Shown: piece by piece, positions 1 through 32,000 of the stretch
Layout: each line of letters starts with the position of its first letter
Position numbering within the stretch: the first letter of the stretch is position 1
Assembly: GCA_000828975.1 (NCBI GenBank)
Contig: AP014683.1
Coordinates: 355,520-387,519, forward strand
From: Burkholderiales bacterium GJ-E10
Lineage (GTDB): Bacteria > Pseudomonadota > Gammaproteobacteria > Burkholderiales > Burkholderiaceae_F
Direction of reading: 5' to 3'
DNA length: 32,000 nt
Made by a program: the position numbers and the translations under genes
The notes under the pieces: model-generated
Databases searched by the model: none
Told to the model about the DNA's origin: nothing
The model's input: only the letters and a program-made list of their open reading frames with translations

Positions 1-132
1 GATTCGAGTCTGGAGCCCCTGTTATTGTAAGATTGGTTTACGGGGTGGGCATTGTTAGTATGCTGAGAATGCCGGAATTCACTGATAGAAACTGGCGTTT
101 TTGCTGCATACGGCAATTCGGCTTTATGGCGC

Positions 133-1236
133 ATGGCGGTGCCTTCTTCCATCCGGTTGGTCGACTCGTTTGTCTCGGTCCTCGTCCTGAAGGACATCGT
201 GGTCGGCATGGCGGCTTCCTTGTCGGCACTGGTCGTCTTTCTGGTTGTCCAGAAGTTGGTGCTCGAGCGCCACGCCCGCGCGATCGACGGCGCGATCGAT
301 CGCTACAGGCAGGCGATATCCAGCGACGCTTGGCCAAGCGATGTGACGGTTGATCTGAAGCGGCGAGTTGACCGAAAGGCTCTGGCGATGGCGCTGAACT
401 CCGGAGAAGTGCCGGTGCCGCTGGAGCACTTGCGGCGAGCGCCATGGTATGGCGAGGCAGTCCGGAACCTCAAAGAATCGGCCATGCGGGGGAAGTGGGG
501 CATGCGGGTTTTCGCTCTGGAGCTGCTCGGGAAGCTTGGGGCGGTCGAGCAGCGCCCCATGGTCGATGAGATCGTGCGACACGAATCGCATCCGCAGGTA
601 TATGCGGCCGGTTTGGGTTGCCTGGCCGAATTCGTCGACGACTCCTCCTGGCTGCGATTCCTGTGGGACCGGTTGCAGGATCGTCCGGCGCTATCGGGAA
701 GCTTCAATGAATGGCTGTTTCGGACGGCGATCGGGGCATTGACGGGGCGCCGGGGCGCTGAAGTCGCCGTTGCGGCCGTCCGGGAACTGCTCGTGAACGC
801 CTCTCTGCAGGATCCCTTGACATTGGATCTGATCTCGGCCATCGGCAAGGCGGGATTAGGCCAATTGGTTCCCGAGTTGGTTGCGCGATATGCTCAGGAG
901 CGTGCATCGAAGGCGACCCGCATTGCGTGTGTGCGTGCGGTTGGGCTCGTTCGGCCGGATCACAGCCTGTTGCTGCGCGCGTTGAGGGACCGGGATTGGG
1001 AGGTTTGTGCTGTCGGTGCAAAGTACTTGCGCGGCACGACGCCCGAGGTGATCGGCGCCCTCTCGGCTTGCCTGACGGCTTCGGCGTTTTATGTCCGGTT
1101 CAACGCCGCGGTGACCCTTGCCACGCTGGGCGATTCGGGGCGCGAGGCGCTTGAACGGGCCTTGGTTTGCCCGGACCGATTCGCCCGCGACATCAGTCGG
1201 TACGCATTGCACATGTCGCGCCCCGTCTATGCTTGA
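133..1236 (+). CDS. HEAT-repeat-like protein with N-terminal transmembrane segment (true start may be internal, near 208)
   Basis: 367-aa ORF with hydrophobic N-terminus (MAASLSALVVFLVVQKLV) and repeated alpha-helical units (VRELLVNASLQDPLTLDLISAIGKAG..., ACVRAVGLVRPDHSLLLRALRDRDWEVCAVGAKYL..., VRFNAAVTLATLGD). It overlaps the start of the following glycosyltransferase gene. Confidence 0.6.
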   Translation: MAVPSSIRLVDSFVSVLVLKDIVVGMAASLSALVVFLVVQKLVLERHARAIDGAIDRYRQAISSDAWPSDVTVDLKRRVDRKALAMALNSGEVPVPLEHLRRAPWYGEAVRNLKESAMRGKWGMRVFALELLGKLGAVEQRPMVDEIVRHESHPQVYAAGLGCLAEFVDDSSWLRFLWDRLQDRPALSGSFNEWLFRTAIGALTGRRGAEVAVAAVRELLVNASLQDPLTLDLISAIGKAGLGQLVPELVARYAQERASKATRIACVRAVGLVRPDHSLLLRALRDRDWEVCAVGAKYLRGTTPEVIGALSACLTASAFYVRFNAAVTLATLGDSGREALERALVCPDRFARDISRYALHMSRPVYA

Positions 1237-1760
1237 CGCAATCGCAGTTCTTCTACTGGCATTCCAGGTTGCGGTGTTCATCTATTTTCTTGTGCTCAAC
1301 CTTGGGTACACGATGGTGACGTCGTATGCGTTCCGAGAAGTCGAGGCGGGCGCATCGGCGGTCGGCGACCTGGACACCCTGCGCAGGCGAATGCGGGATG
1401 CAAATGTGCGGCCGATCTCGGTGGTCGTCCCGGCATACAACGAACAGGCGACGATTACATCTACGGTCACGTCGATTCTGAATGCCGAGTATCCGGAGCA
1501 TGAGGTCATCGTCGTCGATGACGGCTCTGTTGACGGAACGCTGATGACCTTGATCGATGCCTACAAGGCGTACCCGGTCGAGCGCTCCGTTCGAAGGGTT
1601 TTTCCGCACAAGACGATTGAGAAGATCTATCTATCCAGCATTCATCCCAATCTCTGGATCCTCGAGAAGGAAAATGGCGGCAAGGCCGATGCGCTCAACG
1701 CAGGTATGGAATATGCGCGCTTTCCGCTCGTTTGCACGATCGACGCCGATTCGATCCTGG
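1229..1760 (+). pseudogene. Family 2 glycosyltransferase, N-terminal part, interrupted by a mobile element
   Basis: ATG at 1229 (MLDAIAVLLLAFQVAVFIYFLVLNLGY). GT2 motifs PISVVVPAYNEQATI, VIVVDDGSVDGT, GGKADALNAGMEYA, CTIDADSIL. The native frame is lost at 1761, and the ORF continues only to 1816 inside the element. Confidence 0.95.
1756..1760. repeat. Left copy of 5-bp target site duplication CCTGG
   Basis: ...TCGATCCTGG|TGTTAGCG; matches 5356-5360. Confidence 0.93.
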
Positions 1761-1785
1761 TGTTAGCGCCCGCGGTATTTCGCGA
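1761..1785 (+). repeat. Left terminal inverted repeat of the element
   Basis: TGTTAGCGCCCGCGGTATTTCGCGA pairs 19/25 with the right end. Confidence 0.85.
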
Positions 1786-1990
1786 GCGATGTTCCGCGAT
1801 AGTTCGCGAGGTTTGAACGCGGGGTGTCCGGATTGGTTGCCCGCGTGGCGGAATGTGGAAGCGGTGGAGCGATGCGGGAGCCGGCGATCGATTGGCGGCG
1901 GCGATGCGGACGGTGGATTTCGGGGGTTGCGCAGGCGGGCGGTAGTGGGCGGCGCTGTTGCGCCGCTGCCGCTGCGGGGTGGTGGCGGAT

Positions 1991-2239
1991 TCAGAACGGA
2001 TCGAGGAGGTAGCCTGGGAAGAGGTTCATCTGCCGGGGATCCGGGTTTTGCTCGTTGATGGGGCAGTTGTCGCGCTGGCGGCGCGCGTGTCTGGAGAGGC
2101 GAGAGGCGAAGTGCGTGGCGACGAAGTCGCCGAGGGCGTAGATGAGGTCCACGAGGCGAGCGGCGTCGGCGTCGTTGATGTCGTCGTCGTCGGAGTCGCA
2201 GAGGAACGAGGGCCAGGGATCGGAGTCGTAGGCGTTCAT
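1991..2239 (-). CDS. Small acidic hypothetical protein of the mobile element (82 aa)
   Basis: ORF whose ATG overlaps the stop of the upstream ATPase gene (ATGA overlap, 2236-2239). Acidic stretch CDSDDDDINDADAARLVDLIYALGDFV. Confidence 0.6.
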   Translation of the reverse strand: MNAYDSDPWPSFLCDSDDDDINDADAARLVDLIYALGDFVATHFASRLSRHARRQRDNCPINEQNPDPRQMNLFPGYLLDPF

Positions 2240-3036
2240 GGCCGGAACTCCTCGAGAGCGGTTTGGACGTGCTCGGTGCTGACCTGCTGGGATTTAGCCA
2301 GGGCGGCGGCGGACAGGGCGTAGTGGGCGGCGCGGTTGACGCGGCGCGGCAGTCCCTGGGAGGCTTGGTAGAGGGCCTCGGTGGCGGCGGGGTCGAACAG
2401 CGGCAGTGTGCTGCCGGCGAGTTGCAGGCGGTGGGTCAGGTAGGCGGGGAGCTCTTCACGGGAGAAGCCGTTGAGGTGGTAGCGCACGACGATGCGCTGC
2501 TCGAGCGATTCGTGCACCGCCATCGAGAGGCGGCGACGCAGCTCGGTCAGACCGACGAACAGCAGCGTCAAGCGGCGCTCGGAATCCATCGCGTAGTTGG
2601 TCAGCAGGCGCAGGTCTTCGAGCACGTCGTTGCGCAGGTGCTGCGCCTCGTCGATCACCAGGACGGGGTGCTGGCGCGCTTCGGAGGTCATGCGCAGGAC
2701 CTCGGCCTGGATCGCGCGGTAGGCGCAGGCACGGTTGCGCTCGATGGGCAGGCCGAGCTGCCAGGCGATCGACTTGTACATGTCGAGCACGTTGCCGGTC
2801 GAGAGCGTGACGTAGAACAGGCGATAGAGCCCTGGGTGCAGGGCCGAGGCGAGGTGCCGGCAGGCGGTGGTCTTGCCGCTGCCGACTTCGCCGGTGATCA
2901 GGCCGATGCCGCGCAGCTCGACGAGGTGCTGCAGCCGTGCCTGGGCCTCGCGCAGCGCCACGGCGCCGAAGAGCTCGTCGGGGGCGAGCGCGCGCTCGAA
3001 GGGATAGTGGGTGAAGCCGAAGTGGGCCAGATACAT
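2236..3036 (-). CDS. ExeA/TniB/TnsC-like AAA+ ATPase (transposition ATPase)
   Basis: MYLAHFGFTHYPFERALAPDELF start typical of ExeA-like ATPases; Walker A GEVGSGKTT; Walker B VLVIDEAQHL; QGLPRRVNRAAHYAL. Start overlaps the stop of the transposase gene (TGATG). Confidence 0.92.
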   Translation of the reverse strand: MYLAHFGFTHYPFERALAPDELFGAVALREAQARLQHLVELRGIGLITGEVGSGKTTACRHLASALHPGLYRLFYVTLSTGNVLDMYKSIAWQLGLPIERNRACAYRAIQAEVLRMTSEARQHPVLVIDEAQHLRNDVLEDLRLLTNYAMDSERRLTLLFVGLTELRRRLSMAVHESLEQRIVVRYHLNGFSREELPAYLTHRLQLAGSTLPLFDPAATEALYQASQGLPRRVNRAAHYALSAAALAKSQQVSTEHVQTALEEFRP

Positions 3037-4382
3037 CAGCGCGACTCCTCATCGGGTTTATCGGTCAGCAGCCTGCGCAGCGCCAGGCCGGGGGTGGGCT
3101 GCGATCCGGGCTGGGCCTGGGCCTCCAGAGTGCGGGAAGGCCGATTGCGGCGCACGAAGCAGTTGGCGTAGGCATCGACCGGCTTGGCGCGGTGGATGAA
3201 GACGCTGTTGTGCCAGACCTCGATGCCGCGGCCGGCGGGGGCGGCCGGGTCGAAGCGCAGGGTGACGGTCTCGTTGACGAGCGAGGCATCGACCTCGAAG
3301 ACGGTGCCGTTGAGGCTGACCGTGCGATCGCGGTGCACGCGCCGCTTGGCCTCGAAGAGGAACAGGTCATCGAGATCGAGGCGCGGGTCGGGTGCGCGCA
3401 GGTGCTCGGCGCACTGGGCCCAGCGCTCGAGCGGAGTCTGTCCATCGAGTCCGCGGTGCGGGGTGCGGTGATACTCGCCCTCGACCCAGGCCCACAGACG
3501 GCGGTTGAGCGCATCGAGACTGGCGGTGTCCTCGGCGCTGAGGCGCGAGAGCAGTTGGGAGCGTACGGTACGGAACCAGCGTTCCTGCTTGCCCTTGCCC
3601 GCAGGCTGGTAAGGGCGGGCGTGGATCAGCGCAACGCCCAGCTTGGCGCAGACGAGCGCGAGGTGCTGCGAGCGGTAGTTGGCGCCGTTATCGACGAACA
3701 GGCGCTGGGGGATCGAGCGGCGCATCAGGGCCTGCTTGAACACGGGCAGGAACGCGGCCGTGTTCTCCGACAGGGCGAAGGCGCAGTACGGCACGACGCG
3801 GGTGGCATCGTCGATGAACGCGATCAGGTAGGTCTTGCGGCGGCTTGCGCCGACGCTCACCGTCGGGCCGTGCATGACGTCGCTCATCCACAGCTGACCG
3901 GGCTGCGCGTATGCGAAGCGCCGGCGATCCTGGTCGGTGGGTTGCTCGGCGCCCTTGTGCATCAGGCCGGCACGGCTGAGCAGGCGGTGCACGGTGGTCC
4001 TGGGCACGTCCTGCTCGGGTCCGATCGCGCCTTGCTTGCGCAGGGTGTCGATGAGCAGCGGGATCGACAGCCCGGGCTGCTCGTCCTTGAGGCTGAGCAG
4101 CGCGTCGGCCACGGCCTGGGGCAGCGCACGGGATTGGCCGCGGTCGGATCGCGGCTTGGGCACCAGCGCGTCGAAGCCGCCGCGCCGGTACGACTGCAAC
4201 CAGTCGCGCAAGGTCTCGGTCGCCACCCGGGTGCGCGTGGTTCCCGGGATGACGTAGGACTGTTCGGCCTTGCGGGCGAGCAGCGCGTACAGGCCCGGCA
4301 TGGCGGGCGGACGGTGGATGAGGTCGGCGATCAGGCCGTAGCGAAACAGCGCCACGGCCCGGCCGGGATCGGGCTCGGACAT
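3036..4382 (-). CDS. DDE (rve-fold) transposase/integrase with C-terminal Mu-type beta-barrel
   Basis: N-terminal HTH-like region (TETLRDWLQSYRRGGFDALVPKPRSDRG). DDE catalytic candidates in LWMSDVMHGP, LFVDNGANY, GKGKQERWF. C-terminal KRRVHRDRTVSLNGTVFEVDASLV. RBS-like AAGGAG upstream of the ATG (minus strand). Confidence 0.93.
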   Translation of the reverse strand: MSEPDPGRAVALFRYGLIADLIHRPPAMPGLYALLARKAEQSYVIPGTTRTRVATETLRDWLQSYRRGGFDALVPKPRSDRGQSRALPQAVADALLSLKDEQPGLSIPLLIDTLRKQGAIGPEQDVPRTTVHRLLSRAGLMHKGAEQPTDQDRRRFAYAQPGQLWMSDVMHGPTVSVGASRRKTYLIAFIDDATRVVPYCAFALSENTAAFLPVFKQALMRRSIPQRLFVDNGANYRSQHLALVCAKLGVALIHARPYQPAGKGKQERWFRTVRSQLLSRLSAEDTASLDALNRRLWAWVEGEYHRTPHRGLDGQTPLERWAQCAEHLRAPDPRLDLDDLFLFEAKRRVHRDRTVSLNGTVFEVDASLVNETVTLRFDPAAPAGRGIEVWHNSVFIHRAKPVDAYANCFVRRNRPSRTLEAQAQPGSQPTPGLALRRLLTDKPDEESR

Positions 4383-4418
4383 CGGATCGGCTCCTTGAGC
4401 AAGATGGGAGCCGCGACA

Positions 4419-5126
4419 CTACGGCGCCTGAGCCGGCGGATCAGCCCCCATGTGTTGTTGGTCGAGCCGTTTGCGTCCACCGGCACGAGCAGCCGGTGGC
4501 GCAAACCCGACGAACCGGGGCAACTCGTGCAGGTACTCGGCGGCAAGGGCGCGGCCGTGCACCAGCACGCAGGCGCACCCCAAATGCGCCCGCAACGGCT
4601 CGACTCGCGGCAGACAGCCCCGCAGCCGCTCGGGCCACAGCGTGATCCAGCATTGGAATGCCATGCGCGCCGGCCGCAGCCGTCGCCTCAGCCAGCGCAG
4701 CGCGCTGGGTAGGCTGATGTCGTCGGGCCGCAGCAGCGCCGCGGCCTGCGCAAGGCTTGGGGATCGCTCGACGGCGGCCACGACCCGCTCGATGTCGGCC
4801 AGCGCGCCCGGAAACCTCGCCGCCAGGCAATCGGGCAGCAAGGCGAACGTGCAGTGTCCCTGCGGGCAGTACCAGCGGGCGATCCGTGTCCCGACAGGGG
4901 TGACGCGTGCATAGGTGCCGTTTCGGTGCAGTCCGCAGCCGCCCTTCGGGTGCAGCGGACACCTCTCGAGACTTGCCTGCCGCCACCCCTGTCGGGTAAC
5001 GTACTCCTCGCTGGTCAGCCCCGACGCGAATCGAAGCAGCACCAGCACCGGCCCGGCGGGGCCGTGTACCCCGCCGGGCCACCCCATTCCATGTGATCGC
5101 GCAAGCCTACCGCCGATCGCCGTCAC
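4419..5126 (-). CDS. Cys-rich zinc-ribbon-like protein of the mobile element (DUF6431-like, recalled from memory)
   Basis: 235-aa ORF, first gene of the minus-strand operon, GTG start or a nearby alternative. Contains CPLHPKGGCGLHRNGTYARVTPVGTRIARWYCPQGHCTFALLPDCLAARF, a ribbon-like N-terminus resembling those of transposase-associated proteins. Confidence 0.7.
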   Translation of the reverse strand: MTAIGGRLARSHGMGWPGGVHGPAGPVLVLLRFASGLTSEEYVTRQGWRQASLERCPLHPKGGCGLHRNGTYARVTPVGTRIARWYCPQGHCTFALLPDCLAARFPGALADIERVVAAVERSPSLAQAAALLRPDDISLPSALRWLRRRLRPARMAFQCWITLWPERLRGCLPRVEPLRAHLGCACVLVHGRALAAEYLHELPRFVGFAPPAARAGGRKRLDQQHMGADPPAQAP

Positions 5127-5140
5127 GGTCCAAAACGTCC

Positions 5141-5156
5141 GTTGCCAAATGGCAAC
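5141..5156. promoter_or_regulatory. Operator-like palindrome GTTGCCA-AA-TGGCAAC just upstream of the element operon
   Basis: Perfect 7-bp arms with 2-bp centre, 14 bp upstream of the ORF start at 5126. Confidence 0.4.
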
Positions 5157-5187
5157 CGCGGCACAGCGATCAACATCAATCAGGAGA

Positions 5188-5212
5188 AGCGGGGGGCCTG
5201 CCGCCCCCCGCT
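5188..5212. terminator. Very stable GC hairpin AGCGGGGGGC-CTGCC-GCCCCCCGCT inside the element, possibly insulating
   Basis: Perfect 10-bp stem with 5-nt loop between the right end and the operon start. There is no U-tract, so the terminator role is uncertain. Confidence 0.35.
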
Positions 5213-5330
5213 CCCCCCGCCGCTCGAGAAATACCCTTCAGAAACCCCTCACCCCCGCCAGCGACCCGCTCTCAACCACCGCAGTCCACCGCTCACCGGG
5301 GACGCAATCCGGCATCCAGAGAATCGCGGA

Positions 5331-5355
5331 TTGCGAATTAACGCGGGAGACAACA
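5331..5355 (-). repeat. Right terminal inverted repeat of the element
   Basis: Reverse complement TGTTGTCTCCCGCGTTAATTCGCAA pairs 19/25 with the left end. Confidence 0.85.
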
Positions 5356-5360
5356 CCTGG
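5356..5360. repeat. Right copy of 5-bp target site duplication CCTGG
   Basis: ...GAGACAACA|CCTGGAACAGG; matches 1756-1760. Confidence 0.93.
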
Positions 5361-6235
5361 AACAGGATTCTCTTTTGCGGTTGGGGCAGAAATTTCTCCT
5401 CAACAAGCGCCTCGTTGCGGTTGGAGGGGCGGTCCGGGTTCTGAATGGCTGCCGCGTCGAAGATGCCAGGGTGCAGGAAGTTCGGGCTCCGAAGCGCCTG
5501 ATCGAGTGTGTGCAGGCAGCCGAATATATGCGGAGTTTTTTTGTGGGGCGGCTGGGTTGGCATCGGGTGGACAGCCTGTTGATCATTTCCGGTGCGTTCG
5601 GCGTCTTTCGCAAGGATTTGATGGCAGCTGTCGGGGGCTATCGAAAGACGGTCGGGGAGGACATGGACGTCGTCATCCGTTTGCATCGGCACTGCGTGGA
5701 TCATGGGATTGCCTATGACGTCGGATTCGTTCCGGAGCCCGTATGCTGGACCCAGGTGCCGTCGGATATCCGCTCCTTGCTTCAGCAGCGAAACCGCTGG
5801 CAGCGGGGGCTGGTGGATTGTCTTTGGCATAACCGGGACATGTTCTTGAATCCGCGTTATGGCAAGGTCGGCCTGATCGGTTTTCCCTATTTTTTCTTTT
5901 TTGAACTGTTGGGCCCGTTGGTTGAGTTTCTGGGGTACATCGGCTTTGCTCTTTTTGCGCTTTTGGGCTGGGTCAGCGTACCGTTTGCGACCTTGTTTTT
6001 TCTGGTTGCGGTTTTGTGGGGGATGTGGCTGAATGCCGCCGGGGTTCTGATCGACAATCTTGTCGTTCATCGATATACGCGGTTGCGCGATACGCTCAAG
6101 GTGGCGTTTTGGGGGTCGCTTGAGTTCGTCGGATTTCGGCAATTGGTGGCGATCGAACGAATGATTGGAACGTTCCAGCTGTCGAGAGATAGATGGGGCG
6201 AGATTCGGCGTCACCGAGTGGAGGCCGGTCGGTGA
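5361..6235 (+). pseudogene. Family 2 glycosyltransferase, C-terminal part, downstream of the insertion
   Basis: Continues the frame of 1229-1760. Contains GAFGVFRKDLMAAVGGY, GEDMDVVIRLHRH, and QQRNRWQRGLVD (Q..RW motif), followed by C-terminal transmembrane segments. Confidence 0.93.
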
Positions 6236-6243
6236 CGCGTGCA

Positions 6244-6483
6244 ATGCAACGGGGGGCGAGGTTGATCGGATACGCGTTCCGAGCGGTTTTGCTCGTGATT
6301 TGCCTATCCGCACCGGCCTACCTATTGGTGGCCAATTTTGGGGTGGGTCGGCCGCACAGGGGCCGGGGCTCCGAGCAATGGAATGGGAGGGGGGCGTCCG
6401 GGAGCGAGCGTCCCCCCGCAGACTCGGAACAAAAAGGCGGGCCGGCGCAAGGGCGGCCCGATACCTCGGGGCGAAGCCCCTGA
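6244..6483 (+). CDS. Possible small membrane protein
   Basis: MQRGARLIGYAFRAVLLVICLSAPAYLLVANFGVG has one TM segment. The low-complexity tail overlaps hairpins, so the real extent is doubtful. Confidence 0.3.
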   Translation: MQRGARLIGYAFRAVLLVICLSAPAYLLVANFGVGRPHRGRGSEQWNGRGASGSERPPADSEQKGGPAQGRPDTSGRSP

Positions 6484-6490
6484 TTTGAGA

Positions 6491-8311
6491 TCAAGCCCCG
6501 ATCCATCCCGTCCGCAGTCGTTTTACGGGGACCGTCGGACGAGGATCCAGCGACAACTTCCACGAAACCGGAGCTTGCGCCGCGACCCGCACCGGGAAAC
6601 GCAGCAGTTCGTCCCGGCGGAATGCCAGGATTTCGACGTTTTCCCCGGGCGGAATCCGCGCGAGCAGCGCATCCAGGCGGTTGTTGCCGGCGCGCAATCC
6701 GTCGACGGCGACGATCTGGTCGCCGGCGGACAAACCCGCGCGCTGGGCCGGCCCGCCATCGAAGGCGACACGGATCCGGCCGTCCGCTGCGTCGACCCGG
6801 CATCCGAGGCGGGCGAAGTGCAGCGGATCGGATGTTGGTCCGGCTTCGACCCGCACCCCGAATTTCGGCAACAACTCGGACAGGTCGGGATCGGAGGTTT
6901 CCTGGGTCCAGGCGGCGAGCCATGCGCTGGCGTCCACTCCCGTGGCTTCCAGGACGACCGCTGCGATTTCGTCCTCGGCCACGCCGGCGTAGTCCGCCCC
7001 GGCCCGCTTGTAGCGCCGCCAGAGATGGCGCATGACATCGTCGAGGGATCGCCGCCCCGCGGTCTCGCGGCGGATCGACAGGTCCAGTGCGAGCGCCACC
7101 AGGGCGCCTTTCTGGTAGTAGCTCACCACGGCGTTCGGCGTGTTCTCGTCGGGCTTGTAGTACTTGATCCAGGCGTCGAACGAACTTTCGGCGAGGCTTT
7201 GCCTGCGCCGCCCGCTGTGTTGCAGGACCGAAGCCATCGTCCGCGCCAGGATGTCGAGATATTGCTCGCGGCGGAGCAGGCCGCAGCGCACCAGCGCCAG
7301 GTCGTCGTAGTAGGAGGTGAACCCTTCGAACACCCAGAGCAGCGTGGTGTGGTTCTCGCGGGTGAGGTCGTAAGGGATGAACGCGGCGGGGCGGATCCGC
7401 TTGACGTGCCAGGCGTGAAAGTACTCGTGGCTCGCAAGGCCGAGGAAGCGGCGGTATCCCTCGGTGCTCGCCTGCATTCCGACGTAGGGCAGGTCGTCGC
7501 GGCGGCATAGCAGTGCGGTGCTGGCGCGGTGCTCCAGGCCGCCGTAGCCATCGTCGACGGCAAGGGTCAGGAAGGTATAGCGCGCGAATGGTGGCGTATG
7601 CGAGCGCGGCTCGAACAGGCGCACGTGCGTGGCGCAGACCTGCGCCAGATCCGAAGCCAGTCGCTTGGGATCGAGGCGTGGGCCGGCGCCCGTGACGGCG
7701 ACTTCATGCGGCACGCCCTGGACGTCGAAGCACAGCGAAACGAAGCGGCCCATTTCCACGGGCGCATCGATCAATTCGTCATAGTTTTTGGCGCGGTAGC
7801 GGCCGAATCCGCCCCGCGCGGTTCCGGCGCAGGGCTCGAGCGCGGTGGTCAGGTGCCAGTCGCGGGCCGCCGGATCCTCGGGGGCGAGGATTTCCACCTC
7901 GCAGGCGTCCCACGCCCGGTCCATGGGAAGCACGAATACGCTGGAGCCGTTGAAAAAGCCGTGCGTGGTGTCGAGATGCGCCGCGCGTACCGAAAGATCG
8001 TGGGCATAGACCTCGTATGCGAGAGTGATGGATGCGGGTCTTGCGGGAGCCCGGCGGCGGGCCGCCGCCCCGATCGGCGCGCAGCGCCAAGTGTGCTTGT
8101 CGATCTTCTCGATCGGCACCGGTCGTCCCCGTCCGTCCCGGGCACGCACGCGCAGGATGTGGCGCGCGAAGTCGCGGATCATGTAGCTGCCGGGGATCCA
8201 GGCGGGGAGGAAGAACCGCTGCCCTTGCGGGTCGGGATCGTCGATCCGGACCGTGACGTGGAACGTGTTTCTGCCGAGGTCGACGGGACGGATTGCGTAA
8301 TGCGTAGTCAT
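6491..8311 (-). CDS. M61 family (glycyl aminopeptidase-like) metallopeptidase with PDZ domain
   Basis: 606 aa. MTTHYAIRPVDLGRNTFHVTVRI; PAWIPGSYMIRDFARHI; zinc motif HEYFHAWHVKRI with downstream WVFEGFTSYYDD; C-terminal PDZ-like GGPAQRAGLSAGDQIVAVDGL. Confidence 0.93.
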   Translation of the reverse strand: MTTHYAIRPVDLGRNTFHVTVRIDDPDPQGQRFFLPAWIPGSYMIRDFARHILRVRARDGRGRPVPIEKIDKHTWRCAPIGAAARRRAPARPASITLAYEVYAHDLSVRAAHLDTTHGFFNGSSVFVLPMDRAWDACEVEILAPEDPAARDWHLTTALEPCAGTARGGFGRYRAKNYDELIDAPVEMGRFVSLCFDVQGVPHEVAVTGAGPRLDPKRLASDLAQVCATHVRLFEPRSHTPPFARYTFLTLAVDDGYGGLEHRASTALLCRRDDLPYVGMQASTEGYRRFLGLASHEYFHAWHVKRIRPAAFIPYDLTRENHTTLLWVFEGFTSYYDDLALVRCGLLRREQYLDILARTMASVLQHSGRRRQSLAESSFDAWIKYYKPDENTPNAVVSYYQKGALVALALDLSIRRETAGRRSLDDVMRHLWRRYKRAGADYAGVAEDEIAAVVLEATGVDASAWLAAWTQETSDPDLSELLPKFGVRVEAGPTSDPLHFARLGCRVDAADGRIRVAFDGGPAQRAGLSAGDQIVAVDGLRAGNNRLDALLARIPPGENVEILAFRRDELLRFPVRVAAQAPVSWKLSLDPRPTVPVKRLRTGWIGA

Positions 8312-8352
8312 GGCAACAATATTACGGAACTATTGAAAAATACTGGATTTTT

Positions 8353-11028
8353 TTGCCCAGGACATGGCAGAATCCTTCTCCGGTCCGAGCCGGAACGCGG
8401 TTCCCAGGCATGCTCCGGGGATCGGGCCAGATCGGAGGCGCGTTGGGTTTTGCCGTTATCCCACTTCGTCAGTCCGCGCTGGAATCTACGCTTCAGCAGG
8501 AAGCGTTCGAACATCTTCCTCTGGCCTGCGTCTGTCTGAATGCTTCGGCGCAGATTCTCGCCGCCAATCGTGCGTTCGCGCGAATGGTCGGAGCCGCCGA
8601 GGGTGGACTCGTCGGGAGCAACCTTGCCGAATTGCCGCTCGTTGCACGCCCGCGGGCGTTCCCGCGGCGCTGGTCCCGGTTCTGGATTCGCCTCCTCGAG
8701 CGTAGAGCGATGGCCCTGCGTCTCCGCGGGGGAGCGCTGCGCGGCAAGCGCCTGACGCTCCATATCTCCGCATCGATGCCGCGCAGCGACGGCGAGTTGA
8801 TCGCCGTTTTGCTGATTCGCGAGTCCGGCATGGATGCCGCGGTGCGCCTGGGGGCGGCGCAGTCGGCTGCATATGCCGACCCGGCGGTGGTGGCGACCGC
8901 TCTATTGGCGCCGGATCGACGTGTCTTGACGGCGGCGGGGCGGATAGGCGGTTTTCTGGGGGTGCGTCCCGCCGAGGCCCAAGGCGTGCCGTTCGAATAC
9001 CTGCTGGACGAAGCGACGGCGCGGGAGTTTCTGCTTGCGGTCGATGGGCTGCCGTCCCGCCCGATCCGCGCGGAGGTCACGCTTTCCGGAATGATGCGAA
9101 ATATTGCCGAGGGCGCGGCGGCGCGGCGCATCGCCCTGACGGTGACGAATTTCGTCGGGGTCGTGGGGATCGATGGCCTCCTGGTGCAGGTGCGCGATGC
9201 GGGGGAGGAGGGCGCCGTGCCGGCGCCCGCCAGCCGCCTTGGGGACCGCCTCCTGCAGATGACGGTGCAGTCCCATGCGGATTTCCTGCAGTCCCTCGCC
9301 GGAGTCCTGCAGTCGAGCGCCGACGCTCTGCGGACGTCGATCGTGGGATTCTGGCGAACCGATCGGACATCGGGAAAGCTGGTGTGCGAGGCGGTGTACT
9401 CGCGGCCGGAACAACGGTTGCTGCGCGACTGGGTCGGGATGCCGTTCCCGGAGGTCGGCGTCGTCGAGCCGATGGCGCGCCTGCACGATCGCGCCCCACT
9501 GGCGCTGGGTGACCTTGGACGGGATGACGCGGGCCGAAGGGGGGCGCGATGGCGCGGGATCCGCGCATTCCTGTCCGCGCCGGTCCTGATCGAGGGCGAA
9601 CCCGCCGGGGTGATCGCCGCGGCCGATACGGTGCCGCGGCGCTGGACGGACGAGGAGGTGGGCTTCGTCGCGAGCGCCGGGCTCATGGTTTCGCTGACCC
9701 TGGAGGCGGCCCAGCGCGCCGAAGTCGAGGGTCGGGTCGAGCAACTGGCCTGGTATGACGCGCTCACCGGACTGCCGAACCGCAACCTCCTCCGGGAGTC
9801 GTTGCGGGATGCCCTGTCGTCGGCCGCCGAAAACAAGACACGGGTCGGCGTACTGCTCATCGACCTGGACCGCTTCAAGGATGTCAACGACACGCTCGGC
9901 CATCTGGTCGGCGACTCCCTGATCAAGTCGGTTGCGGACACCCTTCGCCAGGTCGCGGGCGGGGAGGCGGTGGCGCGGCTGGGCGGCGACGAGTTCGTCG
10001 TCGTCTATGACGGGTTCTCGCATCGCCAGGAAGTAGCGCATCTTGCCGCGCAGGTCGCGGGGGCGCTTCATCGCAGTGATTTCGTTCCCAACGTCATGGC
10101 GCAGGTTTCGGCGTCGATCGGCGTGGCCTTGTATCCGGAGCACGGTCGGGAAATCGGCACCCTGCTCAAGTACGCGGACGCCGCCATGTATCAGGCCAAG
10201 CGCGACGGCGGGAACCAGGTGCGCTTCTTCAATCCCATCCGGTACGAGCGGGAGGCCCAGGAATTGCGCCTGGGCGTGGAACTGGCACGGGCGGTGCAGG
10301 CCGACTCGCCCCAGCTCTTCCTCGAGTACCAGCCGCAGGTCGACATGACCACGCGCCGGGTCGTGGGCCTGGAGGCGCTCGTGCGTTGGCGCCACCCCGT
10401 TCGGGGCGTCCTGATGCCCGATCGGTTCATCGAGGCGGCGGAAACGGGCAGGTTGTCCGAGCGGATCACGTCCTGGGTCGTGCATGAGGCCTGCGCCCAG
10501 ATCGTGCGGTGGCGTCAGGCTCACCCCCAATTCGACATTCCGATCGCGGTCAACGTCGCCGGCCGGGAGTTCGGCTCCAATACCTTGCCGGCGTTGGTGC
10601 GCTCCGCCCTGGCGCGCTTCAACGTCGACCCCCGGATGATCAATCTGGAGGTGACCGAACGCACGGTCATCCGCGACGGCGAAGCCGACAACGACGTCAT
10701 CGGGGAACTGCGTGCCCTGGGCGTCGGCCTGGTGCTGGACGACTTTGGAACCGGCTATTCGACACTCGGCTATCTCCGGCGCCTGCCGATCCGGGCGATC
10801 AAGATCGATCGCATGTTCGTCGAGGGCCTGCCGCACGACCCGGACGGCTGCGCCATCGTGCATGCGCTGCTCGCCGTCGCGCGCCATTTCCGCCTCGCCG
10901 TGGTCGCCGAGGGGGTGGAGCGGGAGGAACAAGCGGGGTATCTCCATGCCCAGGGTTGCGCCTATGCCCAGGGAAACCTGTTTGCCCGTCCGATGTCTGC
11001 GGCCGAAATCGAGGGTCTGATCGCCTAG
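8353..11028 (+). CDS. PAS-GAF-GGDEF-EAL sensor protein (diguanylate cyclase/phosphodiesterase); exact start uncertain
   Basis: Two PAS-like regions; GAF-like region (DALRTSIVGFWRTDRTSGKLVCEAV); intact GGDEF in VARLGGDEFVVVYD; EAL domain GLEALVRWRHP, NLEVTERTVI, LDDFGTGYSTLGYL, VVAEGVE. Confidence 0.93.
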   Translation: MPRTWQNPSPVRAGTRFPGMLRGSGQIGGALGFAVIPLRQSALESTLQQEAFEHLPLACVCLNASAQILAANRAFARMVGAAEGGLVGSNLAELPLVARPRAFPRRWSRFWIRLLERRAMALRLRGGALRGKRLTLHISASMPRSDGELIAVLLIRESGMDAAVRLGAAQSAAYADPAVVATALLAPDRRVLTAAGRIGGFLGVRPAEAQGVPFEYLLDEATAREFLLAVDGLPSRPIRAEVTLSGMMRNIAEGAAARRIALTVTNFVGVVGIDGLLVQVRDAGEEGAVPAPASRLGDRLLQMTVQSHADFLQSLAGVLQSSADALRTSIVGFWRTDRTSGKLVCEAVYSRPEQRLLRDWVGMPFPEVGVVEPMARLHDRAPLALGDLGRDDAGRRGARWRGIRAFLSAPVLIEGEPAGVIAAADTVPRRWTDEEVGFVASAGLMVSLTLEAAQRAEVEGRVEQLAWYDALTGLPNRNLLRESLRDALSSAAENKTRVGVLLIDLDRFKDVNDTLGHLVGDSLIKSVADTLRQVAGGEAVARLGGDEFVVVYDGFSHRQEVAHLAAQVAGALHRSDFVPNVMAQVSASIGVALYPEHGREIGTLLKYADAAMYQAKRDGGNQVRFFNPIRYEREAQELRLGVELARAVQADSPQLFLEYQPQVDMTTRRVVGLEALVRWRHPVRGVLMPDRFIEAAETGRLSERITSWVVHEACAQIVRWRQAHPQFDIPIAVNVAGREFGSNTLPALVRSALARFNVDPRMINLEVTERTVIRDGEADNDVIGELRALGVGLVLDDFGTGYSTLGYLRRLPIRAIKIDRMFVEGLPHDPDGCAIVHALLAVARHFRLAVVAEGVEREEQAGYLHAQGCAYAQGNLFARPMSAAEIEGLIA

Positions 11029-11066
11029 GGCGCGGTCCTCGCCTGCGCCGGGCGCCTTGCCGGCCC

Positions 11067-11087
11067 CGCGCAAAGCGCGATTTTTTT
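11067..11087 (+). terminator. Rho-independent terminator of the GGDEF/EAL gene
   Basis: CGCGC-AAA-GCGCG-A-TTTTTTT. Confidence 0.7.
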
Positions 11088-11139
11088 CCTTTTTATATCA
11101 AATGGTTGCAAAGGCTTCCAGAGAGGGCCATTTTCCAAT

Positions 11140-11168
11140 TTGACAGGACTCTTTCTCATCCCCATAAT
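11140..11168 (+). promoter_or_regulatory. Sigma70-type rrn promoter
   Basis: TTGACA (11140-11145), 17-bp spacer, CATAAT (11163-11168), about 250 bp upstream of 16S. Confidence 0.75.
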
Positions 11169-11233
11169 CTCGTTTCTCTGCTGCTCGCGCTGCAAAACGC
11201 AAGTGCCCCTGGTACTTGCCTGGCCGGTGGCGG

Positions 11234-11247
11234 TGTTCTTTAACAAG
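11234..11247 (+). promoter_or_regulatory. boxA-like antitermination site in the 16S leader
   Basis: TGTTCTTTAACAAG, similar to the canonical TGCTCTTTAACA. Confidence 0.65.
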
Positions 11248-11420
11248 AGAAACAACCGATAAGCGTGGGCGCTTGATGGGTAGGCGCAACCGCACGACGG
11301 TCCCGGTTCCGGGTTCGTTGGCGGATTGTCTCAACTCAAAGAGTAGCTCACGGATTGAAGTAACGATCAATTCCGCGAGCATAGAAAGCGGACGTACGTA
11401 AGTATGTTTGCTAAGGATTT

Positions 11421-12954
<1,534 letters not shown>

Positions 12955-13080
12955 GAGATCGCGCCTCGATTCAAGCGTCCACACTTATCGGTTGTTCATG
13001 TCCAAGGCAGGGTCGGAGAATGGCGCGACATTCGGCGCGCATAGCGCAAGCGCTGTTGGCCTGAGGAATCGATGATTCTA

Positions 13081-13157
13081 GGGTCTGTAGCTCAGCCGGT
13101 TAGAGCACCGTCTTGATAAGGCGGGGGTCGTTGGTTCGAATCCAACCAGACCCACCA
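13081..13157 (+). tRNA. ileT: tRNA-Ile (GAT)
   Basis: GGGTCTGTAGCTCAGCCGGTTAGAGC...CTTGATAAG...GGTTCGAATCCAACCAGACCCACCA; encoded CCA. Confidence 0.97.
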
Positions 13158-13178
13158 GCGTCTCGCGTCTCGCTTGAC

Positions 13179-13254
13179 GGGGGTGTAGCTCAGTTGGGAG
13201 AGCGCCTGCTTTGCAAGCAGGAGGTCATCGGTTCGATCCCGTTCACCTCCACCA
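13179..13254 (+). tRNA. alaT: tRNA-Ala (TGC)
   Basis: GGGGGTGTAGCTCAGTTGGGAGAGCGCCTGCTTTGCAAGCAGGAGGTCATCGGTTCGATCCCGTTCACCTCCACCA. Confidence 0.97.
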
Positions 13255-13330
13255 CTGCAGCCTTGTCGGAGTTCATGCGCGATGGCATTCGGTGCCATGG
13301 CGCCTGACCTCCGGGTCTGGACAGAATCTC

Positions 13331-13343
13331 GTTCTTTAACAAT
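13331..13343 (+). promoter_or_regulatory. boxA-like site upstream of 23S
   Basis: GTTCTTTAACAAT in the 16S-23S spacer. Confidence 0.55.
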
Positions 13344-13477
13344 TCGAAGAAGCAAAGCGCATCGGCTCTTGATATGAGAGGAGCCGATGCCGGGTTGAAT
13401 TATTGCATTCAAACTCTCAGCAACTTGAGAAACAGCAAATCGTCGCGACATGACGGACCGGAGACGGCACCGTTATA

Positions 13478-16356
<2,879 letters not shown>

Positions 16357-16503
16357 TATAACCGTGCTGCCTCCCTCGAGGTGTTGGGGTGAGAGTGCAA
16401 TCAACCAGGTCTGTTCCGAATCGGAACAGACGCTTGCTTCCTTCGAATTGGATCGTTCGTACGCGCCGGTTTCCGGCGCGCGACGAAAGGTCGTCCGTCT
16501 TCA

Positions 16504-16619
16504 GCCTGATGACCATAGCGAGGTGGAACCACTCCTTCCCATCCCGAACAGGACAGTGAAACGCCTCAGCGCCGATGATAGTGGGATGTATTTCCTGTGA
16601 AAGTAGGACATCGTCAGGC
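16504..16619 (+). rRNA. rrf: 5S ribosomal RNA
   Basis: GCCTGATGACCATAGCGAGGTGGAACCACTCCTTCCCATCCCGAACAGGACAGTGAAACGCCTC...GAAAGTAGGACATCGTCAGGC. Confidence 0.93.
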
Positions 16620-16640
16620 TAACCTTACTTGGTGAGAGAG

Positions 16641-16665
16641 AAAAACCCCGCGGTGCGGGGTTTTT
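16641..16665 (+). terminator. Rho-independent terminator of the rrn operon
   Basis: AAAAACCCCGC-GGT-GCGGGGTTTTT immediately after 5S. Confidence 0.92.
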
Positions 16666-16755
16666 CGCTTTTCTCGTGTCAATCATGACACCGATTCCCG
16701 GAAGAACCGCACCGCGACTACGCGATCCGTGCCCTTCCGCACTCGAAAGCAAATC

Positions 16756-18117
16756 ATGTCGTTTGAATCCCTTGGGCTAGGCGAGGCGCTCGTGCGCGCG
16801 GTCGCGGATGCGGGCTATACGGAGCCCACCCCGATCCAGCGGGAGGCGATCCCTGCCGTGTTGAGCGGTGGCGACCTGTTGGCCGGAGCACAGACCGGTA
16901 CCGGCAAGACTGCATCGTTCGTTCTTCCGATTCTCGAGCGCCTCCATCGCGCGGGCGACGCGCCGCAGGAAGGGCGCCGCAATGGACGCCGGATCCGGGC
17001 GCTGATCCTGGCACCGACGCGCGAGCTGGCGGCCCAGGTGGAGCAGAGCGTCCGCGAATACGGAAAGTACTCCCCGCTGCAGTCCCTGGCGGTGTTCGGG
17101 GGCGTGTCGATCAATCCGCAGATCGAACGACTGCGCCGCGGTGTGGACATCCTGGTGGCGACCCCCGGGCGGCTGCTGGACCACCACAGCCAGCGGACGA
17201 TCGATCTTTCCGGCATCGAGATCCTCGTTCTGGACGAAGCCGACCGCATGCTGGACATGGGGTTCATTCATGACATCCGCCGGGTGCTGGCGATCCTGCC
17301 GAAGAAGCGGCAGAGCCTGCTGTTCTCGGCGACGTTTGCCGAGCCGGTCCGGGTCCTGGCGGAATCCTTGCTGCACACGCCCAAGCGAATCCAGGTGACG
17401 CCGAAGAACACGACGGTGGATGCGGTCAACCAGGTCGTGGTGCCGGTCGACGCTGCGCGGAAGGCGGACCTGCTGGAGCACCTGATCCGCGAAGGAAACT
17501 GGTTCCAGGTGCTGGTGTTCACGCGAACCAAGCACGGTGCGAACAAGCTCGCGACCCGCCTGGAAAAGTGCGGGATCAGTGCGCTCGCCATTCACGGCAA
17601 CAAGAGTCAGAACGCGCGGACGCGCGCGCTGCAGGAATTCAAGAGCGGATCGCTGCAGGTCTTGGTGGCCACCGATATTGCGGCGCGAGGGCTGGATATC
17701 GAGCAGCTCCCGCACGTGGTGAACTTTGAACTGCCCATGGTCGCAGAGGACTACGTCCACCGGATCGGCCGCACCGGTCGGGCGGGCGCAACCGGGGAGG
17801 CGATATCGCTCGTGGCAGTGGATGAGGCGCCACGCCTGCACGATATCGAACGCCTGACGAAACGCGATCTCCCGCGGCGCACCGTTGCCGGATTCGAGCC
17901 CGAACGGCCGCTGCCCCAGGCCGGCTCCGGCGGCGCGCGGAAGCGGAGCGATTCCCGCCCCGCGGCCAATCGCGGTCCGAATCATCCCCCTGCGCGCGCG
18001 GGAGGCCGCGTTCCCGCGGCCGGAGGAGCGCGACACGACGGAGGCGGGCGCTCCGGCGCGGGCCGCCGCCACGGCGAAAAGAGCGGGGAAAGACGCGCAA
18101 ACCGGACCACCGGCTGA
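16756..18117 (+). CDS. rhlE: DEAD-box ATP-dependent RNA helicase RhlE
   Basis: [33 protein letters not shown]; AQTGTGKT; PTRELAAQV; [13 protein letters not shown]; SATF; HRIGRTGR; basic C-terminus. Confidence 0.93.
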
Positions 18118-18186
18118 CCGCCCGTTTCCGTACGCTGAGGCAATTCCAAGGTCCAGCAGGGCGCGGAGCGCGCCCGCGGAGTTGCC

Positions 18187-18834
18187 ATGGCGGAGTTCGA
18201 CGAGTCTGCGAACCGACTCACTCTGAAGCTCGTCTACTACGGGCCGGCGCTGAGCGGAAAGACGACGAACCTCCTGCAGTTGCATGACCGGCTTGCCCCG
18301 CCGGTGAAAGGGGAGGTGATGAGCCTCGATACGCGAGGCGATCGCACGCTCTTTTTCGATCTCCTCCCGATCGGGGCACGCTTGCCGGACGGCCTGCTGC
18401 TGAGGGTGAAGGTATATACCGTGCCGGGCCAGGTCGCCCACGACGGGACGCGCAAGGCGGTCCTGTCGCGGGCCGACGGCGTGGCGTTCGTCGCCGACTC
18501 GCAGCGCGGCCAAAGCATCAACAACGGCGAATCGTTCGAGAATCTCGCAGCGAACTGCGCGCGGGTCGGAATCGACTTCGACACGTTGCCGCTGGTCGTG
18601 CAGTACAACAAGCGGGATTTGCCGGGCGTCCTCACCGAAGCCGAAATCGAGGCGCGCTGGCATGGCGCTGCGTGGCCCCTGATGTTCGCATCGGCGGTTG
18701 CCGGGCAAGGCGTGTCCGAGACCTTCGCGGCATTGCTGCAGGCGGTTCTTGGACGCCACCATGCCGAAGGCGGACGGCTCCACCGGTGCGTTCCCGACGG
18801 CCGGGAAGTGCTGGAGGCGTTGGGGCTGGCATGA
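18187..18834 (+). CDS. MglA-like small Ras-type GTPase
   Basis: LKLVYYGPALSGKTTNLLQLHDRL (P-loop), KVYTVPGQVAHDGTRKAVLSRADGVAFVADS, VVQYNKRDLPG. Confidence 0.88.
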   Translation: MAEFDESANRLTLKLVYYGPALSGKTTNLLQLHDRLAPPVKGEVMSLDTRGDRTLFFDLLPIGARLPDGLLLRVKVYTVPGQVAHDGTRKAVLSRADGVAFVADSQRGQSINNGESFENLAANCARVGIDFDTLPLVVQYNKRDLPGVLTEAEIEARWHGAAWPLMFASAVAGQGVSETFAALLQAVLGRHHAEGGRLHRCVPDGREVLEALGLA

Positions 18835-20108
18835 AGGAAATCCGCTCATCCAGCGAGGTTTCGCCGCCGGCCGTCGCCGCGCCCGGACCTCGGTTCGATC
18901 GCGATCGGAGCCTGCACGAACTCCTGGACGACCTGCCGATGCCGCAGATCGGTGCGGCGATCGAACAGCTGTGCGGCCCCTATGTCCTGGTCGACGGCGC
19001 GGGTTCCGTTCATACCCGCCGGGGAGTGATCGCGATCGAGTACGCCGAGATCCCGATCCGGTGGCAGGCCGAGCCGATCGGGTTCCTGCGCGCCTCGGTT
19101 TCCGTCGAACCCGCCGCCCTGCGCAGCGCCGCCGACCTGCTGGAGGCGATCATCGCGTCGGCGGCGCGCTATGCCATGGCACGGGATCTCCACAGCGAGG
19201 CCGTCGCCGCCGATTTCGATGCCCTTCAGCGCAAACACGCGCAGCTCGCCGCGTCCGAGGCACGATATCGCGACCTGGCCGCAAGCCTGGAACGGCGGGT
19301 TGCAGACCAGGTGAAGGCCCTCGACAACGGCTACCGCCAGGTCTACCGTTCCGAGAAACTGGCATCGGTCGGCCGACTCGCCGCCGGTGTCGCCCATGAG
19401 ATCAACAACCCGATCGGCTTCGTGCGCAGCAACCTTGCCACCGCGCGCGGATATGTCGAGAAGTTCGGATCGGTGGGGGCGGCGTTGCGGGAAGGACGGG
19501 CAGGCGAAGCGGAGGGTCGATGGCGCGAATCCGACCTCGACTACATCCTGGAAGACTTTTCCGCGTTGATCGAGGAAAGCATCGCCGGCGCCGACCGGAT
19601 TGCGGCCATCGTCGGCGACCTGCGGCGCGCGGCCAATATCGACCGCGCCGAGGAAGCGCTCGCTGACGTCAACGAGCTCGTGCGCGCTGCCGTGGCACTT
19701 GCGTCGAACGGCGCCGCGGCGCATCCCCGCCTCGCGCTTCAGCTCCGGAACGTCCCGCCGATCCGCTGCCGGCCGGCGCAGATCAGCGAACTGATTCGGA
19801 ATCTTCTATCCAATTCGATCGCCGCGATCCAGTCGGGCGGGGAGGTCACGGTGCGTACCGAAATGGCCGATTCCTGCCTCGTTCTGGAAGTGATCGATAC
19901 CGGCGAGGGGATCGCACCGGAGACGCTCCCCCGGGTATTCGACCCCTTCTTCACCACCCGTGCCATCGGCCAAGGCACCGGCCTTGGGCTGACCGTATGC
20001 CGGGACATCGTTGAGGCGCACGAGGGAACGATCGATCTAGCCAGCGCGCCGGGGCGCGGAACCACCGTGACCGTGCGCATCCCTGCAGGATGGACAGGCG
20101 GAAGCTAG
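18831..20108 (+). CDS. Soluble sensor histidine kinase
   Basis: ATG at 18831 overlaps the GTPase stop. H-box SVGRLAAGVAHEINNPIGFVRSNL; N-box NLLSNSIAAI; VIDTGEGIAPE; GQGTGLGLTVCRDIVEAHEG. No obvious TM segment. Confidence 0.9.
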   Translation: MKEIRSSSEVSPPAVAAPGPRFDRDRSLHELLDDLPMPQIGAAIEQLCGPYVLVDGAGSVHTRRGVIAIEYAEIPIRWQAEPIGFLRASVSVEPAALRSAADLLEAIIASAARYAMARDLHSEAVAADFDALQRKHAQLAASEARYRDLAASLERRVADQVKALDNGYRQVYRSEKLASVGRLAAGVAHEINNPIGFVRSNLATARGYVEKFGSVGAALREGRAGEAEGRWRESDLDYILEDFSALIEESIAGADRIAAIVGDLRRAANIDRAEEALADVNELVRAAVALASNGAAAHPRLALQLRNVPPIRCRPAQISELIRNLLSNSIAAIQSGGEVTVRTEMADSCLVLEVIDTGEGIAPETLPRVFDPFFTTRAIGQGTGLGLTVCRDIVEAHEGTIDLASAPGRGTTVTVRIPAGWTGGS

Positions 20109-20124
20109 GCGGAACCCCCCCATC

Positions 20125-22362
20125 ATGTCGAACCTCGCCGCGTTTTTTACCGGGGCCGGCGGCGCCGGACTCACCACCGAGGCGGCAACACCGCCCTCGC
20201 GCTACCGGCTCCTGATCGTCGATGACGAACCCAACGTGTTGCGGGCGCTGGAGCGTGCCTTCCGCCAGGAAAATTACGACATCGTCACGGCGCCGAACGG
20301 CGTCGACGGCTTGCGCATTCTCGGGCAGCACGAAGTCCAGGTGGTGATCTCCGATTACATGATGCCCCGGATGAACGGCGCCGACTTTCTGCGGGAAGTG
20401 AAGGCGGCGTATCCCGACACGATCCGGATCATGCTCACCGGTCACGCCGACAGTGGTGCGGTGATGGGGGCGGTAAAGGATGGCGCGGTCTACAAGTTCA
20501 TTCTCAAGCCCTGGAACGACGACGATCTGCGCCTGAGCGTCGCCCTGGCGATCGAACAATACGAATTGTCGCGGAAGAACCGCGCGCTGCAGCAGGAAAA
20601 TCGCGACAGGGAGCGGGAAATCTCCGCCCTGGCCCGGATGGCCGTCAACAACCGCAGCCAACTCGCGCTCCTGTTGAACAAGAGGGCCTTGCTGACTTCC
20701 CAGCAGGTGCAGGAACTGCACCGCCTCCAGCAGCAGCGCAAGGAGCCCATGATCAAGCTCATCGTCGAGCGGGAATGGGTCGACCAAAACCGGATCTTCG
20801 ACATTCTCCGCAAGGACATGTTGGCGGAGGAGGTCGCATTACCGGAGTTCTCGATCGATCCGGCGGTTGCGGCCCTCGTTCCCCACGCGTTTTGCACCCG
20901 CGAATGGGTCCTGCCGGTTCGGTTGACCGGGCGCAAGCTGCTGCTCGCCATGGCCGATCCTCTCGACGCGGGGCTGCTCTCCGACGTGCGGTTCGTCACC
21001 GGTCTCGAGATCGTGCCGGCGCTCGCGGCGGTGGCGGCGATCCAAGCGAAGATTGCCGAAGTGTATGGCGGCAATGACACCACGGACCTGCGGGAGCTCA
21101 CCTCGGTCGTCGACGTCGCCGACCCGTACGAGGGAATCGAGATCGTCATCGAAGACGACGACGATGTGGCGCTCGAGGAGCTGCTGCGCCAGACCGAGGA
21201 GCCGCCATCGATCCGTCTTGCGAACTCGATCGTGCTCGAGGCGATCCGCCTGAAGGCAAGCGACATCCACATCCAGCCGCGGACCAAGAACGTGGCCGTG
21301 CGCTACCGGATCGACGGCGTGCTGATCGACAAGTTCCAGATTCCGGGCGGCATTCACCAATCGCTGGTGTCGCGCATCAAGGTCATGGCGGAACTCGACA
21401 TCAGCGAACGGCGGCGCCCCCAGGACGGCCGCATCACCGTCAAGACGCCTACGCGCATCGTCGATCTGCGAATCTCGACCTTGCCGACGATCAATGGCGA
21501 AAAGGTGGTCATGCGCATTCTCGACCGCAACTCGGCGGCACTGTCGCTGGAACAACTGGGTTTCCTCGATCGCGATCTGCTGCGGATCCAGCGGATCGCC
21601 GACAAGCCCCAGGGCATCATCCTGGCGACCGGCCCGACGGGAAGCGGCAAGACGACCACGCTCTACAGCCTGCTGCAGCACAGTGCAACACCGGGAAAGA
21701 ACTACATCACGCTGGAAGATCCGGTCGAGTACTACATGGATCAGGCCGGGCAGGTGCTGATCCGGGAACGGATCGGCCTCACGTTTCCGGTCGCGTTGCG
21801 CGCGATCCTGCGCCAGGATCCGGACGTGATCCTCCTCGGGGAGATCCGCGATGCGGAAACCGCGGAGGTCGCATTTCATGCCGCATCGACGGGCCATGTC
21901 GTGTTCTCCACGTTGCATACCAACTCGGCGGCGGCAACCGTTTCGCGCCTTCTCGACTTGGGTTTGAAGCGCGAGATCATCGCCACCACGCTCGAGGGCA
22001 TCATCGCGCAGCGCCTGGCGCGCAAGGTTTGCGCCCACTGTGGAGAGGAGCATGCGCCGGACCGCGCATTGCTTGCGCAATTGGGCCCGCGTTTTGTCCA
22101 GGAGGTGTCGTCGATCCGCCGCGGACGGGGCTGCGGAAAGTGCCACGGCACCGGCTATCTCGGCCGTGTCGGTCTTTACGAGGTGCTGTCCCCCGACGAC
22201 ACGCTGCGCCAGCAGATCGCCGCCGGCGTGAGCGTTCTCGAGATGGCGCACAGCGCCCGCGAGCGGGGGTTTGCATCCCTGATCGACGACGCACTCGAGA
22301 AGATCAAGGCCGGAATGACCAATCCCGAGGAAATCTTCCGGGTGCTCGGTCCGCAGAACTGA
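20125..22362 (+). CDS. Receiver domain fused to GspE/PilB-type secretion/pilus ATPase
   Basis: N-terminal REC (LLIVDDEPNVLRALERAF, VVISDYMMPRMNG, KFILKPWNDDDLR). Central T2SSE_N-like region (LTSQQVQELHRLQ...). ATPase with Walker A GPTGSGKTTTLYS, Walker B LLGEIRDAETA, STGHVVFSTLHTN, and Cys pairs CAHC/CGKC. Confidence 0.93.
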   Translation: MSNLAAFFTGAGGAGLTTEAATPPSRYRLLIVDDEPNVLRALERAFRQENYDIVTAPNGVDGLRILGQHEVQVVISDYMMPRMNGADFLREVKAAYPDTIRIMLTGHADSGAVMGAVKDGAVYKFILKPWNDDDLRLSVALAIEQYELSRKNRALQQENRDREREISALARMAVNNRSQLALLLNKRALLTSQQVQELHRLQQQRKEPMIKLIVEREWVDQNRIFDILRKDMLAEEVALPEFSIDPAVAALVPHAFCTREWVLPVRLTGRKLLLAMADPLDAGLLSDVRFVTGLEIVPALAAVAAIQAKIAEVYGGNDTTDLRELTSVVDVADPYEGIEIVIEDDDDVALEELLRQTEEPPSIRLANSIVLEAIRLKASDIHIQPRTKNVAVRYRIDGVLIDKFQIPGGIHQSLVSRIKVMAELDISERRRPQDGRITVKTPTRIVDLRISTLPTINGEKVVMRILDRNSAALSLEQLGFLDRDLLRIQRIADKPQGIILATGPTGSGKTTTLYSLLQHSATPGKNYITLEDPVEYYMDQAGQVLIRERIGLTFPVALRAILRQDPDVILLGEIRDAETAEVAFHAASTGHVVFSTLHTNSAAATVSRLLDLGLKREIIATTLEGIIAQRLARKVCAHCGEEHAPDRALLAQLGPRFVQEVSSIRRGRGCGKCHGTGYLGRVGLYEVLSPDDTLRQQIAAGVSVLEMAHSARERGFASLIDDALEKIKAGMTNPEEIFRVLGPQN

Positions 22363-22446
22363 CGACGAACGTCCAAGCGCGCCGAGACCGGATCCCGCAC
22401 GCGGCCCCGCCTTGGCGCACCGCTCGCGTTCGTGGCGGGGAAGCCC

Positions 22447-23796
22447 TCAGGAATGGAGCGGATCGATCCGGATCTGCAGTCGGATCGGTTGCCCGGTCCG
22501 GATCTCGAATTGCCGGATCCGCCGGATGAGCGGCTCCGTCAATGCATGTCCGGCAACGAGCAGCAGCACGCCTTGGGGCGACAGGAAGTCTGCCGCCAGG
22601 ACCATTCCAGGTGCCAGCTCGCCGGTCGCCATCGGTACGGCCGTTCCCGAAACCGGTGCCTGGCGATGTTCCGACAGCCGGATCTGCAGGAACACGTCCA
22701 CAACCTCGGGGTCGAACTGGGTGCCGCGCCCCTGCCGCAGCAGGATCTGCGCCTCGTCCTCGTTCGGCATCGCGCCGCCCAGATGTCCTTCCTGCAGTTC
22801 GTCGAAGGCATCGGCGACGGCGAGAATGCGCGCGCTCCGACTGATCTCGATCCCGACCTTCCGATCCGGGTAGCCCAGGCCGTCGAAGCGCTCATGGTGT
22901 TCGTGGATGATCGCCGCGACCCCATGGAGATCTTCCAGCGGCATGAGCAAGTGCTCTCCCAGTACGGGATGCTGCTGGTATTGGGCGAGTTCCTCGGGTT
23001 CCATCCGCGCGACCGGCTTCGCCAGCATTGCGTCGGGCAGGCCGATGTGCCCGATGTCATGCAGCAATGCGGCGACGAAGAGATCCTGCTTCTCCGATTC
23101 GTCCAGGCCCATCGCCTGCGCGATCGACCGGGCCGCGGCGGCAACCCGGCGGCCGTGGCCTCCCAGCCGTCCGCCGCGCAACTCCAGGACGTTGGAAAAC
23201 ACCTTGATCGAGGTGAGAAAGGTGGATTTCAGCTTCCGGTTGGCCTGTGCCAGTTCCTGCGTCCGCTCCTGCACCCGTTCTTCGAGATGTTCGTTGAGCG
23301 CCCGCAACGCGAGATTCTGCTGCTGCGTGAGGGCCTCCAGCCGATCCTTGTCGCGTTGCAGCTCGACGCGTTCCAGGCCCTGATGGACCGCCGCGCGCAG
23401 TTCCGATTCGTCCCAGGGCTTGTTGAAGTAGCGGTGGATCCGGCCCCGGTTGACGGCGGCGATCGCCGCGCTCATGTCCGCATGCCCGGTGAGCAGGATG
23501 CGGATCGTATCGGGCCAGGAAGCCTGGACCTGTTCGAGAAACTGCGCCCCGTCCATCCCGGGCATCCGCATGTCGGAAATCACCACGTCGATCGGCGTTT
23601 CCCGCAGCATGGCGAGCCCCTCGGGTCCGCTTCCCGCGGTGAGGATGCACAGATCCGGCGCCCGGAGGGCGCGCCGCAGGGACGCGAGAATGTTGGGCTC
23701 GTCATCGACGCAGAGCACGGTCGGCGGGGGCGCCTTCTGCACGGCGATCGCAAGGCCTTGCGGCGCGTCGGTGGAATCCGGGATCGGTACGGTCAT
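22447..23796 (-). CDS. RpfG-like response regulator with HD-GYP domain
   Basis: REC: VLCVDDEPNILASLRRAL, DVVISDMRMPGMDG, YFNKPWDESELR. HD-GYP: ALLHDIGHIGLPD, HHERFDGLGYPD, ILAVADAFD. Confidence 0.93.
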   Translation of the reverse strand: MTVPIPDSTDAPQGLAIAVQKAPPPTVLCVDDEPNILASLRRALRAPDLCILTAGSGPEGLAMLRETPIDVVISDMRMPGMDGAQFLEQVQASWPDTIRILLTGHADMSAAIAAVNRGRIHRYFNKPWDESELRAAVHQGLERVELQRDKDRLEALTQQQNLALRALNEHLEERVQERTQELAQANRKLKSTFLTSIKVFSNVLELRGGRLGGHGRRVAAAARSIAQAMGLDESEKQDLFVAALLHDIGHIGLPDAMLAKPVARMEPEELAQYQQHPVLGEHLLMPLEDLHGVAAIIHEHHERFDGLGYPDRKVGIEISRSARILAVADAFDELQEGHLGGAMPNEDEAQILLRQGRGTQFDPEVVDVFLQIRLSEHRQAPVSGTAVPMATGELAPGMVLAADFLSPQGVLLLVAGHALTEPLIRRIRQFEIRTGQPIRLQIRIDPLHS

Positions 23797-23811
23797 GGGC
23801 GGTTCCTTGCT

Positions 23812-24756
23812 CTATGCGGCTGGCGGCTCGGGCTGCCGTACCGGCAGGCGGACGACGAAGCGCGTCCCCCTTCCGGGTTGGCTATGCACCGCGATGTCGC
23901 CGTGGTGTTTCCGCACGATGCCGTAGGAAAGCGACAGCCCTAGTCCGGTTCCTTGTCCGATCGGCTTGGTCGTGAAGAACGGGTCGAAAATGCGCGCGGC
24001 GTTTTCGGGCGGAATGCCGCAACCATCGTCGGCGACCTCGATCCGGACCTGGCCATCGGATTCGTCGTATGCGGTACGGATGGTGATGGTACCGCGGCGA
24101 TTTCCATCCATCGCCTGGGCGGCATTGACGAGCAGGTTCATGATGATCTGGTTGATTTCGGATGGCAGGCATTCCACGTCCGGAAGATCGCCGTATTCCC
24201 GGACGACGTCGGCCTTGTACTTGATCTCGTTGTTGACGATGTTGAGCGTCGATTCGATGCCGCGATGAAGGTCCGCATGCTCCCACTCCTGGCGGGCGTC
24301 GACGCGCGAAAAGTCCTTGAGATCCTGCACGATCTTGCGCACGCGTTCGATCCCTTCCCGCGACTCCGCCATCAGGGTGGGAATGTCTTCCTTGAGAAAA
24401 TCGAGTTCGATCTCCTCGCGCAGTTGCCGCAGTTGCATTCGGGCCATGGGGTCGGCCACCAGCGATTCCGCCCGTTCGTAGGCATCCAGCATGCGGAAGA
24501 GCTGCATGACGTATTTTTCGAGACTGCCGAAGTTGCAGAACACATATCCGACCGGATTGTTGATCTCGTGCGCAACGCCCGCGGCAAGCTGGCCGATCGA
24601 GGCCAGCTTCTCCGACTGCATCAGCATGTTGCGGGTCTGCGAGAGTTTCCGGTTCGCCTCCTTCAGTTCCTCGTTGGCGCGGATGAGATTGCGGATCTGA
24701 TCGGCGTCGCGCGTGGCCTCGGCGGGAACGGGAGTGCGCGAATCATCGGAGTCCAT
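23812..24756 (-). CDS. Soluble sensor histidine kinase
   Basis: MDSDDSRTPVPAEATRDADQIRN... with SEKLASIGQLAAGVAHEINNPVGYV, NQIIMNLLVNAAQAM, ADDGCGIPPENAARIFDPFFTTKPIGQGTGLGLSLSYG. The 25164 start in the ORF track is probably too long because it overlaps the HDOD gene. Confidence 0.88.
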   Translation of the reverse strand: MDSDDSRTPVPAEATRDADQIRNLIRANEELKEANRKLSQTRNMLMQSEKLASIGQLAAGVAHEINNPVGYVFCNFGSLEKYVMQLFRMLDAYERAESLVADPMARMQLRQLREEIELDFLKEDIPTLMAESREGIERVRKIVQDLKDFSRVDARQEWEHADLHRGIESTLNIVNNEIKYKADVVREYGDLPDVECLPSEINQIIMNLLVNAAQAMDGNRRGTITIRTAYDESDGQVRIEVADDGCGIPPENAARIFDPFFTTKPIGQGTGLGLSLSYGIVRKHHGDIAVHSQPGRGTRFVVRLPVRQPEPPAA

Positions 24757-25639
24757 GCCGTATCTCCCGGAACGCGGTTTCGACGCGATGGAAAAGGCGC
24801 AGAGGCGCTTCGGTCGACCATTGCAGCCGATCCCACGATGCACGCTGCATGGGCGGTACCAGGTCGTCGCCGGCGGCATGGAGGTCGAGTGCATGGGCGA
24901 TGCCGTCGGCGTTGTGAACCAGGTCGGCAAGCGAGGCACGGCCGGGCCGCCTGGACGAGGTCCCGGCGACCGCATCGGAATCCTCGTCCTCCCCGGACAG
25001 ATGACCGGGGTTGTGGTGCCATGCGATCGCATCGATGACCGCTTCGGTGAAGTGCCAGTGGGCGGCGATCCAGGCGCCGACCTGGCAGTGATCGATCCCC
25101 AATGCCGCACGTTCGGCTTCGAGCCGGGGAAGGTCGCGATCCCGCGCGTCGCGCACCACGGCACCGTATTCCTGCGGAAAGTGGGAGGCGAGGGCGAGCG
25201 AACCCAGATCGTGGATCAAGCCCGCGGTGAAGGCTTCGTGCATCGCATGGCCCGACTCCCGCGCGAGTTCCTGCGCGGCGATCGCAGTCGCCAGGGAGTG
25301 CTCCCAATATTTCGGAAAGTCGAAGGTCGGGCAGCCGGGGCCGTGTAATCGCTGTGCCAAGGACTCCTGCATCACGATGGTTTCGACGGTGCGCAGTCCG
25401 ATGAGGCGGATCGCGTCTCCCACCGTGGAGATCGATCCCGACATGCCGTAAAACGACGAGTTCGCAACCCGCAGGATCCGCGCCGTGATGGCCGGATCGA
25501 TGTCGATTTTGCGCGCGAGATCGTCGAACCCGATGTCGTCATCACGGAATGCGGCCATCAACTCGTGCGCTGCCGCGGGAAGCATCGGCAGCGCCTGGAC
25601 GCGGTCGCGGACCTGCTCGGCATCGATGCGCGCCATCAT
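24743..25639 (-). CDS. HDOD domain signalling protein
   Basis: MMARIDAEQVRDRVQALPMLPAAAHELMAAFRDDD...DPAITARILRVANSSFYG...VGDAIRLIGLRTVETIVMQ...AGLIHDLGSLALASHFP. The 25918 start in the ORF track is upstream of the likely ATG at 25639. Confidence 0.87.
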   Translation of the reverse strand: MMARIDAEQVRDRVQALPMLPAAAHELMAAFRDDDIGFDDLARKIDIDPAITARILRVANSSFYGMSGSISTVGDAIRLIGLRTVETIVMQESLAQRLHGPGCPTFDFPKYWEHSLATAIAAQELARESGHAMHEAFTAGLIHDLGSLALASHFPQEYGAVVRDARDRDLPRLEAERAALGIDHCQVGAWIAAHWHFTEAVIDAIAWHHNPGHLSGEDEDSDAVAGTSSRRPGRASLADLVHNADGIAHALDLHAAGDDLVPPMQRASWDRLQWSTEAPLRLFHRVETAFREIRHGLR

Positions 25640-25812
25640 GACGGGGGCTCCGTGCGGTAGCGCCGCATCAGATGCATGAGCGGATGCACCCGGCCTTCGC
25701 GCAGCCAGACGCGGAACAGGATGTCGAGCCGGCGGAGTTCCACCGATGACGAGGCGGGCGCCGTCGGGTCCGGCGGCACCGCTTCGTTCCGGGGGGATCG
25801 AGGATCGGTCAT
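25636..25812 (-). CDS. Small 58-aa ORF translationally coupled between the EAL-REC and HDOD genes
   Basis: MTDPRSPRNEAVPPDPTAPASSSVELRRLDILFRVWLREGRVHPLMHLMRRYRTEPPS. ATGA overlap with the upstream gene, and TGA/ATG overlap with the downstream HDOD gene. Confidence 0.5.
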   Translation of the reverse strand: MTDPRSPRNEAVPPDPTAPASSSVELRRLDILFRVWLREGRVHPLMHLMRRYRTEPPS

Positions 25813-28451
25813 GAGTCGGCTCCTGCCGCAAGGGGCGCCGCAAACGGTTCGGAAGGGAACAAGATGAGCAGATTCTCCAGGGCGTTGTCCGCCGCCGCCA
25901 GCGTACGCCGGAATGCAAGGTACCGGCGACTCCCGATTTCGAGCCGGGTCGCCGTCGAATCCGGTTTGCGGAGGACTTCCGTGAGCGGGCCCGGCAACAT
26001 CGCCGCCGAACCGCCGATGACCGCCGGGATGGCCGGATCGAACCGCGCCGGATCCCCTTGCACGAATACGATCAAGCCCTCGGCATCCACTCCGATGATC
26101 ACCGCGGGAAGGCTGTCGAGGATCCGGCGCACGCCGTTGGCCGCGCGTGCCAGGACGCGTGCATGGTCGCTGTGGCGGGACACCGCCTCCTGCAGGCGTG
26201 CGTTCATCTGCTCGAGATCGGCCTTTGCCGCTTCGACTTCCCGCGCCAGGCGGCGGTTTTCGTCGGCCAATTCCTTTTTGCGGAACGCATCCGCGATCCG
26301 GTTGCGCAGTTTCTCGTCATCCCAGGGCTTGGTGAGGAACTGGTAGATCGCGCCTTCGTTGACGGCATCGATGATCGACTGCAGATCGGTGAATCCCGAC
26401 AGCACCATGCGAACGGTGTCGGGTACCAGCTCTTTGGCGCGGCGCAGGAATTCGACACCGGTCATGCCGGGCATGCGCTGGTCGGAGAGGATCACGTCGA
26501 CATGGGTTTCGGCGAGGAGCTTGAGCCCTTCGGCAGCGCTGTGGGCGAGGAGGATCCGATACCCTTCCCGGCGCAGGAGGCGGCGCAGCGAGGAAAGGAT
26601 GTTTTCCTCGTCGTCGACCAGCAGCAGAGTCCGCTGTGTTCCGGCGCCGCGCAGGAACTGCGCCGGCAGCCGTCGGTCCTCGCGCAGCATGGCCGTGATC
26701 TCGTCCGCCTCCACCGCTTTGCTGAAGTAGTGCCCCTGGACGAGATCGCACCCGTTGGTCGACAAGGTCTGGAGTTGATCCTCCGTCTCCACGCCTTCGG
26801 CGAGCACCCGAAGCTGGAGGCTGTGCGACATGGCGATGATGGCGCGGGTGACCGAGGCGGTTTCCGGCGATAGCAGCACGTCGGGGATGAGCGAGCGGTC
26901 GACCTTCACGACGTCGACGGGCAGTCGATGGAGCCGGCTGAGGCTTGCGTGGCCGGTGCCGAAATCGTCGAGCGCGATTTCGAACCCGATCGCCTTCAGG
27001 TCGCGCAGGACCGCGGCCGCCTGCTGCGCGTCGTCGAGGAGCGCCGTTTCGGGCACTTCCAGTCCCAGCCAGGACGGATCGCAGTGGCAGTCGAGCACGA
27101 TCCGCTGCACCCAGGCGGAAAAGTTCGGCTGCTGGAGATGGCCCCGGGACAGGTTGACCGTGATCCGCGGCGCGTGCAGGCCGGCGGCGCGCCACGCGAG
27201 CGCCTGCCGGCAGGCTTCCCGGAGCACCCAGCCGCTTACGGCGAGGATCATGTCGCTGCGTTCCGACAGGGGAATGAACTCGGCGGGCGGCACCTCGCCC
27301 AGCGCCGGGGAGCGCCAGCGCAGCAGGGCCTCGACGGACGCGATTTCCCCGTTCGTCAGGTTCATGACCGGCTGGTACGCAAGCGAGAGTTCACCGGCGG
27401 TGATCGCTCCGGGCAGCGCGGACTCGATTCGCAGGGAGCGGATGACGTCCGGGTCGGCCTCGCCCGCGAAGGCAATGGTTCCGGGGGCTGCGCCCGACGC
27501 GGTCGACTCGGCGCGATCGATGAGGTTGGCCGGGTCGTCGGCGTCGCCGGGGAATCCCGCAATGCCGATCGCGCATTGCGGGAATCGTTCCGACGCACCG
27601 ATCCGCGCCGGGCGGTTGACGGCGGCCCGCAACTGGCGCGCCCGGGCCACCAGCGTTTCCGGCGTCTGGCGTTGGCCCGGGTCGGGGAGCACGGCGAATC
27701 CGGCTTCGCCGATGCGTGCGAGGAGATCTCCGGGGCCGCACTGTTCCCCCAGCCGGGATGCGATCGTCATGGCGAGGCTGTTCGACGCGCCCGATCCGGC
27801 GGCGATTCCCAGGTCCGCCGCGATCGTCGGCACCTGGATGGCGATCAGCGCGAGCGGAATCGTGCCCGATGCGGGGGCTGCGCCCCGGCTTCGGAGCGCA
27901 GCGGTTTCCAGATCGACCTCCTCGCGCAGCGATGCGCGATTGGGCAGCCCGGTGACTTCATCGCGATCGGTGAGCTCCTTGATGCGCCGCTCCGCCTCGA
28001 CGTGCAGGGTGATGTCCTGGAGCAGGCCGACGCCATGGAGATCACCGCTGTCGAAGCGTTCGAGAATGCCGCGATGGCGGACGATCAGGGTCCTGCCGTC
28101 GCCGTGGACGGCGCGGTGGCGGAATTCGAAGGGTTGCCCGGGGGTCGCCATCCGCCAGAACGCCGTCACGTACGCCTGGTCGGAGGCGGGGATCCAGGGG
28201 CAGGTGTCGAGCGGGAAGCAGCAAGGGTCGGGCGACCCGCCGAGCATCGCGCTGAGCGCCGGCGATGCCGTGAGCGTACCGGCCGGAAACGCAACCTCGA
28301 ACAGGCCTACGCCGCCCAGGGACTCCAGCCAGGTGAGCTTGCGGGTGTTGTCCGCCTTTTGACGCGCGAACCGCTCGGGGTCGGGATGATCGCGCACCGT
28401 GGTCGGCTCCGTCGCCGCATCGGCGGAAGGACGGTTCGAGCAAGGCTGCAT
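25809..28451 (-). CDS. PAS, degenerate GGDEF, EAL, REC multidomain c-di-GMP signalling protein
   Basis: DEVTGLPNRASLREE with LARIGEAGFAVLPD in place of GGDEF. EAL: SVEALLRWRSP, ITVNLSRGHL, LDDFGTGHASLSRLHRLPVDVVKVDRSL, VLAEGVETEDQ. Then REC: TLLLVDDEENILSSLRRLL, DVILSDQRMPGMTG, FLTKPWDDEKLR. Confidence 0.9.
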   Translation of the reverse strand: MQPCSNRPSADAATEPTTVRDHPDPERFARQKADNTRKLTWLESLGGVGLFEVAFPAGTLTASPALSAMLGGSPDPCCFPLDTCPWIPASDQAYVTAFWRMATPGQPFEFRHRAVHGDGRTLIVRHRGILERFDSGDLHGVGLLQDITLHVEAERRIKELTDRDEVTGLPNRASLREEVDLETAALRSRGAAPASGTIPLALIAIQVPTIAADLGIAAGSGASNSLAMTIASRLGEQCGPGDLLARIGEAGFAVLPDPGQRQTPETLVARARQLRAAVNRPARIGASERFPQCAIGIAGFPGDADDPANLIDRAESTASGAAPGTIAFAGEADPDVIRSLRIESALPGAITAGELSLAYQPVMNLTNGEIASVEALLRWRSPALGEVPPAEFIPLSERSDMILAVSGWVLREACRQALAWRAAGLHAPRITVNLSRGHLQQPNFSAWVQRIVLDCHCDPSWLGLEVPETALLDDAQQAAAVLRDLKAIGFEIALDDFGTGHASLSRLHRLPVDVVKVDRSLIPDVLLSPETASVTRAIIAMSHSLQLRVLAEGVETEDQLQTLSTNGCDLVQGHYFSKAVEADEITAMLREDRRLPAQFLRGAGTQRTLLLVDDEENILSSLRRLLRREGYRILLAHSAAEGLKLLAETHVDVILSDQRMPGMTGVEFLRRAKELVPDTVRMVLSGFTDLQSIIDAVNEGAIYQFLTKPWDDEKLRNRIADAFRKKELADENRRLAREVEAAKADLEQMNARLQEAVSRHSDHARVLARAANGVRRILDSLPAVIIGVDAEGLIVFVQGDPARFDPAIPAVIGGSAAMLPGPLTEVLRKPDSTATRLEIGSRRYLAFRRTLAAADNALENLLILFPSEPFAAPLAAGADS

Positions 28452-28660
28452 GGCGGATCTGCCGGTTCGATGCGCTCACGACCCCAACGGGTCCATGGTC
28501 CGGAACGGAACGTGTGGACCGCATCGCGTCTGGGCGGCCCGCACGGCTCACCCAGACTATGGGACGGGATCGCCGCTGCCGATCGGCAAATAAGATGCGG
28601 CGAACGCCGGATACTCGCCGGATCCAGACGATCCTCCGGGAAGCGGTTTCGCGATCCGGT

Positions 28661-31600
28661 TCAGGAGGACACCGGGTCTCCCCGCCCGGTGCGGAAACTC
28701 CGGGCGAGCGCCGCTCCCGTCGGACTGGACTGCGCGGCGATCGAACGCGGCGGCCCGCACGCCACGACGCGGCCTCCGGCGTCGCCGCCCTCCGGCCCCA
28801 GGTCGATGATCCAGTCGGCATGGGCGATCAGGTCCAGATTGTGTTCGACGACGATCACGCTGTTGCCGGCATCGACCAGCCGGTGCAGCGCCTGCAGCAG
28901 CAGGCGCACGTCGGCCATCGCTAGGCCGACGGTGGGTTCGTCGAGCACGTACAGCGTGTGGGACTGCGGGGCGGATCGCGCCTTGCGGTTCGATGCGCCG
29001 ATCTCGCCGCGGGCCTTGGCGAGTTCGGTGACGAGTTTGATCCGCTGCGCCTCGCCTCCGGACAGGGTGGGCGAGGGCTGGCCGAGCGTCAGGTATCCCA
29101 ACCCGACCTGCTGCAACAGGCGCAGGGGATGGGCGATCCGCGGCGTTGCGGCAAAGAACTCCACCGCCTCGTCGACTTCCATCGCCAGGACGTCGCCCAC
29201 GCTCCTGCCGCGCCACAGCACCTCCAGCGTAGCCGGTTCGAAGCGCTTGCCGCCGCAGCGTTCACAGAGAATCTTGACGTCCGGCAGGAAGCTCATCTCG
29301 ATCGTGCGTACGCCCTGGCCTTCGCATTCGGGGCAGCGGCCGCCCGTCGTGTTGAAGGAAAACCGACTCGCGGTGAAACCGCGCATGCGCGCTTCGGTGG
29401 TGTCGGCGAAGCGCTTGCGGATCTCGTCCCAGATGCCGACGTAGGTCGCCGCACAGGAGCGGGGCGTCTTGCCGATCGGGGTCTGGTCGACTTCGAGGAC
29501 GCGGGCGATGTGCTCGCGCCCGTCGATCGCCGTGCACCCGTGCATGGGAGGTCCTTCCCGCCGCAGGTTCGACAGCAGCACGTCCCGCGCCAGCGTCGAC
29601 TTGCCGCTTCCCGACACGCCCGTCACGACCACCAGACGCCCCAGGGGGATGTCGACATCCAGGCCCTGCAGGTTGTGCAGATGGGCGCCGCGCACGCGCA
29701 GCCGCATGGTGTCGGCGTCGACCGTGCGCACCTGATCCGGCGGCTGCATCGCACCGGGCCGCAGATGCGCGCCGGTGACCGACTCGGGACAGGCGATCAG
29801 ATCCTCGACGCGTCCTTGCGCGACGATCCGTCCGCCGCGCGAACCGGCGCCCGGCCCGACGTCGATGCAATGCTCGGCGGCGCGGATCGTTTCCTCGTCG
29901 TGCTCGACCACCACCAGCGTATTGCCGCGCGACTCGAGCTTGCGCAGTGCGCGCAGCAGGATATCGTTGTCGCGGGCGTGGAGGCCGATCGTGGGTTCGT
30001 CGAGCACGTAGCAGACGCCCTGCAGATTGGAGCCCAGTTGCGCGGCGAGGCGGATGCGTTGCGACTCGCCGCCCGAAAGCGTGGGCGCCGCCCGGTCCAG
30101 TGCCAGATACCCCAGACCGACCTCGAGCAGGAAGTCGAGCCGCGATCGGACCTCGGCGGTCGCGTCCCGGGCGATCTCCGCGGCGCGGCCATCGAGCACG
30201 AGCCCGCCGATCCATGTCCGCGCCTGCTCCACGGTCATGGCGCCGACATCGGCGATCGAGCGTCCGTCGAAGCGCACCGCGAGCGACGTGGGATTGAGCC
30301 GCTTGCCATGGCAGGCCGAACAGGGCGTCTCCTCGCCTTCGTACCACTCGTTCCACCAGACCTCTTCGCCGCTGTGCTCGGCGTCGAAGCCGGAGAGTTG
30401 CAGGCCGGTGCCGAAACAGCGTTCGCACCAGCCGTGCTTGGAGTTGTAGGAGAACATCCGCGGATCGGGTTCGGAAAACGACTTGCCGCAACCGGAACAC
30501 GCGCGCTTGGTCGAGAACGTGCGGTGCTCCAGAACGGCGTCCTGCGCGGTGCCGCCGGCGATGGCCTCGCGCAGTGCCGACATCGGCCAGCAGATTTCCA
30601 GCGCGCCGTTGCCGTGCTCCAGGGCCGTGTGCAGCAGGGCGCGCAGATCCGCTTCGCGCTCCGGCTGGACCAGGATGGTACCGACCGGCAGGTCGATCGA
30701 ATGCTCGCGAAACCGGTCCGGCCGCTCCCAGGGACGCGTCGGAACGAAGCGCCCGTCGAGGCGCAGATGGCTATGGCCCTTGCGCGCGGCCCATTGCGCA
30801 AGTTCGGTGTAGACCCCTTTGCGGTGGACGATCAGGGGGGCGAGCACGCCGATCTCGCGGCCGTGCCATTCCCGGGCGATCGTTGCCGTGATCGCATCGA
30901 AGGTCTGCGGCTCCACCGGCAGATTGCAGTCGGGGCAATACTGGGTGCCGAGCTTGACGTAGAGCAGGCGCAGGAAATGGTGCAGTTCGGTCTGCGTCGC
31001 GACCGTGCTCTTGCGCCCCCCGCGGCTGACGCGCTGCTCGATCGAGACCGTCGGGGCGATGCCGTGGATCGCGTCGACGTCCGGGCGCGCCGCCGGCTGG
31101 ACCATCGAGCGCGCGTACGCGTTGAGCGATTCGAGGTAGCGCCGCTGCCCTTCCTGGAACAGGATGTCGAAGGCGAGCGTGGACTTGCCGCTGCCGGAGA
31201 CGCCGGTGATGACGGTGAACGTGTCGCGGGGGATGGCGACGGTGGCGTTGCGGAGATTGTGCTCGCGGGCGCCGACGATCTCGATGGCCTCCCCTCCCGC
31301 GTACGAAATCCTCGCATCGGTACGCTGCACCCCCTCGCCCGCGTACGAAATCCCGGTGTCGGTACGCTGCACCCCCTCGCCCGCGTACGAAATCCCGGTG
31401 TCGGTACGCTGCACCCCCTCGCCCGCGTACGAAATCCCGGCGTCGGTATGCTGCACCCCCTCTCCCGCGTACGAAATCCCGGCGTCGGTATGCTGCACCC
31501 CCTCTCCCGCCTGCGGGAGAGGGCGGGGGTGAGGGTCGGCCCATTGCCGCATCGCCGCTTCATGCTCCCGCAGCGCGCGCCCGGTATGCGACGTCGGGTG

Positions 31601-32000
31601 CGCCGCAATCTCCGCCGGTGTTCCGGCGGCAACGATCTGCCCGCCCGCATCCCCGCCTTCCGGGCCGAGATCGATGACCCAGTCCGATGCGCGGATGACG
31701 TCGAGATTGTGCTCGATCACGATCAGCGAGTGCCCGGCCACCAGCAGCTTGCGCAGGGCGCGCATCAGTCGCGCGATGTCTTCGAAGTGCAGGCCGGTGG
31801 TGGGTTCGTCGAAAAGCAGGAGCGCGCCTTTGGCGGTGCCGCGCTGGCGTTCCGGACTGCTCTTGGCGGTCTCGGCGAGGAAGCCGGCGATCTTCAGGCG
31901 TTGCGCCTCGCCGCCCGAGAGCGTCGGTACGGGCTGGCCGAGGCGCAGATAGTCCAGGCCGACCTCGGCGAGGGGGGCGAGCGCCCGCAGCACGTCACGG
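28661..32000 (-). CDS. uvrA: Excinuclease ABC subunit UvrA, tandem-duplicated (double-length) form; N-terminus beyond the window
   Basis: A complete UvrA-like unit ([36 protein letters not shown]; YCPDCN; [32 protein letters not shown]; [35 protein letters not shown]; [14 protein letters not shown]-type signature) is preceded in frame by the C-terminus of another ([27 protein letters not shown]...[16 protein letters not shown]). Confidence 0.93.
31293..31502. repeat. 42-bp tandem repeat, 5 copies, in frame within the uvrA linker
   Basis: GTACGAAAT recurs at 31301, 31343, 31385, 31427 and 31469 (period exactly 42). Unit ~CTCGCCCGCGTACGAAATCCCGGTGTCGGTACGCTGCACCCC. Encodes (minus) GEGVQ(H/R)TD(A/T)GISYA repeats. 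Confidence 0.95.
31500..31523. repeat. REP-like palindrome inside uvrA
   Basis: CCCTCTCCCGC-CT-GCGGGAGAGGG, perfect 11-bp arms, followed by GCGGGGGTGAGGG. Encodes [12 protein letters not shown] on the minus strand. Confidence 0.8.

Follow-up and report, generated by a model that had tools for sequence, protein, structure and literature searches.

The insertion within a glycosyltransferase gene of Burkholderiales bacterium GJ-E10 raises two questions: what kind of mobile element it is, and how its four genes would move it. We analysed a stretch of 32,000 nt of contig AP014683.1, hereafter the window, for which a preliminary description had proposed a minimal four-gene transposon.

Boundaries of the element and structure of the host gene

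Read directly from the sequence, the transposon extends from 1761 to 5355 (3595 bp), with TGT...ACA ends, and is flanked by a perfect 5-bp duplication, CCTGG, at 1756–1760 and 5356–5360. Its first bases at 1761 are TGTTAGCG and its last, up to 5355, are GACAACA. The 25-nt ends match at 19 of 25 positions by hand count, and a repeat search scored the same pair as a 29-nt inverted repeat of 79%; direct reading and repeat search therefore bear out, to the base, the boundaries, duplication and inverted repeat first described. The core CCCGCGKTWWTTCGC has exact matches in the 32-kb window solely at both element ends, and a window-wide motif search found no second copy of the element. The features of this region are as follows.

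1118..1760, plus strand: 5′ part of the host family-2 glycosyltransferase gene (ORF and in-silico rejoining)
1756..1760, no strand: target-site duplication, copy 1, CCTGG (identical to 5356–5360; host frame regained minus the element and one copy)
1761..5355, minus strand: whole transposon, 3595 bp, four genes, cargo-free (relatives of 3387–3620 bp share its gene order and ends)
1761..1785, plus strand: terminal inverted repeat, small-ORF side, TGTTAGCGCCCGCGGTATTTCGCGA (19/25 against the opposite end)
1793..1807, plus strand: subterminal direct copy of the end motif, TCCGCGATAGTTCGC (3 mismatches, same orientation)
5141..5156, no strand: perfect palindrome GTTGCCAAATGGCAAC, 5′ of the first gene (palindrome search)
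5181..5219, minus strand: terminator-like hairpin, rich in G+C, about 135 bp inward of the end (terminator search)
5331..5355, minus strand: terminal inverted repeat, Cys-gene side, TGTTGTCTCCCGCGTTAATTCGCAA on the minus strand (reading, repeat and motif searches)
5356..5360, no strand: target-site duplication, copy 2, CCTGG (direct reading)
5361..6235, plus strand: 3′ part of the host glycosyltransferase gene, with QxxRW motif (ORF and in-silico rejoining)

The insertion interrupts the glycosyltransferase gene, and its removal repairs the gene in frame. Joining 1760 to 5361 in silico regains a single reading frame, and the rejoined protein gives one Glyco_tranf_2_3 match (residues 139–327) that spans the junction at residue ~177, in agreement with the earlier view that the host ORF is otherwise intact. 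A recent insertion, also suggested before, fits these observations, because the duplication is perfect and the genes are intact.

The end on the Cys-gene side contains a TGTTGT-TC-C pattern conserved across the family. The TCCGCGATAGTTCGC copy lies 24 bp inward of the terminal site and is a weak candidate for a second transposase-binding site, as chance alone would also produce 3-mismatch matches in the window; related elements carry internal copies of the end sequence at about 60–80 bp. Palindrome GTTGCCAAATGGCAAC, a possible operator, is not conserved in the 12 relatives examined. The terminator search returned one site versus 1.5 in shuffled sequences, with no significance alone; by its position, this hairpin would stop outside read-through into the element.

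The transposase and the ATPase

All four genes are on the minus strand, in the order Cys/His-rich protein, DDE transposase, AAA+ ATPase and 82-aa acidic protein; the stop and start codons of the last three overlap, and the first gene stands apart from this translationally coupled block. The ORF list and Pfam searches support the previous account of four ORFs in an intact, cargo-free transposon, and the four genes include no TnsA-like nuclease, resolvase or cargo. The two central genes are:

3036..4382, minus strand: DDE transposase, 448 aa, with HTH_32, rve core (D168, D231, E267) and Mu-transposase C-terminal domain (Pfam)
2236..3036, minus strand: AAA+ ATPase, 266 aa, ExeA/GspA-like and MuB-like, with Walker A GEVGSGKT and Walker B VIDEAQ (Pfam AAA_22)

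The transposase combines Pfam domains rve, HTH_32 and Mu-transpos_C, and its catalytic residues were taken from an alignment with the Tn6049 transposase. In a profile search the NCBIfam IS481 model (204.5 bits, E 2.3e-60; cut-off of 224 not reached) outscored every Tn7 or IS21 model, and among solved structures the protein matched TnsB best (3e-10), and also the IS21-family IstA (2e-04). The ATPase gene, which shares one base of its start with the transposase stop, specifies a protein matching AAA_22 (E 1.6e-25) and TIGR03015 (171 bits, under the cut-off of that model). Its top match among solved structures is MuB (6.2e-06), a weak one of 29.5 bits, and its top-scoring models are ExeA/PEP-CTERM-type ATPases, which are not transposition proteins. 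The matches to TnsB and MuB uphold the original assignment of a Mu/TnsB-type DDE enzyme with a MuB/TnsC-like AAA+ partner. The proposed kinship with Tn7, Tn5053 and Mu holds to this extent, but the catalytic core is nearer to IS481, and none of the element's proteins matched the TniQ, TnsD or TniB profiles.

It is very unlikely that the element is an IS481-type insertion sequence moving by copy-out-paste-in via a circular intermediate, with the ATPase and the two small proteins acting as regulators or passengers. IS481 is the top family model for the transposase, NCBI annotates its relatives as IS481-family transposases, and the element is cargo-free with short TGT...ACA inverted repeats, all of which suit that reading. 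Nevertheless, the score falls short of the model's cut-off, and the Mu-transposase C-terminal domain is one found in partners of AAA+ ATPases. Moreover, the ATPase gene, which overlaps that of the transposase, is kept with it across Proteobacteria, Firmicutes and Actinobacteria, and repeat copies occur internally at the ends, as in Mu, Tn7 and Tn552.

The Cys/His-rich protein and its start hairpin

Two features concern the first gene:

4419..5048, minus strand: Cys/His-rich protein, probably 209 aa from GTG 5048 (homologue lengths; the longest ORF extends to 5126)
5049..5081, minus strand: stable hairpin with a 14-bp stem that fills the gap between a purine-rich Shine-Dalgarno-like tract and GTG 5048 (folding)

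The zinc-ribbon-like protein had been given as 235 aa, which is the longest reading of its ORF; this was set aside in favour of GTG 5048 as the likely start, giving 209 aa, because the family consensus is 207–209 aa. Residues C56, H59, C64 ... C87, H91, C92 form a predicted zinc ribbon, followed by a helix-turn-helix-like unit of three helices, and the AlphaFold model shows three strands and then helices, with a core pLDDT of 70–90. A Pfam search gave no match for this protein or for the 82-aa protein, and a fold search found no significant structural relative. It has more than 1000 homologues (1141 matching clusters at 50% identity) and a remote likeness to DUF6431 (hhalign 50%, E 1.6e-04), although a direct DUF6431 search gave no match at E <= 0.1; DUF6431 proteins score with the HTH_28 and ISL3 transposase HTH profiles. 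Homologues are also located inside RIT (recombinase-in-trio) elements, which have no ATPase, and the putative recognition helix is near-identical in RIT and DDE elements despite their differing ends, which counts against end-specific binding.

The 71-nt stretch with the start hairpin folds with a dG of -40.5 kcal/mol (z -2.46). Of 49 distinct relatives, 46 form the same hairpin in the corresponding position (median dG -26.9), and its inner stems differ in sequence among them but keep their complementarity, i.e., they covary.

Related copies and choice of target

The four-gene order with TGTTG...CAACA ends recurs in dozens of genomes and is present many times over in some of them; the fourth ORF was mostly too diverged for BLAST in this survey and was recovered by position. 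Identical copies occupy different sites in OZ244045 (12 loci, two subtypes), OZ253572 (5) and OZ244830 (4). Among 33 copies with defined ends, 25 are flanked by duplications of 4–7 bp (4 bp in five, 5 bp in 17, 6 bp in one and 7 bp in two) and eight by none, so that homologues share the ends and, in 17 of 33, exactly the duplication length first proposed. Position 1 of the duplicated pentamers is weakly biased towards C (13 of 20). The flanks differ in all 33 copies, showing diverse insertion sites and, therefore, no attachment site. A local GC-skew comparison for replication-linked orientation gave 14 negative versus 7 positive.

These data do not favour the earlier idea that the zinc-ribbon protein selects targets together with the ATPase. 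In a mechanism of the Tn7/Tn5053 style, which we regard as unlikely, the Cys-rich protein, as a counterpart of TniQ/TnsD, would recognise a feature of the target and bring in the ATPase, which in turn recruits the transposase. This agrees with a zinc ribbon and helical DNA-binding unit being encoded beside a TnsB-like enzyme and an AAA+ ATPase, with the 5-bp duplications and the pentamer preference, and with one natural fusion of a Cys/His protein homologue to a transposase (P0414), which shows physical cooperation. However, no TniQ, TnsD or TniB profile matched and the flanks of the 33 copies show no attachment site; the Cys gene stands outside the coupled block under its own control hairpin; and the presence of the same protein in RIT elements, with no ATPase to recruit, argues against a TniQ-style hand-off.

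The small acidic protein and its tail

The last gene specifies the following product:

1991..2239, minus strand: 82-aa acidic protein with conserved helix DADAARLVDLIYALGDFVATHF and C-terminal tail ...PRQMNLFPGYLLDPF (ORF list and homologues)

Its start overlaps the ATPase stop (ATGA). The family comprises 1017 homologues; among the best 120 of these, 119 have a terminal F, 107 a terminal PF and 106 contain Q-x-[DE]-L-F. The commonest tail among them, DFDDPIPF, differs at one position from the Escherichia coli SSB tip, DFDDDIPF, and the exact clamp consensus QLDLF lies just upstream in 50. The family end, Q(L/P)DLF-DFDDP(I/L)PF, is a clamp-binding consensus followed by a stretch almost identical to the SSB tip. 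Published work describes the Q-L-x-L-F consensus, which also occurs at transposase C-termini (PMC4549789), and the binding of the SSB tip DDDIPF by PriA and RecO (PMC5928155); our literature search found no papers tying a DDDIPF-type tail to transposons. The 82-aa protein can be aligned to the product of the fourth ORF in Tn6049 and in DUF6431 elements, the terminal F being common to them. In the window, the tail is degenerate (QMNLF...LLDPF), with one acidic residue in the last 12.

The tail may instead make no contact with the host replisome, and either dock on the element's own ATPase or transposase, like the TnsB and MuA tails, or be a plain disordered acidic tail; we consider this a possible, though doubtful, alternative. 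C-terminal peptides do serve transposase-ATPase contacts in Tn7-like elements and Mu, the small gene is translationally coupled to the ATPase gene, and several lineages, including that of the window and a DPPF-ending group, lack a good Q-L-x-L-F. Against this, the commonest tail is one position off the SSB tip, the clamp consensus is exact in many homologues and the terminal F is nearly invariant. In addition, in a mycobacterial relative with no visible fourth ORF, the transposase itself has QLDLL at its C-terminus.

A proposed mechanism

Taken together, the evidence makes it probable that this is an autonomous, cargo-free Tn6049-like transposon, recently inserted in the glycosyltransferase gene and moved by a four-protein mechanism. 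By homology, the DDE enzyme, with its IS481-like core and Mu-type C-terminal barrel, would bind the terminal repeat and the subterminal copies and cut 3′ of the terminal CA, the 3′ ends then being joined to the target with a 5-bp stagger. The ExeA/MuB-like ATPase would coat or mark target DNA and activate the transposase, like MuB, TnsC and IstB. For the other two proteins we infer roles from their anatomy: the first could bind the element's own DNA as a specificity or regulatory subunit, rather than serve as a TniQ-type selector, with its synthesis gated by the start hairpin, and the 82-aa protein could be an adaptor, with a tail that docks on the host sliding clamp as well as on readers of the SSB tip such as PriA. 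Such docking would couple strand-transfer products, or target choice, to the replisome. Completion by a Mu-like replicative or repair-dependent route is favoured because the element has neither a TnsA-like nuclease nor a resolvase; the replicative route is tentative, since IS481 and IS3 relatives use copy-out-paste-in.

Comparison with known systems

The element belongs to a widespread Tn6049-like group and is not a new kind; the group has been named, without mechanistic dissection to date. Tn6049 (named 2009–2010; 12 copies in Cupriavidus metallidurans CH34, and also on P. aeruginosa plasmid pHS87a) is likewise of about 3.5 kb, cargo-free and multicopy, with short imperfect inverted repeats starting TGT and the same order of Cys-rich protein, IS481-like DDE transposase, GspA/ExeA-like AAA+ ATPase and small acidic protein ending in F. 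It differs in its 12-bp repeats, TGTGCATAAGCA, and in a 4-bp duplication in the single published case, versus 5 bp here. Its transposase is 29% identical (E 2e-36) and its ATPase 28% (E 4e-18), and the first proteins are not directly alignable, being linked via the DUF6431 clade alone (E ~1e-04).

DUF6431-DDE-ATPase elements (C. necator pBB2, A. caldus mpAca1.1, Geobacillus pGeo12a and others) also have the gene order of the window element. Their ATPase is of the AAA_22 type, and in proteobacterial examples the transposase is 40–42% identical (C. necator 41%); the two proteobacterial elements have a small fourth ORF ending in PF, and none was evident in the Geobacillus element. Their first protein scores above the DUF6431 cut-off and also matches HTH_28, whereas that of the window does not reach DUF6431 and has a C-x2-H ... 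C-x3-H-C arrangement instead of two C-x2-C knuckles. Because both groups share the four-gene plan, the novelty initially attributed to the element is reduced, although Tn6049 is just 28–29% identical and its transposition module 'could not be categorized' (PMC6210171).

RIT elements are of similar size, cargo-free, and contain a full-length Cys-rich homologue as first gene within their own inverted repeats, 45–57% identical to the nearest DDE-associated homologues. They differ in being moved by three tyrosine recombinases and in lacking the DDE enzyme, the ATPase and the small protein, and their ends, GGCGCATTATCT..., with TTATCTGG repeats, are unrelated to those of the window element. Some RITs are inserted within the transposase gene of the window element's family.

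TnsE of Tn7 and clamp-binding transposases (IS1634, Tn3 family) have a Q-L-x-L-F-type motif near the C-terminus as a replisome link (PMC4549789, PMC11417375), whereas in the window family the motif, whose binding is putative, is on a separate protein of ~70 aa and is followed by the SSB-tip-like DFDDP(I/L)PF. This ending, the Cys-rich protein inside RIT elements, and the covarying hairpin that separates the ribosome-binding site from the first start codon appear to be undescribed so far.

Finally, the element resembles Mu, Tn7/Tn5053 and Tn552 in its TG...CA ends, 5-bp duplications, multiple end-proximal repeats, Mu-transposase C-terminal domain and AAA+ partner gene immediately downstream. 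It differs from them in having no TnsA, resolvase, TniQ or cargo in a total of 3.6 kb, in a catalytic core nearer to IS481, and in an ATPase nearer to the ExeA type than to the TniB, TnsC or IstB profiles.

Boundaries of the element and the interrupted gene

The sequence between the two copies of the target-site duplication starts with TGTTAGCG and ends with GACAACA.

1756–1760 and 5356–5360: target-site duplication CCTGG, read directly

By hand count, 19 of the first 25 bases of the element agree with the reverse complement of the last 25, and a repeat search returned the ends as a 29-nt, 79 % inverted repeat. Joining position 1760 to 5361 places two plus-strand ORFs in one frame (...DADSILEQDSLLRLGQKF...), and the fused host protein, a family 2 glycosyltransferase containing the QxxRW motif, gives a single Glyco_tranf_2_3 match (residues 139–327) that spans the junction. 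Since both the fused frame and one domain match cross the junction, the boundaries are fixed with single-base precision and the insertion is genuine. The ends and the CCTGG duplication proposed in the preliminary description are thus confirmed, with the host frame restored by removal of the element.

The element is present once in the 32-kb window, and a megablast search with it against plasmids returned no match. Its G+C content (68–71 % in window 2001–5000) compares with ca. 60 % in the interrupted host gene (1–2000 and 5001–6000), and its coding strand is markedly C-rich, with a GC skew of -0.12 (about -0.16 in relatives). The GC skew of the window plus strand is positive throughout, so the genes of the element run counter to the direction in which replication probably proceeds. 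At a distance of 6 kb from the element, the plus strand carries a complete rRNA operon (16S, tRNA-Ile, tRNA-Ala, 23S and 5S; 11421–16619).

Gene content

The four genes are on the minus strand, as follows.

5126–4419, minus strand: first gene, longest ORF (235 aa); likely start GTG 5048 (209 aa)
4382–3036, minus strand: transposase, 448 aa; 36 bp after the first gene, with an AAGGAG ribosome binding site
3036–2236, minus strand: ATPase, 266 aa; its ATG overlaps the transposase stop codon by one base
2239–1991, minus strand: small protein, 82 aa; its ATG overlaps the ATPase stop codon (ATGA)

Because their stop and start codons overlap, the transposase, the ATPase and the small protein are probably translated as a unit. 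The 235 aa initially assigned to the first, zinc-ribbon-like protein hold as the longest reading, but most of its more than 1000 Cys-rich homologues have 207–222 aa and begin with M-P-V-Q-L-R-F, and the equivalent start, GTG 5048, gives 209 aa. This protein has a 100 % identical counterpart in Burkholderiales bacterium GJ-E10, the source of the window.

The transposase contains HTH_32, an rve core and a Mu-transposase C-terminal domain in Pfam (Mu-transpos_C, 22.8 bits for a cut-off of 21.7), and its catalytic residues D168, D231 and E267, read from an alignment with the transposase of Tn6049, are intact. Its best match among solved structures is TnsB (3e-10), followed by the IS21-family IstA (2e-04). 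The ATPase belongs to AAA_22, and its Walker motifs are intact; the ExeA/PEP-CTERM-type ATPases match it best (171 bits, below the cut-off), and MuB is its sole significant solved relative (6e-06).

A hairpin at the start of the first gene

A stable structure immediately precedes the likely start codon of the first gene.

5049–5081, minus strand: hairpin with a 14-bp stem, between GGAAUGGGG and GTG 5048

The 71-nt stretch containing it folds with a dG of -40.5 kcal/mol (z -2.46). We compared this region among relatives by folding each sequence separately and comparing anchored arms, since RNAalifold on a MAFFT alignment mis-paired the region because the loops were misaligned. A hairpin occupies the same place in 46 of 49 distinct relatives, following an AAGGAG-like tract and ending 1–5 nt before an ATG, GTG or TTG; these hairpins comprise 28 distinct 5′ arms, with a median dG of -26.9. 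The outer stem (GGCCCGC/GCGGGCC) is conserved, and the inner stems vary yet retain complementarity (ACGG/CCGU, GCGGGG/CCCCGC, GGAG/CUCC and, in two lineages, GGCCUGC/GCAGGCC). We read the hairpin as a putative translational gate on the first gene; a palindromic site acting at the DNA level is a possible alternative.

Further upstream of the first gene there is a perfect 16-bp palindrome, GTTGCCAAATGGCAAC (5141–5156), which was rejected as a shared operator because it is not conserved in the 12 relatives examined. A terminator-like, G+C-rich hairpin (5181–5219, minus strand) is situated ca. 135 bp inside the end of the element, although shuffled sequence yields as many such hairpins in the scan and it may mean nothing. 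A promoter scan of the element found no sigma-70-like site.

Related elements in other genomes

Homologues of the Cys-rich protein are numerous (1072 at 90 % clustering and 1141 clusters at 50 % identity), many of them on contigs of 3.4–4.5 kb, the size of the element. The order Cys-rich protein, DDE transposase, ATPase is repeated at 79 genome loci, where the fourth ORF, mostly too diverged for BLAST, was found by position. Loci that seemed to carry the Cys-rich gene without a transposase, a candidate third context for this gene, were interrupted or decayed copies.

Three complete metagenome-assembled chromosomes contain near-identical copies, at 12 (two subtypes), five and four loci, which fixes the ends of the element independently. 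We defined ends by multi-copy comparison and family-conserved termini, the inverted-repeat score alone having given many false ends. The multi-copy relatives are 3387–3620 bp long, start with TGTTGT-TC-C and end with -ACAACA, and carry copies of the end sequence ca. 60–80 bp from the terminus. Among 33 copies with defined ends, the duplication is exactly 5 bp in 17, 4 bp in five, 7 bp in two and 6 bp in one, with none in the remaining eight; five is thus the commonest length, and both this length and the conserved ends extend to homologous elements what was first noted for the window copy. The flanks of the 33 copies are unrelated to one another. The duplicated pentamers have C at position 1 in 13 of 20 cases and favor G or C at position 5, CCAGG occurring twice, which amounts to a weak preference and no specific target site. 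In a test for replication-linked bias, orientation relative to the local GC skew of the flanks was negative in 14 cases, positive in seven and near zero in five.

Missing duplications could result from recombination between copies or from intramolecular events. Four of the eight copies without duplication belong to OZ244045. One copy from this sequence has its Cys-side end duplicated as 152 bp directly upstream (locus L046, 5602–5753), and another is split by an insert of ca. 2.5 kb (locus L022, 8790–11259). A divergent, longer relative, with two copies of 4178 bp in a Paracoccaceae MAG (loci L080 and L081), encodes a Cys-rich protein with 46 % identity and starts with TGTAGG in place of TGTTG; both copies are flanked by 4-bp duplications, as published for Tn6049.

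The Cys-rich protein is shared with RIT elements

Nine plasmid records gave homologues of the Cys-rich protein in a translated search. The gene for it is followed directly by three tyrosine recombinase genes, which make up a recombinase-in-trio (RIT) element, in Marinobacter pMAQU02, Mesorhizobium pMLa, two Rhizobium etli plasmids and Cupriavidus sp. P-10. The positions of these homologues in the loci compared are as follows.

L082, 4935–5606: RIT-borne Cys-rich homologue
L083, 4956–5771: RIT-borne Cys-rich homologue
L087, L088 and L090, from ca. 4456: RIT-borne Cys-rich homologues, upstream of ritA

The gene, mostly unannotated in these records, is a fourth RIT gene; in R. etli it lies inside a 4172-bp unit that is present in two copies and bounded by a 34-bp inverted repeat. 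The RIT proteins are homologous over their full length to their nearest DDE-associated homologues (45–57 % identity), of which they are the sister group in a distance tree. The RIT ends (GGCGCATTATCT..., with repeats of TTATCTGG) show no relation to the TGTTG ends, yet the proteins from both kinds of element have a near-identical putative recognition helix, SLPSA-[LV]-RW-x-R-R. That nearly the same predicted helix should accompany unrelated ends is awkward for a strictly end-specific binding by this protein. RIT elements contain no ATPase to recruit, and a TniQ-like role is therefore unlikely for this protein, for which the preliminary description had suggested a part in target selection.

An association with the transposase is hinted at by P0414, a protein of 638 aa from the library of homologues at 50 % identity, in which the Cys-rich domain (residues 3–200) is joined to HTH_32 and rve; it is either a natural transposase fusion or a read-through or gene-calling artefact. 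In the AlphaFold model of the Cys-rich protein (mean pLDDT 62.6; core 70–90), three strands precede a unit of three helices. A fold search of the PDB with this model gave no significant structural neighbor, and comparing the profile of the protein with the sequences of solved structures returned only a chance match to a ribosomal protein.

RIT elements also occur inside members of the family. At locus L003 (6759–10166), a 3.4-kb RIT trio lacking the Cys-rich gene interrupts a family transposase gene, in reverse orientation, near codon 18; its junctions show a 6-bp overlap, TCGCCG, the site falls within the conserved FRYGLIA codons, and locus L007 is an intact relative. The target sequence is also found at ca. 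4324–4347 of the window, on the minus strand. In A. ferrooxidans, an element related to Tn6049 has been reported to contain RITs in its transposase gene, in a work that noted that RIT mobility was without experimental demonstration as of 2012 (PMC3414803). RITs may thus target the Tn6049-like transposon family.

The small acidic protein and its C-terminal tail

The small protein contains a conserved helix, L-S/T-D/P-E-x-A-A-x-x-x-x-x-L...Y..Q..R, and a distinctive C-terminus. Of 33 distinct small proteins from the loci, 29 end in F and 25 in PF, and 19 have Q-x-x-L-[FWL] near the end. The pattern is sharper among the best 120 of 1017 homologues, where 119 end in F and 107 in PF, and 106 contain Q-x-[DE]-L-F at 9–13 residues from the end, in forms such as QLDLF, QPDLF and related ones. 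The commonest last eight residues in these 120 proteins are DFDDPIPF (26) and DFDDPLPF (22), the former differing at one position from DFDDDIPF, the full tip of E. coli SSB. The DDDIPF tip binds PriA, RecO and other partners (PMC5928155), and Q-L-x-L-F is the sliding-clamp-binding consensus, typical of transposase C-termini (PMC4549789). The tail of the window protein (...PRQMNLFPGYLLDPF) keeps Q-M-x-L-F (QMNLF) and the terminal PF and ends in LLDPF, with most of the acidic residues lost. These resemblances suggest that the tail could be a peptide docking on the clamp and on SSB partners; our search of the literature found no paper linking an SSB-tip-like tail to transposons.

A Mycobacterium intracellulare plasmid (locus L092, 1580–2989) contains a DUF6431-like ORF, a DDE transposase gene and an ExeA-type ATPase gene, with no fourth ORF seen. 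The C-terminus of its transposase (...IPGQLDLLTGQEVAPQ, with ...GQLDLL...) carries a clamp-motif-like sequence on the enzyme itself.

A possible transposition mechanism and its significance

The insertion is precise and has the usual 5-bp stagger, the enzyme and the ATPase are intact, and relatives have spread in multiple copies in other genomes. By analogy with Mu, Tn7 and IS21, the DDE enzyme would assemble on the terminal and subterminal sites, expose the 3′-OH at the terminal CA and join it to the target, whereas the AAA+ ATPase would prepare target DNA and activate the transposase. From their anatomy, the zinc-ribbon/HTH protein could act as a specificity or regulatory subunit on the DNA of the element itself, and the small protein would link the complex with the clamp and with SSB-partner proteins. 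As there is no TnsA-type nuclease or resolvase, the simplest route would be one in which, as in Mu, the host finishes the reaction by replication or repair; copy-out-paste-in transposition of the IS481/IS3 type is a possible alternative.

A tentative proposal, which we consider rather improbable as a whole, is that the fourth protein (ca. 70–80 aa) is a replisome adaptor whose tail combines a clamp motif with a mimic of the SSB tip, and that the zinc-ribbon/HTH protein is a portable accessory module, which DDE transposons and RITs have exchanged. Such an adaptor would recruit the clamp and SSB partners (for example PriA) to the strand-transfer complex, or direct insertion towards replication forks, and the 3.6-kb element would then be the smallest self-contained Mu-like replicative transposon. 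Docking of the tail on the clamp and on SSB partners would provide a direct link, at the level of a peptide, between the transpososome and replication restart.

To our knowledge, the only DDE/AAA+ transposons for which target choice and the hand-off to host replication have been worked out are a handful of large ones, namely Mu, IS21, and Tn7 with its CRISPR-guided relatives. The Tn6049-like family would use the same logic in 3.4–3.6 kb and four small proteins, and, being compact, cargo-free and abundant (more than 1100 clusters of the first protein at 50 % identity, and up to a dozen copies per genome), it is a tractable minimal model. An accessory protein common to DDE transposons and RITs would offer a first handle on the latter. 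Annotation is currently inconsistent ('IS481 family transposase', 'ExeA family protein', 'DUF6431', 'hypothetical'), and recognizing these genes as one unit would improve the annotation of mobile elements. The accessory protein shared with RITs, the tail with a clamp motif and an SSB-like tip, and the covarying hairpin at the start codon seem to be undescribed features of the group.

Comparison with known transposon families

The best NCBIfam family for the transposase is IS481, with 204.5 bits, followed by ISNCY (84), IS3 (75) and IS21 (52.3). Nevertheless, plain membership in IS481, a family of single-gene insertion sequences of ca. 1 kb, was rejected: the score is below the cut-off of 224, and the element has 3595 bp and four conserved genes. 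IS21 was likewise discarded, because its score compares with a cut-off of 160, IstB_IS21 is not among the matches of the ATPase, and the PDB match to IstA is weak. The element contains no tyrosine recombinase genes and shares the Cys-rich protein alone with RITs, so it is not one of these. It resembles Tn7 and Tn5053 in its TnsB-type transposase with a Mu C-terminal domain, its 5-bp duplications and its copies of the end repeat, but none of the TniB, TnsC or TniQ families was found at E ≤ 0.1 in Pfam or NCBIfam, it has no TnsA nuclease, resolvase or cargo, and the 33 copies have unrelated flanks in place of a preferred attachment or res site; assignment to the Tn7-like transposons was therefore rejected as well. 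A literature search for ExeA with IS481, AAA_22 with rve, or DUF6431 found nothing relevant.

The closest named counterpart is Tn6049 of Cupriavidus metallidurans CH34, of 3.5 kb and in 12 copies, every one with the 'gspA' ATPase gene (PMC2864759). On plasmid pHS87a, the single published case of its duplication, Tn6049 shows imperfect repeats of 12 bp, TGTGCATAAGCA, together with a direct repeat of 4 bp (PMC4739549). The module responsible for its transposition 'could not be categorized' (PMC6210171). The Tn6049 genes on pMOL28 code for a 181-aa Cys-rich 'transposase', a 479-aa IS481-family transposase, a 277-aa AAA ATPase and a 71-aa hypothetical protein. Tn6049 and the window element thus have in common the order of four genes, the size of ca. 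3.5 kb, the lack of cargo and the TGT...ACA ends, although the one published Tn6049 duplication is of 4 bp, as opposed to 5 bp for the window element and most relatives. Identity is 29 % for the DDE transposases (E 2e-36) and 28 % for the ATPases (E 4e-18).

A third clade, found in C. necator pBB2 and A. caldus, comprises a DUF6431 protein, a DDE transposase 40–42 % identical to that of the window, an ATPase and a 65-aa ORF. In Geobacillus pGeo12a this plan is represented by its first three genes, the fourth ORF not being evident, and pairs of ExeA-type ATPase and related transposase also occur on plasmids of Mycobacterium, Rhodococcus and Streptomyces. The window Cys-rich protein has no Pfam match to DUF6431 (PF20020; gathering score 26.6 bits), and three of 31 of its homologues match it, all with E values of at least 0.2. 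However, profile–profile comparison aligned it to DUF6431 over 108 columns (50 % probability, E 1.6e-04), and remote homology is likely on this basis. The first proteins of the window element and Tn6049 have no direct similarity and are linked indirectly, through the DUF6431 clade (E 1.6e-04 and 9.3e-05). One layout is common to all three kinds of first protein: a Cys/His knuckle, then H-G-x-Y-x-R, another knuckle followed by T-x-S-x-L-P, and finally a helix that ends in (T/A)-(V/L)-R-R-W. The fourth proteins of the three clades can also be aligned, with Pro, Tyr and the terminal Phe in common, even though those of the window and Tn6049 gave no BLAST match. The DDE/AAA+ core recognized at the outset, when the element was described as a minimal relative of the Tn7/Tn5053/Mu world, was correctly assigned, whereas its novelty as a kind was not, since Tn6049 shares its plan: the window element is a divergent lineage of a broad, named but uncharacterized Tn6049-like group.
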